Below, one piece after another: positions 1 through 64,000 of a stretch of 64,000 bases of DNA. This DNA is from Chromatiales bacterium. Lineage in GTDB: Bacteria; Pseudomonadota; Gammaproteobacteria; Steroidobacterales; GCA-2729495. Location of the stretch: the NCBI GenBank assembly GCA_016789845.1, contig JAEUQA010000076.1, forward strand, positions 1,780 through 65,779, read 5' to 3'. The position numbers were made by a program, and so were the translations under genes. The first letter of the stretch is position 1. Each line of letters starts with the position of its first letter. The notes under the pieces are model-generated. The model was given only the letters and a program-made list of their open reading frames with translations, did not search any database and had not been told where the DNA came from.

Positions 1-221
1 ATATCGATGCCATCGTCGCCGCCCTCACCGCGCCGGATTCCCAGGCGCCGCAGCCGCTGCCAGCAGCGCCGCGGCCGCTGTCGGTGAAGCGCGTGGAGTG
101 GGAGCACATCCAGCGCGTGCTGACCGAGAACCAGGGCAACATCTCGGCGACCGCCCGTTCACTGGGCATCCACCGCCGCACGCTCCAGCGCAAGCTCCAG
201 AAGCGTCCCGTCCGCCAGTAG
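1..221 (+). CDS. C-terminal fragment of a sigma-54-dependent (NtrC/Fis-type) transcriptional activator; 5' end lies outside the window
   Basis: Frame ending at TAG 219-221 reads ...VEWEHIQRVLTENQGNISATARSLGIHRRTLQRKLQKRPVRQ*, a typical C-terminal Fis-type HTH of enhancer-binding proteins. Confidence 0.7.
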   Translation, partial: IDAIVAALTAPDSQAPQPLPAAPRPLSVKRVEWEHIQRVLTENQGNISATARSLGIHRRTLQRKLQKRPVRQ

Positions 222-240
222 GAGCGCCGGTCGGCGCGAC
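218..240 (+). repeat. GTAG-type REP unit (variant GTAGGAGCGCCGGTCGGCGCGAC)
   Basis: Same GTAGGAGCG...CGCGAC frame as the copies at 2588, 5055, 8194, 9992, 47455 and 58567. Its internal TAG is the stop codon of the upstream gene. Confidence 0.8.
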
Positions 241-266
241 TCAGGCCGTTCTGCGGCTCCTGCTTC

Positions 267-641
267 TCACGGCACGCGCCCCAGCATCAGGATGAATATG
301 AGGAGCGTCCCAAGTGCGGAAACTACGCCATTCACTACCAATCCCCACCTGGCAGCGTACCCCGGCGGGAATTCTTCGGGCCTCAGTGTTTGCAGAATGA
401 TCGAATATTGCCGGGCTGAGTACGCGGAAGAGAATGCGCCCAAACTGATGAAGCAAATCCCCAGCCAGAATGTCAACGCGACGTGACCAGCCTGGACGTT
501 CTCCGGGGTCATCGCGTCCATCAGCAGACCAGCACGCTCGACGATAAAACCGAAGGCGATCAGCGAGAGACTCGCCCTGTTCCATGCGAGCAAGGTTCGC
601 TCCGCCGCAAACAGTACTCTGGGATCCTTGAGTTCGGACAC
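267..641 (-). CDS. DUF202 (YidH-like) small inner-membrane protein
   Basis: N-terminal DPRVLFAAERTLLAWNRASLSL signature followed by three hydrophobic helices; 124 aa. Confidence 0.8.
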   Translation of the reverse strand: MSELKDPRVLFAAERTLLAWNRASLSLIAFGFIVERAGLLMDAMTPENVQAGHVALTFWLGICFISLGAFSSAYSARQYSIILQTLRPEEFPPGYAARWGLVVNGVVSALGTLLIFILMLGRVP

Positions 642-656
642 AAGGCCTCCGGGGCG

Positions 657-1901
657 TTACGCGGGGAAGGACTTCGGGAACGGCTTGAGGCGCGTCAGCA
701 TCAGCGCGGCAATGATCAGCAGCCCCGCGTGCAGGTACAGGATCTCGGTGTAGTCGCCGAAGCGCTCCACCGCCTGGGCGGTGAGCAGCGGCCCGATGCC
801 CGCGCCGGCGGAGTAGGCGCTGTAGAACCAGGCGTAGGTGCGGCTGAAGTACTTGAGCCCGAAGTAGCGGCTGGCCAGGAACGCGGTGACGTCCACCTCG
901 GCGCCGGCGGCGAGGCCCGTGAGCATGCCCGCGATGAATGCGCCGGTGCCGCTCGCGCCGGAGGCCAGCAGGACGATGCCGACGATCGGCCCCACCAGGA
1001 ACGCGATCGCCACCCGCGGCGCGAAGAACCTGTCCATCAGCACGCCGGCGACGAGCCGGCCGACGATCAGCGCCGCGGCCACCAGCGACTGGGCCTGGGC
1101 CGCGCGCATGGGCTCCACGTCCCGCAGCACCAGCATCGGTACCAGGTGCAGGATCAGGCTCTGCACCGCGAGGCCGATCAGCAGGAAGGCGGCGAGCATC
1201 AGCCAGAAATGGCCCTGGCGCATGGTCTGGGCCAGCGTGAAGCCGGTCTGGGCAGCAACTGCCGGCACGACGCCGGCCACGGCCTTCGGCTGCGCGTCCC
1301 CATCGGGCCGCAGGCCCATGGACTCCGGCGATTCCCGCACCACGAGGCCGATGGAGAGAATGCCCACCGTCGCCACCGCCAGCGCGACGATCACGTAGGC
1401 CGTGCGCCAGCCGTACTCCGTGATTGCCCACTGGGACAGGATCGGCCAGACGATGCCGCCCAGGCCGAGGCCCGCGAGGGCCAGGCCCAGTGCCAGGCCG
1501 CGACGCCGGTCGAACCACACGGAGATCACGCGGGCGAAGGCCACGTGGGTCGTGCCGAGGCCGAGGATCGCGAGGGCGACGTAGCGGATGTAGAAGGCCG
1601 GCAGGGACTCCGTCTGGGTGGCGAAGGATGCGATCACCGCACCTTCCATCAGGAAGCCCACGAGGATCATCCGCTTCGCGCCGAAGCGGTCCACGAGCGA
1701 GCCGATGAATGGGGCCGCGATCGTCACCGCGGCCGTGACCAGCAGCAGGCCCGTGAAGGTCTGCGAGGGCGTCCACCCGAACTCCGCGCGGAGCGGCCCC
1801 AGGAAAATGGAGAACGTGGCCGTGATCACACTGGCCAGGCCGCAGGCCAGGCCAAGACCGCAGGCTATCGCGACGTACCAGCCGTAGAAGATTTTGCGCA
1901 T
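657..1901 (-). CDS. MFS transporter
   Basis: 414 aa with about 12 hydrophobic segments; N-terminus MRKIFYGWYV...; D-R-x-G-x-K/R loops (VDRFGAKR, MDRFFAPR). Confidence 0.85.
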   Translation of the reverse strand: MRKIFYGWYVAIACGLGLACGLASVITATFSIFLGPLRAEFGWTPSQTFTGLLLVTAAVTIAAPFIGSLVDRFGAKRMILVGFLMEGAVIASFATQTESLPAFYIRYVALAILGLGTTHVAFARVISVWFDRRRGLALGLALAGLGLGGIVWPILSQWAITEYGWRTAYVIVALAVATVGILSIGLVVRESPESMGLRPDGDAQPKAVAGVVPAVAAQTGFTLAQTMRQGHFWLMLAAFLLIGLAVQSLILHLVPMLVLRDVEPMRAAQAQSLVAAALIVGRLVAGVLMDRFFAPRVAIAFLVGPIVGIVLLASGASGTGAFIAGMLTGLAAGAEVDVTAFLASRYFGLKYFSRTYAWFYSAYSAGAGIGPLLTAQAVERFGDYTEILYLHAGLLIIAALMLTRLKPFPKSFPA

Positions 1902-1984
1902 AGGTTCCCAATATAGGGGGAATGCGCCGGACGTGGTACCGCTAAACTGCTAGGCTTCCGCGTGGTGAAAGCCCGGAGACCCCG

Positions 1985-2575
1985 ATGACCCGCCTTCCGA
2001 ACAGCCGGAGAACAGTCCCACCGGCCCTGCTGGCCCTGATCTTCCTGTTGCTGGAGGCGCCCGCCGCGCTCGCTGAAACCGAACTCTACGGTGGGATCGG
2101 CATAGGCTATTCCACGTTCCAGGTCGACTCCGTCAATTTCGAGGGCTCCGCCTACGCCACCCGCCAGTTCGTCGGCTTCACCTGGGGGGATTACCTGGGC
2201 GTCGAGACGGGCTACATCAACTTCGGCACCGTGAACGACCGGATCCTCGACCAGCCGGGCCAGCTCACCCTGAACAATGGCATCGAGACCTGGGGCTACA
2301 ACCTGTCCCTCGTTGGCCGCTACCCGCTCAACAGCGAACTGCACGCCATCGCCAAGCTCGGCATGATCCGCTGGGACAGCGAGGCGACGCTCGAGCCCTT
2401 CCCGCTGCCGGTCAAGACGGACGGCGATGACATCCTCTGGGGCGTCGGCCTCGACTTCCGCGGCTCCAGCCGGGTGCATTTCCGCGTCGAGGGCGAGTTC
2501 GTGAACATCGAGTTCGCGGACTCCTGGTGGGTGCTGACGACGTCGCTGATGTACAGCTTTCCCTTCGGGCGGTAA
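1985..2575 (+). CDS. Small outer-membrane beta-barrel protein (OmpA-N/OmpW-like)
   Basis: Signal peptide ...LLEAPAALA; alternating amphipathic beta-strands; aromatic C-terminus ...SLMYSFPFGR. Confidence 0.7.
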   Translation: MTRLPNSRRTVPPALLALIFLLLEAPAALAETELYGGIGIGYSTFQVDSVNFEGSAYATRQFVGFTWGDYLGVETGYINFGTVNDRILDQPGQLTLNNGIETWGYNLSLVGRYPLNSELHAIAKLGMIRWDSEATLEPFPLPVKTDGDDILWGVGLDFRGSSRVHFRVEGEFVNIEFADSWWVLTTSLMYSFPFGR

Positions 2576-2587
2576 TGAATCGCGCCC

Positions 2588-2639
2588 GTAGGAGCGCCTT
2601 CAGGCTCGACATTGCGGTCGCGCCTGAAGGCGCTCCTAC
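2588..2639. repeat. Inverted pair of GTAG-REP units forming a hairpin between convergent genes
   Basis: GTAGGAGCGCCTTCAGGCTCGAC (2588-2610) and its near-complement GTCGCGCCTGAAGGCGCTCCTAC (2617-2639). The right arm contributes the TAG stop (2636-2638, minus strand) of the ATPase gene. Confidence 0.85.
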
Positions 2640-5041
2640 AGTGCGGAGGTCAGGTTGCCGCGGTCGTCCTCGATGAAAGGCAGCCAGGCGATGCCACAGA
2701 ACTGCACCGTGATGTCCGAGGTCGCCGGGCGCACGCTGATTTCCTCCAGCGGCTCGGACTGGGCATCGAAGCCCGCCTCCAGGGCAGCCACCGCCGACTG
2801 AACCTGGGATTCCAGGTCGGCAATCTGCCCCCGCACCTTCGCCACCGTCTCCGTGGCGCGCTCCACGTCGCCGGACTGGCGCTGCGCGTTGCCCGCCTTG
2901 CGCAGGGCCGACGCCGCCCGGCCTGCCGAGGTCGTGGAGATGGCCTTGCGGCCGAGAAAGGCGCCCAGCACCGCCGCGCCCATGGACACGGCGGCATCGA
3001 TCTTCGACCCGGTGGCCTGCTCCTTCTCCCGCCCCACGGCCTGTTCCGCGCGATGCAACCTGTCCTGCAGGCTGGCGTACTTTGCCGCGTGCTGCTGCCG
3101 GAGCCGGGCGATTGCCTGGTCCCGGGCTTCCCGGGCCCGGAGCTGGAGGCGCGCGCGAAACGCGCCCTCGGGCTCGTCCGGCTCCGACACCAGTTTGAGC
3201 GCGGCGCTCCGCCGGAGGACTACGGGCTGCTCGGTGCGCAACCAGGTGCGGAACTGCTCCAGGGCTGATTTGATGATGGCGGGATCCGCGAGCCCGGCTG
3301 GCAACTCCGCGAAGGCTATTCCCGCGTCCGGCTCCTTCGCGAGGCTGGCGGGATCGATTGCCACCGGCTCCGCATTGCGCCAGTCGACGGGTCCGCCGCC
3401 CTCGAGCGCCAGGGCCACGTCGCGCTTCAGGTCCACGCCGTGCTTCGTGCTGACCCACCCGACCCGGGCGGCGCCCAGCAGGCGCGGCTGGTAGACCAGC
3501 CTGCCGGCCGGTGCCGACTTCGGCCTGACGAACGCGACGGGAATGGACGGTGGCAGCACGGGGCGCTGGCCGGAGGCCGGCGGGACCGGCCTCGGGATGA
3601 CCGGCGGTGCCGCGGGCGCTGCTTCCATTGGTCTTGCTGGTGCCGTCGTCAGGCGCCGGATGTCCTCCCGGGTCAGCGGCCCGCGCAGGTAGGCCATCGC
3701 CCAGCGGGTCTGCATCAGCACCGGGCCCTTCTCGTGCACGTTGTGGAGGAGGAAGGTGCGCTTGCCGAGGGACGCCAGCGTGGCATCGAGGCTCCCCGCG
3801 TCGAGCCCTTCGGTGGGCGCCGCGGCCAGCAGCCCGTCCCGCACCCGGTTCCGGTCCTGCTCGGTCTGCAGGCGGCCGATGAACCAGGTGCCGGCGTTGG
3901 ACAGCGCCTTGTAGTCCAGGTCCACGGGGTTCTGGGTGGAGAGCACGACGCCGAGGCCGAAGGCGCGGGCCTGCTTGAGCAGCGTGAGCAGCAGCACCTT
4001 GGACGGCGGCGCGGCGACCGGCGGCAGGAAGCCGAACACCTCGTCCATGTACAGGATCGCGCGCAGCGACGAGGTGCCGGACTGGCTGCGCATCCAGGCC
4101 ACGATCTCGTTCAGCAGCAACGTGACGAAGAACATGCGCTCCGCGTCACCCAGGTGGGCGATGGACATGACGCTCACGCGCGGCCGGCCGTCGGCGGTGA
4201 AGAGGAGCCTGCCGGCGTCCAGCGGTTCGCCCTGGGTCCACGCCTGGAAGCCTGGTGCCGCGAGCAGGTTGTTCAGGCGCATGGCGAGGGTGAAACGGTC
4301 CTTCGCCGGGTAGAAGGACTCGAGGTCGAGTACACCAATCTTCTGGACGCCGGGATTCTGGATCGCGCCGATCAGGCCACCCAGGTCGAGGCTGCGGCCC
4401 TGCTGCCACTGGTGGTCGAGGATCGACGACAGCAGGATGTGCTCCCGGCTGCCCACCGGGTCCGCCTCGATGCCGACCAGCGTCAGCAACCCCGTGACGA
4501 CGCCCCCGATGTGCTGCCGGTAGAGATCCGCGTCCGCGCGCAGCGCCTCGGGCGGCGCGGAGAACGAGCCGAGCACCGACAGCGACAGGCCCGCGGTGCT
4601 GCCGGGCGTGTAGATGGCAAATTCCGCCGCCGCCTTCAGCCGGGCGATGCGCTCCGGCCCCTGGCCGGATCCGGCCAGGCCCTGGCGCCAGGCCTCCGCC
4701 TGGCTCGCGGCGAATTCGGGCACGGTCTTCCCCGCCGCCGCGGCCGCCTGGGCATCCACCCAGGGCTCGAAGTCCGCCGGGTTGAGCTCCGGAAAGGTCA
4801 GCAGCAGGTTGCCCAGGTCGCCCTTGGGATCGATGGCGATGACCGGGATCCGGTCGATGGCAGCCTCCTCGAGCAGGGAGATGCCGAGGCCGGTCTTGCC
4901 GCTGCCGGTCATGCCGATGATCACCGCGTGGGTGGTGAGGTCCGGCGAGTCATAGAGGACGAGCTCGTCCGTGAGCTTGCCGGCCGCCGGGTCCCAGCGG
5001 CGGCCCAGGTAGAACGCTCCGAGCTTCTCGTAGTCCTGCAT
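2636..5041 (-). CDS. HerA/FtsK-like P-loop ATPase (DUF87-type), 801 aa, with a long coiled-coil C-terminal region
   Basis: Walker A GMTGSGKTG; Walker B-like ILYMDEVFGF; VVLSTQNPVDLDYKALSNAGTWFIGRLQ as in HerA-type ATPases; RBS GGAGAA 6 nt before ATG 5041. Confidence 0.75.
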   Translation of the reverse strand: MQDYEKLGAFYLGRRWDPAAGKLTDELVLYDSPDLTTHAVIIGMTGSGKTGLGISLLEEAAIDRIPVIAIDPKGDLGNLLLTFPELNPADFEPWVDAQAAAAAGKTVPEFAASQAEAWRQGLAGSGQGPERIARLKAAAEFAIYTPGSTAGLSLSVLGSFSAPPEALRADADLYRQHIGGVVTGLLTLVGIEADPVGSREHILLSSILDHQWQQGRSLDLGGLIGAIQNPGVQKIGVLDLESFYPAKDRFTLAMRLNNLLAAPGFQAWTQGEPLDAGRLLFTADGRPRVSVMSIAHLGDAERMFFVTLLLNEIVAWMRSQSGTSSLRAILYMDEVFGFLPPVAAPPSKVLLLTLLKQARAFGLGVVLSTQNPVDLDYKALSNAGTWFIGRLQTEQDRNRVRDGLLAAAPTEGLDAGSLDATLASLGKRTFLLHNVHEKGPVLMQTRWAMAYLRGPLTREDIRRLTTAPARPMEAAPAAPPVIPRPVPPASGQRPVLPPSIPVAFVRPKSAPAGRLVYQPRLLGAARVGWVSTKHGVDLKRDVALALEGGGPVDWRNAEPVAIDPASLAKEPDAGIAFAELPAGLADPAIIKSALEQFRTWLRTEQPVVLRRSAALKLVSEPDEPEGAFRARLQLRAREARDQAIARLRQQHAAKYASLQDRLHRAEQAVGREKEQATGSKIDAAVSMGAAVLGAFLGRKAISTTSAGRAASALRKAGNAQRQSGDVERATETVAKVRGQIADLESQVQSAVAALEAGFDAQSEPLEEISVRPATSDITVQFCGIAWLPFIEDDRGNLTSAL

Positions 5042-5054
5042 CTCTCGTTCTCCG

Positions 5055-5144
5055 GTAGGAGCGCCTTCAGGCGGGACCCCTTCCCGCTCGAGACTCGCGG
5101 ACTCGATTCTCGCGGGAAGGGGTCCCGCCTGAAGGCGCTCCTAC
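5055..5144. repeat. REP inverted dimer (33-nt perfect arms, 24-nt loop) in the spacer between the MBL and ATPase genes
   Basis: 5055-5087 is the exact reverse complement of 5112-5144. The right arm supplies the TAG stop (5141-5143, minus strand) of the MBL gene. Confidence 0.9.
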
Positions 5145-6526
5145 GCCAGTGTGCGTAGGTCTACCTGCATGCCGCGTTCCGCGATGATCGCCCGCGGGGC
5201 ACCGTCCTTCTTCAGCCGGGCGGCGAGGCCTTCCGCGGCGGCCGGTTCGCCATGCACCAGGTAGACGGGCGGCTTCGGGCTGAAACTGCCGTACCAGCGC
5301 GCCATGTCGTCCTGGTCGCCGTGGGCGGAGAGGCCGCCGACCGTGTGGATCCTGGCCCGGACGCGGATGTTTTCCTGGTGGATCCGCACGTAGGTGTTGC
5401 CATCCACGAGCTGCCGTCCCAGGGTGCCGTTGGCCTGGTAGCCCACGATGATTACGTCGCACTCCGGGCGCCACAAGTTGTGCTTGAGGTGGTGCACGAT
5501 GCGGCCGCCCTCGCACATGCCGCTGCCGGCGATGACGATGGCGCCGCTGCGGAGCCGGTTGATGGCCTGGGAATCCTCCGCCGACGCGGAAAGCACGAGG
5601 TTCGGCAGGCGCGGCATGCCGCCCGCGTCGTGCAATTGCGGGGTATCCCAGTAGATCTGCGAGGTGCGGATCGCCATGGGGCTGTCGAGGAAGACCTTCC
5701 ACCGGGCCAGGTTCCATTCCGCGTAATGCGTGGCGAAGAGGTGGAGGAGTTCCTGGGTGCGGCCCACCGCGAAGGCCGGGATGAGCACATTGCCCCGGCG
5801 GTGGTCGGCCTCCTGGATGATCCCGGCCATCTCCCGGACGGTGTCCGCCCGGTCCCGGTGCAGCCGGTCGCCATAGGTGCTTTCCATGAGCACCAGGTCG
5901 GCCTCCGTGTTCCGCGCCGGATCCTGGAGGATGGGCGTGCCGTACTGGCCCAGGTCGCCGCTGAAGACCAGCTTGCGCTGCACGCCGCCGTGCTTCAGCC
6001 ACACCTCGACGCTGGCGGAGCCCAGGATATGGCCCGCATCCACGTACCGGATCCACACGCCCGGCAGGATCTCCCGGCGTTCCAGGTAGGGCAGCGTCAC
6101 GAACTGACCCAGGGTCTGTTCCACCTCGGCAGTCGTGTACAGCGGCTTGACCAGTGGCAGGTCCTTGCGTTCCCGTTTGCGGTTCTCCCGCTCGGCGTCG
6201 CCTTCGGCCAGCCGGGCACTGTCCTCGAGCATGATCTCGCAGAACCGGGCCGTGGTTTCCTGCACGTAGATCGGCCCCCGGTAGCCGCGATGGATGAGCA
6301 GGGGCAGGCGGCCGGAGTGGTCGATGTGGGCGTGGGAGAGCACCACCGCGTCGATCCGGGCCGCCTCGAAGGGAAAGGGTTCCCGGTTGCGGGCTTCCCG
6401 CCGCCGGCCGCCCTGGACCAGGCCGCACTCCAGGAGGATCGTGCGCTTGCCCACCCGGAGGATGTGGCAGGAGCCGGTGACCTCCTGCGTGGCGCCGTAG
6501 AACTCGATTTCGAAGGGGTCTGCCAT
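5141..6526 (-). CDS. MBL-fold metallo-hydrolase of the beta-CASP (RNase J/CPSF73-like) nuclease type
   Basis: 461 aa; HxHxDH motif (SHAHIDHSG); beta-CASP-like middle region; C-terminal ...SAHGDQDDM... motif. Confidence 0.85.
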   Translation of the reverse strand: MADPFEIEFYGATQEVTGSCHILRVGKRTILLECGLVQGGRRREARNREPFPFEAARIDAVVLSHAHIDHSGRLPLLIHRGYRGPIYVQETTARFCEIMLEDSARLAEGDAERENRKRERKDLPLVKPLYTTAEVEQTLGQFVTLPYLERREILPGVWIRYVDAGHILGSASVEVWLKHGGVQRKLVFSGDLGQYGTPILQDPARNTEADLVLMESTYGDRLHRDRADTVREMAGIIQEADHRRGNVLIPAFAVGRTQELLHLFATHYAEWNLARWKVFLDSPMAIRTSQIYWDTPQLHDAGGMPRLPNLVLSASAEDSQAINRLRSGAIVIAGSGMCEGGRIVHHLKHNLWRPECDVIIVGYQANGTLGRQLVDGNTYVRIHQENIRVRARIHTVGGLSAHGDQDDMARWYGSFSPKPPVYLVHGEPAAAEGLAARLKKDGAPRAIIAERGMQVDLRTLA

Positions 6527-6593
6527 GGGAAGGTAGTTGCGATCTTCTGATGCAGAAGCTTAACCTAAGTGCCCATTGCCCAAGGAGCCAGCC

Positions 6594-7004
6594 ATGCTGA
6601 AGGAATTCAAGGAATTTGCCATGCGCGGCAACGTCGTGGATCTCGCCGTCGGCGTGATCATCGGCGGTGCCTTCGGCAAGATCGTCACCTCCCTGACCAA
6701 CGACGTCATCCTGCCGGTGGTGGGGCTGGTGCTGGGGAAGGTGGACTTCAGCAACCTCTTCGTCAACTTGGGCGATGGTGACTACAACACGCTGAAGGAA
6801 GCCACGGATGCGGGTGCGCCGATCCTGAAGTACGGCGTTTTCGCCAACACGATCCTGGACTTCGTGATCCTGGCGTTCATCATCTTCATGATGGTGCGGG
6901 CCATGAACCGCATGCGGGCCGAGACGCCGCCTGCCGCCCCGCCGGGTCCCACGCCCGACCAGCAGCTCCTGACTGAAATCCGCGACCTGTTGAAGAGTCG
7001 CTGA
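6594..7004 (+). CDS. mscL: Large-conductance mechanosensitive channel MscL
   Basis: [41 protein letters not shown] matches the MscL N-terminus and TM1; RBS AAGGAG at 6582-6587. The track ORF begins 18 nt upstream. Confidence 0.95.
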
Positions 7005-7039
7005 ACGCCGGGGCGCAGCTGCCCGACCAGGCAGTACCG

Positions 7040-8197
7040 ATGACGGTGACCGTCAGCCCCCGTGGCGCCAGCCGGTGGGCTGCCGGTCACCCCTGGATCT
7101 ACCGGACGGACACGCGTCTACCCCAGGGCATTGCCAGCGGCGCCATCGTCCCGGTACAGGACGCGCGGGGCCGCTTCCTGGGCCAGGCCTGCGTGTCCCT
7201 CCAGTCCAAGATCGCGCTCCGCCGGATCTCCCGCTCGGACCAGCCCGTGGACGTGGACTTCTTCCGCCAGCACATCGCCGCCGCCGCCCAGCTGCGCCGC
7301 AACCTGTATCCCGGCGACAGCGCCTACCGCGCCATCCACGGCGACGGGGACGGGCTGCCCGGCCTGGTGGTCGACCGCTACGGTGACTGGCTGAGCGTGC
7401 AGTTCCTGATTCCGGCGATGGAGCAGCGGCGCGACCTGCTGGTGCCCCTGCTGGTGGAGCAGTTCGGGTGCAAGGGCATAATGAACCGCTCCGACGCGGG
7501 CGTGCGCGCGCTCGAGGGCCTGCCCCAGGAGAAGGGACTTCTGTGGGGCTCGGTGCCCGACCCGGTGGTCATCCGCGAGGGCCAGCTCGAGTTCGCGGTG
7601 AGCCTCGAGCACGGCCAGAAGACCGGCAGCTTCCTGGACCAGCGGGAGAACCATGTGGTCGCGGGCCGCTATGCCCGCGGCCTGGCGCTGGACTGCTTCA
7701 GCTACATCGGCGGCTTCGCGCTGCAGATGGCGCGCCGGTGCGAGCGGGTCACGGCGGTGGACAGCTCCGAGCCCGCCTGTGAGCAGATCCGGGCCAATGC
7801 GGCCCGGAACGGCATCGCCAACGTGGACGTGCTCGCCACCAACGTGTTCGACTTCCTGCGCGCGGAGGTGGACGCCGCCCGCCGCTACGACACCGTCGTG
7901 CTCGATCCGCCGGCCTTCGCCAAGAACAAGGACTCCATCGCGGCGGGGCTCCGGGGCTACAAGGAGGTCAACCTGCGGGCCATGCAGCTCCTGAATCCCG
8001 GCGGCTACCTGATCACTTCCAGCTGCAGTCACCACGTGGACGAGGCGGCCTTCGAGACCATGCTCCAGGCTGCCGCGGCGGACGCGCGCCGCGAGGTGCA
8101 GATCATCGAGAAGCGCGGCGCCGGCCGGGATCACCCCGTGCTGCTGGCGCTGCGGGAAACCCGCTACCTGAAGTGCTACATCCTGCGCATGATGTAG
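7040..8197 (+). CDS. rlmI: Class I SAM-dependent 23S rRNA (cytosine-C5) methyltransferase, RlmI-like (PUA + MTase)
   Basis: GHPWIY, DGLPGLVVDRYGDWLSVQ, GQKTGSFLDQRENH, VVLDPPAFAKNK and the C-terminal DHPVLL...YLKCYILRMM align with E. coli RlmI as I remember it. Confidence 0.8.
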   Translation: MTVTVSPRGASRWAAGHPWIYRTDTRLPQGIASGAIVPVQDARGRFLGQACVSLQSKIALRRISRSDQPVDVDFFRQHIAAAAQLRRNLYPGDSAYRAIHGDGDGLPGLVVDRYGDWLSVQFLIPAMEQRRDLLVPLLVEQFGCKGIMNRSDAGVRALEGLPQEKGLLWGSVPDPVVIREGQLEFAVSLEHGQKTGSFLDQRENHVVAGRYARGLALDCFSYIGGFALQMARRCERVTAVDSSEPACEQIRANAARNGIANVDVLATNVFDFLRAEVDAARRYDTVVLDPPAFAKNKDSIAAGLRGYKEVNLRAMQLLNPGGYLITSSCSHHVDEAAFETMLQAAAADARREVQIIEKRGAGRDHPVLLALRETRYLKCYILRMM

Positions 8198-8216
8198 GAG
8201 CGCCTTCAGGCGCGAC
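8194..8216 (+). repeat. GTAG-REP unit GTAGGAGCGCCTTCAGGCGCGAC
   Basis: Exact consensus copy; its TAG (8195-8197) is the rlmI stop codon. Confidence 0.85.
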
Positions 8217-8241
8217 CGACCCATGAGGTAGGATTACCGCC

Positions 8242-9096
8242 ATGCGATGGGAACGCGGGCGGCGCAGCACCAACGTCGAGGACCGGCGCGGAATGACCGG
8301 CCGTCCGGCGTTCGTGGGCGGCGGCCTGGGGACCATCGTCCTCGTCCTGCTGGCACTCTATTTCGGCGTGGACCCGACCTTCCTGCTGCAGAACGCGCCG
8401 GTCAGCGGCGGCCAGCAGCAGCCGGGACCACCCCTGGGCGCCGACGGGCAGCCCGATTCCGCCGCCGATTTCGTCTCCGTCGTGCTGGCCGACACGGAGG
8501 ACACCTGGACGGCGATCTTTGCCGAGGCCGGCCAGCAGTACCGGGTGCCGAACCTGGTCCTGTTCACGGGGAACGTGCAGTCCGCCTGCGGCTTTGCGCA
8601 AGCCGCGATGGGGCCGTTCTACTGCCCCGCGGACCAGAAGGCCTACATCGACCTCAGCTTCTACCAGGACCTCCGGGACCGGTTCCAGGCGCCAGGGGAC
8701 TTCGCCCAGGCCTACGTGCTCGCCCACGAGGTCGGCCACCATGTGCAGAACCTGCTGGGCCTGTCCGCCAGGGTCCAGCAGGCCCGGCAACGGGCCAGCG
8801 AGTCCGAGGGCAACGCGCTGTCGGTGCGCCTGGAGCTGCAGGCGGACTGCTTCGCCGGCATCTGGGCGAACCACGCGGACCGCACCCGGCAAATCCTCGA
8901 GACCGGCGACATCGACGAAGCGCTGGCCGCGGCCAGCGCGATCGGCGACGACCGGCTGCAGGAGCAGTCCCGGGGCTACGTGACCCCCGACTCCTTCACC
9001 CACGGCAGCGCCGAGCAGCGGGTGCGCTGGTTCAGGCGCGGCTTCGCATCGGGACAGCTGGAAGCCTGCGACACATTCAACGCCCGGTCACTCTGA
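8242..9096 (+). CDS. ypfJ: YpfJ-family putative neutral zinc metallopeptidase
   Basis: MRWERGRRSTNVEDRRG N-terminus, one TM segment, HExxH (AHEVGHHVQ); length matches YpfJ. Confidence 0.85.
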   Translation: MRWERGRRSTNVEDRRGMTGRPAFVGGGLGTIVLVLLALYFGVDPTFLLQNAPVSGGQQQPGPPLGADGQPDSAADFVSVVLADTEDTWTAIFAEAGQQYRVPNLVLFTGNVQSACGFAQAAMGPFYCPADQKAYIDLSFYQDLRDRFQAPGDFAQAYVLAHEVGHHVQNLLGLSARVQQARQRASESEGNALSVRLELQADCFAGIWANHADRTRQILETGDIDEALAAASAIGDDRLQEQSRGYVTPDSFTHGSAEQRVRWFRRGFASGQLEACDTFNARSL

Positions 9097-9104
9097 GATC
9101 GTCC

Positions 9105-9995
9105 ATGAGCCGTCCCCACATCGAGCCCTACGTCGAGATCGACCAGCCCTACAAGCGGTTCAGCCTGAAGGCCTTCCCGAAGGGCGCCTGGTACAAGACG
9201 CTGAGCATGGACCAGGACACCGGCGCCAGCTCGCTGAAGATGCGCTTCGACGCGGGCTTCCGCCGGCCGCCCGGCCTGGCCTTCTCGGACCTGGAACTGT
9301 TCGTGCTGCGCGGCTCGGTGCGCATCGGCGGCGTGCTCTGCGGCGAGGGCCAGTACTTCTTCGTGCCCGCCGGTTTCGCGCTCGGGGCGATGTCTTCACC
9401 CGACGGTTTCGAGGCGCTCGTGCTCTGGAACGACGGCCTGCCCAGCTTCGCCGAGTCCGACGAGCACCACCGCTACGCGCTCACCTCGGCCTTCGTCGCC
9501 ACCAACGGCTACGAGGAGGCGCCCTGGATCGCCACCGCGCGCTACCAGCCTGGCGTGGCGACCGGCTGCTGCGTGAAGCCGCTGCGGGTGGACCCGCTCT
9601 CCCGCGCCACCACCTTCCTCTACACCATGGTGCCCGCCTACCGGCAGGACAACATCTCCTACCACGACTGCGCGGAGGAGAGTTACCACATCTGGGGCAC
9701 GTCCTGGATGATGCAGTTCGGCGAGATTCCCACCGGCGGCTACTTCTGGCGGCCGGCCTACATCAACCACGGCGCCTTCGCGTCCCGCCACGGCTGCATC
9801 GCCCTCGGCCGCACCGACAGCGAGCTCTTCAACTACTTCCACTACGACCCGTGGACCACGCCGCACGACAACGCCGCGCGGGCGGCGGCCAACGTCTACC
9901 GGAAGCGGCCGAAGCTGTGGGACTGGCAGGTCAGCGAGGGCCACAACCACCCGGATGGCCCGCCCGATTTCGAACTCGATGCCGGCCAGCCGTAG
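9105..9995 (+). CDS. Cupin-fold hypothetical protein
   Basis: ATG 9105. The protein-like part of track ORF 8247..9995 begins MSRPHIEPYVEIDQPYKRF.... Beta-rich, with LRGSVRIGG...YFFVPAG cupin-like motifs. Function unknown. Confidence 0.6.
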   Translation: MSRPHIEPYVEIDQPYKRFSLKAFPKGAWYKTLSMDQDTGASSLKMRFDAGFRRPPGLAFSDLELFVLRGSVRIGGVLCGEGQYFFVPAGFALGAMSSPDGFEALVLWNDGLPSFAESDEHHRYALTSAFVATNGYEEAPWIATARYQPGVATGCCVKPLRVDPLSRATTFLYTMVPAYRQDNISYHDCAEESYHIWGTSWMMQFGEIPTGGYFWRPAYINHGAFASRHGCIALGRTDSELFNYFHYDPWTTPHDNAARAAANVYRKRPKLWDWQVSEGHNHPDGPPDFELDAGQP

Positions 9996-10014
9996 GAGCG
10001 CCTTCAGGCGCGAC
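9992..10014 (+). repeat. GTAG-REP unit GTAGGAGCGCCTTCAGGCGCGAC
   Basis: Exact consensus copy; TAG 9993-9995 is the stop codon of the cupin gene. Confidence 0.85.
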
Positions 10015-10171
10015 CCATCCCCCAGGGAACCGCTCCGTATCGACAGCCGCAGCAATGCAGCAAATTTTACAATATCGAGGTACCAGGAGCGCCGGAGCCT
10101 TCGTGGGCGCCGCCCGGCTTGACGCGACGATCACGATGGGCGCATATGAGCCGTAAGCCGTAGTTCGAGCA

Positions 10172-12058
10172 TTGATGATGTTGGTTTCGCGTCTGCAGTC
10201 CCGACGGCAAGCGTCAGCGCCTCGTCGGACCGCCGCGCCCCTGGCCACCTGCGTCCTCGCTCTCGGTGGCTGGTTCGCCCCGGCGCCAGCCGCGCAAGCA
10301 GACGTGATCATCATCGTGGATACCGCCGCCGACGTGATCGCCAACGACGGCGCCTGCTCGCTCCGGGAGGCGATCACCGCGGCCAATAGCAACGCTAACT
10401 ACTTCGGCTGCATCGGCAGCGGGGGCGGCTACGACCTGATCGAGTTCTCGATCGGTGGCGGCACCCCGGTGATCAACCTGGCAACCGCGCTGCCCACGAT
10501 CACTGGGCCCGTCGAGATCAATGGCGGACTGAACCGGGTGGAACTGCGGGGGCCGGGCAGCGGCTCGGGTCTCGTGGGACTGTCACTCTCCGGGGCGGGC
10601 ACGGCTGGCAGCGTCATCCGGAATCTCGTCATCAACGGCTTCACCACCGGCATTTCTCTCGCCACGACGACCAACATCAGCATTCGCGGGAACCGCATCG
10701 GGACCAATGCCGCCGGCACGGCGGCGGCCGCCAACGGGCAGGGCGTCCTGCTGACCAGTGCCACGGGCCAGATCGGCGGCACCAGCGGCGTGACGCCGGG
10801 CGGACCCTGCACCGGCGACTGCAACCTGATCTCCGGTAACACCGGCCCCGGTGTACAACTGTCCACGTACTCCACTGCCATCGTCCGGGGCAACTTCATC
10901 GGCACGAACGCCACCGGAACGTCCGCGATCGCCAACAACAACGGCATTCGTGCCTGGACATCGTTCGTTACGATCGGTGGCACGACGGCCGCGGCGGGCA
11001 ACCTCATTTCCGGCAACGCCTTTGGCATCACCATTAACATCACGATGAATCCGGCCGGCGGGGGCAGCGTGATCCAGGGCAACCGGATTGGGAGCAACGC
11101 CGCCGGTTCGGCGGCCGTGCCGAATAACCTCGGCATAAGTGTCGACCTTGGCAATCACAATTACCCTCTGGTGATTGGCGGCGCAGCCGCCGGGGCCGGC
11201 AACCTGATTTCCGGCAATACCAGCTGGGGCGTTCTGCTCACCGACTCGGACTATGTGGCCATCTACGGCAACCTGATCGGCACGCGGCCCGACGGGATCA
11301 CGCCACTGCCGAATGGCGGAGCAGGCGTCGAGCTGTACTCGTCGCAGTCGAATCTCATCGGCGGCACCGCCGTCCCGGGCCAGGGCAATGTCATCGCCAA
11401 TGGCGCGGTTGGCGTGACGAACGTGTTCAACTCCTATTACAACCAGATACGGGGAAACTCGATCCGGGCCAACACGGGGAAGGGCATCGCGCTGGAGGAT
11501 TTCGCGTCCTTCGCACCTCTGATCAACGGCGTGTCACCCGTCACCGGCACCGCCTGCCCCGGCTGCATCGTTGACGTCTACTCCGATGCTGCCGACGAGG
11601 GGGGCACCTTTCACGGCACGGTCGCGGCGGACGGCGGTGGCAACTGGGTATTCAACGGGCCGGTGGTGGGCCCCTACATCACCGCAACGGCCACGACGGT
11701 TGAGGGCGCCGCGGGGAGCACCTCCGAGTTCTCCGCGCCGTTCGCCTACGCGCCAATGGACAGCGATGGCGACGGCGTGCCCGACTTCATGGACAACTGC
11801 ACGCTGGTGGCCAACCCGACCCAGTGCGACTCGGACGGTGATGGCTACGGCAACCACTGCGACGGCGACCTGAACAGCAACGGGTTCACCAATGCCCAGG
11901 ACACCGGGCTTTTCCGCCAGCAACTCGGGCAGCCCAGCGTCGGCCCGGCCTACAACACGGCTGATCTGAACTGCAACGGCGCCGTAAACGCGCAGGACAC
12001 CGCGTTGTTCCGGAGCCTGCTTGGCCGGCCGCCAGGACCGTCGGGGCTGCATCCCTGA
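10172..12058 (+). CDS. Secreted parallel beta-helix repeat protein with a C-terminal TSP type-3 + dockerin-like module
   Basis: Signal peptide ...APAAQA; DGACSLREAITAANSN motif; many GN.IG.N..G beta-helix repeats; C-terminal DSDGDGVPDFMDNC...[21 protein letters not shown] plus two DxNxNGxxNAQD loops. Confidence 0.8.
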   Translation: MMMLVSRLQSRRQASAPRRTAAPLATCVLALGGWFAPAPAAQADVIIIVDTAADVIANDGACSLREAITAANSNANYFGCIGSGGGYDLIEFSIGGGTPVINLATALPTITGPVEINGGLNRVELRGPGSGSGLVGLSLSGAGTAGSVIRNLVINGFTTGISLATTTNISIRGNRIGTNAAGTAAAANGQGVLLTSATGQIGGTSGVTPGGPCTGDCNLISGNTGPGVQLSTYSTAIVRGNFIGTNATGTSAIANNNGIRAWTSFVTIGGTTAAAGNLISGNAFGITINITMNPAGGGSVIQGNRIGSNAAGSAAVPNNLGISVDLGNHNYPLVIGGAAAGAGNLISGNTSWGVLLTDSDYVAIYGNLIGTRPDGITPLPNGGAGVELYSSQSNLIGGTAVPGQGNVIANGAVGVTNVFNSYYNQIRGNSIRANTGKGIALEDFASFAPLINGVSPVTGTACPGCIVDVYSDAADEGGTFHGTVAADGGGNWVFNGPVVGPYITATATTVEGAAGSTSEFSAPFAYAPMDSDGDGVPDFMDNCTLVANPTQCDSDGDGYGNHCDGDLNSNGFTNAQDTGLFRQQLGQPSVGPAYNTADLNCNGAVNAQDTALFRSLLGRPPGPSGLHP

Positions 12059-12094
12059 GGAACTTGGGGTTCAAGCTCGGCGGGTGGAGAAGCC

Positions 12095-12427
12095 TCAGGC
12101 CGCGACGAACCTGAGAGACGCGATCATCAGTCCGAAGCCGACCACCAGCATCGAGCCGAGCCGGACCGTCATGGTGGTGGACAGCAGTTCCATATCCTTG
12201 CGAAGGCCTGTCGCCTGGACGTCCAGGTCCTTGCGCACGCCCGCGATCTCGCCGCGGAGGCTGCCGGAGAGGATCTCCAGGTCCTTCTGCACGAGGGCGA
12301 ATTCCTGCCGGATCTCGCTGCGGAGCAGATCCAGGTCTGATTTCGTCGCCAGGGTGGCGCCGATGTCCCGCTCCATCGCATCGACGACCGCCAGCGCCTT
12401 GTCATTCGGGACGCTGATGCCGACCAA
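12095..12427 (-). CDS. DUF1640-like coiled-coil protein with a C-terminal TM helix
   Basis: ATKSDLDLLRSEIRQEF...KDLEIL...VRKDLD heptads, then MLVVGFGLMIASL. The start may be the internal MERDIG. Confidence 0.55.
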   Translation of the reverse strand: MVGISVPNDKALAVVDAMERDIGATLATKSDLDLLRSEIRQEFALVQKDLEILSGSLRGEIAGVRKDLDVQATGLRKDMELLSTTMTVRLGSMLVVGFGLMIASLRFVAA

Positions 12428-12460
12428 GGCATCATAAGGAAGCGGCCCGGGCTCGTCAGC

Positions 12461-13672
12461 TCACGTACCGGGATATAGAAGATAGTCCCGCTGCTCCACC
12501 AGCCACTCCGCTTCATCAGTCCGGACGAGCCCCTCCAGGTCCCCGGTCGTCGCCGCCGGATCGTCAACCCACTCCCGCAGCAGGGGTCCGCCGTTGATCA
12601 CGTCGATCGCCAGCCGCTCCCGCTCGTACTCGTAGGGGAAATCCCGCCAGAGCGGGTAGTCGGGCCGGAGCTGGCGCAGCGCCTTGAAGGCCAGCGCCTG
12701 CAGCCGCCAGGGCCGGAAGGCGGCGTGATCGTAGGCCGGGTCGTCCACGTGGACCTGCAGGCCGCTGCAGAGCCGGCCCACGTGCTTGTGGAAGGTGGGC
12801 TCGAACCAGCACGGGCGCAGGCGGCAGCCCGCGAGCCACGCCGGCGCCAGTGCGTGCATCCTGCCGTGCAGGGCGGCGGCGTCCACATCCGGCGCGCCGA
12901 AGAGCTCCAGCGGTCGCGTGGTGCCCCGGCCCTCCGACAGCGTCGTGCCTTCCAGCAGCACCGTGCCCGCGTAGCACCGGGCCATCGCCAGGCTCGCCGC
13001 GTTCGGGCTCGGGTTCACCCAGCTGCGCTCGTGGAGCGGCCAGCCGTGCCCGGGGGCCGATTCCGGCTGCCAGCCCTCCATCGGCACCACCCGGTACTCC
13101 AGGTCCAGCTTCAGCAGGTCGATGAACCAGTGGCCCAGCTCGCCCATCGTGAGCCCGTGGCGCATCGGCATCGGCCCGGCGCCCACGAAGCTCTCCCAGC
13201 CCGGCCGCAGGCTGAGGCCCTCCACCGGCCGTCCCGCCGGGTTCGGCCGGTCCAGCACCCACACCGCCTTGCCCGCCCGCGCGCAGTCCTCGAGCACGTA
13301 GCGCAGCGTGGTGATGAAGGTGTAGATGCGGCAGCCGAGATCCTGCAGGTCCACCAGCAGCACGTCGAAGGTGTCGAGCATGGCCGCGGTCGGGCGACGC
13401 ACCTCGCCGTAGAGGCTAAACACGGGGATGCCGTGCACGGGGTCCGTGAAGTCCGGCGACTCGATCATGTTGTCCTGCTTGTCGCCCCGGAGGCCGTGCT
13501 GGGGGCCGAAGGCGCTGGTGACCATCAGCTCCGGCAGCGCGGCGAGGGCGTCGAGGCTGTGCCGGAGGTCCGCGGTGACCGATGCCGGGTGGGCGAGCAG
13601 GGCGATGCGCCGGCCCCGGAGCGGCCTCCGCAGCGCGTCGTCGGCGAGCAGCCGGTCGATGCCGAAGTTCAC
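12461..13672 (-). CDS. DUF1343 family protein (NamZ-like exo-beta-N-acetylmuramidase family)
   Basis: LLAHPASV...FGPQHGLRGD...GIPVFSLYGE...DVLLVDLQDLGCRIYTF signature; GTG start overlaps the upstream stop (GTGA at 13669-13672). Confidence 0.8.
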   Translation of the reverse strand: MNFGIDRLLADDALRRPLRGRRIALLAHPASVTADLRHSLDALAALPELMVTSAFGPQHGLRGDKQDNMIESPDFTDPVHGIPVFSLYGEVRRPTAAMLDTFDVLLVDLQDLGCRIYTFITTLRYVLEDCARAGKAVWVLDRPNPAGRPVEGLSLRPGWESFVGAGPMPMRHGLTMGELGHWFIDLLKLDLEYRVVPMEGWQPESAPGHGWPLHERSWVNPSPNAASLAMARCYAGTVLLEGTTLSEGRGTTRPLELFGAPDVDAAALHGRMHALAPAWLAGCRLRPCWFEPTFHKHVGRLCSGLQVHVDDPAYDHAAFRPWRLQALAFKALRQLRPDYPLWRDFPYEYERERLAIDVINGGPLLREWVDDPAATTGDLEGLVRTDEAEWLVEQRDYLLYPGT

Positions 13673-14214
13673 GGGTCGACCTGCAGCACGAAGGATTCGG
13701 CGTGATGGAAGTCGGGCTTTCCCTCGGGGTGGTGCAGGGCCCAGTAGCCCAGAGTGCCCGCGTCGTCCTCGATGACGGCGGCAAGGGCCACGCGGAGCGG
13801 AATGGGCGGGCGCGGGCCCGGCGGCCCGGGGAGATCGTCCATCCGGAAATCCACCAGGAGCGTCAGCTCATCCCCCATCCGCTGCCAGCGCGCCCTGGGG
13901 TCGTTCCGCAACGGGAGTGGTGCCATGCCCGTCCGGTAACTCCGGAAGCCGTAGGCTGCCCATTCACCCGACGGGGAGAAATTCAGTTCCAGGTAGCCGG
14001 CGGAGTGGGGATCGGCCACGAAGGCCTCGAAGCAGGTGTGTTGCCACAGCTCGTCCGCGCGTGCCGGCGTCGTGGCCGGTGGCACGCGCAGGCGGGCCAG
14101 GTCCGCCACGAGGCGCCAGGTCAGCTGGAGCGCGCCGTCGGGGCCGTAGGCCGCCGTCGCCTCGACCTGGCGGACCGGGCCGGCGGCCGACTCCGGGTGG
14201 GGCTGTAACTGCAT
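13669..14214 (-). CDS. DOMON/CBM9-like domain protein
   Basis: 181 aa; ELWQHTCFEAF...YLELNFSPSGEWAAY motif; translationally coupled to the DUF1343 gene. Confidence 0.55.
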   Translation of the reverse strand: MQLQPHPESAAGPVRQVEATAAYGPDGALQLTWRLVADLARLRVPPATTPARADELWQHTCFEAFVADPHSAGYLELNFSPSGEWAAYGFRSYRTGMAPLPLRNDPRARWQRMGDELTLLVDFRMDDLPGPPGPRPPIPLRVALAAVIEDDAGTLGYWALHHPEGKPDFHHAESFVLQVDP

Positions 14215-14249
14215 GGGTGCAGTCTAGGCCACCGCCGGTCCTTCTGCGC

Positions 14250-15062
14250 CTACCAGGGGATGACGCGCCCGTCCTTGTAGTCCAGGAACTGCCCGTTCTG
14301 GGCGGGCGTCAGCCCGTCGATCACCCTGATGATGCCCGCCACGCTCTCGGCCGGGGGAATGACGCCGGGCTGCTTGAAGTTGGTGCCAAAGCCCAGCTCG
14401 CCCTCCACCGGCTTCGTGTCCACCGAGCCGGGGGAGATCGCGGCGATGGTCACGCCCTTCTTCGCCGTCTCGTAGCTCAGGGTGTAGACGATCATGTTCA
14501 GCGCCGCCTTGCTGGTGCGGTACTCGTACATCATCGACATCTTGGGGCTCTCGGCGAAGGAGCCCGCCTTGCTGGAGATCACGGCGATCTTCTTCTGGTC
14601 CGACTTCTGCACGTGGGGCAGGAAATCGGCGATCAGCTTGGCCGGCCCGAGGGCATTGATCTCGAAGCTGTTCCGGGCTTCCTCGTAGTCGATGGTGGCC
14701 GCGCCCTTCATGGCGGACATGTAGCGCGGGGTCTTGGCCGCGTTGCTGAGCAGGACGTCGATGGGCTGGTCCTTGTACTTCGTGGCCAAGGCATCCACGG
14801 CGGCATGGTCGGTGACATCCAGCTTCTCGATGGTGATGTCCGGGTCGACCTTGGCCAGTGCCTGCAGTTCCGTCGCGCCGGCCGGATCCCGCGCCGTGGC
14901 GATGATCTTCCAGTCCCGGGCCGAGTATTGCCGGACCAGCTCGAGGCCGATGCCCCGGTTCGCTCCCGTGATGAGCACGGTGGGCTTGGCCGCGGCCAGG
15001 GCGGTCGTCAGGGGGGCGATGGCGGCCAGGAGGCTGGCGGCAACGAGGGCGATCAGGCGCAT
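14250..15062 (-). CDS. SDR-family oxidoreductase with an N-terminal signal peptide or anchor
   Basis: MRLIALVAASLLAAIAPLTTALAAA followed directly by TGANRGIG; YxxxK (YRTSK). The 591-aa track ORF is an upstream extension artefact. Confidence 0.8.
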   Translation of the reverse strand: MRLIALVAASLLAAIAPLTTALAAAKPTVLITGANRGIGLELVRQYSARDWKIIATARDPAGATELQALAKVDPDITIEKLDVTDHAAVDALATKYKDQPIDVLLSNAAKTPRYMSAMKGAATIDYEEARNSFEINALGPAKLIADFLPHVQKSDQKKIAVISSKAGSFAESPKMSMMYEYRTSKAALNMIVYTLSYETAKKGVTIAAISPGSVDTKPVEGELGFGTNFKQPGVIPPAESVAGIIRVIDGLTPAQNGQFLDYKDGRVIPW

Positions 15063-15188
15063 GGCGGGAAGTCTCCGGGGAACGAGTGTGTAAAGAGCTT
15101 CGGCGAAGGGCCCGGTACCGTCAAGGCGACCGTGCGGGCGCCCCGGCAGGTGGTTGCGCCGGTTGCCGGTTGATACGCTAGGCGCCTG

Positions 15189-15887
15189 GTGGATGAGGGA
15201 AGGACGCGCGTGGCAGACGGAGTGCTGATTGTCGGGGCGAGCCGGGGCACCGGGCTCGAGGTAGCCAGGCTGCTGGCGGCGCGGGGCGAGCCGGTCACCG
15301 CCTTCGTCCGGCCCACGACGGACATGGCCGGGCTGCTGCAGCTCCGGGTCAAGCTCTGGAAGGGCGACGTCCTCGACCCGCGGTCGGTGGAGGGCGCGTT
15401 CGCCTCGGGCAACTTCCGCGCGGTGATCGACACGGTGGGCGGCAGGCGCGGCGAGCCCCGACCGGACTACCACGGTACCCGCAACCTGGTGGACGCCGCC
15501 CGCAAGGCCGGCGTGCCCCGCTTCATCTTCGTCACGGCGATCGGCTGTGGCGACAGCCGGGGCGCCGTCGGGCCCAAGGTGCTGGAGTTCCTCGGCGCCG
15601 TCCTCGAGGAGAAGACCCTCGGCGAGGACTACCTGATGGCGAGCGGCCTCGACTACACCATCCTCCGGCCCGGCGGCATGACCCACGATCCCGCCAGCGG
15701 GACGGCGATCCGCACGGAGGACCGCATGGCCATGGGCGTCATCAACCGGGCCGACCTGGCCCGGCTTGTGGTCGAGTGCCTGGACGACCCGACGACTGTC
15801 GGCAAGGTGTACCACACCATCGACCCCGCCATTCAGCGCCAGGCTCCCCTGCAGCGGGGCGAGGACCTGCCGGGAGGGCGGGTGTAG
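15189..15887 (+). CDS. NAD(P)H-binding atypical SDR (NmrA/SDR_a-like)
   Basis: VLIVGASRGTGLEVARLL Rossmann motif; 232 aa; the true start may be the internal GTG (VADGV...). Confidence 0.75.
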   Translation: MDEGRTRVADGVLIVGASRGTGLEVARLLAARGEPVTAFVRPTTDMAGLLQLRVKLWKGDVLDPRSVEGAFASGNFRAVIDTVGGRRGEPRPDYHGTRNLVDAARKAGVPRFIFVTAIGCGDSRGAVGPKVLEFLGAVLEEKTLGEDYLMASGLDYTILRPGGMTHDPASGTAIRTEDRMAMGVINRADLARLVVECLDDPTTVGKVYHTIDPAIQRQAPLQRGEDLPGGRV

Positions 15888-15996
15888 TGAGGCCTGGCGC
15901 AGAACCCGGTATCCCGGCCGCAAGCAACTGAATCCGCACCGGATTCCCGGGCGAAAATCCCACTGGCAACCGCCTTTAGCGAGACAGACCTGAACC

Positions 15997-17079
15997 ATGG
16001 CACGAGCGCAACCTTCCCCTGGCAATGCCTTCGCGGGCGACCTGCTCGAGCGCGGCGCCGCCGGCTACGGCGGCTTTGCCGCGTCGCTGATGCTGGACCG
16101 GGATCCGGGCCTCCGCGAACGCCAGGGGCCGAACGCCCTGGCGGCCTGGCGCACGCACCTGACCCAGCGCGTGCTCGAACTTGCCGCGGCCGTGCAGGCC
16201 GGGGACTCCCGGCTGTTCCTCGGCCGGGTGACCTGGTCCCGGAAGGCCTTCCGGGCCCGGGGCCAGGACGACCAGGACATCCGCCACAGCATCCAGGCCC
16301 TGCATGACGTGCTCGTCGAGCGGCTGCCGAAGCCGGCGCTTCCCTTGCCGATCGAGTACGTCGATCTGGCGCTGAAGCTGCTCGCCTCGCCGGCCCCGTC
16401 GCCGGACCCGTCAGAGCTGGATCCGAAGCGCCCGTCGGACCGCCTGGCCCTCGAGTACCTGCAGAAGATCCTGGAGGGCAACGTGGCGGACGCCATTGCG
16501 GCGGTCACCACCGCGGCACTGAATGGCCTTGGCCCGCGCGCGGCCTACACCGACGTGCTGCTGCCCGCCCAGCGGGAGGTGGGCCGGCTCTGGCACGCCG
16601 GCGAGCTCAGCATCGCCGAAGAGCACATGGTGACTTCGGCCACCCAGCGCACCATGGCCGTGGTGGCCAGCCAGGCTCCCCGGCAGCCCGCCAACGGGCG
16701 CACGGTCGTGGTCGCCGCCGTGTCGGGCAACGTGCACGACGTGGGCCTGCGGGCGCTGGCCGACATGTACCAGCTGGCCGGCTGGCGCGTGATCTTCGTC
16801 GGCGCCGACGTGCCGATGCAGGACCTGCCCACCATGCTCGCGTTCTTCGAGGCTGACCTGCTGATGCTGGGCGCCACGCTGGCCACCCACGTGCCCCGCG
16901 TCGAGCAGGCCATCCGCTCCATCCGCGAGCGCTGCGAGCGGCCGGTGCGCGTGGTGGTGGGCGGCGCTGCCTTCGATGAGGCATCGGACCTGTGGACCCG
17001 GGTCGGCAGTGACGGCTACGCGCCGACCATCGACCAGGCGCTGGACCTGGGTGCGCGGCTGGTGGGGCTGCAGCAGTAG
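15997..17079 (+). CDS. Cobalamin (B12)-binding domain protein with a CarH-type Wx9EH cap motif; no DNA-binding domain seen
   Basis: REVGRLWHAGELSIAEEHMVT (W-x9-E-H) followed by VVVAAVSGNVHDVGLRALADMYQLAGWRVIFVGADVP (B12 Rossmann with lower-ligand His). Confidence 0.8.
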   Translation: MARAQPSPGNAFAGDLLERGAAGYGGFAASLMLDRDPGLRERQGPNALAAWRTHLTQRVLELAAAVQAGDSRLFLGRVTWSRKAFRARGQDDQDIRHSIQALHDVLVERLPKPALPLPIEYVDLALKLLASPAPSPDPSELDPKRPSDRLALEYLQKILEGNVADAIAAVTTAALNGLGPRAAYTDVLLPAQREVGRLWHAGELSIAEEHMVTSATQRTMAVVASQAPRQPANGRTVVVAAVSGNVHDVGLRALADMYQLAGWRVIFVGADVPMQDLPTMLAFFEADLLMLGATLATHVPRVEQAIRSIRERCERPVRVVVGGAAFDEASDLWTRVGSDGYAPTIDQALDLGARLVGLQQ

Positions 17080-17087
17080 GCCGCGAC

Positions 17088-17399
17088 ATGCGCCGGCTGC
17101 CCGCCTCGCTACTGATCCTGCTCGCGGCTGTCGCGGGCGCGGCAGACCAGAGCGATGCGGAGCGCCAGGCCGAGCTGGACCAGCGCTGCGAAGCCGCCCG
17201 GGACGAAAAGCTGGCGCCGATCCGGGAGGAGGTCTACGCCGAGTGCCTCGAGGGCCGGAAGGGGGACGAAGCCTACTGCCGGCGCTACGCGGACGGGTAT
17301 AACGGCGAGCGCATCGGCGGGTCCCCGCGCTTCTACGAATTGCCCGAGTGCGAGGCAGCGTTCCGGTTTCGTAACCGAAACCGAAAGCCCGGCACCTAG
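17088..17399 (+). CDS. Small secreted Cys-containing hypothetical protein
   Basis: Signal peptide MRRLPASLLILLAAVAGAA; 4 Cys; 103 aa; no family recognised. Confidence 0.5.
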   Translation: MRRLPASLLILLAAVAGAADQSDAERQAELDQRCEAARDEKLAPIREEVYAECLEGRKGDEAYCRRYADGYNGERIGGSPRFYELPECEAAFRFRNRNRKPGT

Positions 17400-19045
17400 G
17401 TCGCACCCCACTTCGCCAGCGTCGCGCCGTAGAGGCGATCCACTTCCGCCAGCGCGTCCGGCGCGCCCTTCTCGAGCAGTGCCCGGTTGGTGGCCGGGAA
17501 GTCGGGCCGTCCGCCTTCTTCCGGCCACTGGATCGTGGCATCGATCACGATCTTGCTGGTGCGTCCCTGCACCGGCTGGCTCGGGTCGGTGATGATGCCC
17601 GTCACGTCCTTGATGATCTCGGCGGCGGGGGACGGCTGCCAGCGGGAGCCGACGGCGAACAGCACCTGCGTGCGGTCCATCACGTCCACGTCCTTGTCGA
17701 CGACGATCACCACTTTCGCGATCGGGTTCCGCTCCGCCACGACGCGGCCGGCCTTCATGCCCTCGCCCGGCGCCTTCTTGTCGATGCTGAGGATCGCCAC
17801 GCCCATCAGGTCCTGGGGCTGGTAGATCTCGATCAGGCCGGGCACGGCCCGGCGCAGGAAGTGGTCGTACAGCGCGTCCTGGGGCGACGTCACCATGCCC
17901 CGCTGCATGCCCGTGAAGGCGTTCATGATCCAGGGATCCCGGCGATGGGTCACCGCGGTGACGTTGAGGAAGAAGTTGTCCTCCTTGGCGGGGCCCATGT
18001 AGCCGAACATCTCGCCGAAGGGGCCCTCGGGCAGGCCCTTGCCCTGCAGCGGGACCTCGCCCTCGATGATCATCTCGGCGTGCGCCGGCACCAGCAGGTC
18101 GTTCGTCTCCGACTTCACGACCTCCACCGGCTTGCCACGGAAGCCACCCGCCAGCGCGAGCTCGTCGACGGGCTTGTCGCCGAAGCGGTTGGCCACCCGG
18201 GTGCCGCTGATGAACCACACCACCGGGTCCTGGCCCAGGGCGATCGAGACCTTGGCCGTGGCCTCGCCGCGCTTCCTCGCGGCCATCAGCATCTTCCAGC
18301 CGGTCTGGTTCGGCTCCGGATTCAGGCCGAGGAGCCGCGGGCCCTTGAGCTGGCAGCGGTAGGTGCCGAAGTTACCCCCCATCACCGGATCGTTCATGAA
18401 CACCGAGCCCGTGTTGACATAGCGGCCGGCGTCCACGGGATTGGTCTGCACGAAGGCAAACTTCGTCAGGTCGATGTCGTCGCCCCGCAGGACCACCTGC
18501 TTGCAGAGGGCCTTCTCCCGGGCAATCGTCACCGGCGGAATCTGCGGGTAGCTGCCGTTGTTCTTCTTCAGCATCTCCGCCAGGTATGCCTTGGCATTGC
18601 GGTAGCTGGCGGGACCGTTGCCCGGGACCACCGCCTGGCCGAAGACGATGGCGTCGGTGTGCAGGTTGGCCTGGAGCAGGCCCACCAGTGGGCCCTGCAC
18701 CCACTTGCCGCCGATCTTCACCCGGTCGAAGTACAGGGCCGGCACGCCGAAGTAGGTGTAGCGGTCGTTGGCGCGGAACACGAGGCCCGTCGCCTGGTAC
18801 GCGTCCTGGTCCACCTCGGGGATGCGCAGGAGAAGGCCGTGGGCGTCCAGCGCGGCCACGTAGTCCCGCAGGGTGTCGAAGGGCGCCCGGGGTGCGCTGG
18901 CCGGGCTGCGGGCGCCGGCGGTCAGTCCGCCGGCTGCCGTGGCACCACCGGCTGCGCACCCGGCAGTGGCCAGGGTGGCCGAAAGCGCGGCCAGGGTGGA
19001 ACCGGCAGCCAGGATTTCGCGACGGGACAGCAGGGAATCGGACAT
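17396..19045 (-). CDS. UbiD-family (prFMN-dependent) decarboxylase homolog with a twin-arginine signal peptide
   Basis: N-terminus MSDSLLSRREILAAGSTLAALSATLATAGC (Tat motif SRRxIL). The body has UbiD-like blocks, e.g. LPEGPFGEMFGYMGP. 549 aa. Confidence 0.8.
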   Translation of the reverse strand: MSDSLLSRREILAAGSTLAALSATLATAGCAAGGATAAGGLTAGARSPASAPRAPFDTLRDYVAALDAHGLLLRIPEVDQDAYQATGLVFRANDRYTYFGVPALYFDRVKIGGKWVQGPLVGLLQANLHTDAIVFGQAVVPGNGPASYRNAKAYLAEMLKKNNGSYPQIPPVTIAREKALCKQVVLRGDDIDLTKFAFVQTNPVDAGRYVNTGSVFMNDPVMGGNFGTYRCQLKGPRLLGLNPEPNQTGWKMLMAARKRGEATAKVSIALGQDPVVWFISGTRVANRFGDKPVDELALAGGFRGKPVEVVKSETNDLLVPAHAEMIIEGEVPLQGKGLPEGPFGEMFGYMGPAKEDNFFLNVTAVTHRRDPWIMNAFTGMQRGMVTSPQDALYDHFLRRAVPGLIEIYQPQDLMGVAILSIDKKAPGEGMKAGRVVAERNPIAKVVIVVDKDVDVMDRTQVLFAVGSRWQPSPAAEIIKDVTGIITDPSQPVQGRTSKIVIDATIQWPEEGGRPDFPATNRALLEKGAPDALAEVDRLYGATLAKWGAT

Positions 19046-19087
19046 GGGGAACGCTCCAGCGGCGGGGTGCTTGCGATAGTGCGGATA

Positions 19088-19444
19088 CTAGCCGGCGGCC
19101 GCCCGCACGGCGCGACGCGCCCGCCAGCGCAGTGCGAAAATTGCCCCGGTCACCACCACGAGGGCAGCCAGCCAGCCGCCGGTCCGGCGCTCGATGACCT
19201 GGAAGACGACGCCGTGGGCGACGGTCAGGACGAGGGCGGTCGTCGAGATGCCCTGCAGCTGTTTCCAGCGGGCCGGTCCCAGCCGGCGCAGGCTCCAGTT
19301 GTTCGACAGCAGCAGGAGGAGCAGGAACAGGATCCCCACGAGATACCCGCCCAGGATGCTGGAGTTCCCGAGCCAGTCGGGCCAGCCGGGCAACGGCGGC
19401 CCGTCCGGCCCGGTGAGGTACCGGTTGAAGTAGGCGGGCTGCAT
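19088..19444 (-). CDS. Ferric-reductase-like (MsrQ/YedZ-type) heme-b membrane protein; minimal ORF, the true 5' end is probably near 19720
   Basis: The ATG-delimited ORF gives 118 aa with 3 TM helices. The same frame stays open upstream to 19837 and encodes ...LLLLATTGAAAAAWFAG...LLTAWLCVGLLVAALALGP...RRDLGIWAGLTGLAHL (3 more TMs with a conserved His), but contains no ATG/GTG/TTG. Confidence 0.6.
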   Translation of the reverse strand: MQPAYFNRYLTGPDGPPLPGWPDWLGNSSILGGYLVGILFLLLLLLSNNWSLRRLGPARWKQLQGISTTALVLTVAHGVVFQVIERRTGGWLAALVVVTGAIFALRWRARRAVRAAAG

Positions 19445-19715
19445 GACCTCGCCCGTTGCCGCTGCCAGGTGCGCGAGGCCGGTTAACCCTGCCCAGATGC
19501 CGAGGTCCCGGCGCAGCAGGCTGTTCAGCGTCGGCCGCCCCGTGCGCAGCGCCTCCAGGGGGCCCAGCGCCAGTGCCGCGACGAGCAGCCCGACGCACAG
19601 CCAGGCCGTCAGCAGGCTCAGGCGGTCGAGGGCGGTGGCCGGACTGCCGGCGAACCAGGCCGCTGCCGCCGCGCCCGTCGTAGCGAGCAGCAGCAGGGCG
19701 TGGCGCGGCTGCCGC

Positions 19716-20450
19716 CTACTGAAGCGGTTGCCCAGGGTCCTGGCCGGGCATCCGGCCCCGGGTGTGCAGCTGGTCGATGCGTTGCGTGACGACGCTCGCC
19801 CAGCGCCGGGCCACCCGGCGCACCTCGCTCCAGGCCTCTACCGAGGTCACGCGGGATACGTTGGAGTTGCCAATATCCACGGGGTCCGCGGCCCGTCGAT
19901 CCACCGCCCGCGCCAGCATCTCGCCGCTCTGGGAGTCCTGCAACTCCAGCACCAGCGTGGCCTCGCCCACCTCGTCCAGGAAGATCTCGTTGCGGCCCGG
20001 GATCTCCGGTGGCACCTTCGAGACGATATCGACCAGGGATGCCCGGACCAGCAGCACGTCCGGCCCGGGCGCTGTCGTGAGCGTCAGGTGGCGGCTCTTC
20101 GCGAGTTCTTCCCGGAAGACGTCGGTGACCATGTCCACCAGCCGCTTCTGGTCGGCGGCGCTCAGCGGGAATTCCCGGTCCTGGGAGGTGTACCGGGTCG
20201 TGCCCGCGGTCGGGCGGACGGCCCGGAACTGCACTTCGATGGGCAGCAGGAGCATCTGCTCGTAGCTGCTGAGGTTGATGTCCGGCTTGATCCAGGCTTC
20301 CTTCAGGCCCGAGTCCCGCACGGGGACCATGCCGTCCCAGGTGGGGCCGTCGGGCACGATGACGGGATTGGCCGGCGTGCAGGCCACGATGGCGAGCCCG
20401 GCAGCCAGCAGGGTGCCGGTGGTGAGGGGGCGTAGTTTGCTGGCCGTCAT
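19716..20450 (-). CDS. DUF3313-family lipoprotein
   Basis: MTASKLRPLTTGTLLAAGLAIVAC lipobox; start chosen at ATG 20450 (the track ORF begins 54 nt upstream). Confidence 0.7.
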   Translation of the reverse strand: MTASKLRPLTTGTLLAAGLAIVACTPANPVIVPDGPTWDGMVPVRDSGLKEAWIKPDINLSSYEQMLLLPIEVQFRAVRPTAGTTRYTSQDREFPLSAADQKRLVDMVTDVFREELAKSRHLTLTTAPGPDVLLVRASLVDIVSKVPPEIPGRNEIFLDEVGEATLVLELQDSQSGEMLARAVDRRAADPVDIGNSNVSRVTSVEAWSEVRRVARRWASVVTQRIDQLHTRGRMPGQDPGQPLQ

Positions 20451-20527
20451 GCAGTAGTCCCGCCGCCTCTGCGGTTCGGTCCTCATCTTATACTCTTTGG
20501 GCATGCTGGCCTATCGTTCATGTCGCG

Positions 20528-21307
20528 ATGCATGACCCCCTGCGCAGACTGGTTCGAGGAGTCCTGGCGCGCCTGGGTGCCAGGCCCCATTCCCGCTTCT
20601 CGGGCGCGTATCCCGACTGGGAGACGGCGCGCCGGGACTCGGATGGCTGGGACTCGCCCGCCGTCCTGGACAAGGTCAGGGCGGGTGTCCTGGATGTCCT
20701 GCAGGGGAGGAGCGCCTACGAAAGGGACGGCACGTCGTTTGCCGCCTTGCCCAGGGCGGACACCCTGCGACGGCTGCTCTCCCGGCTGGCGACAGCCGAT
20801 TCATGGATCATTGATTTTGGCGGCGGACTGGGCGGAACCTGGATCAACAACCGGGACATCCTGCCCCCGGGGGTGAGGTTCACCGTCATCGAGCAGCCCT
20901 CGTTCTGCGAGGCGGGGCGCAGGATCGCGGCGGACCACGGCCTTCCAGTGCAGTTTTCCACTTCGGTGGAGGCGCTCGGGGAGCAAGGCAAGCCGGACGT
21001 CGTGATCTTCAGCGGGGTGCTGAGCTACGTCGAGGACTGGGAGAGGATCGTCGCTGCCGTCCTCCGGCTGGAGCCGGCGAACATCGTTGTCGACCGGCAG
21101 ATCCTGACGGCGGAGGACGGTTACGTCTGCACCCAGCGCGTTACCGGCTACTACGCCCGGCCGGTTTCCTACCCGCTGCGTGTCTTCAACGAGGAGCGCT
21201 TCGTCGCGGCGTTTGCCGGCTATGGGATCCGGCAACGCTGGGTTTCCGACTTTGATCCCCCGGACCACCTGGGCTTTCACTTCGTGAAGGCCGCCAATGG
21301 ACGCTAG
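20528..21307 (+). CDS. TIGR04325-type class I SAM-dependent methyltransferase
   Basis: FSGAYPDWETARRDSDGWDSPAVL N-terminus and IIDFGGGLGG SAM motif. Confidence 0.65.
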   Translation: MHDPLRRLVRGVLARLGARPHSRFSGAYPDWETARRDSDGWDSPAVLDKVRAGVLDVLQGRSAYERDGTSFAALPRADTLRRLLSRLATADSWIIDFGGGLGGTWINNRDILPPGVRFTVIEQPSFCEAGRRIAADHGLPVQFSTSVEALGEQGKPDVVIFSGVLSYVEDWERIVAAVLRLEPANIVVDRQILTAEDGYVCTQRVTGYYARPVSYPLRVFNEERFVAAFAGYGIRQRWVSDFDPPDHLGFHFVKAANGR

Positions 21308-22596
21308 GACGCAACACACCCCTGGGGCCGCAACCGGCACTCGGGCTTGTCGAACACCACCTGCACCGCGCTGATCGCCCGCTCCAGGAAGCCGCCCTCG
21401 CAGTACGCCAGGTACCACTCCCACATGCGGATGAACTCGTCCGGGTAGCCCAGGCGGCGGACGTCCTGCGCCCGGTGCAGGAAGCGCCCGCGCCAGACCT
21501 GCAGCGTGCGCGCGTAATCGAGGCCGATGTCCTGCAGGCCGGTGAGCTGCAGGTCGGTAACGCGGCTGACGGACGACAGGATGGCGGCGCAGGAGGGCAG
21601 GGCGCCGCCCGGGAAGATGTACTTCTGGATGAAGTCCACCGAGCGCCGCGCCTGCGCGTAGTGCCGGTCGGCGATGGTGATCGACTGCAGGAGCATCCGC
21701 CCTGCGGGCTTCAGTCGCTCGCTGCAGGCCCGGAAATAGGTATCGAGGAAGCGCAGGCCCACGGCCTCGATCATCTCGATGGACACGAGTTTGTCGAAGC
21801 TGCCCTTGAGGTCCCGGTAGTCCTCGCTGAGGATCGTGATGCGGTCGGCGAGGCCGGCCTGGCGTACGCGTTGCGTCGCGAACTCGAACTGGTTCCTGGA
21901 GATCGTGGTGGTGGTGACCCGGCAGCCGAAGTTCCGCGCCGCGTGCAGGGCGAGGCCGCCCCAGCCCGTGCCGATCTCCAGCAGGTGATCCTCCGGCTTC
22001 AGCTCCAGCTTGCGGCAGATCAGGTCCAGCTTGTGGAGCGACGCCTCCTCCAGCGACGCATCGGCGCGCGGGAACACCGCTGACGAGTACATCATGGTCG
22101 GATCGAGGAAGAGCTGGAACAGCTCGTTGCCCAGGTCGTAGTGGGCGTGGATGTTGCGCCGGCTGCCGGCGCGGGTGTTCCGGTGGTACCAGTGGGCCAG
22201 TTTCAGGGCCGCGCCGCCGACCCGGGCCATGCCGGATTCGAGGCGGTTCATGACGTCCCGGTTGATCACCAGCAGGCGCACCACGCCGGGCAGGTCGGAC
22301 ACGGACCACTTGCCCGCCATGTAGGCTTCGGCCGCTCCGATCGTGCCGCCGGTGGCGATGTCCAGGTAGGCCGAGAGGTCGCTGATGCGCACCGACACGT
22401 CGGGCGCAGCCGGGCTGTCCGGCGTGCCGAACACCTGGCTGCCCAGCGCATCGTGGACCTGCAGCCTGCCGTGCCCGAGCGACCGGAGCAGGTCGTGCAC
22501 GCCGCGCCGGGCGAGGCGTACCGCTGCACCGACGGGGCCGGTGCTCGCGCCCGTGTCGTGCACGGCTTCGTCCAGCGTTTCCTCGAGGTCGTTCAT
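21304..22596 (-). CDS. Cyclopropane-fatty-acyl-phospholipid synthase family methyltransferase
   Basis: HYDLGNELFQLFLDPTMMYSSAVF, LLEIGTGWGGLALHAA and the C-terminal WEWYLAYCEGGF are CFA-synthase signatures. Confidence 0.9.
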   Translation of the reverse strand: MNDLEETLDEAVHDTGASTGPVGAAVRLARRGVHDLLRSLGHGRLQVHDALGSQVFGTPDSPAAPDVSVRISDLSAYLDIATGGTIGAAEAYMAGKWSVSDLPGVVRLLVINRDVMNRLESGMARVGGAALKLAHWYHRNTRAGSRRNIHAHYDLGNELFQLFLDPTMMYSSAVFPRADASLEEASLHKLDLICRKLELKPEDHLLEIGTGWGGLALHAARNFGCRVTTTTISRNQFEFATQRVRQAGLADRITILSEDYRDLKGSFDKLVSIEMIEAVGLRFLDTYFRACSERLKPAGRMLLQSITIADRHYAQARRSVDFIQKYIFPGGALPSCAAILSSVSRVTDLQLTGLQDIGLDYARTLQVWRGRFLHRAQDVRRLGYPDEFIRMWEWYLAYCEGGFLERAISAVQVVFDKPECRLRPQGCVAS

Positions 22597-22599
22597 GAA

Positions 22600-23346
22600 T
22601 CAGCCTGCCGGCACATGATCGTACACCGGCGCGCGCTTGCGCCAGAGCTTGAGCGCCTGCCAGTGGATGAGGGCGGCGACCCGCAGCGTGGCAAGCGGGT
22701 CCGTGGCCAGGACCCGCGCCAGCGAGGCTGAACTGATGGCCACCCGCTGGAAACTCAGGTGCGCGTCGAAGCAGCGCCGGCCGTCCCGCCAGTTCTCCAG
22801 CGCCAGGGCGAGGCGCTCCCCGGGCGGCGCCAGCCGGCACCGGTAGTCCATGTCCATCGGCAGGAACGGTGACACGTGGAATGCCTTGGCGAAGTCGAAC
22901 CTGTAGCCGCCGTTGGCGATGGGCGCACCGCGGGTGAGCACGTAAGGGTGCATTTCGCGCCAGGGCATGTTGCTCACCTCGAGGACCACCGCCTCCAGGC
23001 TGCCGTCCCGGGCGTGGCAGTAGTAGGCGGAGAGCGGGTTGAAGCCGTAGCCGAAGTAGCGGAAGTGGGTCAGCAGCCGGATGGCACCCGTGGGCCGAAA
23101 GCCCGCCTCGCGCTCGACGAGCGCGCGGATGCTCTCGTCGAGCGGCTCCGCGGCATTGCCATAGTGATCGGCGCGCCGGAACCAGGCGGGCGCTGGCGAC
23201 CGGGCCGACCACAGCCAGAACCGGTCGAAGAGCTCTGGCAGCTCGGCGAGGTCCACGTACAGCATGAAGATGCCGTAGCGGAAGTCGTGCCGCACCGGCA
23301 GGAAGCGCCGGTGGCTAACGTGTCCCTGATAGATACAGCTCTGCAT
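22600..23346 (-). CDS. DUF1365 family protein
   Basis: MQSCIYQGHVSHRRFLPVRHDFRYGIFMLYVDL is the typical DUF1365 N-terminus; start at ATG 23346. Confidence 0.85.
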   Translation of the reverse strand: MQSCIYQGHVSHRRFLPVRHDFRYGIFMLYVDLAELPELFDRFWLWSARSPAPAWFRRADHYGNAAEPLDESIRALVEREAGFRPTGAIRLLTHFRYFGYGFNPLSAYYCHARDGSLEAVVLEVSNMPWREMHPYVLTRGAPIANGGYRFDFAKAFHVSPFLPMDMDYRCRLAPPGERLALALENWRDGRRCFDAHLSFQRVAISSASLARVLATDPLATLRVAALIHWQALKLWRKRAPVYDHVPAG

Positions 23347-24664
23347 CGGCCGCCTCGGAATCAGCCGGCACCCCGCCCGGAGCCGGGTCTGGCGCCCAGG
23401 CCGGGGACACGGGCGGGAGACCGTGCCGTTCCAGAGCATTGCACAGGGCAAGGGCGCTCTGCACCCCGTCCTCGTGGAAGCCATAGCCCCAGTAGGCGCC
23501 GCAATACCAGGTGCGCCGCGCCCCGTTGATCTCGTCCCGGCGCCCCTGGGCGCGCAGGCAGGCCGCGTCGAAGACCGGGTGGCTGTAGGTCTGCCGGTGC
23601 AGGATCGTCCGCGGGTCCACGCCGTCCTCGCCATTCAGCGTGAGCAGGAACTGGCGCCGCGTGGGCAGGCTTTGCAGCCGCGTGAGGTTGTAGGTGACGG
23701 CCACCCGGCCACTGGTTGCGGAGCTGTCCCGGTGGTAGTTCCAGGCGGCCCAGGCCCGCCGGCGGCGTGGCAGCAGGCGAAGGTCGGTGTGGAGCACGGC
23801 ATCGTTGTCCTGCCAGGTGATGGCGCCCAGCACCTCCCGTTCCGTATCGGTGGGGTCCCTGAGCAGCCCGAGGGCCTGGTCGCTGTGGCAGGCGAGGACC
23901 ACCTGGTCGAAGTCCGCGGCGGGACGCCCCCGCGCCTTCACCACCACGCGGTCCGCGTGCCGCTGCACCCACTCCACCGGGGTGTCGAGGAGGAGCCGGT
24001 CGCGGAGCGGACGGAGCAGGGCGCGGACGTATTCCCGGGAGCCGCCGGTGACGGTGCGCCACTGGGGGCGGCCGTCCACCTGGAGCAGGCCGTGATTGCG
24101 GAAGAAGCGGCCGAAGTGACTGGCGGGGAAGTCGAGGATGCGGGCAGGCTCCGCGGACCAGATTGCCCCCGCCATCGGCAGCAGGTAGTCGTCCACCATG
24201 GGGCCGCGGAAGTCCCGGGCGGCCAGGAAATTGCCCAGGGTGACCGCGGGCTCCGCGGCGACCAGCGCGTCGGCCATCCCGTTGAAGCGCAGGATGTCGC
24301 GGATCATCCGGTGGAAAGATGGCCGCAGCACGTTCCGGCGCTGGGCGAAGATGGCGTCGAAGGTGTTGTCGCCCCGGTACTCGAGCCCGCTGTCGGCGCA
24401 GCGGAAGCTGAAGCTCATGTCGCTGGGCTGGGAGGCGACGCCCAGGTCGCGCAACAGGGCGGTGAAGCGGGGGTAGGTCTTCTCGTTGAAGACGATGAAG
24501 CCCGTGTCTATGGCCAGGCGCTGCCCGTCCATGGCAACTTCCACAGTGTTGCTGTGGCCGCCCGGGTGGCCCTGGGCCTCGAAGAGGGTCAGGTCACAGC
24601 GACCCGCCAGCTGGCGGGCGGCGTAGAGCCCCGAGATTCCCGTGCCAATGATTGCAACCCGCAC
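23315..24664 (-). CDS. NAD/FAD-dependent oxidoreductase (amine-oxidase/phytoene-desaturase fold)
   Basis: GTG 24664 gives VRVAIIGTGISGLYAA (GxGxxG). Overlaps the DUF1365 start by 32 nt. Confidence 0.85.
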   Translation of the reverse strand: MRVAIIGTGISGLYAARQLAGRCDLTLFEAQGHPGGHSNTVEVAMDGQRLAIDTGFIVFNEKTYPRFTALLRDLGVASQPSDMSFSFRCADSGLEYRGDNTFDAIFAQRRNVLRPSFHRMIRDILRFNGMADALVAAEPAVTLGNFLAARDFRGPMVDDYLLPMAGAIWSAEPARILDFPASHFGRFFRNHGLLQVDGRPQWRTVTGGSREYVRALLRPLRDRLLLDTPVEWVQRHADRVVVKARGRPAADFDQVVLACHSDQALGLLRDPTDTEREVLGAITWQDNDAVLHTDLRLLPRRRRAWAAWNYHRDSSATSGRVAVTYNLTRLQSLPTRRQFLLTLNGEDGVDPRTILHRQTYSHPVFDAACLRAQGRRDEINGARRTWYCGAYWGYGFHEDGVQSALALCNALERHGLPPVSPAWAPDPAPGGVPADSEAADAELYLSGTR

Positions 24665-24818
24665 GCCCCACGCCTTCCTGATGTCGGTCCCCGGAACCCA
24701 TATCACTACGACCGCGGCGGCAATTTGGATGCAACGGGAGTCCGATAGCCAGCGCGGCGCGAAACTATATACGCTTTCCCCCTGCCGGCCGGCGGGTGTC
24801 CCGGGCGTGAACTGGAGA

Positions 24819-25430
24819 ATGGTCATGAGTCGATGGGTACAGAAGTTGGCGGTGGCCCTCCTGTCCGTCCTGGTCCTGGCGGGCTGCGGAACCGCGCCGG
24901 CGTCGCTGGGGGAGCTCAACGCGTCCTACGAGCGCGCCCTGGAGCGCACCGCGCCGCTGGCGGTGACGCTCGAGCCGGGCTCCGAGGCCGAGCAGCGTGC
25001 CTTCGACGGTGTCCGGCGCTACTTCGCCGGAATGACCGCCGGGTCCGTCCGGGAGCAGACCGCCAGCGTCTACGCGCCCCAGGCCTACCTCAACGACACG
25101 CTCGTGGGTATCGATGGCGCCGACCGGATCCAGGCCTATTTCAGTCACACGATGGAGCGGACGCGGCTGTTGAACGTGGAGTTCCTGGAGCGGGCGCCCG
25201 TGGGCACCGACTGGTACGTGCGCTGGCGGATGACCGTCGCCGCCGATGGGCTGAACGGCGGCAGGGAAGTCGTCACCTACGGCGTCACCCAGTTCCGCTT
25301 CGATGGCGACGGGCGGGTGCTCATCCACAAGGACTTCTGGGACTCCGGCACCGGCCTCTACGAGCAGCTGCCCGTCATCGGCGGCGCGGTCCGGCGGGTG
25401 CGCTCGGCGGTCGAGAAGGGCGCCGGGTGA
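24819..25430 (+). CDS. NTF2/SnoaL-like lipoprotein
   Basis: MVMSRWVQKLAVALLSVLVLAGC lipobox; SnoaL-like body; ATG 24825 is an alternative start (GGAGA at 24814-24818). Confidence 0.65.
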   Translation: MVMSRWVQKLAVALLSVLVLAGCGTAPASLGELNASYERALERTAPLAVTLEPGSEAEQRAFDGVRRYFAGMTAGSVREQTASVYAPQAYLNDTLVGIDGADRIQAYFSHTMERTRLLNVEFLERAPVGTDWYVRWRMTVAADGLNGGREVVTYGVTQFRFDGDGRVLIHKDFWDSGTGLYEQLPVIGGAVRRVRSAVEKGAG

Positions 25431-26455
25431 GCCTGCTGATAGACCTCTGCGAGCGGGGGCTGATACCCGATCCGCTCACCCGCCTCGGCATGCGCCGGCT
25501 CATGGCGCAGCGCCTGGCCGCGGAATCGGGCGACCGGGGCGAAGGCGAGTTCGGGGAATTCCGCCGGCGCCTGGCCGCCCTGCGCGGGAGCCCGGTGGCC
25601 ATCGAGACCGCCAGGGCCAACGAGCAGCACTACGAGGTGCCGGCGGCCTTCTTCCAGCGCGTGCTCGGCCCGCACCTGAAGTACAGCTGCTGCTGGTACG
25701 GCGACGGGGCCCGGACGCTCGGCGAGGCGGAGGAGGCGATGCTGCGGCTGACCTGTGCGCGGGCGGAGCTCGCCGATGGCCAGCGGGTGCTCGAGCTGGG
25801 CTGCGGCTGGGGCTCGCTCACATTGTGGATGGCGGCGCAGTACCCGCAGAGCCGCATCACGGCGGTCTCCAATTCGGCCTCCCAGCGGGAGTTCATCCTG
25901 GGCCAGGCGCGGGAACGGGGCCTCGGCAACGTGGCGGTCATCACGGCGGATGCAAACGTCTTTGCCACGGCGGAGCGCTTCGACCGCGTGGTCTCTGTCG
26001 AGATGTTCGAGCACATGCGCAACTACGCCATCCTGATGGAGCGGATCGCGGGCTGGCTGGAGCCAGGCGGCAAGCTCTTCGTGCACATCTTCTGCCACCG
26101 TTCACTGATGTACCCCTTCACCGTGGAGGGCGACACGGACTGGATGGCGAAGCATTTCTTCACCGGCGGCCTCATGCCCGCCGAGCACACGCTGCTGCAC
26201 TTCCAGGAGCACCTGACCCTGCAGGACCAGTGGCGGGTGTCCGGCACCCACTACGAACGCACCGCCAACGACTGGCTGGCCAACCAGGACCGGGAGCGGG
26301 AAGCCGTCATGGCCGTGCTCGCCGGGGCCTATGGCCGGGAGCAGGCGGCGCTCTGGTTCCAGCGCTGGCGCATGTTCTTCATGGCCGTGGCCGAGCTCTT
26401 CGGCTACGCCGGCGGCACGGAGTGGCTGGTGGGCCACTACCGGTTCGGCCGATAA
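25427..26455 (+). CDS. CFA-synthase-like class I SAM-dependent methyltransferase
   Basis: GTG start overlaps the upstream stop (GTGA at 25427-25430); HYEVPAAFFQRVLGPHLKYSCCWY, VLELGCGWGSL. Confidence 0.85.
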   Translation: MSLLIDLCERGLIPDPLTRLGMRRLMAQRLAAESGDRGEGEFGEFRRRLAALRGSPVAIETARANEQHYEVPAAFFQRVLGPHLKYSCCWYGDGARTLGEAEEAMLRLTCARAELADGQRVLELGCGWGSLTLWMAAQYPQSRITAVSNSASQREFILGQARERGLGNVAVITADANVFATAERFDRVVSVEMFEHMRNYAILMERIAGWLEPGGKLFVHIFCHRSLMYPFTVEGDTDWMAKHFFTGGLMPAEHTLLHFQEHLTLQDQWRVSGTHYERTANDWLANQDREREAVMAVLAGAYGREQAALWFQRWRMFFMAVAELFGYAGGTEWLVGHYRFGR

Positions 26456-26462
26456 TCGGCCC

Positions 26463-27227
26463 ATGTTGCAGCTGGCGCTGGCGGGCCTCGGGACCACCGC
26501 AGGACTCATGTTCGTGGCCTGGCTGATGAGCCTCCCGCTGCGCAATGTGGCCATCGTGGACGTGTTCTGGGGGCTTGCCGTGGCGGGCGCTGGCGCCACC
26601 TGGCTGCTGCTGGCGGAGCCCGGCCCCCGCGGTACCCTGGCCGCCGGGCTCGCCGTACTCTGGGCGGCGCGGCTCGCCCTGCACATCCTGTGGCGCAGCC
26701 GGGGCAAGGGCGAGGATCGCCGCTACCAGGTCATCCGCGCGCGCAACGCGCCGAACTTCGCCTTCAAGAGCCTCTACCTGGTCTTTGCCCTGCAGGCGGT
26801 GCTGGCCTGGGTGATCGCGCTGCCGCTATTCGGCGCGATAACGGGGCCTGCGCCCCTCGGGCCGGTGGATGTCTGCGCCGTTCTGCTCTGGCTCGCCGGC
26901 TTCCTCATGCAGGCCGTCGCTGACCTGCAGATGGCCCGCTTCCAGCAGCGCCCTGGCGCAGAAGGCGCCGTGATGGACCGGGGCCTGTGGCGCTACAGCC
27001 GGCACCCCAACTACTTCGGTGAAACGTTGATGTGGTGGAGCCTGTGGCTGATCGCCGCGGCGGGCGGCGCCTGGTGGACCATCGTCGGGCCGCTGCTGCT
27101 GACCTTCCTCCTGCTCAAGGTCTCCGGCGTGGCGCTCACCGAGAAGGACATCGCCACGCGCCGGCCGGAGTACCGGGCCTACATCCGGCGGACGAGTGCG
27201 TTCGTGCCGCTGCCGCCGCGCGCGTAG
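26463..27227 (+). CDS. DUF1295 (steroid 5-alpha-reductase-like) membrane protein
   Basis: LWRYSRHPNYFGETLMWW motif; multiple TM helices. Confidence 0.85.
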   Translation: MLQLALAGLGTTAGLMFVAWLMSLPLRNVAIVDVFWGLAVAGAGATWLLLAEPGPRGTLAAGLAVLWAARLALHILWRSRGKGEDRRYQVIRARNAPNFAFKSLYLVFALQAVLAWVIALPLFGAITGPAPLGPVDVCAVLLWLAGFLMQAVADLQMARFQQRPGAEGAVMDRGLWRYSRHPNYFGETLMWWSLWLIAAAGGAWWTIVGPLLLTFLLLKVSGVALTEKDIATRRPEYRAYIRRTSAFVPLPPRA

Positions 27228-27262
27228 GGAGGCCCGTGGTCGTGGCCAATCGCTGCTCCACC

Positions 27263-28633
27263 TCAGCCTGTGTCAGGGCGCGCCCGGCCCGACCCGCTGC
27301 GCCGGGCCGCTCGCCATGCCATGCCGCCCATGGCCGTCAGCAGCAACCAGCCAGAGGCCGGCAGAGGCACCGGCGTCGCGGGGCCGAGGTCCACGCCGTA
27401 ATACTCCTCCAGGGCAGCCCGGTAGGACTCGCGCATGGACGGGCTTAGCCCCGCGAAGTAGAGCTCCGGGTCCTCGATGGGCGGATACATCTCCTCGGGG
27501 TAGAAGACCTCGAAGAACGGCGCGAGATCGCCGAGGGCATCGAAGTGCACATTGAACAGCGGGTCGAGGAATGCGCGGGCGCTGGCCTCGGCACCGGTGA
27601 TGCCGGTCGTAAACGCGAGCAGGATGTCATTGAGCTCGCCGCCGATGCCGGCGCGGGCATAGGTGGTCTGCCGGACAGAACTCCGGAACCACTCCGTCTC
27701 GTTCCGATCGCCGAGCGGCACCGTGAAGAGGAACTGGAGTTCGGCGCTGCCGATAAGGTTGTCTTTCCCCTGATTCCCGTTGAACGCCTGGTTCAGGAAC
27801 GTCTCATAGGCAGGATCCGCGACGCCGGGGAGGGATGCTGACCCCTGCCAGAACGCTGGCACATCCCATCCCGGCAGGAAACCCTCCACGCTGAGGTTAA
27901 TTCCGCCGGCTGAGGTGCTGTTCGGCACACCGCCCGGCAGGAAGCTGCCCACCTGCAGGGAACCACTAACCCTGGCATTGGCGAAACAGGTGCTGCAGAA
28001 GGGGTTGCTGGATTTCCAACTCAGGTCGCCGAAGACACTGAAATCGTAGTTGATGGTGATCGTCACCGGAATGTCGATACTCTCCGGAAATATCACCCCG
28101 GCGGAGACCGGATCGCGACGGATGAAGAAGTGGCTCTGCGTCGTGGTAGTAGCCGCGAAGCCCGTCGAGAATGCCTGCACCAGGTCGCCCGGTAGTTGGG
28201 CGCTGAGTTCAACCTCACTGAAACTCAGGGCGGGCAGCCCAAGCGTACCGCCCGGCACTGTCGTCTCGCCGCCGATGATGCCGCTGGTCTGGATCTTGCC
28301 GGTCAGCGTGGGGTTGCATCGGTTCGTGATGTTGCCCAACAGGTCCTCGACCACGGAGCAGCCGCCGTTCCAGCGGCGCGGGTCGTCAAGGTTGGTGACG
28401 TTGATGCGCTGATCCGGGTAGTAGCTCGCCGGGTCGGCGCTCTCTATGTTCGTGAATGTCCGGGAGTCCTTCTCCTCTACGGGCAGGTTGATGGACCTCG
28501 GGCCGCCAAGCACGGCGGAGTCCACTTCCGTGATTCCGATGCTCCGCCCCTCCTGGGCTCCAGCGACAGGTGACGCCAGTGCGATGATCACGCCCCCGGC
28601 GGTGATCGCGGTCCTGAACGTGAGAGTTCCCAT
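27263..28633 (-). CDS. Secreted protein with a VPLPA-CTERM (PEP-CTERM variant) sorting signal
   Basis: Signal peptide ...ALASPVAGAQE; C-terminus ATPVPLPASGWLLLTAMGGMAWRAARR; RBS AAGGGGGG before ATG 28633. Confidence 0.8.
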   Translation of the reverse strand: MGTLTFRTAITAGGVIIALASPVAGAQEGRSIGITEVDSAVLGGPRSINLPVEEKDSRTFTNIESADPASYYPDQRINVTNLDDPRRWNGGCSVVEDLLGNITNRCNPTLTGKIQTSGIIGGETTVPGGTLGLPALSFSEVELSAQLPGDLVQAFSTGFAATTTTQSHFFIRRDPVSAGVIFPESIDIPVTITINYDFSVFGDLSWKSSNPFCSTCFANARVSGSLQVGSFLPGGVPNSTSAGGINLSVEGFLPGWDVPAFWQGSASLPGVADPAYETFLNQAFNGNQGKDNLIGSAELQFLFTVPLGDRNETEWFRSSVRQTTYARAGIGGELNDILLAFTTGITGAEASARAFLDPLFNVHFDALGDLAPFFEVFYPEEMYPPIEDPELYFAGLSPSMRESYRAALEEYYGVDLGPATPVPLPASGWLLLTAMGGMAWRAARRSGSGRARPDTG

Positions 28634-28727
28634 TACGTGCCCCCCTTGTGTTGGTTGTCTGGAGCAGCAACTTCCGGTCAGTGTCAGGTGACGGAGCGCT
28701 GCTACTGGCCCCCATTCCTCCCGCGCG

Positions 28728-29741
28728 TCACTGCACGCGCGCCGCTGCGCTCCCAATCATGGTTGTCCCCCTCTTGCCGGCGACTGCCTCGGGTCGCCAG
28801 CTGGAATCAGCCCTTAATTTGGTTTTGTTGTCGTGGGACCGAGGCGAAGGTCCCCGTCGACGATGGCTTTTGGCTTTGCGCCGCGCAATCCCTGCCGCAC
28901 CCGCCACGGCGGTCAGCAGCAGTCCGAGGGTTCCAGGAGCCGGGACCACGGTGCCCGACATCCCGTTGACGATGCCATTCAGGAAGTACTGGGAGCCCGG
29001 TGCCGCCGGTTCGTTGACGCAGGAATATTGCCCTTCCAGGCCCGGGTTGATGGTTGAGCAGATGTAACGACCGCGCTGGAATTCCGCGACGAAGAGCATG
29101 CCGTAGACGTTGTGGAAGGTGAACGTCTGCGCCAGTTCCGTCAGCAGCAGGTCCGGGGAAAACGGCTCGTTGGCGACAAGACCACTGACCTGCGTGCGGT
29201 CGATCCGGGTTTCCTGGATGAAGTACGGGGTTTCCGTCGCCGACGGCGTGGTCAGTTCGCCATCCGTGAAGTGCGCGCGGTCCGTGTTGTAGGCGAACTG
29301 CCCGATCTGCAGCACGTGGGTGAATTCGGGCGCCAGGTCCCGCATGCCGATGTAATCGCAGTTGGTCACATTGCCGCTCGACTGCGCCTGCAGGGTCGAG
29401 CTGTTCAGCGTGGACTGGGAGGCGATCAGGTCCGGTAGCCCGGGGGCAAAGCCGCCGGTGCATCCGGGGCCGACGCCACTCGCGTTGATGTTGTAGTACG
29501 TGATGCCATCCGGTCCCACGACGCCGGCCGAAAACGCGTCGGTGTCGAAAGTGAAGGTGACCGTGAACGGCGTGCCGTCTGCCACCAGCTGGCCGCTGAA
29601 ATAGCTCTCGCCGAGGCCGGCAACGATGTTGCCGCTGGCCGTCAGGGAGATCGGCACGGCCCCGGCCAGGCCGGGCGCTGCGAGTGCCAGGGCGGCGGCG
29701 GCATCCCCGAGCCTCAGCCGCGTCGTTAAAGGGTTTCGCAT
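28728..29741 (-). CDS. Secreted protein with a PEP-CTERM-like anchor (VPAPGTLGLLLTAVAGAAGIARRK) followed by an unusual 45-aa basic tail
   Basis: Signal peptide ...LALAAPGLAGA. The CTERM motif is about 50 aa from the end, and the ORF continues to TGA 28728. Confidence 0.7.
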   Translation of the reverse strand: MRNPLTTRLRLGDAAAALALAAPGLAGAVPISLTASGNIVAGLGESYFSGQLVADGTPFTVTFTFDTDAFSAGVVGPDGITYYNINASGVGPGCTGGFAPGLPDLIASQSTLNSSTLQAQSSGNVTNCDYIGMRDLAPEFTHVLQIGQFAYNTDRAHFTDGELTTPSATETPYFIQETRIDRTQVSGLVANEPFSPDLLLTELAQTFTFHNVYGMLFVAEFQRGRYICSTINPGLEGQYSCVNEPAAPGSQYFLNGIVNGMSGTVVPAPGTLGLLLTAVAGAAGIARRKAKSHRRRGPSPRSHDNKTKLRADSSWRPEAVAGKRGTTMIGSAAARVQ

Positions 29742-29965
29742 GGTGCCCCCCTTTCTGGACGTCTTGAGATGCGTCTTGTGCGGAGGATTACCCCGGCGCT
29801 CCGCTGGCTGTCAATCGCCTAAACGAGGTATGCCGTTGCCGGATGCCGGCTTATGTCACCTCAGGGATGCGCCGCCACTGGGCCGGGCGGGTCCGCGCGG
29901 CCAGCACGACCACGCCCCGGCGGCGGTCAGGGATCACGCCGCCGGGGCGGGGATTGCCCGGGAGA

Positions 29966-31117
29966 TCAGCCCTTGCTGGCCGACTTCACGGCGGCGGCGA
30001 TCCACTCCTGGAATGCCGGGTGCTCGATCAGGCCGCGGTTGGCGAAGGTGTAGTCGAGGCCTTCGAGGTCCTTCTGCAGCCGCGCGTGGAACCCGCCGCG
30101 GGTCAGGATCATCGGCACGATCACCACGTCCTCGCCGCTGTTCTTCGCGTCGATGATCATGGCGCGCAGCACGGCCTTGTTGGCGGCACGCACCTCGGGA
30201 ATGGCGTCATCCTGCAGGGACAGGACCTGCACGTCGGTGAACTTGCTCGACGCCTTGATGGCCTCCGCACTGGTCAGCAGGCGCTGGATCTCGCCCGGGT
30301 TGGCCGCCACGGTCTCCGGGCCGTGGGAGACGATCACCACACGGGTCTTCGCCGGATCCTTCGCGACTTCCAGCGCGTGATCGCGGAGGATGGTGGCCAT
30401 GCGCGGATCGGTGGAGGGCGACTTCGTCATGACCAAGCGGGCGTCGGTCTTCACCCGGGGCACGGTGAGGTAGGGGGCTTCGTCCGCCATGCCCAGGATG
30501 TACCTCCACTGGCCGATCAGCGAGGTATCGTCACCCGGCTCCACCGGCACGACGATGACCGTCTTCACGCCGTGCTCCTTGGTCAGCGTGTCCAGGGCCT
30601 TCTGGATGTGATTCCCGGACATCATCGCCATGCCCGGCGCCACGGTGGTGGGGTACTTCTTGCCCAGGGGCGCAAGCATTTCCCGGAACTGCTCGTTGCC
30701 ACCGCCGCTATAGCCGTGGCCGAGCACCAGCAGGCCCACCTTGCCCTTGATGCCAGCGGCGCTCAGGTCTTCCCACCAGTCCGGCGGCATGCGGGCCATG
30801 TTCGCCATGATCTGCTCGTCGGTGTAGACCGCGTACAGCGGGATCTTCTCGCGCAGCTCCTTCATCTGCTCCGGCGTCATGGCGTGGTCGTGGCCCATCG
30901 CCGCGTGATCCATCTCCCCCATGCCCTGCATGTTCCCCATGCCGCCGCCGGCCGGCGCCGACGTGGAGGCGCTGGCCGTGGCGTCCGTGGCCTTGTCAGC
31001 GTCGGCCGCATTGATGCTGCCGGCACCGATGACCACCAGCGCCGCCCCGCACAGGGTGGCCAGCAGCACGGTCAGGACGGGTCGCTGGGATTTCAGCGCT
31101 GGGAAGGTCTTGCTCAT
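29966..31117 (-). CDS. Exported double-CbiX/SirB-like (class II chelatase fold) protein with a Met/His-rich N-terminal segment
   Basis: Signal/anchor PVLTVLLATLCGAALVVIGAGS; GGGMGNMQGMGEMDHAAMGHDHAM; two CbiX-like halves (LLVLGHGYSG..., VVIVSHGPE...); RBS GGAGAA before ATG 31117. Confidence 0.7.
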   Translation of the reverse strand: MSKTFPALKSQRPVLTVLLATLCGAALVVIGAGSINAADADKATDATASASTSAPAGGGMGNMQGMGEMDHAAMGHDHAMTPEQMKELREKIPLYAVYTDEQIMANMARMPPDWWEDLSAAGIKGKVGLLVLGHGYSGGGNEQFREMLAPLGKKYPTTVAPGMAMMSGNHIQKALDTLTKEHGVKTVIVVPVEPGDDTSLIGQWRYILGMADEAPYLTVPRVKTDARLVMTKSPSTDPRMATILRDHALEVAKDPAKTRVVIVSHGPETVAANPGEIQRLLTSAEAIKASSKFTDVQVLSLQDDAIPEVRAANKAVLRAMIIDAKNSGEDVVIVPMILTRGGFHARLQKDLEGLDYTFANRGLIEHPAFQEWIAAAVKSASKG

Positions 31118-31212
31118 CGAGGTTCTCCGGCAATGTGGCGGGGGGATACCCGCGTGCTCGAAGGAAGATACCAGCCCGGAGCCCGCCGTCGAGTGGTGCG
31201 CGGCATTTTGTC

Positions 31213-31731
31213 TCAGGGGTGCAACCCAGCCGGCGCGCCGTGCTGCGGCGCTTCGCAGTCCGCCGTTCGCCGGCATCGGCGGTCTGGCGACCCCGCCTTC
31301 CCGGCGCGCCATAGAAGCAAGTACGCGCAATAGGCCGCAGCGCTGATGTCAAACGCCAGGCAGAACGCCGGCCACCAGGCTGGCACGCCTGGGGTCACGG
31401 TGCCCGAGGCGTGGAAGAGGTCGAGTATGCCGTGCGCAGCGAGACCGACTACGACCAGCCAGAGATTCCGCCGGAATCCCAGCACCGCGGTCACCACAAA
31501 GGCTGCCATGACCATTGCCTCCGGCCAAAGGCTATTGGCAGAGTCACCGATCGCAGCAAACAGCACGTAGTACGAGGCAACGACCATGAGAATGGCTGGA
31601 TAGAAGCCCCGCTCCCGGTCGAATCCGGCGACCGAACCAAGCAGCGCCACCAGCGCGGCCGTCGCAATCCCGATGATGTAGCTCACAATGCCCTCCCGCG
31701 TGCCATGGGGCATGTGCCCCGCCTGAGCCAT
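31213..31731 (-). CDS. Hypothetical multi-pass membrane protein
   Basis: Four or five hydrophobic helices (IVSYIIGIATAALVALLG, ILMVVASYYVLFAAIG, ...); divergent from the AraC gene; start uncertain. Confidence 0.5.
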   Translation of the reverse strand: MAQAGHMPHGTREGIVSYIIGIATAALVALLGSVAGFDRERGFYPAILMVVASYYVLFAAIGDSANSLWPEAMVMAAFVVTAVLGFRRNLWLVVVGLAAHGILDLFHASGTVTPGVPAWWPAFCLAFDISAAAYCAYLLLWRAGKAGSPDRRCRRTADCEAPQHGAPAGLHP

Positions 31732-31831
31732 CAGGATGGCAGGCGTGCCGTATCCCGGCTTGTATGCAGGGGCTGATGTTGCGGCAACAGGCCGGGTCGT
31801 AATATGGCTGGTCGCCATAGGAGGGGTATCG

Positions 31832-32614
31832 ATGCCCAGGACGGTCGGCAATGCCCAGTACTTTCCCTGGGATGGCGGCTCGATATTCGTTGGCAGGTCG
31901 GGCGTGTTTCCCGTGCACGCCCATCAGGCAATCCAGATCTGCTTTCTTTTCGATGGTTGCATCCGGTTGCGTGCCAGGGACGATGCCCCGTGGGTCGACT
32001 ATGGGATTGCCGTTGTCCCGTCGCAGCAACCCCATGGGATGGACGGCTCCGGTGTTCAATACGGCGCCGTGGTCTTTGTCGAGCCCGAGACCCGCGAAGG
32101 CCGGATGCTGACTGAGCGTTGCTCGGGCGCTGGCATTACGTCAGCCGACCGGTCGCTGATCGCCCCGGTCCTCCCCGACCTGGTTTCGGCGGTGCGCGAA
32201 CGGCGTGGCCGCGAGGCGATCGTGACAGCGGCCCGGCGCCTGGTGCAGGCGCTGACCCGGGAGTCGGAACCGTCCGTGGTCAGCGACGAGCGGATCATTC
32301 GCGCGGTGGCTTACATCAACAGCAATCTGCAGAGGGCGATCACGCTGGAGCAGGTGGCGGCGGTGGCGCACCTGTCGCCGAGCCGCTTCCGGCACCTGTT
32401 TGCCGAACAGACCGGCACGGGCCTGCGCCCGTACATTCTCTGGCGGCGCTTCGTCAGCGTCTGGGAGCACACGATGCGCGGTGCCTCCCTGTCGGAGGCC
32501 GCTCACGCCGCGGGGTTTGCAGACTCCGCCCACCTCACGCGCACGTGCCGGCGCATGATGGGCATACCTCCTTCATTGTTCGACGTCTCCGGAACGGGCC
32601 CAGCCGACGAGTGA
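31832..32614 (+). CDS. AraC-family transcriptional regulator
   Basis: C-terminal HTH pair: ITLEQVAAVAHLSPSRFRHLFAEQTG...AAHAAGFADSAHLTRTCRRMMG; RBS AGGAGGGG at 31819-31826. Confidence 0.85.
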   Translation: MPRTVGNAQYFPWDGGSIFVGRSGVFPVHAHQAIQICFLFDGCIRLRARDDAPWVDYGIAVVPSQQPHGMDGSGVQYGAVVFVEPETREGRMLTERCSGAGITSADRSLIAPVLPDLVSAVRERRGREAIVTAARRLVQALTRESEPSVVSDERIIRAVAYINSNLQRAITLEQVAAVAHLSPSRFRHLFAEQTGTGLRPYILWRRFVSVWEHTMRGASLSEAAHAAGFADSAHLTRTCRRMMGIPPSLFDVSGTGPADE

Positions 32615-32808
32615 GGAAAGCTCAGGGTGGCAATCGTTGCCCACCCGAGCACGAACGAGGCAACGGCTGCGAGTATCAGCGTTGGGGCGGCGGGTGGAAC
32701 CGCCACGCCGGCACCCGCGGGCCCCGGTCCAGCCACCAGCAGGTACAGGTAGAGGACCGGGGCCACCAGGGCCAGAAAGCCGATTCCGAGCATGAGTTGT
32801 CGAGCCAT
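32503..32808 (-). CDS. Possible small two-TM membrane protein downstream of the Cys-rich ORF
   Basis: GGAGA 6 nt before ATG 32808; MARQLMLGIGFLALVAPVLYLYLLVAG...TLILAAVASFVLGWATIATL. Its 3' end overlaps the convergent AraC gene by about 110 nt, which lowers confidence. Confidence 0.35.
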   Translation of the reverse strand: MARQLMLGIGFLALVAPVLYLYLLVAGPGPAGAGVAVPPAAPTLILAAVASFVLGWATIATLSFPHSSAGPVPETSNNEGGMPIMRRHVRVRWAESANPAA

Positions 32809-32848
32809 GATCATTCTCCATGCGTTTCTGGCCACGTGAGTTGTCTTC

Positions 32849-32998
32849 CTAGCTCTGCGCGCAGGCGCAGTCGTCGCCGCAGCCGCACTGCGGGCCGCAG
32901 GCGCACTCGTGCGGCTCCGCGGATGCCGGGTTATCGCAGGTGCAGTTCGTGCAGGCGCAGGGGTTGCAGTTGCAGAGGCGGTTCGTGCTGGTATCCAT
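32849..32998 (-). CDS. 49-aa cysteine-rich metallothionein-like protein (12 Cys); below the ORF-track length cutoff
   Basis: Hand translation: MDTSTNRLCNCNPCACTNCTCDNPASAEPHECACGPQCGCGDDCACAQS*. AGGAGA lies 6 nt upstream of ATG 32998. GC3-rich codons match the genome. Confidence 0.75.
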   Translation of the reverse strand: MDTSTNRLCNCNPCACTNCTCDNPASAEPHECACGPQCGCGDDCACAQS

Positions 32999-33154
32999 GA
33001 GTCGTCTCCTGTTGAGGTAAGGTTGGTCGTCACGGAGCCCACTCTAGGGGCGGCCATCGTCGGCGGCTTGAATGAAGGGGCTGTTTGCGCGGGGATGGAA
33101 ATGCGAGCGCATAATCCCCCTGTCAGCACCACATGCGAGAGCTAGGGGACTCCC

Positions 33155-35011
33155 GTGTTGGAAACCTCTCTTGAGGGCCGGGGCCGACCGGAACCCGGGC
33201 GGGCCGTCCGCTGTTCATTGGGGTTGATGCTGTCGACCCTTGTCGCAGCGACATTCGCCACCCCGGCGTGGTCTCAATCCACCAGCCCGTCTCCCGTGGC
33301 GCAATCGCCGAAGCCAGGGGAGCGCGCCTTCACCCCTGGTACCTGGTCGCGCCTTGAGGAACTGCCGGCGGGACGCTTGCGCGCCCGCCTGGAGCAATTG
33401 CCGCCGGCTGCGCGCCAACGCACTCTGGAAAAACTGCGGAGGGTCCCCTTTCCAGAGCAGGATTTCCTTGGCTCCATGAGGGTTGACCGGGACGGTGGCA
33501 TCTTCTATGCGGACTCCTTTGGCGTGGAAGTCCCCGCGGACCGCGGGACGACTGATAGTGGCACCACTGAATCCGAAGGCGAAGTGCCCGTGAGTCCCTT
33601 TCCGGCGGAGCTGATACTCCATAGTCGCCCGGGGTCATCGTTCAGAATCTATCTGGATTTCGACGGCGAGAACGTCAGTTCATCTCTCTGGAATACCTAC
33701 GATGAACTCGGCCGGGCCAGCATTCCTGCCGTGCCCTATAGCCAGGATGGTGATCGCACGACCTTCAGCGCGGATGAGCGGCGCTACATCAGGGAGACCT
33801 GGCAGCGGGTTGCCGAGGACTTCGCGCCCTTCAACGTTGACGTCACGACCGAACAGCCGGGTGCGCCGGGTGCGTTCACCGTGCATGTCCTGGTAACCTC
33901 GAACTACGATGCGAATGGCCAGTTGAACCCGTTTGGGAACTACGGCGGAGTGGCCTACCTGGACACCTGGGGACAGAGCAACAACTACGTCTGGTGTTAC
34001 GTGTCCGGCGCCGCGATTGGCGAGTGCGCCTCGCACGAAACCGGGCACACCCTCAGCCTGACTCACGATGGCCTGACGGGGTGCCCGAACCCGGCGGACT
34101 GCGAGTACTACAGCGGGCACGGGACCGGTCCTGCGTCATGGGCCCCGATCATGGGCAATTCCTACTCCCGGAACGTGACGCAGTGGTCGCAAGGCGAATA
34201 TTACCGAGCCAACAACAGCCAGGACGACCGGTACGAGATTGTGCAGCGCCTGGGCTACCGTGCCGACGACCACGGCAACAGCCGGGCCAGTGCAACGCCA
34301 CTCGTCATTACAGCCGGGCGGATTGAATCCACGACCCCGGAGAGTGATCCCTACGACACGAATCCGGCCAACAAGGGCGTGATGCAGGGGGGCGGGGACG
34401 CCGCGGATGTGTTCTCCTTTGCCTGGTCGGGGCCAATCAATCTGTCGGTCAAGCCGTGGGTTGTGCCGGGAGGCTATACCCTGGGCGGGAACCTGGACGT
34501 CCGCGCAGAGGTCCAGGATGCCAGCGGGATTGCGGTCGTGAGCAGTGACCCATCGGCTACGACCGAGGCGTTCATGCAGGGCGACCTGCCGGCGGGGAAC
34601 TACTACCTCGTCGTGGAGAACTCGGGGGTGGGCAATCCGTTCGCCTCCAGCCCGGACGGGTACACGACTTACGGGAGCATGGGTCAGTTCTTCATCAGTG
34701 CCACCGGTGGCGACGCGGATGGCGACGGCGTGGCGGACGCCATCGACAACTGCAGGACAGTGGCCAACCCGACGCAGTGCGACTCCGACGGCGACGGCTA
34801 TGGCAATGCCTGTGATGGGGACCTCAACAACACCGGCGCCACCAATGCCCAGGACACCACGCTCTTCCGCCAGCAACTCGGCCAGCCCAGCACCGGTCCC
34901 GGCTATAACAAGGCCGACATCAACTGCAACGGGGCCGTGAACGCCCAGGACACGACGCTGTTCCGGCAGCTGCTCGGCAAGCCTCCGGGGCCGTCGGGGC
35001 TGCAGCCGTGA
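33155..35011 (+). CDS. Secreted metzincin-like zinc metalloprotease with PPC-like and TSP3 + dockerin-like C-terminal domains
   Basis: Signal peptide ...[10 protein letters not shown]; [11 protein letters not shown] zinc motif; [11 protein letters not shown] pre-peptidase-C-like block; C-terminal [14 protein letters not shown]...[21 protein letters not shown]... Confidence 0.8.
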
Positions 35012-35077
35012 GGGGATGGCCTGCGGCCTGCATTGCCATCGCCGGGACGTGACGGCCGGGTGGTCCCGGGAAATCCA

Positions 35078-35956
35078 GTGAACGGCCCCACCTATCTCGT
35101 TACCGGAGCCACCGACGGCATTGGCAAGGCCACGGCGCTGGCTCTGGCGGCACGGGGCGCGCGGGTCATCATCCACGGCCGTAATCCCGGCAAGCTCGAG
35201 GATGCTCTCGGGCAGATCCGCGCCGCCACCGGCAACGAGTCGCTGCATGCCGTCCTGGCGGACTTTGCCTCCCTCGACCAGGTGGCGGAGCTCGGCGCAC
35301 GGGTGCGCACCGACTTCCCCGGGCTCCGGGTGCTGATCAACAACGCCGGGCTCCTCACCGATCGCTGGCAGCGAAGCGCGGATGGCTTCGAGATGACCTT
35401 TGCCGTGAACTACCTCGCACCGTTCCTGCTCACGCTGGTCCTGCTGGAAACCCTGCTGGCCAACGCGCCCGGGCGGATCGTCAATGTGGCGTCGACGGCC
35501 CTGGGCGGCGGCAGGGTCGATTTCGGCAACCTGCGGCTGGAGCGCTCTTTCGACGGCTGGCAGGCCTATGCCAACACCAAGCTGATGAACGTGCTCTTCA
35601 GTCATCACCTGGCGGGCCGGCTGGCCGGCAGTGGGGTGGTGAGCAACGCCCTGTGCCCGGGGCTGATCGACACGAACTTCTTTCACACCAACAGCATCTT
35701 TGCCGGCGGCGGCTACGAACGCCTGAAGCCCGGCATGCGTTCGCCGGCCGATGGCGCGCTGGTGCCCCTGTACCTGGCGACCGACCCGGCGGCGGGTGAG
35801 ATCAACGGCGCGTTCCATGTTCGTCGCGGCCGTGACGGCCTGCAGGCCGTGGGCCTGGAGTGGGACCGGGTGGCCGCCGCAGACCTGTGGGCGCAAAGCA
35901 TCGCCAGCCTGGAACCCTGGTTGGGCCCGGCGATGGCAGGCGGCGCCGCAGGGTAG
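35078..35956 (+). CDS. SDR-family oxidoreductase
   Basis: GTG 35078 gives [18 protein letters not shown]; NNAG; YxxxK (YANTK). The track ORF starts 45 nt upstream. Confidence 0.85.
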
Positions 35957-35997
35957 CCGTTACACTGCTCTCCCGTCGTTCCCAGGCACCACCGCAC

Positions 35998-37005
35998 GTG
36001 CGCATCCTGCTCGCCCCGATGGAGGGCCTTCTCGACCACCGGTTGCGCGACATCCTGACCCAACCGGGTGGCGCCGCTGGCAGCTGCGGCATCGATGCCT
36101 GCGTGACCGAGTTCATTCGCATCACCAGTACGCTGCTGCCCGCCGAGCGGTTCCATCGCGTGGTGCCGGAACTCCGGAACCGGGGCCGCACTCCCGCAGG
36201 GGTGCCCGTGCGCGTGCAGTTCCTCGGCTCCGATCCGGCATGCCTGGCGGAGAACGCCGCGCTCGCCGCGATGCTCGGGGCCCCGGTCATTGACCTCAAT
36301 TTTGGCTGCCCGGCCAGGCTGGTGAACCGCCACGGTGGAGGCGCCGCGCTGCTGCGGGATCCAGGCCTGATGCGCGCCATCGTCCATGCCGTGCGCCAGG
36401 CCGTGCCCGCGGCGATCCCCGTCACGGCGAAGATGCGCCTGGGCTACGACACGCCCGACGTGGCGCTGGACTGCGCCCGGGCGCTGGCCGATGGGGGCGC
36501 TGCCGAGATCGTCGTGCACGCCCGCACCCGGACGGACGGCTACCGGCCGCCCGCCTACTGGGAGTGGATCGCGAGCATTCGCGAGCACGTGCGCATCCCG
36601 GTGATCGCCAACGGCGAGATCTGGACGGTCGACGATGCGCGCCGGTGCCGTGCCGTCTCCGGCTGCGACGACCTCATGCTGGGGCGTGGCGCGGTCGCCA
36701 ATCCGGCGCTGGCCCTGATGATCCGCGGCGATCGTGACACGGGCTTTGCGTGGCCGGAGGTGAGAGAGATGCTCCGGCGCTACTGGGCCGCCATCGGGCT
36801 GCAGATGCCCGAGCGTCACCGCCACGGGCGACTGAAGCAGTGGCTGCTGCACCTGGCCAGGCACTATCCGGAGGCCCGGGACGAGTTCGGGTTGATCCGG
36901 CGCCTGGTCAGGCCGGAGGACATCAGCGGCGCGCTGTTCCCGGAGTTTAATGCGACCGATGCAATCCCAGTGTTTTCATCGCGATTGGCCATGTCCCTCG
37001 CCTGA
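35998..37005 (+). CDS. dusC: tRNA-dihydrouridine(16) synthase DusC
   Basis: [13 protein letters not shown]...CVTEFIRI...VRVQFLG...DLNFGCP...[10 protein letters not shown]...MLGRGA align along the whole length with E. coli DusC as I remember it. Confidence 0.85.
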
Positions 37006-37102
37006 TTGCTGACGTGCAGCGTGCCGGCGTTCGCCGGCCCTATACTCCGGGCTGCTGTTCCTGACGCCGCTCATAACACCAACAATCATCGGGGGATGTC
37101 TC

Positions 37103-38221
37103 ATGCGTTCCATTCACAGGACTCTGCTTCTCGCGCCCGCGCTGACCGCCGCCATGCTGGTTGCCAACCCCGCCCACGCCGTCCACTTCAGCTACCTGAA
37201 CCCCGCCTATGTCCAGGAGATCTACGCGGGGCCGCTGATCATCGGCCAGGAAGCCGGCATGGCCTGGACGACCGGCAATAACCTCCTCACCCGGGCCGGT
37301 TCGAGCATCATCGAGTACAGCCTCACCCAGAACACCACGTACCAGGGCACGTCCCTCCATGGCGTCATCGCGACCCACGCCATCAGCGGGCTCAACAACA
37401 CCGGCTACGGCATGACCAACGGTACCGACGGCTACATCTATGCCATTACCGGCGGAGGGCTGCAGCGCTTCGATCCGGGCAACTGGGCAGCTCCGGCACA
37501 GACGCTCACCAACGTCGGTGGGCCCGGCTACGGCATCACCACGCTGTCGGACGGACGGATTGCCTACGCCGCGGGCTCGGGCTCGGACGTGTACGTCTAC
37601 GACCCGGTGAATCTCACCAATTCCCTGATCTTCACCGCGAACACGCTGATCGATGACATGGCGGCATCCTCGGCCAACGAGATCGTGCTGGCCGGGCAGG
37701 GCAATGCGAGCCTGATCATCATCGACTGGGCGGGATCGTGGATCAACACGCTGTCCAACCTCATCCACTATCCCGATGGACTGACCTTTGGTGACGGCCT
37801 GCTGTCCACTTCGATTTTCAGCAACAACAACGACGGCACCATCACCGAGTACCAGTTCGGCTTGGGCTTCGCCAATGCACCGACGCTGATCTACGACATT
37901 GCAACCGGTGGCGGCGCCTACGGCGACCTGGCGGAAGTCGGCCCGGATTGCGCCTTCTACGTGTTCCATGGCGAGAACGGCAGCTACCACGGCGCCACGC
38001 CGGGCGTGGGCACCAACTGGGACAACATGACAACTACCACCGATGCCGCGATCACGCGCATCGCCGCAGCCCCGAGCGGGGACGGCGGCCTGCCCACCTG
38101 CGGCTTCAGGACGCCGGTGGTGACCAGCGTGGTCCCCGTGCCGGGCGCCTGGCTGTTGCTGGGTTCGGGCCTGGCCACGCTGGCCTCGCTGCGCAGGAAG
38201 CAGGCGGTACAGCAGGGCTAG
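37103..38221 (+). CDS. Secreted beta-propeller-like protein with a PEP-CTERM-type anchor
   Basis: Signal peptide ...MLVANPAHA; repetitive G..DG.IY blades; C-terminus VVPVPGAWLLLGSGLATLASLRRKQAVQQG. Confidence 0.75.
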   Translation: MRSIHRTLLLAPALTAAMLVANPAHAVHFSYLNPAYVQEIYAGPLIIGQEAGMAWTTGNNLLTRAGSSIIEYSLTQNTTYQGTSLHGVIATHAISGLNNTGYGMTNGTDGYIYAITGGGLQRFDPGNWAAPAQTLTNVGGPGYGITTLSDGRIAYAAGSGSDVYVYDPVNLTNSLIFTANTLIDDMAASSANEIVLAGQGNASLIIIDWAGSWINTLSNLIHYPDGLTFGDGLLSTSIFSNNNDGTITEYQFGLGFANAPTLIYDIATGGGAYGDLAEVGPDCAFYVFHGENGSYHGATPGVGTNWDNMTTTTDAAITRIAAAPSGDGGLPTCGFRTPVVTSVVPVPGAWLLLGSGLATLASLRRKQAVQQG

Positions 38222-38240
38222 CCAGCAGCGCTGGTCGCCG

Positions 38241-38942
38241 TCAGATCCCGGTGCCGGCGCTGCTCGCCACGGCGAGCAGCGCCTGGCGATCGGTCACGCG
38301 CAGCCGCCTTGGCGAGGTGCTCACCCAGCCGCGGCTGTGCCAGTCGCTGAGGTAGTGATTCACCACCTGCCGCGACACGAACACGAACTTGGCCAGCTCG
38401 GCCTGGGTGATGTCGAGGCAGCTTCTGCCGGTCGGATCCACGCCGGTCAGTTCGAGCACCCGGTGGGCGAGGCGGGCGGGGATGTCCCGCTGGGCGTACT
38501 CGCCGACGATCAGCCGGGTCACGTCCCGCTGGCGCTGGCAAAACACCGCCAGCAGCCCCAATGACAGCAGGGGCTCGGCGGCGACGAGCCGCAGGAACTG
38601 GTCGCGGCAGATGACGAAGACCTCGGCGGCCGGCGCCGCGCGCGCGGTGGCGCACCGGAGCAGCCCGTCGATGCCGCCAACGAGACCGAAGATCCGGCCG
38701 GAGCCGTAGGCGTCGAGGAGGATCTCCCCGTTGCTGGATGTCCGGGCGCTGATCTGGACCTGCCCCGAGATCACGCCGTAGATGGCGTCGGCGGGATCGC
38801 CCTCCGCGAAGATCGTCGCGCCCTGGTCGTAGCTGCGGCGGGCCGCCAGCTGGGCGACCCGGTCGAGGCCGACACTGTCCAGGTGCCGCAGCAGCTCGTT
38901 GTTCTGGAACACCGTCCTTGCCGCGCTTTTCATTGGCACCAT
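38241..38942 (-). CDS. Crp/Fnr-family transcriptional regulator
   Basis: cNMP-binding beta-roll (IFAEGDPADAIYGVISGQV...FGLVG) and C-terminal HTH (ITQAELAKFVFVSRQVVNHYL). Confidence 0.85.
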   Translation of the reverse strand: MVPMKSAARTVFQNNELLRHLDSVGLDRVAQLAARRSYDQGATIFAEGDPADAIYGVISGQVQISARTSSNGEILLDAYGSGRIFGLVGGIDGLLRCATARAAPAAEVFVICRDQFLRLVAAEPLLSLGLLAVFCQRQRDVTRLIVGEYAQRDIPARLAHRVLELTGVDPTGRSCLDITQAELAKFVFVSRQVVNHYLSDWHSRGWVSTSPRRLRVTDRQALLAVASSAGTGI

Positions 38943-39073
38943 CCCTGGTTACCGACCTGCGCCCGGTCGCGTCTAGCTTGCCACAGGCCATCCGGCCTGT
39001 CCGTCCGGGGCCACACCGGGTCCCGTCCGTGTCCGGAGGCTGACACAAGCGCGGCCTGGAACGGCGCTGCGCG

Positions 39074-39089
39074 TGTCATCCGGATGACA
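39074..39089. promoter_or_regulatory. Candidate Crp/Fnr-type operator TGTCA-N6-TGACA
   Basis: Perfect 5-6-5 palindrome TGTCATCCGGATGACA in the divergent intergenic region between the Crp/Fnr gene and the 39264 gene. Confidence 0.4.
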
Positions 39090-39263
39090 TTGGGGTGGGA
39101 AAACCTGTGGTTTTTGGGCCAAAGCCTGCCTTTTCGCGGGCCGCTGTCCGTGCAGTGACACCGGGACACTGGCGGCTGGGGCAGGCTCGATCCCGTGTCC
39201 GGCGCGGCTTGCCCGGGACAAGAGCAACAAGACTGTCCAAGAAGAACCACAAGGAGAGCAGCC

Positions 39264-39662
39264 ATGAGCAAGGGAATACTCTGCGTCGTCGCCGTGATCG
39301 GTGCGGGCCTGATGGCCGTGACGCCGACGGCCCTGGCGGATACCGATGTACTGCTGGCCCGGGTCGGCCAGTTCCAGCTGGATAACGGGGAGAGCAAGAC
39401 GATGCGGGCCCGGGCGGCGATCAAGGCCTACCGGGTCTGCATGGAGGAGGGGCGTGGCGCCGCGTCGCTGAAGGTGACCTACGACGGCAAGGAAGCCCTG
39501 GTGGCGCCCGGCGAGTGCCAGCTGATCGAGGCCGCGACGATCAAGGTGGCCAGTGCCACGCGGCTGGACGACGGCATGACGCTGATCGGCAGTATCGGCT
39601 CCAGGACAGGGAAGAGTTACCAGACGGATGTGAGCCTGGCGCAGACGGCACGCAACGACTAG
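39264..39662 (+). CDS. Small secreted hypothetical protein
   Basis: RBS AAGGAGAG; signal peptide MSKGILCVVAVIGAGLMAVTPTALA; 132 aa. Confidence 0.6.
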   Translation: MSKGILCVVAVIGAGLMAVTPTALADTDVLLARVGQFQLDNGESKTMRARAAIKAYRVCMEEGRGAASLKVTYDGKEALVAPGECQLIEAATIKVASATRLDDGMTLIGSIGSRTGKSYQTDVSLAQTARND

Positions 39663-39667
39663 GCCGG

Positions 39668-39703
39668 GTCACGGCAGCGGCAGGTTCGTGCCGCTGCCGT
39701 GAC
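39668..39703 (+). terminator. GC-rich hairpin (15-bp stem) immediately after the 39264 gene; no U-tract
   Basis: GTCACGGCAGCGGCA-ggttcg-TGCCGCTGCCGTGAC. Confidence 0.4.
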
Positions 39704-39857
39704 GGAGTTCCGGGGCGCAACACGCTCCTGTTCGACGCGCAGTACCGCTTTGGCGATGGGTGGTAAGCCCTGCGGCGCCGCGAGCGCATTTAACCTATTC
39801 CGCTGTGCCACTCCACTGAGGCGCTGATCACAGTTCACCCCCGCCCTGCCTGAGACG

Positions 39858-40832
39858 ATGCGGTGGCCAGCGGGCACTGGCATCAGGGCACAGGGGCAAC
39901 GGATGGCGTTGGTCATTCTCTCGGCGGGAAACCTCGCCGCATCGCGCGTGCGAACGGTGACGACGCGAACCATCGCGCTTGGCGTCGGCCTGCTGCTGCT
40001 CGCGACGCTCGCCACCGGCGTGGTCGGTGGTCTCGCCCTGGGCTATCGGCTGGCCGATCGCGGTGGCGGGCCAGCTGGTGACCCTGCCGCGAATGCCAGG
40101 CTCGATCCCGCGCGGCCCGAAAACCAGGCGCTCATCGACAGGATCGGCACGCTGTCTGCCCGGCTGCTCCGCCTCGAGAGCGAGGCGCTGACGCTGGCGA
40201 AGCGGGTCGGGCTGATGAATGAGGCGGAGCAACGGCTGAAGCCCGGGGCCGGCGACACGGGGTCCGAGCCCAGCGGCGGCCCGCTGCTCGAGCCCGATGA
40301 CTCGACGGATGTCGTTGTGCAGTCCGATGTCCACGCCGGACTGGCCCGTCTCGAAAGCGGCCTGGACAGCCTGGACGCGTCCCTGGCCCTCGTGAGCCGG
40401 CGTACCGCCGACAGTGACCTGGCCGAAATGGCCTGGCCCAGCCGCTACCCCATCGCGGGGGCGCGCATCAGCTCGCGCTTCGGCAACCGGCGGGACCCCT
40501 TCACCGGGCAGCGTGCCCGGCACCCGGGCGTGGACATGCCCGCGCCCAGGGGCACGCCCATACTCGCGAGCGCCGGCGGCATGGTGCGCTTCGCCGGTTT
40601 CCGGCGCGCCTATGGCAACTCGGTAGAGATCGATCATGGCGATGGCCTGGTAACGCGCTACGCCCATGCCAGCAAGGTGCTGGTGCGCAGGGGCCAGGTA
40701 GTGCTGCCGGAGCAGGTCATCGCCACCGTGGGCTCCACGGGCCGCTCCACCGGGCCCCACCTGCACTTCGAGGTCCTCCAGCGGGGCCGGCCCGTCGAGC
40801 CGCTGCGTTACCTGGAGCGCCCGGGCCGGTGA
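39858..40832 (+). CDS. M23-family (LytM-domain) peptidoglycan metalloendopeptidase
   Basis: HPGVDMPAPRGTPILA...GNSVEIDHGDGLVTRYAH...GSTGRSTGPHLHFEV; N-terminal TM and coiled coil; alternative start ATG 39903. Confidence 0.9.
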   Translation: MRWPAGTGIRAQGQRMALVILSAGNLAASRVRTVTTRTIALGVGLLLLATLATGVVGGLALGYRLADRGGGPAGDPAANARLDPARPENQALIDRIGTLSARLLRLESEALTLAKRVGLMNEAEQRLKPGAGDTGSEPSGGPLLEPDDSTDVVVQSDVHAGLARLESGLDSLDASLALVSRRTADSDLAEMAWPSRYPIAGARISSRFGNRRDPFTGQRARHPGVDMPAPRGTPILASAGGMVRFAGFRRAYGNSVEIDHGDGLVTRYAHASKVLVRRGQVVLPEQVIATVGSTGRSTGPHLHFEVLQRGRPVEPLRYLERPGR

Positions 40833-41197
40833 GCCCGTTCGACACGCAGCGGCTGACCCGCGCGGGACTCGAGCTCAGCTCCCGCGACGAGCGCCGGCGC
40901 CGGACGGCGACCTTCGTGACGGTCATCGTCATGCTGCTGGGCGCCGGGGGTGGTGCGTTCTACCTGCGAGATGGCGCATTGCCGATCAACGCCATGGGCT
41001 CTTCCGCGGCCCTCGCGCAGGAGAACGCTGCGCTACTCGACGACCTGCAGCGGCTGCGGACGGAGCTGGGCATGGAGAAGGCGACCCGCGCCGAGCTCAA
41101 CCGGCAGGCCATGGAGCTGCACGCCGAGATCAATGAATTGACCACCCGTCTCGAATTTCTCGCGGCCCGGGAGGGCCGCGTGGACCAGCCCCGCTGA
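40829..41197 (+). CDS. Membrane-anchored coiled-coil protein
   Basis: GTGA start/stop overlap with the M23 gene; TM helix FVTVIVMLLGAGGGAF; coiled coil LDDLQRLRTELGMEKATRAELNRQAMELHAEINEL. Confidence 0.55.
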   Translation: MSPFDTQRLTRAGLELSSRDERRRRTATFVTVIVMLLGAGGGAFYLRDGALPINAMGSSAALAQENAALLDDLQRLRTELGMEKATRAELNRQAMELHAEINELTTRLEFLAAREGRVDQPR

Positions 41198-41214
41198 CCG
41201 GAGGAAGGCACGGC

Positions 41215-41679
41215 ATGTTTCGCAGGAAGAACAATAGGTCAATCGAGGTCACCAAGCTCTCGAGCCTGGTCGCCGACAACATGGCGATTACCGGTGACGT
41301 GACGTTCTCCGCCGGCCTCCGGGTGGATGGCCGCATCGATGGCAATGTGGTCAGCGAGGACGGCACCAGCGGCCTGCTGGTGCTGAGCGAGAAGGGCAGC
41401 ATCAATGGTTCCGTCAGGACCTGGGACGCCGTCATCAACGGCACCATCCGCGGCGACCTGGAGGTCGGGCACTTCCTGGAGCTGCAGGCCAACGCCCGGG
41501 TGACCGGGAACATCACCTACCGGCAGATGCAGCTGGAGTGCGGCGCGGCCGTGGAAGGCAAGCTGGTTTTCGCGGACGGGAACGCCGCGCAGGCAAGCCC
41601 GGGCAACCCGAAGGCAGTGCGGGACCCGCAGGTGCTGGAGCTGCCGGGCCCACCGCAGGTCTCGGGTGTGACGTCCTAG
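41215..41679 (+). CDS. Bactofilin (DUF583) cytoskeletal protein
   Basis: ITGDVTFSAGLRVDGRIDGNV...INGSV...INGTIRGDL...VTGNITYRQMQLECGAAVEGKL beta-helical repeats. Confidence 0.85.
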   Translation: MFRRKNNRSIEVTKLSSLVADNMAITGDVTFSAGLRVDGRIDGNVVSEDGTSGLLVLSEKGSINGSVRTWDAVINGTIRGDLEVGHFLELQANARVTGNITYRQMQLECGAAVEGKLVFADGNAAQASPGNPKAVRDPQVLELPGPPQVSGVTS

Positions 41680-41740
41680 GCGCACAGGCTGACGATCTCC
41701 CGGCGAGCGGGGTTCCCCGGAACACCGCGGTCCCGGCGCC

Positions 41741-42595
41741 GTGCTATACCTCTCCCAGCCCGGGATGAAGCAACCATTGCTCACGTTGAAAGTGCAGGAG
41801 GCACTGCGCGCGGCGGCGCGCGCAGGCGAGCGGACCATCGTGTGCTCGCTGGACCTGGAGCGCACAGCCACGACTGTCACCGTGCATGACGCCGGCTGGT
41901 CCAACGAGGGCCGGCACTATCCCTGGATCGGGAACTGCAAGGACCGGACGATCTACTGCTGGGACGGCGCCGCCTTCGCGCCTGTCTCCCGCTTCCGGGA
42001 TTCACTGATCAAGCTGGTGCCGACGGAGTGGGGCACCCCGACCTTCGAGATCGATGGCATCAAGATGCTGGTCACCGCAAAGCTCTCGCCCTGGGAGGAC
42101 GCGCGGCGCAAGGTCGGCCTCATCGATCCCCGGGGCAAGGTGGTCCTGGACACCTGCGGGGGCCTCGGCTATTTCGCGGCCTGGTGCCTTGCGGGCGGCG
42201 CGTCCCGGGTGCTGTCCTGGGAGAAGAATCCCGACGTGCTCTGGCTGCGCAGCCTGAACCCCTGGTCCCCGGAGGGCAGCGGCGCGGGCTGCGCCGGACT
42301 GGAACTGACCCGGGGTGACATCAGCGAGGCGATCGCGTCGTTGCCAGGCGGTTCCGTGGACGCGATCCTCCACGACCCGCCCCGCTTCGGCATTGCCGGG
42401 GAACTCTATTCCCGGGCCTTCTACGACCAGCTGGCGCGGGTCCTCCGGCGCCGGGGCCGGCTCTTCCACTACACCGGCACGCCCAACCGGCTGACCAGCG
42501 GGCGCGACGTCCCCGCCGAGGTGGCTAGGCGCCTGCAGGCGGCGGGATTCTCGACGGAAATGAGCGGCGATGGCGTGCTGGCGGTGAAGAAATAG
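41741..42595 (+). CDS. Class I SAM-dependent methyltransferase (DPPR-motif type)
   Basis: VVLDTCGGLGYFA SAM motif; ILHDPPRFG catalytic-type motif; the start may be ATG 41765. Confidence 0.65.
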   Translation: MLYLSQPGMKQPLLTLKVQEALRAAARAGERTIVCSLDLERTATTVTVHDAGWSNEGRHYPWIGNCKDRTIYCWDGAAFAPVSRFRDSLIKLVPTEWGTPTFEIDGIKMLVTAKLSPWEDARRKVGLIDPRGKVVLDTCGGLGYFAAWCLAGGASRVLSWEKNPDVLWLRSLNPWSPEGSGAGCAGLELTRGDISEAIASLPGGSVDAILHDPPRFGIAGELYSRAFYDQLARVLRRRGRLFHYTGTPNRLTSGRDVPAEVARRLQAAGFSTEMSGDGVLAVKK

Positions 42596-42827
42596 GCACG
42601 GCCGGGGCCGGGCCCGGACTTCCCCGGTTGACGCGGCCCCCCGGTTAGACTAGCGTGGCATGGCAATCTTCGATTTTGGACCTGCCTCGTCCACAGCATC
42701 CCGACCGGGATACTCAAACCAAGTAGCCACCCATAAGCCCAGGTTGTCCGGGTCCCGCGTGCGTAGCAGGTCCCGGCAGTGTCTAGTTTTAGACGTTTGT
42801 TGTTTATTTTTATGAGGTGCTTACCAA

Positions 42828-43031
42828 ATGGCTACCGGTACTGTTAAGTGGTTCAACGCCCAGAAGGGCTATGGTTTCATTCAGCCGTCGGATGGTTCGA
42901 AGGACGTCTTCGTCCACGTGACCGCCGTCCAGGCTGCCGGCCTCGCGACCCTCAATGAGGGCCAGAGCGTGACCTTCGAGGTCACCAACGAGCGCGGCAA
43001 GCCGTCGGCAGCGAACCTGCGCGCTGCCTGA
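42828..43031 (+). CDS. Cold-shock protein, CspA family
   Basis: [20 protein letters not shown]...VFVH RNP1/RNP2 motifs; AT-rich leader; 67 aa. Confidence 0.95.
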
Positions 43032-43053
43032 CCACGGCTAGACGTGAGGACCC

Positions 43054-43086
43054 CGAAGCCCCGGCTCGTCCGGGGCTTCGTTTTTT
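43054..43086 (+). terminator. Rho-independent terminator of the csp gene
   Basis: GAAGCCCCGG-ctcgt-CCGGGGCTTC followed by GTTTTTT. Confidence 0.85.
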
Positions 43087-43113
43087 CAGGCACTGGGGGT
43101 TAGTCTTGCGGGC

Positions 43114-43848
43114 ATGTCCCGCTGGATCCTCGTTGCGGTGGCGGCTGTCGCGGTGATCGCTGCCTTCCTGCTGCCGACAGTGCCCCAGGATCCCGCCTAT
43201 CACGCGTTCGCGGACCGGTCCGCGCTGCTGGGCGTCCCCAACTTCTGGAACGTGGCCTCGAACCTGCCGTTCCTGCTGGTCGGGGCCTGGGGCCTTGGCG
43301 CCACCCCGACAGCCCTCGCCACGATCCCGCGCCCGGCGTACCTGCTCTTCTGCCTGGGCGTGCTGCTGGTCGGGATCGGCTCCGCGTACTACCACTACGC
43401 CCCCACCAGCGACACGCTGGTCTGGGACCGGCTCCCCATGACCATTGCCTTCATGGCCCTGTTCTCCATCGTGATCGGCGATCGGATCTCGGCTCCGCTC
43501 GGCCGGCGGCTGTTGTGGCCGCTCGTCCTCGCCGGCGTGGTCGCGGTGATGTACTGGGACTGGACCGAACTGCAGGGGCAGGGCGACCTGCGGCCCTACG
43601 GCCTGGTGCAGTTCCTGCCGATGGCGATGATCCCGCTGATGCTGGTCTCGGAGAGGGGCAATGGCCTGCGGGCGTCCTGGCTGTGGGCCACGCTGGCGAC
43701 CTACGGGCTCGCCAAGCTGGCGGAGCACTACGATAGCGTCATCCATCTGGCCACCGGTGCAATGAGCGGGCACACCCTCAAGCATCTGCTGGGGGCGCTG
43801 GCCGGGTTCCTGGCCTTGCGCGCCATGCGGGATCCTGTCCACCATTGA
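43114..43848 (+). CDS. Seven-TM membrane protein, alkaline ceramidase-like family
   Basis: QDPAYHAFADRSALLGVPNFWNVASNLPFLLVG N-terminus and multiple TM helices with conserved His/Asp. The family call rests on memory of similar annotations. Confidence 0.5.
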   Translation: MSRWILVAVAAVAVIAAFLLPTVPQDPAYHAFADRSALLGVPNFWNVASNLPFLLVGAWGLGATPTALATIPRPAYLLFCLGVLLVGIGSAYYHYAPTSDTLVWDRLPMTIAFMALFSIVIGDRISAPLGRRLLWPLVLAGVVAVMYWDWTELQGQGDLRPYGLVQFLPMAMIPLMLVSERGNGLRASWLWATLATYGLAKLAEHYDSVIHLATGAMSGHTLKHLLGALAGFLALRAMRDPVHH

Positions 43849-43852
43849 CGCC

Positions 43853-44839
43853 ATGACGCAGATGGAACTCCGCTCACTCGGCAACTCCGGCCTCCAGGTC
43901 TCCCTCGTTGGCCTGGGCTGCATGAACTTCGGGGCCATGAACGACCAGGCCCAGGCCACCGCGATCGTGAATCGGGCGCTTGAGCTGGGGGTGAACTTCT
44001 TCGACACCGCAGACGTGTACGGTAACCGTGGCACGTCGGAGGAATATCTCGGCAAGGCGCTCGGCCCGCGCCGGCCCGAAGTCATCATCGCGACCAAGTT
44101 CGCCGGCCCCATGTCCGCCGACCAGGCCTGGATGCAGGGTGGCTCCCGGCGCTGGATCCTGCAGGCGGTTGAGGGCAGCCTGCGGCGGCTTGGCAGCGAT
44201 TACATCGACCTCTACCAGATGCACCGGGCCGACGCGGCCGTGCCTATCGACGAGACACTGCGGGCACTCGACGACCTCGTCCGCCAGGGCAAGGTGCGCT
44301 ACATCGGGTGCTCCAACTTCGCCGCCTGGCAGATCGCCGACGCAGCATGGACCGCCCGGGAAAATCACCTGGGGCCGTTCATCGCCGCGCAGAACCGCTA
44401 CAGCGTGATGAGCAGGGACCTGGAGAAGGAGGTTCTGCCCGCGGTCACGCGCTTCGGGCTTGGCATCATTCCGTACTTCCCGCTGGAGAGCGGGCTGCTG
44501 TCGGGAAAGTACCTGCCGGGCCGCGACTTCCCGGCGGATTCGCGCCTGGCCAAGTGGGGCGCGTGGGCGGCGGCTGCATTTGCCTCGCCCGAGAAGCTGG
44601 ACAAGGTGGCGAAGCTGTCCGGGCTCTGCGAGCGATACGGCCACAGCCTGCTGCAGCTGGCCATGGGCTGGCTGGCAGGCAGGCCGGCGGTGTCCAGCGT
44701 CATCGCGGGCGTGACGACGGTCGCCCAGCTCGAGCAGAACGTCAGCGCGGCGGGCTGGCGGGCCCCGGCCGAGGAGCTGGCCGAGATCGACAGGATCTGC
44801 CCGCCGCCGGAGGGCGGCTTTCCCGGGCCAAGGCGCTAG
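43853..44839 (+). CDS. Aldo/keto reductase
   Basis: LGCMNFG...FFDTADVYG...YIDLYQMHR...GCSNF...IIPYFPLESGLLSGKY. Confidence 0.9.
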   Translation: MTQMELRSLGNSGLQVSLVGLGCMNFGAMNDQAQATAIVNRALELGVNFFDTADVYGNRGTSEEYLGKALGPRRPEVIIATKFAGPMSADQAWMQGGSRRWILQAVEGSLRRLGSDYIDLYQMHRADAAVPIDETLRALDDLVRQGKVRYIGCSNFAAWQIADAAWTARENHLGPFIAAQNRYSVMSRDLEKEVLPAVTRFGLGIIPYFPLESGLLSGKYLPGRDFPADSRLAKWGAWAAAAFASPEKLDKVAKLSGLCERYGHSLLQLAMGWLAGRPAVSSVIAGVTTVAQLEQNVSAAGWRAPAEELAEIDRICPPPEGGFPGPRR

Positions 44840-44879
44840 AGCGCAATCGTCGAGACACCACACAGGGGGAATTACTGCC

Positions 44880-45938
44880 ATGCGCGTGCGAACCCTTTGC
44901 ACTGACATCGTGACCGTCAGCCTGGCCCTGCTCTTCTGTGCTTCCGCTAATGCTGCCGGGGAGGATGCCGCGGTGGTGGACCACTCCCGGCACCAGGACC
45001 GTGCCGGTCACCAGATGACCCACGAGCAGATCGAGATCCTCAAGTCGAAGATCGAGATCTACCGGCCCTACACTGACGAGCAGATCAACGCGGCCATGTC
45101 GCGCATGTACGAGGCCCAGGAGTACCTGAGCCCGCCCGGGGTCCGCAACGAGGTCGGCATCCTCGGGCTGGGTCACGGCTACAAGGCCGAGGGCGATGCG
45201 CTCTTCAAGCGCGGCTATGCGGGCGTCGCCGCGGTGTACCCGACGGCGGTCGGCCTGGGCATGACGATGATGGACTCCGCCCACATCCAGGCCGCCGTCG
45301 ACCAGCTCGAGGCCGCGGGCGCGAAGACGATCGTCGTGCTGCCGACCGAAGTTGGCGACAACACCTCGCTGATCCGCCAGTGGAACTACGCCTTCGGGCT
45401 CAGCGACAGATCCTCCTATCTGGACGTCCCGCGCATCAGGAGCGATGCGCGGATCCTGGTGGCCAGGACGCCGACGACCAGCCCGCTGGTGACGCAGATC
45501 CTGGCGGACTACGTCCGGGGCGCCAGCAGCAATCCCGCCGGCGAGGTGGTCGTGTTGATTGCCCACGGGCCCGAAGACGCCGCCGACAACGAGAAGGAAC
45601 TGCGAAATCTCGCCGTCCACGCGGCCGGCATCCGGGCCGCGACGGGCGTCCCGGACGTGATGTACGGCACCCTGCAGGACGACGCCCCGCCCGAGATTCG
45701 CCAGAAGAATGTTGATCGCATGCGTGGCTGGATTGCCGGGGCCACGGCGTCGGGCAGGAAAGTGATCGTGGTGCCGGTGGTCATCGTGGGCCGCAGCGGC
45801 GTGTCGGCCCGCATCGCGAAGGACCTGGCGGACCTGGACTACGTCAGCACCGGGAAGGGCATCGCCGAGCACACGTTATTCGACCAGTGGATCCGGGAGA
45901 CCGTTGCTGCGGCGACGAAGCCGGCCGGCACGGGTTGA
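44880..45938 (+). CDS. Exported double-CbiX/SirB-like protein, paralog of 29966..31117
   Basis: Signal peptide ...LLFCASANA; His-rich DHSRHQDRAGHQMTH; collinear with the 29966 protein (MTxEQ...Y..YTDEQI.A.M.RM, ILGLGHGY, VVLPTEVGDNTSLIRQW, VLIAHGPED). Confidence 0.7.
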   Translation: MRVRTLCTDIVTVSLALLFCASANAAGEDAAVVDHSRHQDRAGHQMTHEQIEILKSKIEIYRPYTDEQINAAMSRMYEAQEYLSPPGVRNEVGILGLGHGYKAEGDALFKRGYAGVAAVYPTAVGLGMTMMDSAHIQAAVDQLEAAGAKTIVVLPTEVGDNTSLIRQWNYAFGLSDRSSYLDVPRIRSDARILVARTPTTSPLVTQILADYVRGASSNPAGEVVVLIAHGPEDAADNEKELRNLAVHAAGIRAATGVPDVMYGTLQDDAPPEIRQKNVDRMRGWIAGATASGRKVIVVPVVIVGRSGVSARIAKDLADLDYVSTGKGIAEHTLFDQWIRETVAAATKPAGTG

Positions 45939-45954
45939 GCGTGGCAGAACGGCG

Positions 45955-46290
45955 CTAGTCGCCGGCTATCGTCACCAGCTTGACCCGCCCTGACGCGCCC
46001 CGCCGGATCGACACCCGGGACTTCGGCTGGCCGAAGCGCCGGGCGACCAGGGCGATGAGCTCGGCGTTGGCCTTGCCGTCCACGGGCGGCGCCTTGAGGG
46101 CCGCGAGCCAGGTGCCGTCGGCGAGCTGCTCCAGGGCGCTCGTCCTGGCGTTCGGCTTCACCCTGACCTGGATCGTCTTCAGCGCGCTGCCGCCTGCTGC
46201 TGCCGGGCCTGGCAGCGGCCCAGGATCTCCCGCTTCTCGGCCTCGGTAGCCGTGCCCCACGCCGACAGTTCCGCCCGCGTGCGGTAGCAC
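45955..46290 (-). CDS. DUF167 (YggU-like) protein; start codon unresolved
   Basis: IQVRVKPNARTSALE...LKAPPVDGKANAELIALVARRFG...V.I..G.SGR.K matches YggU. The conserved part begins near 46185, right at the TGA of the upstream DUF1289 gene, where only CTG is in frame. The only in-frame GTGs (46290, 46260) imply an 80-110 nt overlap. Confidence 0.6.
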   Translation of the reverse strand: MLPHAGGTVGVGHGYRGREAGDPGPLPGPAAAGGSALKTIQVRVKPNARTSALEQLADGTWLAALKAPPVDGKANAELIALVARRFGQPKSRVSIRRGASGRVKLVTIAGD

Positions 46291-46379
46291 CCGAAGCAGA
46301 GGCCATCCCCGCCGATGCAGCAGATGCCCACACAGGGGCTGGGGACGGGCAGGCTGGCCATGGTGGAATCAGGGGGCAT
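46179..46379 (-). CDS. DUF1289 (YdhL-like) Cys-rich protein
   Basis: SPCVGICCIGGDGLCFGCYRTRAELSAW signature; 66 aa. Confidence 0.8.
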   Translation of the reverse strand: MPPDSTMASLPVPSPCVGICCIGGDGLCFGCYRTRAELSAWGTATEAEKREILGRCQARQQQAAAR

Positions 46380-46416
46380 CGGAGCTTCCCGGGAGCTGCC
46401 GTTGTACAGTTGAATT

Positions 46417-47517
46417 ATGACGCACTGGCTGCTCTACGGCGCCAACGGCTACACGGGACGGCTGATGGCCACCGAGGCGGTGCGCCGCGGCCTCCAGCCC
46501 GTGCTCGGGGGCCGCAATCCCGTCGCGCTGCGCGCGCTCGCCGAAGAGCTGGCCCTGCCGGTGCGCGTGTTCGACCTGCGGGACCCCGCGGCAATTGCCA
46601 CCGCGCTCGAGGACGTGTCCCTCGTGCTCCACTGCGCCGGGCCGTTCTCGGCCACCTGCGCCCCCATGCTGGAGGGCTGTCTCGCGGCCGGTGCCCATTA
46701 CCTCGACATCACCGGCGAGATCGACGTCTTCGCCCACTGCCACGCGCAGGATTCACGGGCACGGGTGCGCGGCATCGTCGTCCTGCCCGGCGCCGGCTTC
46801 GACGTGGTGCCCACCGACTGCGTTGCCGCGATGCTGAAGCGCGAGCTGCCCGACGCCACGGCGCTGGTGCTGGGCTTCGAGGCTGGCGGCGGCGCGAGCC
46901 CTGGCACCACCAGGACCGGCGTTGAGGGGCTGGCCCGCGGCGGCCGGGTGCGCCGGAACGGCGAGCTCGTGCCGGTTCCGCTCGCGTACAGGACCCGCAC
47001 CTTCGACCACGACGGCCGGGCCCGGACGGCGATGACGATTCCCTGGGGCGATCTCTATACGGCCTGGGTGTCCACCGGCATACCGGATATCGAGACCTAC
47101 CTGGTGGCTTCGCCCCGGTCCATCGCCGCCGCCCGCCGGGCCAACTCGCTGCGCCCGTTGCTCGGCTGGCCGGCGGTGGTGCGCTACCTGCAGCGCCGCG
47201 TGGCGGGCCGGGTGCAGGGCCCATCGGCGGAGACCCGGCACCGCACGCGCTCCCGCATCTGGGGCGAAATCCGGAACGCGCGGGGCGAGGAGCGCCGGCT
47301 GGAGATCGACACTCCGAACGGCTACGACCTCACGGTCACCGGCGCGGTGGGCATCGTCCAGCGCCTGCTCGGGGCCGAGCTTCCCGGCGGTTACTACACG
47401 CCGTCGATGCTGATGGGCGCCGACTACGTGCTATCGCTGCCAGGCGTCCGCGCCGTAGGAGCGCCTTCAGGCGGAGCAGAAATGGGGACAGATTTATTTC
47501 TCTCTCGAGAGAAATAA
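46417..47517 (+). CDS. Saccharopine-dehydrogenase-family NAD(P)-binding protein; the last 20 aa are encoded by a REP palindrome
   Basis: MTHWLLYGANGYTGRL Rossmann motif; HCAGPF...HYLDITGE. The frame reads through the GTAGGA at 47455 and stops at 47515-47517 inside the element. Confidence 0.8.
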   Translation: MTHWLLYGANGYTGRLMATEAVRRGLQPVLGGRNPVALRALAEELALPVRVFDLRDPAAIATALEDVSLVLHCAGPFSATCAPMLEGCLAAGAHYLDITGEIDVFAHCHAQDSRARVRGIVVLPGAGFDVVPTDCVAAMLKRELPDATALVLGFEAGGGASPGTTRTGVEGLARGGRVRRNGELVPVPLAYRTRTFDHDGRARTAMTIPWGDLYTAWVSTGIPDIETYLVASPRSIAAARRANSLRPLLGWPAVVRYLQRRVAGRVQGPSAETRHRTRSRIWGEIRNARGEERRLEIDTPNGYDLTVTGAVGIVQRLLGAELPGGYYTPSMLMGADYVLSLPGVRAVGAPSGGAEMGTDLFLSREK

Positions 47518-47556
47518 ATCTGTCCCCATTTCTGCTCCGCCTGAAGGCGCTCCTAC
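47455..47556. repeat. 102-bp perfect palindrome: GTAG-REP outer arms plus an AT-rich inner segment (50-nt arms, 2-nt centre)
   Basis: I checked base by base that 47455-47504 is the exact reverse complement of 47507-47556. It lies between convergent genes, and its right arm supplies the TAG stop (47553-47555, minus strand) of the FG-GAP gene. Confidence 0.95.
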
Positions 47557-49178
47557 GGCGCGGGGCAGGCGATCGTCACGTCCGCCGGGCACCGCACCCG
47601 GTCCGCCCGGCGGCTCTTCCGGAAGCTGAAGATGTGCACCTGCCGGGCCTCGAAGACCGGGATGTAAAGCTCCGCCATGCCGTCCGCGCCGGGCCGGTCG
47701 TAGCGCCAGGCCAGGCCGCCGATGGTGGAGATCACCTCGCCCTTCGGGTCGAGGGCGAGGGTCTGGGTGGTGTTCGCACCGTAGTGGTCGTTGATGTCGA
47801 AGATGGTGACTGACTCGTAGCGCCACTCGTCCCGCCTGTCGCTGACGGGCTTCAGCACCCACACCTTCGACGCCTCGTCGCCGCCCACCACGATCCAGGG
47901 CTTCGCGCTCCCCTCGAGCTTTCGCTCCGGCCAGAAGGCGACGGCCCGGTTCGGCGCGAGCCGGCCGGGGCCCCGCACCGGCTTCGGGAAGGTGGGATTC
48001 GGGCGGATGTTGTCCTTGAGGATGTGCGTGGTCCAGTCCTCGTCGAAGAGCTTGCCGCTGGCCGGCTGCTCCAGGGCGATCACGCGGCCGGGGATGACGT
48101 CCTTCGTGACGTCGAAGCAGCCGTCGCCCTGGTGGTTGCTGGTGAGGATCTCGAGGCGGCCGTCGCCGTTCAGGTCCGCGGGCTCGACGGCGAAGGGCCG
48201 GCCCTGGCCGGTCATGATGGTCCTGCGGCGGAGCGGGCGCTTCACCGGATCCACGTCCTTCCACTGGCCGCCCGCGGGCGCTCCGAACACCGAGATGTTG
48301 TCGCTCGTGAAGAAGTGGGTGGCGATGATCTCGGGCACGCCGTCCCCGTCCAGGTCGGCGAGCGCCATGTTCACCTCCGGCCCGTTGGTCTCGGCGGGCA
48401 GGCCGACCAGGACCCGGACGTCCCAGGGCACGTCGGGCTTGAGCGCGGCGCCGGGATTGCGGAACCAGACCAGCTCGCCCACCGGCGGGCACTGGTAGAG
48501 GAAGGGCATCAGGTTGGCCCGGGCCGTGATCAGGTCCTTCAGGCCGTCGCCGTCCATGTCGTGGAACAGCGCCTGGTGGTAGAACCAGCGGTCGTTGAGG
48601 ATCTGGTCGGGGCCCTTGCCGGCGGAGCAGTCCGGGGTGCCGGTGCCGGCCTCGGCGACCACGTACTCGGTGCGCTTCGGATCATCCACGTTCACCAGCG
48701 TGATTCGCCCGGGCTTCGGCGTGGAGAGGAAGCCGCCCGGGACCACCACGGCCTGGAAGGGCACCACCCCGTCCGGGACCCGGTCAGACTCATTCGGCCA
48801 GACGTGCCGGAAGGGCTCGCCCGCCCGGTCGGTCAGGATCTCCAGCTCCTTCCGGGCATCGAAGGTGGCCGGATCGACGCCGGCCAGGTCCGGGATCCAC
48901 GCGGCCAGGTCCCGCTCGAACACCCGGGTGACCTTCTCGCCCGTCGGGTCCTTCTCCACGTTGAAGAAGCTGGACATGAGCAGCGCGTCCCGGGTCTCGC
49001 TGCCGTTCCCGGTCGGGAAGCTGGTGACGTGCAGAAAGGCGGGGTTGAAGGGCAGGTTGATGACGCCCTTGCGGTACAGCGGCACGCAGGCTTCGTCGCC
49101 GGTGGCGGCGGAGCCGGCGCCAAATGTGCAAGCGAGGACCAGGGGAAGCAGGAAGCGGGAAGCGGGCTGGCCGTGCAT
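47553..49178 (-). CDS. Secreted FG-GAP/VCBS-repeat (integrin-alpha-like) protein
   Basis: Signal peptide ...ACTFGAGSAA; DMDGDGLKDL, DLDGDGVPEI, DLNGDGRLEI calcium-loop repeats. Confidence 0.75.
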   Translation of the reverse strand: MHGQPASRFLLPLVLACTFGAGSAATGDEACVPLYRKGVINLPFNPAFLHVTSFPTGNGSETRDALLMSSFFNVEKDPTGEKVTRVFERDLAAWIPDLAGVDPATFDARKELEILTDRAGEPFRHVWPNESDRVPDGVVPFQAVVVPGGFLSTPKPGRITLVNVDDPKRTEYVVAEAGTGTPDCSAGKGPDQILNDRWFYHQALFHDMDGDGLKDLITARANLMPFLYQCPPVGELVWFRNPGAALKPDVPWDVRVLVGLPAETNGPEVNMALADLDGDGVPEIIATHFFTSDNISVFGAPAGGQWKDVDPVKRPLRRRTIMTGQGRPFAVEPADLNGDGRLEILTSNHQGDGCFDVTKDVIPGRVIALEQPASGKLFDEDWTTHILKDNIRPNPTFPKPVRGPGRLAPNRAVAFWPERKLEGSAKPWIVVGGDEASKVWVLKPVSDRRDEWRYESVTIFDINDHYGANTTQTLALDPKGEVISTIGGLAWRYDRPGADGMAELYIPVFEARQVHIFSFRKSRRADRVRCPADVTIACPAP

Positions 49179-49213
49179 CGCGGGCGGTCTCCGGGGCAGC
49201 GAGAAACCGCAGT

Positions 49214-50221
49214 CTAGTGTGGAACTCCCGCGATAACGACGTCTTCCGCGCCCGCCGTTCGCTGCGCGACCCGCGAGGCATCGAAGGGCCCGAGCCGCTC
49301 GTTGGCCAGGGCGCGGACGCCGTCGTCAATCTCCGCGGGCGACAGGTCGGCCCAGCCGGCTGCTGCCTTGTTGGCCGCCGCCATGAAGGCCTCGACTTCC
49401 GGCTGGTAAGCGAGGCCGCGGACCGGCGAGAAGTGCAGCACGTTGCCCAGCTTCTGGTCCGGCGTGAAGCGCCGGTGGAGCTCGGCCTTGACGGCGAAGT
49501 AGGCCTCCATCTGGGCGGGACTGTCCCGCCGGCTGAATACGCCCACCCGGGTGGCGTTCGCGATGAGGCTGGCCGGCGGGATGATGTCCGGCGTGGTGAT
49601 CTCCAGCCAGTCCAGGATCACGCCGACGGACGCATTGGCGTTCATCGGCGAGGTCCGCGGGGGCGGGGCGCCGCCAGCGGCAAGGGCCAGGGCCGTGAAC
49701 TCAGAGCAGTAGACCTTCGACGGGTCGCTGCGGTCGAAGTACGGGTCGAAGGGCAGGCCGGCCATGTAGCTGTCCTGCGCGAAGCGACCGATCAGTTCCG
49801 CGTCGGTGCCGGGTGGCGGGTCGTAGATGGCGATGAAGCGGTTCTGGGCAAGGAAGGTGCCGAGCCCGATGCGGCGCATGCCGCCCGTTACGTGGTGCGT
49901 GAGCGGGCTGCTGCCGAGCGACGGCTGCATGCGGCCGTTGGCCTCGTAGACCCACGGACTCCCGTTTTCTACGACGATGATGCCGCTGTGCACGTAGGGA
50001 TGATTCTCGGCGACCAGCAGCGACAGGAACATGCTGTTGGCAGACCCCTGCTCGCTGACGATGATCTGGCCCGTGTGGACCGGAATGCCCTCGTAGCGCA
50101 CCGTGGCATCCGTGGCACCGCCATCGACCTGCCAGGTGCTGAACGCGGGGCCGACGGCCATGCACCCGCCGAGCAGCGACGCCGCAGCGAGCAGCAGGCT
50201 AGGGTGACGGAGGCTCGACAC
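49214..50221 (-). CDS. YiiX/YaeF-like permuted papain-fold (C92) lipoprotein
   Basis: Lipobox LLGGC; HSGIIV and VYCSEFT catalytic-type motifs. Confidence 0.65.
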   Translation of the reverse strand: MSSLRHPSLLLAAASLLGGCMAVGPAFSTWQVDGGATDATVRYEGIPVHTGQIIVSEQGSANSMFLSLLVAENHPYVHSGIIVVENGSPWVYEANGRMQPSLGSSPLTHHVTGGMRRIGLGTFLAQNRFIAIYDPPPGTDAELIGRFAQDSYMAGLPFDPYFDRSDPSKVYCSEFTALALAAGGAPPPRTSPMNANASVGVILDWLEITTPDIIPPASLIANATRVGVFSRRDSPAQMEAYFAVKAELHRRFTPDQKLGNVLHFSPVRGLAYQPEVEAFMAAANKAAAGWADLSPAEIDDGVRALANERLGPFDASRVAQRTAGAEDVVIAGVPH

Positions 50222-50372
50222 GGGTCAGAGCCCTTTCCGGCGGTGCTTCCGGAAGGAAATTGTTGAGGGCCGGTGGGTCGGATTCCCGGACGACAGCGGC
50301 CACCTCGGCGGGCAGGTGGATGCAGCCAGACAGGGCCAGGAGGGCAAAAGTGATGATGGCCGGGGCGCGCAC
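50199..50372 (-). CDS. Possible small lipoprotein
   Basis: GTG 50372 gives VRAPAIITFALLALSGC (lipobox). It sits only about 30 nt from an upstream terminator and overlaps the next gene by 23 nt. Confidence 0.35.
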   Translation of the reverse strand: MRAPAIITFALLALSGCIHLPAEVAAVVRESDPPALNNFLPEAPPERALTRVEPPSP

Positions 50373-50402
50373 GGGTGAGATCCTAGCGGTTCGGGTGCCC
50401 GG

Positions 50403-50432
50403 AAAAAAAGCGCCCCGCACGAGGCGGGGCGC
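50403..50432 (-). terminator. Rho-independent terminator of the 50480..51121 OMP gene
   Basis: Minus strand reads GCGCCCCGC-ctcgt-GCGGGGCGC followed by TTTTTTT. Confidence 0.85.
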
Positions 50433-50479
50433 CTGTTGTCACGTCACCAGTCCGGCCTCTGGGAGGCTGGATGGCCAGC

Positions 50480-51121
50480 TTACTTCGAGACGATGTCGGC
50501 GAAGGACCAGCGGATGTCGAACCGGGCCTGATCGCCGCCGAAGAAACCCGAGCTCGAGCCAGAGCCGCCCAGATCAACGGTGAGACCCGTCGAGAAGTTC
50601 GGCGTCCACTTGTAACGACCGCCAAGCTGGACGGTGGTGTTGTACACATCGAAGTCCGGATTGCTGGAGTTATCGTCGACACTGGTCTGGGTGTACCAGG
50701 CTTCAGCCAGCAGCTCGACCTTATCAGTCAGGCTATGACGCAGGCCCAGACCGACGCCGAAGCCATCCGAACCTTCACCTCCATCGAAGTCGTAGTTGAA
50801 GTAGGTCAGGTCCGCAACGAGCTGGGTGTTCGGGGTGAGCTGCGGGTGGGCGCCCACGACGAAGCGCCAGCCGTCGAAGTCGGAGTCGGGGCCGATGTCG
50901 AAATCAGTCGTGCCGTCCTGATAGTCCAGCGAGGCGTGCCACACGTTGGCAAAGCCAATGCTGCCCTTGATATCCAGAGCGTCGGTGTCAGCGAATTCCG
51001 AACCGTCAGCCTTGGTGTATCCGGCCTCAACGTAGGTCCACGGCAGTTCAGCCTGGGCCACGGCGCTGCCCAGCAGGGCGGCCGCCGAAAGTAGTGCAAT
51101 CCCCATACCCTTGGTCTTCAT
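50480..51121 (-). CDS. Small outer-membrane beta-barrel protein
   Basis: Signal peptide ...LLGSAVAQA; alternating beta-strands; Gly/Ser-rich loop; paralog of 51595..52254. Confidence 0.7.
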   Translation of the reverse strand: MKTKGMGIALLSAAALLGSAVAQAELPWTYVEAGYTKADGSEFADTDALDIKGSIGFANVWHASLDYQDGTTDFDIGPDSDFDGWRFVVGAHPQLTPNTQLVADLTYFNYDFDGGEGSDGFGVGLGLRHSLTDKVELLAEAWYTQTSVDDNSSNPDFDVYNTTVQLGGRYKWTPNFSTGLTVDLGGSGSSSGFFGGDQARFDIRWSFADIVSK

Positions 51122-51594
51122 TCGTGTGTCTCCTTACTGTGTCGCGACAACAATTTTCAAAACCGGACTGGCGTGTGCGCAGCATCCATGCCGGGCGCGT
51201 AGTGTACCGGCAACTGTCTTGATATTTCTCTACCAAATGCCTACGGTATCCCGCTATACAAGCCAATCCGCCGCGGGCTCTATCGTTGCGGATATACAAC
51301 AGTGGCGTTCGATTGACGTCGTTTCTGACCAGTAGCGGTTGAATATCGCAAGAGCGGAGGCTCCTGTCGTGCCACGGCAACAAAAACTCGACGGTTCAAC
51401 TAGATAGCTGACAATCGCCGATCATTCTGCCTTTCCGCAGCCGGGGCTGATGTTGCCTTGGAGCAACATCGCCCAATATTTAGTAACACAAGGACCGATT
51501 CAACCTGTAGGATTCTGTTCCCGCGGTCGGCTGCCGATCTATTGCCGACTTTCCGGGCAATTGCGCATAGTTCTTCACAAAGGGAGTTTATTCA

Positions 51595-52254
51595 ATGAAA
51601 CGTACAGGGATCGCACTCGTATCCACAGCCGCGCTGCTGATGTCGTACAGCGTATTTGCTGCTGACGCGTCGGACATCGCCTTCACTTACCTCGAGGGTG
51701 GCTGGACCGAGGCCGACGGTGACGACTTCAACAGCACGGACGGCTTTGGCATTGCCGGCAGCCTCGGTTTCGGCAGCAACTTCTACGCCCAGGCCGGCTA
51801 CAGCATGCTCAACTCAGACAGCACCGACCTTGGCTACAGCGTAGACGTTGATACCTGGTCTATCGCCCTCGGGTACCACACGAGGCTGACCACCAACTCC
51901 GAGATGTTCTTCGCGCTGGGTTGGTTTGATTCCAACGCGGATTTCAAGAACTCGGGGGATCTGGGCGACACCGACGGCTTCAACGTGGAGAGTGGCGTGC
52001 GCTACCGGGCCAGCGACACGATGGAGTTTGGCGGCGCGCTGGTTTACACAAACGGCACCGTTGATGGCGGTAACGAAGGCAGCAACTACGACTACAACGA
52101 CACAAGCGTCCGTATTTACGGGCAGTACTTCATCATGCCTGCCTGGTCGGTCGGCCTGCGCGCGGGCCTGAGCGGCAGCGGCGGCGGCTCCCTCGCCAGC
52201 AGTGGCGACAGCCTGACGCTCTTCACCCGCTACAGCTTCGGCGACGTCCTCTAA
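51595..52254 (+). CDS. Small outer-membrane beta-barrel protein (paralog)
   Basis: Signal peptide ...MSYSVFAADA. Same architecture as the divergent neighbour (YLEGGWTEADGDDF vs YVEAGYTKADGSEF; Gly/Ser loop; C-terminal F..RYSFGDV vs RFDIRWSFADI). Confidence 0.7.
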   Translation: MKRTGIALVSTAALLMSYSVFAADASDIAFTYLEGGWTEADGDDFNSTDGFGIAGSLGFGSNFYAQAGYSMLNSDSTDLGYSVDVDTWSIALGYHTRLTTNSEMFFALGWFDSNADFKNSGDLGDTDGFNVESGVRYRASDTMEFGGALVYTNGTVDGGNEGSNYDYNDTSVRIYGQYFIMPAWSVGLRAGLSGSGGGSLASSGDSLTLFTRYSFGDVL

Positions 52255-52310
52255 AGGACTCTGCTGACCGGCACGCCCTGGCACGTCAAGAAGGGCACCG
52301 GCCAAGATTC

Positions 52311-52340
52311 AATGCCCCGCCTCGAGCGGGGCATTTTTTT
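52311..52340 (+). terminator. Rho-independent terminator
   Basis: AATGCCCCGC-ctcga-GCGGGGCATT followed by TTTTT. Confidence 0.85.
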
Positions 52341-52363
52341 GCACCGCCGCCGGCGGCGGCCGG

Positions 52364-53332
52364 TCACGGTCGGGATGCGAGCATCTGCCGGTGCCAGCGC
52401 CGAAAGGCGACGGCCGGCGCGTCCGTGGCGACGGAAATCTCGCCCGCCTCGTCCACCGGACCGTCCTGGGACTCCACCACCACCCGGTCCTCGTCGAGGA
52501 TCGTGTTGTCCATGGACGCCGCCCGGGCACTCCAGGCTGCCGTGTCGGCGCCGGGTGGCAGGCGCCGCACGGTCATGACACGGGTGCGCGCGGCCGACAC
52601 CGGTATCGAGAATACGTGCAGCTTGCCCTCGCCGCTGTCCCCAAAGTGCAGCACCGACAGGTTCGGCCGGTACCAGTCCACCCGGAAGCCCTGACGGGCG
52701 GTCGTGAAGTAGTTCAGCGTGCTGAAGCCCCAGGACTCAGCGTGGACCTCGCAGGTCGCGATGGCGCCACCCTCGGCGTAATCGTGGGTCCAGGCGCCGA
52801 TCGTGTCCCGGTGCAGGTAGGAGGGATGGGCGAAATCGATGAAGTTCTCGACGGCCCGGGTCCAGTGGGCATTCCAGTGCTGGCTGTAGGTGCCGAACTG
52901 GCGGGGTGGGCCCTGGAGGGATGAGGGGAGTTCGGGCGGTGGCGGGGCGGGCTCGTCCTGCAGGGTGCCTGTGAAGACCCACAGCGCTCCCGCCAGCTCC
53001 ATTACCGGCATGGCAGCGGCCCGGATCGAGCCCAGCGCCTTGTCCGTCAGCTCGTTCAGCGGCACCCGTGCGCAGACGCCGTCGCCCCGGAAGCGCCAGC
53101 CGTGGTAGCGGCACTGCAGGTTGCCGTCTTCGGTGACCGCGCCGAGAGAGAGGGCGGCTCCCCGGTGCGGGCACTTGTCGAGCAGGGCGTGCCACAGGCC
53201 GCCGGCGTCCCGGAACACCACCAGCTTCTCGCCGGCGATCTCGACCGCCTGGGGATTGCTCGTGAGCTCCACGAGCGGCAGGACCGGGGTCCATTGCCGC
53301 CGCAGCAGCGGAAAGAGCGGGGCGCTGCTCAG
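52364..53332 (-). CDS. Rieske [2Fe-2S] non-heme-iron oxygenase alpha-type subunit (about 323 aa); start codon unresolved
   Basis: CPHRGAALSLG...CRYHGWRF Rieske motif; ENFIDFAHPSYLH mononuclear-iron motif. The N-terminal region LSSAPLFPLLRRQWTPV has no in-frame ATG/GTG/TTG. CTG 53332-53330 overlaps the upstream TGA. Confidence 0.7.
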   Translation of the reverse strand: MSSAPLFPLLRRQWTPVLPLVELTSNPQAVEIAGEKLVVFRDAGGLWHALLDKCPHRGAALSLGAVTEDGNLQCRYHGWRFRGDGVCARVPLNELTDKALGSIRAAAMPVMELAGALWVFTGTLQDEPAPPPPELPSSLQGPPRQFGTYSQHWNAHWTRAVENFIDFAHPSYLHRDTIGAWTHDYAEGGAIATCEVHAESWGFSTLNYFTTARQGFRVDWYRPNLSVLHFGDSGEGKLHVFSIPVSAARTRVMTVRRLPPGADTAAWSARAASMDNTILDEDRVVVESQDGPVDEAGEISVATDAPAVAFRRWHRQMLASRP

Positions 53333-54507
53333 CCGCTGGCCTTCACGGCGCTCTTCACCGCACTGAGGGGGGTGCTGCCGGTCTCCACGGGCGAGGCCGG
53401 CACCAGCGGCACGGATTCCAGCACCCAGCCCCGGGTCTCGCGCCGGGCGGGGGACGGGATGGCGTAGACCATGTCGCCCCGTTCGGCGGCCTTGCGGAGC
53501 GCCTCCGTGTCGATGCGCCAGCCCCGGCGGGTCCACTCGTCCAGGCTGTCCCGGTACAGGTAGATCACCTTGTCGGCGGGCATGAGCAGCTCCCGCGCGC
53601 GGGAGGGCGGCGTCTTCACGGGCTTCAGCTTCTCGATCACCACGCGATCCTGCTCGGCGATGGCGAAGTTGCGCTTGTTGACAATTTTGTCCACCCAGGT
53701 GGGCAGCAGCACGTTCCGCATGCAGATGAGGAAGATCTTCGTGTGGTACTCGTCGATGGGCGTTTCGAAGATGTACTGGTGGATCCAGCGGGTGGGCGTG
53801 AGGTGGATCTTCGTCCACATGTTGCTGGGGCCCACGTGGCCCGAGCCGGCCTCCAGGTCGCCGTCGTAGTTGCGGGCCCAGCGCATGACGGGGTTCTTGA
53901 TCGGCGGGGCCTGGAAATTGAGCATGAAGCCGAAGCCCCAGGGCGTGTTCTCGATGGTCGGGTCGCCGACCTTGTAGTCCTCCTTCTCGCCCGAGTAGCC
54001 GTGGGTCGGGTGGACGAACTCGTTGTGGGCCGGGTCGAGGCCGTTCTCGATGTTCCGCTCGTAATTGGATTCCCACGCGTAGTCCATGATCGTGTGGCGC
54101 CAGCCCGGCTGGCCGTACTCCGGGACCTCCAGGATCGGCGGGCGCTCGGCCGCGGGCAGGTCGCCGAGGAAGACGTGGATCAGCCCGTAGCGCTCCTCGA
54201 CCGGGTAGGCGTCGATCCGGCCCCGCTGGGGCACCCGGTTCTCGCTGCCGGGGCCGAGTGACGGGATCTTGCGCACGTGCCCTTCGCCGTTGAAGTGCCA
54301 GCCGTGGTAGGGGCAGGTGACGCAGTCGCCCTTCACCTTGCCCTCCGAGAGCGAGGCGCCCCGGTGGATGCAGGTGTCGCTGAGCGCGTGGGCCCGGCCC
54401 TGGCTGTCCCGGAACAGGACGATGTCGTGACCGAGCATGCGCACCTTCCGGGGCGCGGTGGTCAGGTTGTGGCTCCAGTCGGCGGCGTACCAGAAATTGA
54501 TGTACAT
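53329..54507 (-). CDS. Rieske [2Fe-2S] non-heme-iron oxygenase alpha-type subunit
   Basis: MYINFWYAA...; CIHRGASLSEG...CPYHGWHF; ENGLDPAHNEFVH. Start chosen at ATG 54507 (the track start 54570 lies inside a palindrome). Confidence 0.85.
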   Translation of the reverse strand: MYINFWYAADWSHNLTTAPRKVRMLGHDIVLFRDSQGRAHALSDTCIHRGASLSEGKVKGDCVTCPYHGWHFNGEGHVRKIPSLGPGSENRVPQRGRIDAYPVEERYGLIHVFLGDLPAAERPPILEVPEYGQPGWRHTIMDYAWESNYERNIENGLDPAHNEFVHPTHGYSGEKEDYKVGDPTIENTPWGFGFMLNFQAPPIKNPVMRWARNYDGDLEAGSGHVGPSNMWTKIHLTPTRWIHQYIFETPIDEYHTKIFLICMRNVLLPTWVDKIVNKRNFAIAEQDRVVIEKLKPVKTPPSRARELLMPADKVIYLYRDSLDEWTRRGWRIDTEALRKAAERGDMVYAIPSPARRETRGWVLESVPLVPASPVETGSTPLSAVKSAVKASG

Positions 54508-54562
54508 GGCGGGTTTCCAGTGGGGACCTGGACCGTTTCGCCCGTTCGAAGGCCGCGGATTC

Positions 54563-54607
54563 GGGGCCATGCCTCATTTTGGCAGTGCCAAAATGAGGCA
54601 TGGCCCC
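54563..54607. repeat. 45-bp perfect palindrome (22-nt arms) directly downstream of the uup stop
   Basis: GGGGCCATGCCTCATTTTGGCA-g-TGCCAAAATGAGGCATGGCCCC. Confidence 0.9.
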
Positions 54608-54608
54608 G

Positions 54609-56516
54609 TCAGGCCCGGTCCTTCATCTCTTCGAGTTCCAGCCAGCGGGCCGTCACCTGCTCGTGTTCCTGCTGCTTGGCCCGCAGCGCGTCCAGGACGG
54701 GCACGGTCTCGTGCCAGGCCTTGTCGTAGAAGCCCTTCGCGGCGGTCTGGCGCTCCAGGGCCCTGATCTCGGCTTCCAGGGCCTCGATCCTCGGGGGCAG
54801 CGAGTCCAGTTCCCGCTGGTCCTTGTAGCTGAGGCGCCGGGCCTGCCGCGCCGCCTGCTTGCGCTTCTCCGAGGCGGTGACGGGGGGCTCGATGCCCTTC
54901 TGGGCGTGGGGATTGTCGGTCTCGGCCAGGGGGCGGCCCTGGCGCAGCCAGTCGGTGTAGCCGCCCACGTAGCGCTCGATGTGGCCCCCGGGCTCGAAGG
55001 CGAAGACGCTGGTGACGACCGAGTCCAGGAACATCCGGTCGTGGCTGACCACGATCAGCGTGCCCTTGTACTCGTCGAGCCGGTCCTCGAGGACCTCAAG
55101 GGTCTCCACGTCCAGGTCGTTGGTGGGCTCGTCGAGGATCAGGAAGTTGGTGGGCTTCGTGAACAGCCGGGCCAGGATCACCCGGTTCCGCTCGCCGCCG
55201 GACAGGGACTTGACGGGCGTCATCGCCCGCTTGGCGCTGAACAGGAAGCCGCGCAGATAGCCGATGACGTGCCGGTCGTGGCCGTTGATCTTCACGTAGT
55301 CGCTGCCATTGCCCACGATGTAGGCCACGCTCTTCTCCGGGTCGAGGGTTTCCCGCAGCTGGCCGAAGTAGCCGATCTCCAGCGCGGTGCCCTCCTTGAT
55401 CGTGCCCTCCCGCGGCTTGATCTCACCCAGGAGGATCCTGAGAAGCGTGCTCTTGCCCACGCCGTTGTTGCCCAGCAGGCCGATCCGGTCGCCCCGCGTG
55501 ATCTTGCAGGAGAAGTCCTTGATGAGTTCCTCGCCGCGAAAGCCGTGGGTGATGTGCTTCGCCTCGATCACATTGCGGCCCGACTGCTCCGCCGTCTCGA
55601 TGGAGATCTGCGCCCGGTTGAGCGGCGTCAGGCGGGCCGCGTACTCCTGGCGGAGGGACTCGAGGCGCCGGACGCGATTCTGGTTGCGGTGGCGCCGGGC
55701 CTTCACCCCCTGGCGGATCCAGATCTCCTCCTCGTCCAGCTTCTTGTCGAAGAGCTTCCTGGCCGTGGCCTCGTCCTCGAGCATCTTCTCCTTGCGCTCC
55801 AGGTACTCGTCGTAGCTGCCAGGGAAGCTGAGCAGCCGGCCCCGGTCCAGTTCGCAGATGCGCGTGGCGAGCTTGTCGAGGAAGGCCCGGTCGTGGGTGA
55901 TGAACAGCACCGCGCCCTGCCAGGAGCGGATGCGGTTCTCCAGCCACTGGATCGTGATGATGTCCAGGTGGTTGGTGGGCTCGTCGAGGAGCAGGAGGTC
56001 GGGCTTGCTGATCAGGGCCTTGGCGAGGCCGACGCGCCGGCGCCAGCCGCCCGACAGCTCGCCGATGGGCTGGTCCGGCGGCAGCATCATCTCGGTCATC
56101 ATGAGCTCGACACGCTGGTCGATGCGCCAGCCATCCAGCTCGTCGATGCGGTGCTGGAGATCGTCGAGCCGCTTCAGGCCCGCCTTGTCGAGCTGCTGGT
56201 GGGCGAGCTGCTCGTACTCGTCTACGAGGGCCCGGAGGTCGGCCAGGCCGTCGGCCACCACTTCCCGCACCGTGGCTTCCAGGGCTTCCGGCAACTCCTG
56301 CTCGAGGGTGCTCATCACCAGCCCGTTGCGGTACTGGATCAGGCCGCTGTCCGGCTGCACGACGCCAGTGATCAGGCGGAAGAGGGAGGTCTTGCCGGTG
56401 CCGTTGCGGCCGATCAGGCACACCCGCTCGCCCGGGTCGATTTCGAAATCGACATGGACCAGCAGCTTCTGCTCGCCGTAGGCAAGCGAAACGTCATCAA
56501 GGCGGACGAGGGACAT
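54609..56516 (-). CDS. uup: ABC-F family ATPase Uup
   Basis: 635 aa, the same length as E. coli Uup. Two ABC cassettes (GRNGTGKT, LSGGW..R, LLLDEPTNHLD; GNNGVGKST, LSGGERNR, LILDEPTNDLD) and a C-terminal coiled coil. Confidence 0.9.
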   Translation of the reverse strand: MSLVRLDDVSLAYGEQKLLVHVDFEIDPGERVCLIGRNGTGKTSLFRLITGVVQPDSGLIQYRNGLVMSTLEQELPEALEATVREVVADGLADLRALVDEYEQLAHQQLDKAGLKRLDDLQHRIDELDGWRIDQRVELMMTEMMLPPDQPIGELSGGWRRRVGLAKALISKPDLLLLDEPTNHLDIITIQWLENRIRSWQGAVLFITHDRAFLDKLATRICELDRGRLLSFPGSYDEYLERKEKMLEDEATARKLFDKKLDEEEIWIRQGVKARRHRNQNRVRRLESLRQEYAARLTPLNRAQISIETAEQSGRNVIEAKHITHGFRGEELIKDFSCKITRGDRIGLLGNNGVGKSTLLRILLGEIKPREGTIKEGTALEIGYFGQLRETLDPEKSVAYIVGNGSDYVKINGHDRHVIGYLRGFLFSAKRAMTPVKSLSGGERNRVILARLFTKPTNFLILDEPTNDLDVETLEVLEDRLDEYKGTLIVVSHDRMFLDSVVTSVFAFEPGGHIERYVGGYTDWLRQGRPLAETDNPHAQKGIEPPVTASEKRKQAARQARRLSYKDQRELDSLPPRIEALEAEIRALERQTAAKGFYDKAWHETVPVLDALRAKQQEHEQVTARWLELEEMKDRA

Positions 56517-56565
56517 GGTGCGCGGGGGTGGCTTCCGAAAACGTGCCGCGCATTATACTGGCCGG

Positions 56566-56642
56566 AGAGGCACCGGGTTTGGCATCTGGGCATTTGCGCG
56601 GCCTTGCCGCGCAAATGCCCAGATGCCAAACCCGGTGCCTCT
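56566..56642. repeat. 77-bp perfect palindrome (37-nt arms, 3-nt loop) in the divergent uup/SDR intergenic region
   Basis: 56566-56602 (AGAGGCACCGGGTTTGGCATCTGGGCATTTGCGCGGC) is the exact reverse complement of 56606-56642. Confidence 0.9.
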
Positions 56643-56654
56643 GGAATGTAGCCG

Positions 56655-57557
56655 ATGGCCGTCTTCAACAAGAATTCCACCGCGGAAGAAGTCACCGCCG
56701 GGCTGGACCTGGCCGGCCGGACGGCGCTGGTCACGGGGGCGACCTCCGGCATCGGCCTCGAGACAGCGCGGGTCCTGGCCCTGCGCGGGGCCCACGTGCT
56801 GGTCGCCGGACGCACCCTGGACAAGGCCCGGGCGGCCTGCGCCGCCATTCCCGGCCGGGCCACCCCCCTGGCCTGTGAGCTGGAGGATTTCGACGGGGTG
56901 GCCGAATGCGCTGCCCGCGTGAACCAGCTGGGCGTGCCCCTGGACATGCTGATCTGCAACGCGGGGATCATGGCGCCGCCGACACTGCAACTGGTTCGCG
57001 GCCTCGAGAAGCAGTTCGTCGCCAACCACCTGGGCCACTTCCTCCTCGTGAACCGGCTGCTCGATGCCGTCCGGGCGGCGCCCGCCGGCCGGATCGTGAT
57101 GGTGAGCAGCAGCGCCCACAAGTGGGCGCCTCCCGGCGGCATCGCCTTCAATAACCTGACGGGCGACAAGGGCTATGAGCCGCGGGCGTTCTACGGGCAG
57201 TCGAAGCTGGCCAACGCGCTGGTGGCGCGGGAACTGGCCAGGCGGCTCAGGGGCAGGCCGGCCACCGCCAACGCGGTGCACCCCGGCCTGATCATCACGA
57301 ATATCATCCGCTACATCCCCAGGTGGCAGCAGCTGCTGGCTCCCATGGTTGGCCCGTTGCTCCGCTCGCGGATCAAGACGACGCCCCAGGGCGCGGCGAC
57401 CACCTGCTACGTGGCTGCCCACCCGGACGTGGCGGCGGCCAGCGGGCGGTATTCCGCCGACTGCGCGGTGGCGACGCCGGCGAAGGTGATGGAAGACGAC
57501 GCGCTGGCGGCGCGGCTGTGGACGGAGTCGGAGCGCCTCGTGAGGAGCTGGTTGTGA
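56655..57557 (+). CDS. SDR-family oxidoreductase (retinol-dehydrogenase-like)
   Basis: ALVTGATSGIGLETA, CNAG, YGQSK. Confidence 0.85.
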   Translation: MAVFNKNSTAEEVTAGLDLAGRTALVTGATSGIGLETARVLALRGAHVLVAGRTLDKARAACAAIPGRATPLACELEDFDGVAECAARVNQLGVPLDMLICNAGIMAPPTLQLVRGLEKQFVANHLGHFLLVNRLLDAVRAAPAGRIVMVSSSAHKWAPPGGIAFNNLTGDKGYEPRAFYGQSKLANALVARELARRLRGRPATANAVHPGLIITNIIRYIPRWQQLLAPMVGPLLRSRIKTTPQGAATTCYVAAHPDVAAASGRYSADCAVATPAKVMEDDALAARLWTESERLVRSWL

Positions 57558-58120
57558 TCAGGAAGCTGCTTTGTTGTGCCGTTCTTGTGCTGACCGCGGC
57601 CGCGGTCGACGCGGCTCCAGTGCCGGACACCGACCGCGTGCCCATCGATCTCCGCCGCACCACGCTCATCGTGCGGGACATGGAGAACTCCCTGCGCTTC
57701 TACCGGGACGCGCTGGGCCTGAAGGTGGTCTACGACAACGTCATCCGCACCCCGCGCACGGCCGCTACTGACGCCGCCGCCCAGCGTTCCCTGCGCCTCG
57801 TCTTCGTGCAGGCCAACGACGATTTCATCGGCATCATCGGCCTGATCGAGTACCGGAAGCCGCTGAAGCAGCCGCCGGTCGCGGTGCCGGAAGCCTTCAG
57901 CATCGGCACCAGCGTGCTGCTGTTCAATGCGAAGGACCTGGATGGCACCTTCGCGAAGGCCCGGGCCGTGCCCGGCGTGACCATCGTGGAGGAGCCCGTG
58001 GAGACCACCTACCCGGGCTACGACGGCCAGCCGCCGATCCCGGTGCGCGTGAGCACCCTCCGCGACCCGGACGGCTTCACCGTCGAGCTGAATCAGCTCC
58101 TGGTCGATAAAGTGCGGTAG
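57554..58120 (+). CDS. VOC (glyoxalase/bleomycin-resistance fold) protein with a signal peptide
   Basis: GTGA overlap with the SDR stop; VIRKLLCCAVLVLTAAAVDA; TTLIVRDMENSLRFYRDALGL. Confidence 0.7.
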   Translation: MIRKLLCCAVLVLTAAAVDAAPVPDTDRVPIDLRRTTLIVRDMENSLRFYRDALGLKVVYDNVIRTPRTAATDAAAQRSLRLVFVQANDDFIGIIGLIEYRKPLKQPPVAVPEAFSIGTSVLLFNAKDLDGTFAKARAVPGVTIVEEPVETTYPGYDGQPPIPVRVSTLRDPDGFTVELNQLLVDKVR

Positions 58121-58127
58121 TTGCCAC

Positions 58128-58152
58128 CTGCAGGAGCGGCTTCAGCCGCGAC
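58128..58152 (+). repeat. Degenerate REP-like unit CTGCAGGAGCGGCTTCAGCCGCGAC
   Basis: Same architecture as the GTAG-REP with stem GCGGC/GCCGC; its inverted counterpart is at 58592-58614. Confidence 0.6.
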
Positions 58153-58156
58153 CCCC

Positions 58157-58570
58157 ATGACCCCGACCGACGACCTCATCCGTTCCACCCTGCAGAAGGT
58201 CCGCACCATCGCCGTGGTCGGCGCCTCGGACAAGCCCCACCGGGCCTCCCACGGCGTGATGCGCTTCCTGCAGGGTCGCGGCTACCGGTGCATTCCGGTC
58301 AATCCGAAACTGGCAGGCCAGACGCTGCTCGGTGAAACCGTCCAGGCGGATCTCAAGTCGATCACCGCGCCCGTCGACATGGTGGACGTGTTCCGCAATT
58401 CAACCGACGCGGGCCCCGTGGTCGACGAGGCCATCGCCATCGGCGCAAAGATCGTGTGGATGCAGCTCGGTGTGATGAACCCGGAGGCGGCGGAGCGGGG
58501 CTGCGCGGCCGGGCTCACGGTGATCATGGACCGGTGCCCGGCCATCGAGATCCCGCGGCTGGGGCTGTAG
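58157..58570 (+). CDS. CoA-binding domain protein (YccU-like)
   Basis: [21 protein letters not shown]...GYRCIPVNP...VDVFR; 137 aa. Confidence 0.85.
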
Positions 58571-58614
58571 GAGCGCCGACCGGCGCGACAAGTCGCGGCT
58601 GAAGCCGCTCCTGC
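58567..58614. repeat. REP inverted pair (GTAG unit + inverted variant unit)
   Basis: GTAGGAGCGCCGACCGGCGCGAC-aa-GTCGCGGCTGAAGCCGCTCCTGC. TAG 58568-58570 is the stop of the CoA-binding gene. Confidence 0.8.
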
Positions 58615-58622
58615 GCGTGGGA

Positions 58623-59750
58623 TCAATACCCGCGCGCGGTATCCACTACCGACAGCAGCCGCTCGCCCGCCACGTACCGCCGCGTGTTCTCCTGGGCCAG
58701 CAGGAACACCCGGGCAAAGACCCGGTCGGACGTCGCTGCCACGTGGGGCGTGATGATGACGTTCGGCAGCTGCCAGAGCGGGTGGTCGGCGGGCAGCGGC
58801 TCCGGCTCGGTAACGTCCAGTCCGGCGCCGGCCAGCTGCCCCGACCGGAGCGCGGCGACGAGGTCGTCCTGCACCACGCTCTTCCCGCGACCCACGTTGA
58901 TGAAGTAACCGCCCGGCTTCATGGCGGCGAAGAACTTCGCGTCGAAGAGCTTCTCGGTCGTGGGCAGGAGCGGCGTGCAGTTGACCACTACGTCGGCCTG
59001 GCCCGCCAGTTTCAGCAGCTCGTCGGGCTTGCCCACGTAGTCGACGAAGGAGGGCTTCGCCGCAACGGAGGCGCGGGTGGCGATCACCCGCATGCCGAGG
59101 CCGCGCGCGCGTTCGGCCAGCTCCGTGCCGATGCCGCCGAGGCCCACCACGAGCATGGTGCGGTCCTTCAGCTCCCACATGGATGGCATGGGAAACGCGG
59201 ACTGGTCCCAGCGGGCCTGCTTCTGCTGCGGGAGCCAGGTATTGAGGCCCCGGGTGAAGGCCAGCAGCATCGCCAGCGAGTGCTCCGCGATTTCCGGGCC
59301 CGAGATGCGCTGCATGTTGGTGACGACGATGCCCCGCTGGCGGACCTCCGGGATCGCCGAGCAGGGCCCGGCGCCGGCGGTGAAGAGCTGGATCCAGCGC
59401 AGCCGCTTCCCTGCGGCGACGATGTCGGGCTCGCAGAAGCCGATCAGCGCGTCCGCGTCGGCGATCAGGGCCAGCGCCGCGGCTTCGTCCTTTGCGGCAA
59501 CGAATTCGACGCCCGGGGCGACCTGCTGGAAGGCGGCGAGCCGGGCAGGGGACTCGGCTCGGACGACGATGCGGCGGGGCTTGCGCCAGCCCTGCGACTC
59601 CCGGACCGGCCGCGGGGCTTCCTTCAGGTCCAGCTCGGCGATCATGCTGGTGACAGCCGGATTCATTTCATTCGACTGATCTGCGGCAACAGCGGCAACA
59701 GGAACCGCAGCCACCAGGGCCGCCCACGCAAGAAGATGACTGCGCTTCAC
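58623..59750 (-). CDS. D-isomer-specific 2-hydroxyacid dehydrogenase family protein with an N-terminal signal peptide
   Basis: GTG 59750 (GTGA overlap with the upstream stop) gives VKRSHLLAWAALVAAVPVAAVAAD; GLGGIGTELA NAD motif; INVGRG; PNVIITPHVA. Confidence 0.8.
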   Translation of the reverse strand: MKRSHLLAWAALVAAVPVAAVAADQSNEMNPAVTSMIAELDLKEAPRPVRESQGWRKPRRIVVRAESPARLAAFQQVAPGVEFVAAKDEAAALALIADADALIGFCEPDIVAAGKRLRWIQLFTAGAGPCSAIPEVRQRGIVVTNMQRISGPEIAEHSLAMLLAFTRGLNTWLPQQKQARWDQSAFPMPSMWELKDRTMLVVGLGGIGTELAERARGLGMRVIATRASVAAKPSFVDYVGKPDELLKLAGQADVVVNCTPLLPTTEKLFDAKFFAAMKPGGYFINVGRGKSVVQDDLVAALRSGQLAGAGLDVTEPEPLPADHPLWQLPNVIITPHVAATSDRVFARVFLLAQENTRRYVAGERLLSVVDTARGY

Positions 59751-60733
59751 TTGTGGTCTCCTTCGATCAGTTCGAGCCACTCGCCCGCAGGGCCCTCGGT
59801 CACGGCCACCCGCCGGCCGCCGTAGGGAATGCCGCCGGCCGTGCGCGGCGGGGCGCGCACCGGCACCGGCACGTCGTCCAGGTCCCGCACCAGGAAGCTG
59901 ACCATCGCCATGCCGGGCGGCAGGTGCCCGTCCCGTCGCTGACGGGGGCCCACCCCGGGCGGGTACTGGTCCATCTCCACCAGGAAGCTGCGCCCGGGAA
60001 TCCGCGCGATGGAGGTCGGGAACACGGTGGACGGTGGCACGCCGCAGCCGTGGGCGAGGATGGTGTTGATGAAGGGCATGCGGTCCATGATCCGGTGCCC
60101 GAGCGTGCCGCCGTAGAACGCGTGCATCGCCTCCGACGACGGCCCGCCGACGGTGACGATGAACACCCGGTCCACGGGGGAGCGGGCGCCGTGGAGCCCG
60201 TAGCGGCTGCCGCCCGGCAGGATGCGGGTGAAGTAGATCAGCTCGCCGGAAGGGCCGACGACCTGCATCGCGCGGGGCGCCCGGGGCCTCGGGTACAGGT
60301 CGCCCGGCCCGCCGAGCACCCGGAACGGCGACCCGCGGAAGCGGAGGGCGAGGGCGTCCACGTCCAGCACCAGCAGCTCGGTGGCGTTCCAGCCGAAGGT
60401 CATCGGCGGGCCGTAGCCGCCGGGGTCCGACGTCTCGACGAAGCGTATATAAGACTCCTGGCCGCTGGCCGGGGCCAGGGTGCAGTAGCGCTGGCCCGCG
60501 GCAGCGGGAGCGTTCCACGCGGCGCAGAGGTCGGCGCCGAGCTCGCCGCGCTCCACGACCCGGTAGCCGAGATACTGCGTCCACGCCGCGACGACCGCGT
60601 CGAGATCCGGCACGCAGTGGGTGACGATGGCGATGTGCCGGAGCAGCTTGGCGCGTTCCTCCAGGCCGGAATACTCCGTCGCCGTCCCGGCGCCGCTGAC
60701 CGTCGCGTTCACGTGCTCATGCCCTCGGCGCAT
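59747..60733 (-). CDS. VOC-fold-like hypothetical enzyme
   Basis: 328 aa; HIAIVTHCVPDLD... glyoxalase-like start. GTG 60712 is an alternative start that avoids overlap with srkA. Confidence 0.5.
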   Translation of the reverse strand: MRRGHEHVNATVSGAGTATEYSGLEERAKLLRHIAIVTHCVPDLDAVVAAWTQYLGYRVVERGELGADLCAAWNAPAAAGQRYCTLAPASGQESYIRFVETSDPGGYGPPMTFGWNATELLVLDVDALALRFRGSPFRVLGGPGDLYPRPRAPRAMQVVGPSGELIYFTRILPGGSRYGLHGARSPVDRVFIVTVGGPSSEAMHAFYGGTLGHRIMDRMPFINTILAHGCGVPPSTVFPTSIARIPGRSFLVEMDQYPPGVGPRQRRDGHLPPGMAMVSFLVRDLDDVPVPVRAPPRTAGGIPYGGRRVAVTEGPAGEWLELIEGDHK

Positions 60734-61721
60734 CCCAGCGCAGCGGCTCCTCGTCCATCAGGGCGATCTGCTCGCGCAGCGCCAGCACGTGCTCGTCCCA
60801 GTAGCGCTGGCCGCCGAACCAGGGAAAGGCGACCTGGAACGCCGGGTCCTCCCAGCGGCGGGCGAGCCAGGCGGCGTAATGCATGATGCGCAGCGTGCGC
60901 AGCGCCTCGATCAGGTTCAGCTCGGCGCCGTCGAACTCCCGGAACTCGGTGTAGCCTGCCAGCAGCTCGGCGAGTTGCGGCGTCTGCTCGCGGCGGTCGC
61001 CGGAGAGGAACATCCACAGGTCCTGCACTGCCGGTCCCGTGCAGGTATCGTCGAAGTCCACGATGTGCAGGACCTGGTCGAGCACCAGCACGTTGCCGGG
61101 GTGGAAGTCCCCGTGGAGGCGCAGCTCCCGGGGATCGCCCGCCCGGTCGTAGCACTGCTCCACGCGATCGAGCGCCGCGTCGCAGACGCTCTCGTAGGCG
61201 GGGCGGATGTCGTCGGGGATGAAGCCGGCGTCCAGGAGGTACTCGCGCGAGGTTTCACCGTAGGAATGAATCGAGAGGTGGGGCCGGTGCTGGAAGGAGG
61301 CGCGCTGCCCGCACAGGTGGATGCGGGCCACGAACCTGCCGAGCTGCCGCAGCAGCTGCAGGTCGTCGAGTTCGGGCGCGCGGCCGCCGAAGCACGGGTA
61401 CACGGCGAAGCGGAACGCGCCCCGGTGATGCAGCGTGCAGCCGTCCCGGTCGAAGGGCGCGGCCACCGGGATCTCCTCCGCGGCGAGTTCCAGCGTGAAG
61501 TCGTGCTCCTCCTGGATCGCCGCGTCGGACCAGCGGCCCGGGCGGTAGAACTTGGGCACCACGGGCGGACCGTCCTCGATGCCGACCCGGTACACCCGGT
61601 TCTCGTAGCTGTTCAGCGTGAGCAGCCGGCCGTCGCAGCGGAACCCGAGGCTTTCCACGGAGGAGAGGATGTCGTCGGGCGACAGGTCCTGGTAGGCGAG
61701 GGTGTCTTCGGCGGTGCTCAC
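60717..61721 (-). CDS. srkA: Stress-response Ser/Thr kinase SrkA (YihE)
   Basis: LNSYENRVYRV, KFYRPGRW, LHGDFHPGNVL, DFDD...GPAVQDLWM and WEDPAFQVAFPWF are collinear with E. coli YihE as I remember it. Confidence 0.85.
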   Translation of the reverse strand: MSTAEDTLAYQDLSPDDILSSVESLGFRCDGRLLTLNSYENRVYRVGIEDGPPVVPKFYRPGRWSDAAIQEEHDFTLELAAEEIPVAAPFDRDGCTLHHRGAFRFAVYPCFGGRAPELDDLQLLRQLGRFVARIHLCGQRASFQHRPHLSIHSYGETSREYLLDAGFIPDDIRPAYESVCDAALDRVEQCYDRAGDPRELRLHGDFHPGNVLVLDQVLHIVDFDDTCTGPAVQDLWMFLSGDRREQTPQLAELLAGYTEFREFDGAELNLIEALRTLRIMHYAAWLARRWEDPAFQVAFPWFGGQRYWDEHVLALREQIALMDEEPLRWDAPRA

Positions 61722-61728
61722 TCGCGCG

Positions 61729-62709
61729 TCAGGCCAGCACTTCGAAGAACTCGAGCCACACGCCGTCGGGTGAGCGGATCGCTGCGAGGCGGACGCGGCC
61801 GTAGGGCTCCAGGGCCAGCTCGGTCACGGGGCGGGCGGGGAGGATGCCGTGGCCCCGCAGTCGCTCCAGGTGCGCCGCGAGGTCCGTGACGCCGAAGCGG
61901 AGCGCCATGGCGCCCAGGTTCGGCGGCTTCGCGCGCTCCGCAAAATCCCGGCCGGGCGGGGCGCCGTCCCAACCGATGAGCTCCACGGAGCCGCGGTTCT
62001 CGCCCTGCGGGTGCACGATCACCGTCCTGATGGTATTGACGCCGCGGAATGCCGCGAGGTCGGCGAGCAGAGTCAGCCCCGGGTTGTCCCCGTTCCACTC
62101 GACTTCCATCCAGGGCCTGAAGCCGAGCTGGTCGATGAAGAACTGCCGGGCCCTGTCGAAGTCCCGCACGATGATGGCGGCGTTGAAGACGTGGGTGAGC
62201 TTCGGCGCGGGGATCGCGAGCGGCGGCTTCAGCTGCTCGATGATGGAGAGCACCATGCCGTCGGGGCCATGCTGGTGCACCTCGTTGACGGCCAGCTCGC
62301 CGAAGTCGAAGCCGTGCACGCCCCGGACGGTGGGCCAGCCCGCATCGCCCAGGGCGCGGGAGAGCGCGGCGTCGTCGGCCGAGCGCGTGTAGAGCAGCCA
62401 CAGGCCGCCGCTTTCCCAGGGGCGGGCGTCGAGCGGGCGGATGGGCTCCTGGGGCACGTCGCTGATGCGCGTGAAGCGCAGGTAACCGTAGGGCATGGAC
62501 GGCATGTGGAGCAGCTGTTCCTCGACCCGGGCGTGGGGCTTCAGGCCCCAGGCCCTGGGCAGCTCCGGGGCTCCCGGGCCCGCATGGAGCAGCTCCCAGC
62601 CCCCGGCCTGCAGGAGGCCGGCCACCTTGCCGAAGTGACTGACGCTGACGACCACTTCGGCGAAGCCGGTGTAGCCGTCCCGGGCGGGGTTCGTGCCATG
62701 CGCTGCCAT
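61729..62709 (-). CDS. Two-domain VOC-family protein
   Basis: THVFNAAIIVRDFDRARQFFIDQLGF...GSVELI...; 326 aa. Confidence 0.65.
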   Translation of the reverse strand: MAAHGTNPARDGYTGFAEVVVSVSHFGKVAGLLQAGGWELLHAGPGAPELPRAWGLKPHARVEEQLLHMPSMPYGYLRFTRISDVPQEPIRPLDARPWESGGLWLLYTRSADDAALSRALGDAGWPTVRGVHGFDFGELAVNEVHQHGPDGMVLSIIEQLKPPLAIPAPKLTHVFNAAIIVRDFDRARQFFIDQLGFRPWMEVEWNGDNPGLTLLADLAAFRGVNTIRTVIVHPQGENRGSVELIGWDGAPPGRDFAERAKPPNLGAMALRFGVTDLAAHLERLRGHGILPARPVTELALEPYGRVRLAAIRSPDGVWLEFFEVLA

Positions 62710-62781
62710 GCCGAAGATGGTAGCAATATCGGGTAGGTGGCAGGCGGTCTGCTATCCTTTGCGCCCGGTTTCCGCGGACGC

Positions 62782-63201
62782 ATGCCGATGGCTGAGCAAC
62801 CTCTCGATCTCGAACTCAAGATGGAGGAAGGCGACCTCTATCAGGAAGAAATCTTTACCGACCGCCGGGTCGGCACGATCCAGCGCCTCACGCCCATCGA
62901 CCGGACGGGAAAGCCCGATCCCGCGCGCCCGGTGCTCTACGTTGGCCAGACGCAGCTGATGTCCCGCATGGGCGCCCTGCCACTCAGCTTCGAGATCCCC
63001 GGGGACTCCCTGGAGCAGGCCGTCCAGAATTTCGCCACCGCGGCCAATGGCGCGCTGGTGGAGACCATGCAGAAGCTCGAGGAGATGCGCCGCGAGCAGG
63101 CCTCGTCGCTGATCGTGCCCGATGCCGCCGGCGGTTTCGGTGGCGGCGGTGGCGGTCTCGGCGGTGGCGGTGTCCCGGGCGGCGGCCGCATCCGCCTGTA
63201 G
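62782..63201 (+). CDS. Hypothetical cytoplasmic protein with a Gly-rich C-terminus
   Basis: MPMAEQPLDLELKMEEGDLYQEEIF...GGFGGGGGGLGGGGVPGGGRIRL; no family recognised. Confidence 0.55.
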   Translation: MPMAEQPLDLELKMEEGDLYQEEIFTDRRVGTIQRLTPIDRTGKPDPARPVLYVGQTQLMSRMGALPLSFEIPGDSLEQAVQNFATAANGALVETMQKLEEMRREQASSLIVPDAAGGFGGGGGGLGGGGVPGGGRIRL

Positions 63202-63203
63202 AA

Positions 63204-63286
63204 AAAAGGTACCGGACACTTAGTTATTTAGTTGTTGAGCCGCACAGCAGCCAAACAACTAAATAACTAAGTGTCCGGTACCTTTT
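63204..63286. terminator. 83-bp AT-rich perfect hairpin (33-nt arms, 17-nt loop) fitted between two convergent stop codons; likely bidirectional terminator or inserted palindromic element
   Basis: 63204-63236 (AAAAGGTACCGGACACTTAGTTATTTAGTTGTT) is the exact reverse complement of 63254-63286, with A/T runs at both outer ends. The flanking stops are at 63199-63201 (+) and 63290-63292 (-). Confidence 0.8.
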
Positions 63287-63289
63287 CTC

Positions 63290-64000
63290 TTACAAGCCCA
63301 GCTTAGCCAGCTTCACGTCGGAGGCGCGCTTCCGGGTGGCCTCGTACTCTGCAACGAGAGCCGGCCGCGCCTCCTTCAGCGCTGGCAGGTCCCAGAGCCG
63401 GTCGAAGAGCGACGAGCTCCGCATCCGCCCGTAGGGCTCCAGCCCGCGGCGGCGCATGGTCCGTAACAGCGTCGTCGCACCGGCTTCGTCGCCGGCGAGG
63501 ATCGTGATGGCGAGGTCCGCGGTGTTGAACCAGGCATCGTTCCAGCCGAGTGCCCGGAACTGCTCGACTTCCTTCCGGGCCGCCGTCGTGGCGCCGGCGG
63601 GCAGCCTGCCCCCGTTCAGCCGCGCCTCGCTCTCCAGGGCGTAGGCGGCGGCGATCAGCCGGAGCGCCGGCGTCTCCTCCTCGCAGATCACCGGCTTCAC
63701 GCTGCTCCCGAACGACCGGAAGCGCTGCGCCGCTGCGGCGGGCTGATCCTCCAGCAGGTCCGCGATGCCGAGCCAGAGCCCGATCCACTGCTGCTTGCAG
63801 CCCCGGTACCAGGCGGGGATCGCCGCCTGGGCCGCCGGACCCTCGAGCTGCGTGGCCACGCGCCGCAGGGTGCCCGGATCGCGCTTCGCGACGGCCATGC
63901 CGGCTTCCAGTGACAGCCGCCTGGGCAGTTCCATGCCACCCCGGTTCTCGTCCAGCAGCCGCCGAGCCTCGTCGAAACGCTGCAGGTGGATCAGGGCCTC
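63290..64000 (-). CDS. TPR-like helical-repeat protein; 5' end lies outside the window
   Basis: The frame stays open to the window edge (...EALIHLQRFDEARRLLDENRGGMELPRR...); helical repeat character. Confidence 0.55.
   Translation of the reverse strand, partial: EALIHLQRFDEARRLLDENRGGMELPRRLSLEAGMAVAKRDPGTLRRVATQLEGPAAQAAIPAWYRGCKQQWIGLWLGIADLLEDQPAAAAQRFRSFGSSVKPVICEEETPALRLIAAAYALESEARLNGGRLPAGATTAARKEVEQFRALGWNDAWFNTADLAITILAGDEAGATTLLRTMRRRGLEPYGRMRSSSLFDRLWDLPALKEARPALVAEYEATRKRASDVKLAKLGL

Follow-up and report, generated by a model that had tools for sequence, protein, structure and literature searches.

Twin-arginine-type signals in a clade of UbiD-family (de)carboxylase homologues from an uncultured gammaproteobacterial order

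Genes at the locus

The locus lies in a window of 64,000 nucleotides (the whole stretch of DNA that was analysed, from contig JAEUQA010000076.1 of the Chromatiales bacterium assembly GCA_016789845.1) and comprises genes for a DUF3313 lipoprotein, a small membrane protein and a UbiD-family protein on one strand, met by a convergent gene for a small secreted protein (Table 1). About 19 nt separate the DUF3313 gene from the membrane protein gene, and 42 nt separate the latter from the UbiD-family gene.

Table 1. Positions in the window of the genes, signal elements and active-site residues discussed in the text
Feature	Position	Strand	Basis or remark
UbiD-family gene of the Tat-signal clade (549 aa)	17396..19045	-	ORF, Pfam, AF2 model, structural match
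Predicted signal peptide, residues 1-30 of the UbiD-family protein	18956..19045	-	Translation, clade motif, model helix
Twin arginines R8-R9	19019-19024	-	Translation
Lipobox-like TAGC, Cys30	18956-18958	-	Translation
Active-site residues of the UbiD-family protein	18011..18373	-	Translations and conservation in 154 sequences
N225	18371-18373	-	Asn cofactor/metal ligand
R230	18356-18358	-	R-Xn-E-X4-(E/D) network
T248 at the His-ligand position	18302-18304	-	Placed by spacing
E295	18161-18163	-	Glu ligand
E340 and E345	18011-18028	-	R-Xn-E-X4-(E/D) network
YedZ/FRD-type six-helix membrane protein, ~202 aa, probable single haem b	19088..19696	-	PF01794 borderline, His pair, model
DUF3313 lipoprotein gene	19716..20450	-	PF11769; start ATG at 20450, upstream in-frame ATG at 20504 (first of the frame)
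Small secreted Cys-containing protein, 103 aa	17088..17399	+	ORF; convergent with the UbiD-family gene, 4-nt overlap with its end

A sequence-only reading of this DNA had placed a DUF3313 lipoprotein gene ahead of a six-helix MsrQ/YedZ-type gene directly upstream of the UbiD-family gene, and both assignments were borne out. The DUF3313 protein, a portion of which reads MTASKLRPLTTGTLLAAGLAIVAC, matched PF11769 with an E value of 2.3e-15 and 57.3 bits (cut-off 26.1), and its lipoprotein signal ends in the lipobox AIVAC. The open frame of the membrane protein gene spans 19088-19837 (-). As its first ATG, GTG or TTG is found only at 19444, which would leave 118 aa, the conserved N-terminal half must begin at a non-canonical codon, probably the CTG at 19696; purifying selection acts on this part of the frame (pN/pS 0.17-0.51). 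When translated from about 19700, the product gave a borderline match to Ferric_reduct (PF01794; 27.9 bits against a cut-off of 28), with 27.4 bits in the whole-genome scan and 28.4 bits with neighbours in frame. The protein is of the six-helix type with the FRD fold. The best Foldseek matches of its AF2 model (mean pLDDT 92.7) were the membrane domains of STEAP1/2/4 and NOX5 (TMq 0.57-0.63, E 0.02-0.13), and two histidines, H76 in helix 3 and H161 in helix 5, were found without variation in 36 haem-b sequences.

The small 103-aa protein had no match in Pfam or NCBIfam. Its gene is co-conserved at seven of ten close orthologous loci and is also present at locus L062, there without a UbiD-family gene.

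Family, fold and active site of the UbiD-family protein

The 549-aa protein is a homologue of the UbiD-family, prenylated-flavin (prFMN)-dependent decarboxylases. Pfam profile searches matched it to UbiD (PF01977; E 4.3e-49, 166.9 bits, cut-off 23.3) and UbiD_C (PF20696; 1.3e-18, 67.7 bits, cut-off 24.2), and its AF2 model (mean pLDDT 89.8), which is folded from about residue 52, resembles HmfF, UbiD, VdcC and Fdc1 with TMt values of 0.75-0.88, superposing at full length on the first three. The best solved relative in sequence (5.5e-38) is HmfF, the 2,5-furandicarboxylate decarboxylase of Pelotomaculum thermopropionicum (PDB 6h6v, 6h6x). Between 6h6v and the 549-aa protein the fold agrees with a TMt of 0.87, the order of the UbiD domains is shared, and the N..R and E-x4-E residues align. 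Since identity is only 29%, however, the substrate of HmfF cannot be transferred. E. coli UbiD, a 4-hydroxy-3-polyprenylbenzoate decarboxylase (PDB 5m1c/d/e, 2idb), follows at 1.4e-34 with a TMt of 0.82-0.87, and the phenolic acid decarboxylase VdcC/ShVdcCD (PDB 7ae4, 7ae5, 7ae7) has the same fold and a full-length match over query residues 59-511 (4.8e-29). None of the three shares the N-terminus of the 549-aa protein: the HmfF chain in the PDB (448 aa) aligns in sequence only from query residue 169 and lacks a signal-type extension, VdcC shows no signal peptide in the alignment, and the E. coli UbiD frame opens straight with the N-terminal domain, in contrast to the roughly 50 residues of signal and linker found here. 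NCBIfam models likewise left the protein outside their named groups, with 217.5 bits against TIGR00148 (cut-off 244.85), 186 bits against the VdcC model, its second-best NCBIfam match (cut-off 650), and 123.6 bits against NF008175, the equivalog of the ubiquinone-pathway UbiD (cut-off 788).

Conservation of the prFMN ligands and of the E-R-E network had been proposed as a check on the family assignment. PMC5818171 defines an R-Xn-E-X4-(E/D) ionic network for the UbiD family (R173/E277/E282 in A. niger Fdc1), which corresponds to R230, E340 and E345 of the 549-aa protein. For PA0254, PMC3650080 gives Ser165 and Glu229 as metal/phosphate ligands, with His188 as a further metal ligand; N225 and E295 match the first two positions, with the Asn/Ser five residues ahead of the Arg. 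Across 154 sequences of the clade described below, N225, R230, E295 and E340 were each retained in 153 and E345 in all 154. The same residues are N175, R180, E241, E285 and D290 in E. coli UbiD. The 549-aa protein is thus, judged by these conserved residues, a catalytically equipped UbiD homologue. The genome also encodes one copy of UbiX, whose presence had been a second point to verify (TIGR00421, 237.5 bits, cut-off 108.9; G000:C67:4057-4602).

The exception is the position of PA0254 His188, which falls on T248 (R230 +18) when assigned by ungapped spacing rather than structural superposition. Here the signal-bearing clade carries T, A or S and its signal-less sisters carry His, and the metal site of the 549-aa protein is, on this assignment, different from that of its His-bearing relatives. 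It could be envisaged that the clade has lost prFMN decarboxylase chemistry and serves as a binding protein or with another cofactor, the altered metal site being a sign of this, and the TIGR00148 score below cut-off would fit. We consider such a loss improbable, however, as near-invariance of the remaining catalytic and ligand residues would be unexpected for a non-catalytic homologue. Moreover, according to PMC3650080, the histidine marks the PA0254/Fdc subclass rather than the family at large, and is replaced by Gly in the bona fide UbiD of E. coli, for which 5m1d is, by its title, a prFMN-reconstituted structure. The change from His to Thr is therefore not disqualifying.

The N-terminal signal and the clade that carries it

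Tat signals carry near the N-terminus a motif with an S/T-R-R-x-F-L-K-like consensus. The N-terminus of the 549-aa protein (residues 7-30, SRREILAAGSTLAALSATLATAGC) is by its motif a predicted twin-arginine signal, in which SRREIL (S7-R8-R9-E-I-L) is followed by a hydrophobic stretch rich in Ala, Gly, Ser and Thr and then by LATAG directly before a lipobox-like Cys30, called against the general lipobox pattern. In the AF2 model a helix spans residues 8-25, followed by a low-confidence or disordered linker at 25-42. The arginine pair was present in 154 of 154 related sequences labelled as Tat, a label that itself demanded [RK]R, and the consensus around it in these sequences was [LV]-S-R-R-[ED]-[LFI]-L-A-A. 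R8 and R9 did not vary in a 60-sequence alignment, and 108 of the 120 best homologues had an RR motif within their first 45 residues. TatC is encoded in the same genome (PF00902, 231.2 bits, at G000:C57). Thus the claim that this UbiD homologue starts with a twin-arginine signal held across the whole clade at the level of the motif, and the suggestion that it may be lipidated is consistent with Cys30 and with a similar Cys in 85 of the 154 sequences.

Against this stands the outcome with curated Tat-signal profiles, which stayed below threshold. Neither the Pfam Tat-signal profile nor TIGR01409 matched the 549-aa protein, and two of its paralogues reached 10.8 and 15.1 bits with TIGR01409 (cut-off 16.7). 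Such short curated profiles overlook many true signals. These low scores, together with the lipobox-like Cys in 85 of 154 sequences, would suit a protein that leaves the cytoplasm by the Sec/Lol lipoprotein route, or is held by an N-terminal membrane anchor, the arginines being the mere charged start of a Sec signal. A Sec signal, however, has no need of an invariant RR or of the S-R-R-x-[LFI]-L flank, both of which are kept. The hydrophobic stretch is also weak, with a hydropathy of 1.70 in the 549-aa protein and 1.70-2.04 over the four paralogues of this genome, which is within the range of its classical Tat substrates (1.24-2.17 for Rieske, two multicopper oxidases and MsrP) and below the two neighbouring Sec signals (2.39 and 2.71, a small sample). 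In addition, cofactor-binding, oligomeric enzyme families are typical cargo of Tat. On balance, we regard Sec-type export or anchoring as unlikely.

The Tat-bearing UbiD sequences fell into one clade with an SH-aLRT of 100 (48 Tat rows and two broken genes in the tree), which sits inside lineages of signal-less UbiD paralogues and is almost limited to one gammaproteobacterial order. General UbiDs at no more than 40% identity carry no such signal. Of the 43 genomes of one family, 41 keep the subfamily, as do 15 of the 20 from a family whose genomes measure only 1.1-1.6 Mb. Most genomes of one family carry more than one copy, and the present genome holds four such genes. It also holds signal-less sister paralogues and, the signal being a prediction, one could suppose that the extension does not work as a signal and that the enzyme remains cytoplasmic. 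This we hold to be very improbable, more so than any other alternative weighed here, as motif, hydrophobic stretch and cleavage/lipobox site are kept across a deep clade in which a non-functional extension should decay. Decay of this kind was seen in a few members, namely L018, which is frameshifted, and P0026 and P0036, which lack the hydrophobic stretch.

The neighbouring genes as a putative redox unit

The sequence-only reading had further likened the three genes to MsrPQ (YedYZ), in which a Tat-exported molybdoenzyme, MsrP, is paired with the haem-b protein MsrQ. In this proposal the haem-b protein would be the redox partner of the exported UbiD-family enzyme and shuttle electrons between prFMN and the quinone pool, one example being the oxidation of prFMNH2 to the active iminium, with the DUF3313 protein as an accessory. 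Several observations are in keeping with it. Here too a FRD/YedZ protein of about 200 aa with a His pair is encoded beside a cofactor enzyme with a Tat-type signal, the three genes are tightly spaced on one strand, and PMC5818171 states that oxidative maturation is needed for UbiD activation. Among 11 close orthologous loci the haem-b gene is intact at seven. Genes for b-type cytochromes also lie near Tat-UbiD genes of other subclades, in the order b561-YceI-DLH-UbiD at the C87 copy of this genome and at L048, and as a divergent b561 at L026, L032 and L033. Only seven such cytochrome genes occur in this genome, and two of its four Tat-UbiD genes have one no more than three genes away, a count made post hoc.

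Profiling across loci, however, showed that the three-gene neighbourhood is not conserved. The layout was seen only with close UbiD orthologues (at least 76% identity), and even among the 11 close loci the haem-b gene is a remnant at two (L013, the same locus as L107, and L017) and absent from two (L018 and L019), beside UbiD genes that are otherwise conserved. At the 33 more distant Tat-UbiD loci it was not found once, and none of these neighbour genes was present there. A DUF3313 orthologue was found at 10 of 43 related loci, every one with a close UbiD orthologue. A search that started from the haem-b gene gave 25 strong loci, of which 20 had no adjacent UbiD gene; in four the order is CFA synthase gene, haem-b gene and B12-binding gene, in two DUF3313 and the haem-b gene occur with no UbiD, and the other neighbours are heterogeneous. 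The b561 neighbours are inconstant too, since L044 keeps DLH-UbiD without b561 or YceI.

The comparison with MsrPQ is weakened further by the proteins themselves. The haem-b neighbour had no match to the NCBIfam MsrQ model, the two genes are not consistently together, and the UbiD-family partner is, unlike MsrP, a flavoenzyme whose reaction class is non-redox. A canonical MsrP-MsrQ pair is encoded elsewhere in the genome, comprising an MsrP (PF00174) with a Tat signal and a neighbour with 69 bits for PF01794. The interpretation of the three genes as a MsrPQ-like redox operon is thus not supported, the haem-b gene being degraded or missing beside some orthologues, and we consider a redox partnership at this locus improbable. 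The haem-b and DUF3313 proteins do not look like obligate partners, their genes forming instead a locally variable block. A looser arrangement, in which small b-type cytochromes (YedZ/FRD here, b561 beside other subclades) would be facultative periplasmic partners that link the quinone pool with the oxidative maturation or the repair of prFMN, and so connect prFMN chemistry with the respiratory chain on the outer side of the cytoplasmic membrane, has in our estimation a low probability as well. The gene context of the Tat-UbiD loci offered no consistent pointer to a substrate.

Discussion

We favour, with some reserve, the interpretation that the Tat-UbiD clade comprises exported, often lipid-anchored periplasmic prFMN (de)carboxylases that are loaded in the cytoplasm and whose twin-arginine signal was gained once, because the signal is conserved clade-wide and the catalytic network and Asn/Glu ligands are kept. 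The apo-enzyme would fold in the cytoplasm and there receive metal ions and prFMN from the single UbiX of the genome, after which the Tat system would export the folded, loaded protein. Cys30 may then be lipid-modified, as may its counterpart in about half of the clade, so that a flexible linker of about 25 residues would tether the catalytic domain to the membrane in the periplasm. The reaction there would be a non-oxidative (de)carboxylation, with an aromatic, heteroaromatic or unsaturated acid as its substrate.

To our knowledge, and within the portions of the sources consulted, characterised UbiD-family enzymes have all been handled as soluble intracellular proteins, and prFMN has been regarded as a cofactor of the cytoplasm; our literature search found no paper describing an exported UbiD clade. 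The reading of the neighbouring genes as a redox operon, appealing but unsupported, is corrected here. If the proposed export is true, the clade would represent a new kind of Tat cargo and a source of secretable (de)carboxylases for biocatalysis. Members of an uncultured gammaproteobacterial order would then carry out prenylated-flavin (de)carboxylation in their periplasm, through a deep, conserved clade that even genomes of about 1.4 Mb retain. Export would also pose the problem of how prFMN matures and stays active outside the cell, and would point to substrates beyond the cytoplasm, for instance aromatic, humic or furanic acids.

Gene layout of the UbiD locus

The genes for a DUF3313 lipoprotein, a YedZ/FRD-type membrane protein (hereafter the haem-b gene) and the UbiD-family protein lie head to tail with gaps of about 19 and 42 nt. 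The sequence-only reading had proposed three genes on one strand, among them a 549-aa UbiD homologue, and the open reading frames and the matches to PF01977, PF20696 and PF11769 bear this out.

Genes at and beside the UbiD locus (positions in the window)
Feature	Position	Strand	Evidence
DUF3313 lipoprotein	19716-20450	-	PF11769, 57.3 bits; signal ends AIVAC
Membrane protein, roughly 200 aa (haem-b gene)	19088 to about 19696	-	PF01794, 27.9 bits (cut-off 28)
UbiD-family protein, 549 aa	17396-19045	-	PF01977, 166.9 bits; PF20696, 67.7 bits
Small secreted protein, 103 aa	17088-17399	+	converges on the UbiD gene, 4-nt overlap with its end
B12-binding protein, 360 aa	15997-17079	+	B12-binding_2 and B12-binding domains in the C-terminal half, without an attached catalytic domain

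Neither a sigma-70-like promoter nor an intrinsic terminator was detected in a scan of 16900-20800. A sequencing-run search listed no RNA run, and the best DNA run contained 0.28 of the words. The B12-binding protein carries no domain assignment in its N-terminal ~150 residues, and in several genomes its gene keeps a stable syntenic position beside the haem-b gene.

Family membership and catalytic residues of the UbiD protein

The nearest solved relatives by sequence were HmfF (5.5e-38), E. coli UbiD (1.4e-34), PhdA and VdcC. An AlphaFold2 model, built from a 60-sequence alignment, had a mean pLDDT of 89.8 and was confident from about residue 52; in structural comparison it matched HmfF (TMt 0.87), E. 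coli UbiD and VdcC along its whole length. R230, E340 and E345 make up the R-Xn-E-X4-(E/D) motif of the family as defined in PMC5818171. For PA0254, PMC3650080 describes a metal site made of His188 and Glu229 and places Ser165 in the second sphere, the Glu229 position being invariant and the His188 position being Gly in bona fide UbiD. In the protein under study the Ser/Asn position is N225 and the Glu position E295, aligned with E. coli N175 and E241. The catalytic network (R230, E340, E345) and the Asn and Glu ligand positions (N225, E295), whose conservation the sequence-only reading proposed to check, are present, and among 154 signal-bearing clade members N225, R230, E295 and E340 are each conserved in 153 and E345 in 154. 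By ungapped spacing (Arg+18), rather than by structural superposition, the His-ligand position would fall on T248, a position occupied by T, A or S in the exported clade and by His in the sister paralogues without a signal; the adjoining Q247 is conserved in 145 of the 154. The Fdc1 ligands are numbered N168/H191/E233; the comparison with the PA0254 study covered their spacing. Judged by its sequence, the UbiD protein is a complete family member with catalytic residues.

An identity as the ubiquinone-pathway enzyme was rejected, the protein scoring 123.6 bits against NF008175 (cut-off 788) and 217.5 against TIGR00148 (cut-off 244.85).

The putative export signal

Residues 7-30 of the UbiD protein read SRREILAAGSTLAALSATLATAGC. 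An RR motif lies within the first 45 residues in 108 of the 120 best homologues (58-100% identity); 11 of the other 12 are shorter (452-536 aa), their entries starting at or close to the mature domain, and in the twelfth (602 aa) the motif lies deeper in the sequence. A Tat label, given for an N-terminal extension in which [RK]R precedes a run of 13 or more uncharged residues, was applied to 187 aligned sequences, leaving 154 labelled and 33 unlabelled. RR was found in all 154, the label itself having demanded [RK]R, with the consensus [LV]-S-R-R-[ED]-[LFI]-L-A-A, and 85 of the 154 have a lipobox-like Cys. R8 and R9 were invariant in a separate alignment of 60 sequences, and together with the 154 of 154 this upholds the twin-arginine motif noticed from the sequence-only reading.

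The genome encodes TatC, as well as classical Tat cargoes with similar signals, namely a Rieske protein, two multicopper oxidases, MsrP and a molybdopterin dehydrogenase. At 1.70-2.04, the hydropathy of the hydrophobic stretches in the UbiD signals fell inside the range of these cargoes (1.24-2.17) and below that of two neighbouring Sec signals (2.39 and 2.71), both comparison samples being small. The Pfam Tat-signal model gave no match, and TIGR01409 gave none on the UbiD protein and reached 10.8 and 15.1 bits on two paralogues, below its cut-off of 16.7. The case for Tat rests on the motif and on its conservation. The sequence gives good support to the reading of the protein as a putatively exported prFMN enzyme. 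Full-text searches, in a collection that largely excludes subscription journals, found no description of an exported UbiD.

The signal has been lost from some members of the exported clade: L018, a locus of a related genome (4992-6532), is frameshifted and starts without it. The database proteins P0026 and P0036 retain the first residues and lack the hydrophobic stretch. Tat-like signals were also seen on other cofactor enzymes of the genome (C17:28820-30733, C34:11798-13845 and on contigs C12, C19, C25 and C71), a set that includes a thiamine-diphosphate enzyme (637 aa), two short-chain dehydrogenases with RR and lipobox, four DUF1838 proteins, an amidase and an amidohydrolase.

The YedZ/FRD-type membrane protein

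For the membrane protein, 106 homologues with lengths of about 200 aa were found, some bearing the JGI automatic name YedZ. Invariant residues are H76, H161 and, in an RRD-GIW stretch, R63, D64, G66 and W68, and the model (pLDDT 92.7) found its best fold matches in the membrane domains of STEAP1/2/4 and NOX5. It is a genuine YedZ/FRD-type protein. An identity as canonical MsrQ was rejected, as there was no NCBIfam match and contig C33 carries a separate pair of MsrP and MsrQ; the canonical MsrP there has its own PF01794 partner (69 bits).

The first canonical start codon of the haem-b gene is at 19444, in mid-protein, and ATG, GTG and TTG are absent ahead of the first three helices both in the window (19444-19700, minus strand) and in a 93%-identical orthologue (L011). 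The upstream half is nevertheless conserved in orthologues and under purifying selection (pN/pS 0.17-0.51, versus 0.31-0.65 for the downstream half), and it is therefore translated. Translation probably starts at the CTG at 19696, a position at which some homologues have been called with a Leu-codon start. In several database entries (P0308, P0324, P0341, P0344 and P0345) gene callers shorten the protein to 118 aa.

Association of the neighbouring genes with UbiD

Genes around the loci were called with our own codon-usage gene caller, a rough tool that misplaced several starts; it replaced an all-versus-all clustering of stop-to-stop ORFs, in which spurious overlapping frames in the high-GC DNA swamped the result. 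Among 43 UbiD loci of reference genomes, it was only at the ten closest (at least 76% identity) that DUF3313 or the haem-b gene occurred; the other 33 had neither. Across these ten and the window, the haem-b gene was intact in seven, a remnant in two (L013, the same locus as L107, and L017) and absent in two (L018 and L019), where DUF3313 directly abuts the UbiD gene. A search of 301 genomes for the haem-b gene gave matches in 31, including 24 of 43 genomes in the organism's own family and 11 of 16 in its own genus. UbiD adjoined the gene at five of 25 strong loci. At the 20 without UbiD, four had the order CFA synthase, haem-b gene, B12-binding gene, two had CFA synthase, DUF3313, haem-b gene, and fourteen were in unrelated contexts. 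The MsrPQ-like redox operon put forward in the sequence-only reading is not supported by these counts, nor is its three-gene neighbourhood conserved. A complex prediction for mature UbiD (residues 55-549), the membrane protein and haem scored 0.00 in two runs and yielded no verdict either way.

It could still be envisaged that b-type cytochrome membrane proteins act as redox partners of Tat-signal UbiDs, since such genes recur near those of other subclades, although we give this a low probability. The copy on contig C87 lies in a one-strand b561-YceI-DLH-UbiD array; at L048 the scan covered YceI-DLH-UbiD and confirmed it, a gene for 187 aa lying upstream of YceI; and a divergent b561 gene lies nearby at L026, L032 and L033. 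However, these neighbours are variable, L044 having DLH-UbiD without b561 or YceI, and the count that two of the four Tat-UbiD genes of the genome lie within three genes of one of its only seven such cytochrome genes was made post hoc. With haem-b and DUF3313 patchy at UbiD loci and haem-b mostly found without UbiD, the block of DUF3313, haem-b, UbiD and small-protein genes looks like a variable insert, between the CFA-synthase and B12-binding-domain genes, whose members come and go independently.

Pfam scans around the more distant Tat-UbiD loci (88 neighbouring genes) and around the other paralogues in the genome (19 neighbouring genes) revealed no recurrent pathway pointing to a substrate. 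At L100 (C15:44851-48647) a signal-less sister UbiD (C15:45939-47423) directly follows a family III CoA-transferase and is convergent with a gene in which a CTP-dependent riboflavin kinase domain is fused to a HAD hydrolase, a context that links this sister to CoA-thioester substrates and flavin metabolism. At L098 (C35:72615-80395) two Tat-UbiD paralogues share a same-strand cluster with four other genes, coding for Amidohydro_2, secreted metallo-beta-lactamase/alkyl-sulfatase-like, 2H-phosphoesterase-like and LOG/lysine-decarboxylase-like proteins.

Distribution and origin of the signal-bearing clade

The genome holds eight UbiD-family genes, four with the signal, two signal-less sisters and two distant, and one copy of UbiX, the gene for which the sequence-only reading proposed a search. 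None of the eight reached the NF008175 cut-off of 788 bits, the best (C15:13264-14709) scoring 190.6; as the genome is 95% complete, its canonical ubiD may be unassembled or replaced.

At E <= 1e-120, a threshold that also admits signal-less sisters, UbiD was matched in 72 of 301 sampled genomes of the order and in 41 of 43 of the same family, while among 401 genomes across the class matches were confined to the genome under study and one other of its family. Genomes of just 1.1-1.6 Mb in the sister family f22 (G022, G039, G056 and others) matched in 15 of 20 cases, with one to four UbiD-subfamily copies counted irrespective of the signal. A scan of 1.84 billion representative proteins gave 3746 relatives. 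Among these, only a few representative clusters, those closest to the UbiD protein, carry the signal, and it is missing from general UbiDs (40% identity or less).

A tree of 67 rows was computed on core columns only (IQ-TREE quick mode, LG+G4), the short row L019 being left out. The Tat-bearing rows formed one clade (SH-aLRT 100) of 48 Tat rows plus the broken genes L018 and L027. This clade is nested within a set of signal-less lineages, two paralogues from the genome under study among them. The four signal-bearing copies of that genome (the window copy on C41, two on C35 and one on C87) fall in four different subclades. The Tat label requires at least three changes on this tree, which, rooted with an outgroup, fits a single gain of the signal followed by occasional loss.

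Follow-up and report, generated by a model that had tools for sequence, protein, structure and literature searches.

Genes and features at the locus

The window analyzed here is the whole 64,000-nucleotide stretch of DNA, which has a G+C content of 68%. The locus studied within it contains a short metallothionein-like (MT-like) gene, a gene for a membrane protein with two transmembrane helices (2-TM), and a convergent araC gene, with these features:

31832..32614, plus strand: AraC-family regulator gene, 260 aa (HTH_18, E 2e-14), 100% identical to P0011 / MBL8202098.1
32503..32614, no strand assigned: 112-nt convergent overlap of the 3' ends of the 2-TM gene and araC, present in every Chromatiales-type locus
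32503..32808, minus strand: 2-TM membrane protein gene, 101 aa, called at the same place in L002, L003, L006, L011 and L012
32849..32998, minus strand: MT-like CDS, 49 aa with 12 Cys (translation, GC3 0.94, homologues P0001-P0010, invariant Cys, pN/pS)
33005..33010, minus strand: Shine-Dalgarno sequence AGGAGA, 6 nt 5' of the ATG; GGAG is found at the same place in 9 of 9 aligned loci
33041..33046, minus strand: -10-like hexamer TAGAGT, 20 nt after the box
33067..33082, minus strand: 16-bp operator box AGCCCCTTCATTCAAG, the predicted AraC site; no other exact copy in the window; it extends into the -35 position

On the minus strand, 32849..32998 translates to MDTSTNRLCNCNPCACTNCTCDNPASAEPHECACGPQCGCGDDCACAQS*, a peptide of 49 aa whose stop codon lies within the coordinates. 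Twelve of its 49 residues (24.5%) are Cys, all encoded by TGC. They form six CxC pairs in the pattern CxCxxCxCxxCxC ... CxCxxxCxCxxxCxC, and there are no aromatic residues. The first-pass annotation had described an unannotated 12-Cys gene at this position, with AGGAGA 6 nt before the ATG and nearly all codons ending in G or C. Translation bore out every sequence detail, and the GC content at codon positions 1, 2, and 3 is 0.48, 0.66, and 0.94. The word "unannotated" is also correct, since the MT-like ORF is absent from a collection of 15 billion proteins that holds the adjacent AraC protein (MBL8202098.1, "MAG: Chromatiales bacterium"). The 101-aa ORF is missing from this collection too.

Evidence for a translated gene

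Stops are scarce in all frames of 68% G+C DNA, so an open frame alone says little, and gene callers skipped this ORF in the source MAG and in RefSeq replicons. Both points favor the view that there is no gene here, and that the Cys-rich frame is an off-frame by-product of G+C-rich DNA or of a frame such as 32503..33132(-). A six-frame scan of the 64-kb window found 12 Cys per 49 residues nowhere other than in the MT-like ORF, and its Cys density is therefore above chance. The runner-up stretches, with 10-11 Cys, are interrupted by stops or read as off-frame sequence rich in Arg, Ser, and Pro. In an alignment of six close members of full length, no substitution is seen in any of the 12 Cys columns, compared to 10 invariant columns among the 37 others (Fisher p = 7e-6), and the Cys codons of the homologues show synonymous exchanges between TGC and TGT. 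The pN/pS ratio of the MT-like frame is 0.56, the lowest of the six, and the other five frames range from 0.88 to 1.39. Purifying selection is seen only in the MT-like frame; a ratio of 0.56 indicates constraint of a moderate degree only.

The Shine-Dalgarno site and start codon are kept among the aligned loci. Because of this, together with the invariant Cys, the TGC/TGT swaps, and the frame-specific pN/pS, we take the ORF to be coding, and it is almost certainly a real, translated gene, as was first proposed. The promoter and operator are conserved as well, homologues occur in three phyla, and the alternative frames have pN/pS ~1, several of them with stop codons in distant loci. All of this speaks against an off-frame by-product, which we consider scarcely credible. 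The long ORFs across this stretch, at 32119..33000(+), 32909..33145(+), and 32503..33132(-), had been dismissed as off-frame. They do behave that way: their pN/pS is ~1, and none is in the protein collection.

A small family that is mostly uncalled

Thirteen other distinct homologues were found, in Gammaproteobacteria MAGs, Cupriavidus, Zemynaea, and Gemmatirosa. A word-indexed protein search with the single MT-like sequence gave no match. An exhaustive phmmer search of 1.84 billion representatives returned three proteins of 48-50 aa (E 7.5e-8 to 1.1e-5), and the profile search that followed brought the called homologues to nine in total, all unnamed or "hypothetical". These nine are the only called family proteins among 5.8 billion clusters.

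Public records leave most family members uncalled. Uncalled homologues are encoded in Zemynaea arenosa (62 aa), on metagenome contig L005 (51 aa; the sole extra locus from the metagenome scan), on plasmid 2 of Gemmatirosa kalamazoonensis (55 aa), and on pMTS1 of Cupriavidus sp. P-10 (63 aa). In the last two organisms, the gene is uncalled in the RefSeq replicons. The genome-contig scan used a single sequence and over-specific 8-mer patterns; it returned Zemynaea alone and is no gauge of absence in other reference genomes. A tblastn search of plasmids with the 49-aa peptide gave no match, although the Cupriavidus and Gemmatirosa plasmids carry homologues; low-complexity masking or divergence is probably the cause. 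These two plasmid homologues were reached via their regulator and not via a peptide search.

Family members are 49-63 aa long, and all are Cys-rich with CxC pairs and without aromatics. In an alignment of 12 sequences (A5), C9, C11, C14, C19, C21, C34, C38, C40, and C44 are invariant, and C32, G35, G41, and C46 are nearly so. The string C-x-C-N-P-C is invariant in nine sequences (A2) and loosened to CxCxxC in Cupriavidus, Zemynaea, and Gemmatirosa. The Zemynaea homologue matches the family over 45 columns with an hhalign probability of 97.6% (E 4.5e-12). The C-terminal Cys block has been lost from two natural alleles, P0002 and P0009, the latter found with the same sequence in two samples. The two Cys blocks may be separable or, because of these losses, the gene may be dispensable in some lineages.

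Gene order and the 2-TM gene

A possible mini-protein gene with two transmembrane segments had been placed 40 nt downstream of the MT-like gene. This 101-aa ORF is real and co-inherited with the MT-like gene. It starts 40 nt 3' of it and has its own GGAGA 6 nt 5' of the ATG, and its product has two predicted transmembrane helices and a basic tail. Over the 63 codons outside the araC overlap, its pN/pS is 0.54, and the protein has no match to a Pfam or NCBIfam family. About 20 residues at the end of the tail (...PIMRRHVRVRWAESANPAA) are perfectly conserved. This stretch is the reverse-strand image of the araC helix-turn-helix, and its conservation is therefore uninformative on the function of the 2-TM protein.

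The order of MT-like gene, 101-aa gene, and convergent 260-aa AraC gene is constant in the Chromatiales-type loci (the window, L002, L003/L004, L006/L007, L010/L011, and L012; L013 is incomplete), and their outer neighbors vary. L008/L009, L005, Gemmatirosa, and Cupriavidus have a different architecture, in which the MT-like gene is directly preceded by a co-oriented AraC gene and the 2-TM gene is absent. In total, the AraC gene adjoins the MT-like gene in 10 distinct loci with two architectures. Four distinct loci (L002, L006/L007, L010/L011, and L012) have a thioredoxin-like gene (PF14595) upstream in divergent orientation.

An AraC regulator and an exported Met/His-rich CbiX-like protein had been listed as neighbors of the MT-like gene. 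Both are located as described, and the AraC gene belongs to the conserved module. The CbiX-like gene was rejected as a part of the system since it is absent from every other locus; only its listing as a neighbor stands. The AraC regulator had been treated as a mere neighbor, yet together with its operator it is the partner of note for the MT-like gene.

A conserved box upstream of the MT-like gene

The promoter layout is the same in 9 of 9 aligned upstream regions: AGCCnnTTCnTTCAAG, 20 non-conserved nt, a hexamer, ~40 nt, GGAG, and the ATG. In all nine metagenomic loci, the hexamer is TAGAGT, TACAGT, or TAGATT and begins exactly 20 nt after the box. The geometry box-N20-nAnnnT was found at 15 of 17 box instances. 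Each related MT-like locus has exactly one box, and it is always upstream of the MT-like gene. A 2-mismatch box at 31759..31774 was rejected as a second operator, as it is at the level of chance.

A scan for the sigma-70 consensus found no promoter for the MT-like gene. At the standard 17-nt spacing, the -35 hexamer would read AAGCCG. A usable -10, AAGCCG at the place of the -35, and a box that reaches into the -35 argue for an activator-dependent promoter. The null result of the sigma-70 scan is consistent with such a promoter. Class II activators of the AraC/XylS family usually have an asymmetric site that overlaps the -35. The 16-bp box AGCCnnTTCnTTCAAG, ending 20 nt upstream of the -10, would replace the -35 in this class II AraC-type activator geometry. 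The spacer of the window promoter has no palindrome and, in the aligned upstream regions, its sequence is not conserved. An Rfam scan of the window gave no match. We think it very likely that the AraC protein regulates the MT-like gene through the box, and we infer from the promoter geometry that it does so by activation rather than repression.

The AraC/cupin regulator

The helix-turn-helix region of the regulator matches PF12833 (E 2.3e-14) and PF00165 (E 4.8e-11), both above the cut-off, and its residues are conserved down to 36% identity. The AlphaFold2 model (pLDDT 81.6) has an N-terminal beta-barrel (cupin) and two C-terminal helix-turn-helix units. With the full-length model, Foldseek returned ToxT, Rns, CsvR, and CuxR (E 1e-8 to 1e-6). 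The N-domain matched free-standing cupins, and the DNA-binding domain matched AraC, AdpA, and ToxT. The regulator resembles ToxT, Rns, CsvR, CuxR, and AraC in its full-length fold, in HTH_18, and in a site that overlaps the -35. In contrast, sequence identity to them is 12-15%, and HxHxxxQ...H is kept in this subfamily. The known ligands of such regulators are fatty acids, sugars, or c-di-GMP.

In metal-binding cupins, the ligands lie in the motifs G-x5-7-HxH-x3-4-[EQ]-x6-G and P-x-G-x2-H. The regulator has G21-x7-H29-A-H31-x3-Q35-x6-G42 and P63-x4-H68, invariant and on the predicted barrel. Across 43 close and 5 distant homologues (36-69% identity), the invariant residues are H29-A-H31-x-A-I-Q35, H68, and E84-P-E86. 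The cupin domain thus appears to retain the canonical metal-ligand set HxH-x3-Q ... H. Cys37 was rejected as a ligand, since distant homologues do not conserve it. Direct metal sensing at the cupin site is conceivable, though we would not expect it. We know of no AraC-type metal sensor that controls a metallothionein. In the literature searched, no AraC-regulated metallothionein was found, nor anything relevant on AraC with phytochelatin synthase, on AraC/cupin metal sensors, or on DUF3703.

Other predicted targets of the regulator and the metal context

The regulator subfamily has 3,363 proteins at E<=1e-20, far above the nine called MT-like proteins. In Steroidobacteraceae (L014-L017), the gene for a 69%-identical regulator converges on a phytochelatin-synthase-like (PCS-like) gene (PF05023, E 1.7e-79). 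Upstream of the PCS-like gene are two copies of the box, here AGCCCCTTCGTTCAAT, each followed after 20 nt by GACACT. The PCS-linked regulator is 72% identical to the MT-linked regulator of L008, which is 65% identical to that of the window. Since the PCS-linked regulator is closer to the L008 regulator than the window regulator is, targets have been exchanged within one orthologous group. Bacterial PCS-like enzymes mainly hydrolyze glutathione.

In Gemmatirosa, AraC is followed by a box and the 55-aa MT-like ORF, and then by a pair of boxes (21 bp apart) with genes for a YtkA-like lipoprotein and a di-haem CCP_MauG protein. For the di-haem protein, the MauG and MbnH models give the best scores, which stay under the cut-offs. 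On pPNAP03 of Polaromonas naphthalenivorans, an exact box stands before two genes that converge with that of the regulator and encode a DUF3703+YtkA protein and a CCP_MauG protein. In Cupriavidus sp. P-10, the order is AraC, box, 63-aa MT-like ORF, a His-rich exported protein, OEP, MFP, and RND pump. The pump scores 759 against the 701-bit cut-off of the NCBIfam model "CusA/CzcA family heavy metal efflux RND transporter".

The Zemynaea homologue has no AraC neighbor and is preceded by TTGACCTTCCCATGATGGGAAGCTT-CATCGT. Its promoter, TTGACC-TTCCCATGATGGGAAGCTT-CATCGT, contains a perfect 8-nt inverted repeat in a 19-bp spacer. The CueR/HmrR signal is ACCTTCCC-(5)-TGGAAGGT within a promoter with a 19-bp spacer (PMC1526738). 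The left half of the Zemynaea operator matches it at 8 of 8 positions and the right half at 6 of 8, which points to control of this copy by Cu(I), Ag(I), or Au(I). The Zemynaea promoter, with a palindrome in its 19-bp spacer, thus resembles the copper regulons of the MerR-family regulators CueR and HmrR. The window promoter differs in that the palindrome is missing and control is predicted to come from the upstream AraC box.

Regulator, box, and target are found in association in three phyla. The family is linked to metals by four independent associations: the PCS-like genes, the Cupriavidus efflux operon, the Zemynaea operator, and the YtkA/MauG-MbnH-like genes. The window itself is not a metal-resistance island.

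Comparison with known metallothioneins

Metallothioneins are defined operationally by low mass, a high Cys content in CxC/CxxC motifs, few aromatics, metal-thiolate clusters, and a metal-linked context. Apart from the clusters, which are predicted, the peptide fits this definition. It has 49 aa, 24.5% Cys (>15%), six CxC pairs, and no Phe, Tyr, or Trp, and these properties hold family-wide. The metal-linked context consists of the Cupriavidus efflux operon, the Zemynaea operator, and the PCS-like target of the regulator and box. The AlphaFold2 model of the peptide, computed with no metal, is disordered (pLDDT 48.6). A disordered model is compatible with a metal-free metallothionein and is not diagnostic.

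The family appears to be distinct from the known metallothionein families and is a member of no curated one. Pfam and NCBIfam scans gave no match at E<=10 for the window peptide, and scans of nine family members gave no PF02069 match at E<=10; no curated metallothionein family was matched significantly. The Metallothio_Euk model reached E 6.4 in 2 of the 9 members. The SmtA structure chains were not matched at E<=10 in a PDB search, and MymT or other known metallothioneins gave no sequence match in phmmer, profile, or PDB searches.

Like BmtA/SmtA (PF02069; SmtA, PmtA), the members are small, Cys-rich bacterial peptides, predicted to be cytoplasmic, with a dedicated regulator, which is metal-responsive for BmtA/SmtA. 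The first-pass annotation had noticed that CNCNPCAC at the N terminus of the window peptide echoes the CxCxPCxC of SmtA/BmtA. The echo is there: SmtA starts with CACEPCLC, both strings read CxCxPCxC, and the CNPC core is invariant in the nine A2 sequences noted above. It had also been noticed that the zinc-finger-like core of SmtA, GxYYCSxxCAxGH, is missing. This core is absent from the family, which has no conserved His and no aromatics, and hhalign aligned the peptide with SmtA over 14 N-terminal columns only (residues 4-17; probability 10.6%). The new family has 12-14 Cys compared to 8-10 in BmtA/SmtA, and His ligands are found in BmtA/SmtA only. The regulator beside the new family is of the AraC type, in contrast to SmtB (ArsR family) or CadR (MerR family) for BmtA/SmtA.

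The best PDB match was wheat Ec-1 (2kak) with E = 1. This plant type 4 (Ec) metallothionein has the strings CxCNPCxC and CxCGxxCxC in common with the peptide, but it differs in having His ligands and three Cys-rich regions. Aligned with full-length Ec-1, hhalign covered 7 columns, the CxCNPCA heptad alone. The resemblance is at the level of motifs and probably convergent. Eukaryotic CxC metallothioneins, such as the vertebrate beta domain and Neurospora Cu-MT, have CxC runs, no aromatics, a two-block layout, and disorder without metal. The new family is like them in its two blocks of CxC runs at 2-3-residue spacing, its lack of aromatics, and its predicted disorder without metal. Unlike them, it is bacterial in origin and regulation, and no sequence relationship is detectable. 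MymT, the mycobacterial Cu(I) metallothionein, is induced by copper through a dedicated regulator. It is also a bacterial Cys-rich peptide of ~5 kDa that was long missed by annotation, but it has another Cys spacing and its regulator is RicR of the CsoR family.

Among bacterial metallothioneins, a review from 2025 names only the SmtA/BmtA type, PmtA, and MymT (PMC12193353). We found no description of the family anywhere, and nothing relevant to it in literature on the CNPC motif; soil-metagenome surveys of metallothionein genes might include a member.

Discussion

The MT-like gene would be the first of a two-gene operon with the 101-aa two-helix membrane protein. The convergent AraC-family neighbor would be the activator, turning the operon on in response to a stress, which may be the metal itself. 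The peptide has two blocks of six Cys each, (CxC-x2)2-CxC and (CxC-x3)2-CxC, joined by a Pro/Ala linker of ~10 residues. Without metal it is probably disordered, and it probably folds around metal-thiolate clusters of Cu(I), Cd(II), or Zn(II). In the cytoplasm, it would buffer or sequester thiophilic ions. Metal-thiolate binding is drawn from the composition of the peptide and its genomic associations, and we regard it as a likely biochemical property. As a whole, the best reading is an inducible cytoplasmic sequestrator of thiophilic metals with its own AraC activator, to which we give a probability of about 0.7.

In the main rival to this reading, metal sequestration is not the primary role of the peptide, which would instead serve as a sacrificial thiol/redox buffer within a regulon against oxidants or electrophiles (H2O2, HOCl, quinones). 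What the AraC/cupin regulator senses would then be oxidation, for instance by means of an Fe or Mn ion that it binds. Because di-haem peroxidase-like proteins and PCS-like glutathione enzymes are in the box-controlled set, an oxidant or thiol-stress regulon fits that set as well. The same box stands before di-haem cytochrome c peroxidase/MauG-like genes in both Gemmatirosa and Polaromonas, PCS-like enzymes act on glutathione, and the thioredoxin-like gene (PF14595) is divergently upstream in four distinct loci. Metallothioneins are also known as radical scavengers. However, the di-haem proteins score best on MauG/MbnH models (below cut-off) and not as classical peroxidases. A metal efflux operon of the CusA/CzcA type begins with the Cupriavidus copy, and the Zemynaea copy has a CueR/HmrR-type operator. 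Strict CxC spacing and 12 invariant Cys also suggest a demand for cluster geometry, which a simple thiol sink does not need. On these grounds, a redox buffer is unlikely, but it is the alternative we take most seriously.

The peptide could instead be a metal-dependent partner of the AraC protein, acting as a co-sensor, an anti-activator, or a metallochaperone that feeds back, with no bulk sequestration. In line with this, the MT-like gene is tightly paired, one-to-one, with the regulator at 10 distinct loci and is the only obvious target in several of them, and the peptide is small and disordered in the AlphaFold2 model. Such a partnership is improbable, given that an orthologous regulator has quite different targets where the MT-like gene is absent (L015, L019) and that the Zemynaea copy has no AraC neighbor. 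A short Cys-rich ORF with the gene of a small membrane protein behind it is also what would be seen if the peptide were the precursor of a modified, exported Cys-rich peptide of the thioether or metallophore type, with the 2-TM protein serving in export or immunity. No locus has a conserved radical-SAM enzyme, cyclase, protease, or ABC exporter beside the gene, the peptide has no leader/core division and no cleavage motif, and the 2-TM gene is absent in L008, L005, Gemmatirosa, and Cupriavidus. An exported product is therefore most improbable.

Metal sequestration under AraC control thus remains the preferred reading, and the system may have a wider meaning. With its sharply defined operator and interchangeable metal-related targets, the AraC/cupin regulator is a candidate for a class of metal- or thiol-stress-responsive activators, and for a biosensor part. 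It is a speculative idea, which we hold with some reserve, that the AraC/cupin proteins are unrecognized direct metal-sensing activators (cupin HxHxxxQ...H) that run interchangeable defenses against thiophilic metals via one box. If true, these defenses would comprise a new metallothionein family, PCS-like enzymes, CusA/CzcA-type pumps, and YtkA/MauG-like periplasmic proteins. The system would then span Pseudomonadota and Gemmatimonadota, with a class of sensor that does not figure among the standard bacterial metal sensors. At least three cultured carriers, Cupriavidus sp. P-10, G. kalamazoonensis KBS708, and Polaromonas naphthalenivorans CJ2, make genetics feasible.

The near-invisibility of the family to gene callers is a concrete case of how small Cys-rich genes are lost in high-G+C genomes. 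Few types of bacterial metallothionein have been characterized, and a further family would widen the picture, in this case one whose CxC spacing is like that of eukaryotes, which lacks His ligands and is represented in at least three phyla. Compact new metal-binding scaffolds for bioremediation and biosensing would be a further gain.

Genes associated with the operator in other loci

A thioredoxin-like gene (PF14595) lies divergent from the metallothionein-like (MT-like) gene in four distinct loci of other genomes or metagenomes, and the two genes have one intergenic region bearing the operator box, a predicted AraC site, in common:

L002, 7189..7842, thioredoxin-like gene
L006, 5199..5840, thioredoxin-like gene
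L010, 815..1474, thioredoxin-like gene
L012, 867..1514, thioredoxin-like gene

The gene, which is missing from the window, may be a further member of the regulon.

Two further promoters were found in other loci, the second with the ORF that follows it:

L015, 5450..5650, minus strand, promoter region of a phytochelatin-synthase-like gene
L001 (Zemynaea arenosa, NZ_SPVF01000050.1), 1180..1215, CueR/HmrR-type operator
L001, 1249..1437, uncalled 62-aa Cys-rich ORF downstream of that operator

The phytochelatin-synthase-like promoter region takes the form of a 93-nt tandem duplication; both copies hold the operator box and, 20 nt downstream, a GACACT hexamer. The Zemynaea operator reads ACCTTCCC-ATGAT-GGGAAGCT within a promoter of 19-bp spacer; together with the 62-aa ORF, it sits between greA-like and UPF0047/spoT-like genes.

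Paired YtkA-like and MauG-like genes follow the box on two plasmids:

L018 (Gemmatirosa kalamazoonensis plasmid 2, NZ_CP007130.1), 3275..5392, stretch containing the pair
L018, 3392..3559, uncalled 55-aa, 14-Cys ORF
L019 (Polaromonas pPNAP03), 3205..5386, YtkA (with DUF3703)/CCP_MauG pair downstream of an exact box

Downstream of the Gemmatirosa ORF come a pair of operator boxes, spaced 21 bp apart, and then genes for a YtkA-like lipoprotein that has an MPQHGHG motif and for a di-haem MauG/MbnH-like protein. A YtkA/CCP_MauG pair behind the box is common to both plasmids, with DUF3703 present in the Polaromonas YtkA.

Alleles lacking C-terminal cysteines

In P0009, a natural allele of the MT-like peptide, the CNPC block is duplicated and the C-terminal half is Cys-free. 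This allele (L010, 1611..1784; L011, 1591..1764) is identical in two independent samples, and the homologue P0002 is truncated similarly. The lineages concerned either can do without the C-terminal cluster or are losing the gene through decay.

Other features of the window

The 2-TM gene and araC overlap convergently by 112 nt (32503..32614), and this overlap is conserved. Read-through from the induced operon would run antisense to the araC 3' end, making transcriptional interference or feedback possible.

The surroundings of the module hold the following features:

29966..31330, minus strand, exported CbiX-like protein (Pfam E 9e-5)
31213..31851, minus strand, ORF for a membrane protein, at most 212 aa (faint MerC-like match, E 0.29)
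31759..31774, minus strand, degenerate box with two mismatches, AGCCCCTGCATACAAG
33155..35011, plus strand, 618-aa secreted protein with a reprolysin-like metallopeptidase domain, thrombospondin type 3 repeats and a dockerin domain

The degenerate box is oriented towards the membrane-protein ORF. Both the box and the MerC-like match are at chance level, and neither box nor ORF is conserved in other loci; the box was rejected as a second operator for being at chance level. The Met/His-rich stretch MGNMQGMGEMDHAAMGHDHAM of the CbiX-like protein recalls periplasmic Cu(I)-binding motifs; its gene lies outside the conserved module and was rejected as a member for want of conservation. Proteins with the C-terminal repeats of the secreted protein occur near the module in L006 (618 aa) and L002 (638 aa), and a second stretch related to its gene is found at about 11759..12064 of the window.

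A candidate efflux cluster in Cupriavidus

Plasmid pMTS1 of Cupriavidus sp. P-10 (NZ_AP025172.1, about 231.2-238.9 kb) carries a gene cluster:

L020, 2971..5859, and L021, 415..6904, cluster
L020, 3847..4038, unannotated 63-aa, 14-Cys ORF

This ORF is flanked by an AraC homologue and its box on one side and a His-rich exported protein on the other. An OMF-MFP-RND operon comes after these genes, and its RND pump scores above the NCBIfam CusA/CzcA cut-off. The locus, in a cultured strain, is thereby a candidate for a new cluster of heavy-metal efflux genes with an MT-like gene at its head.
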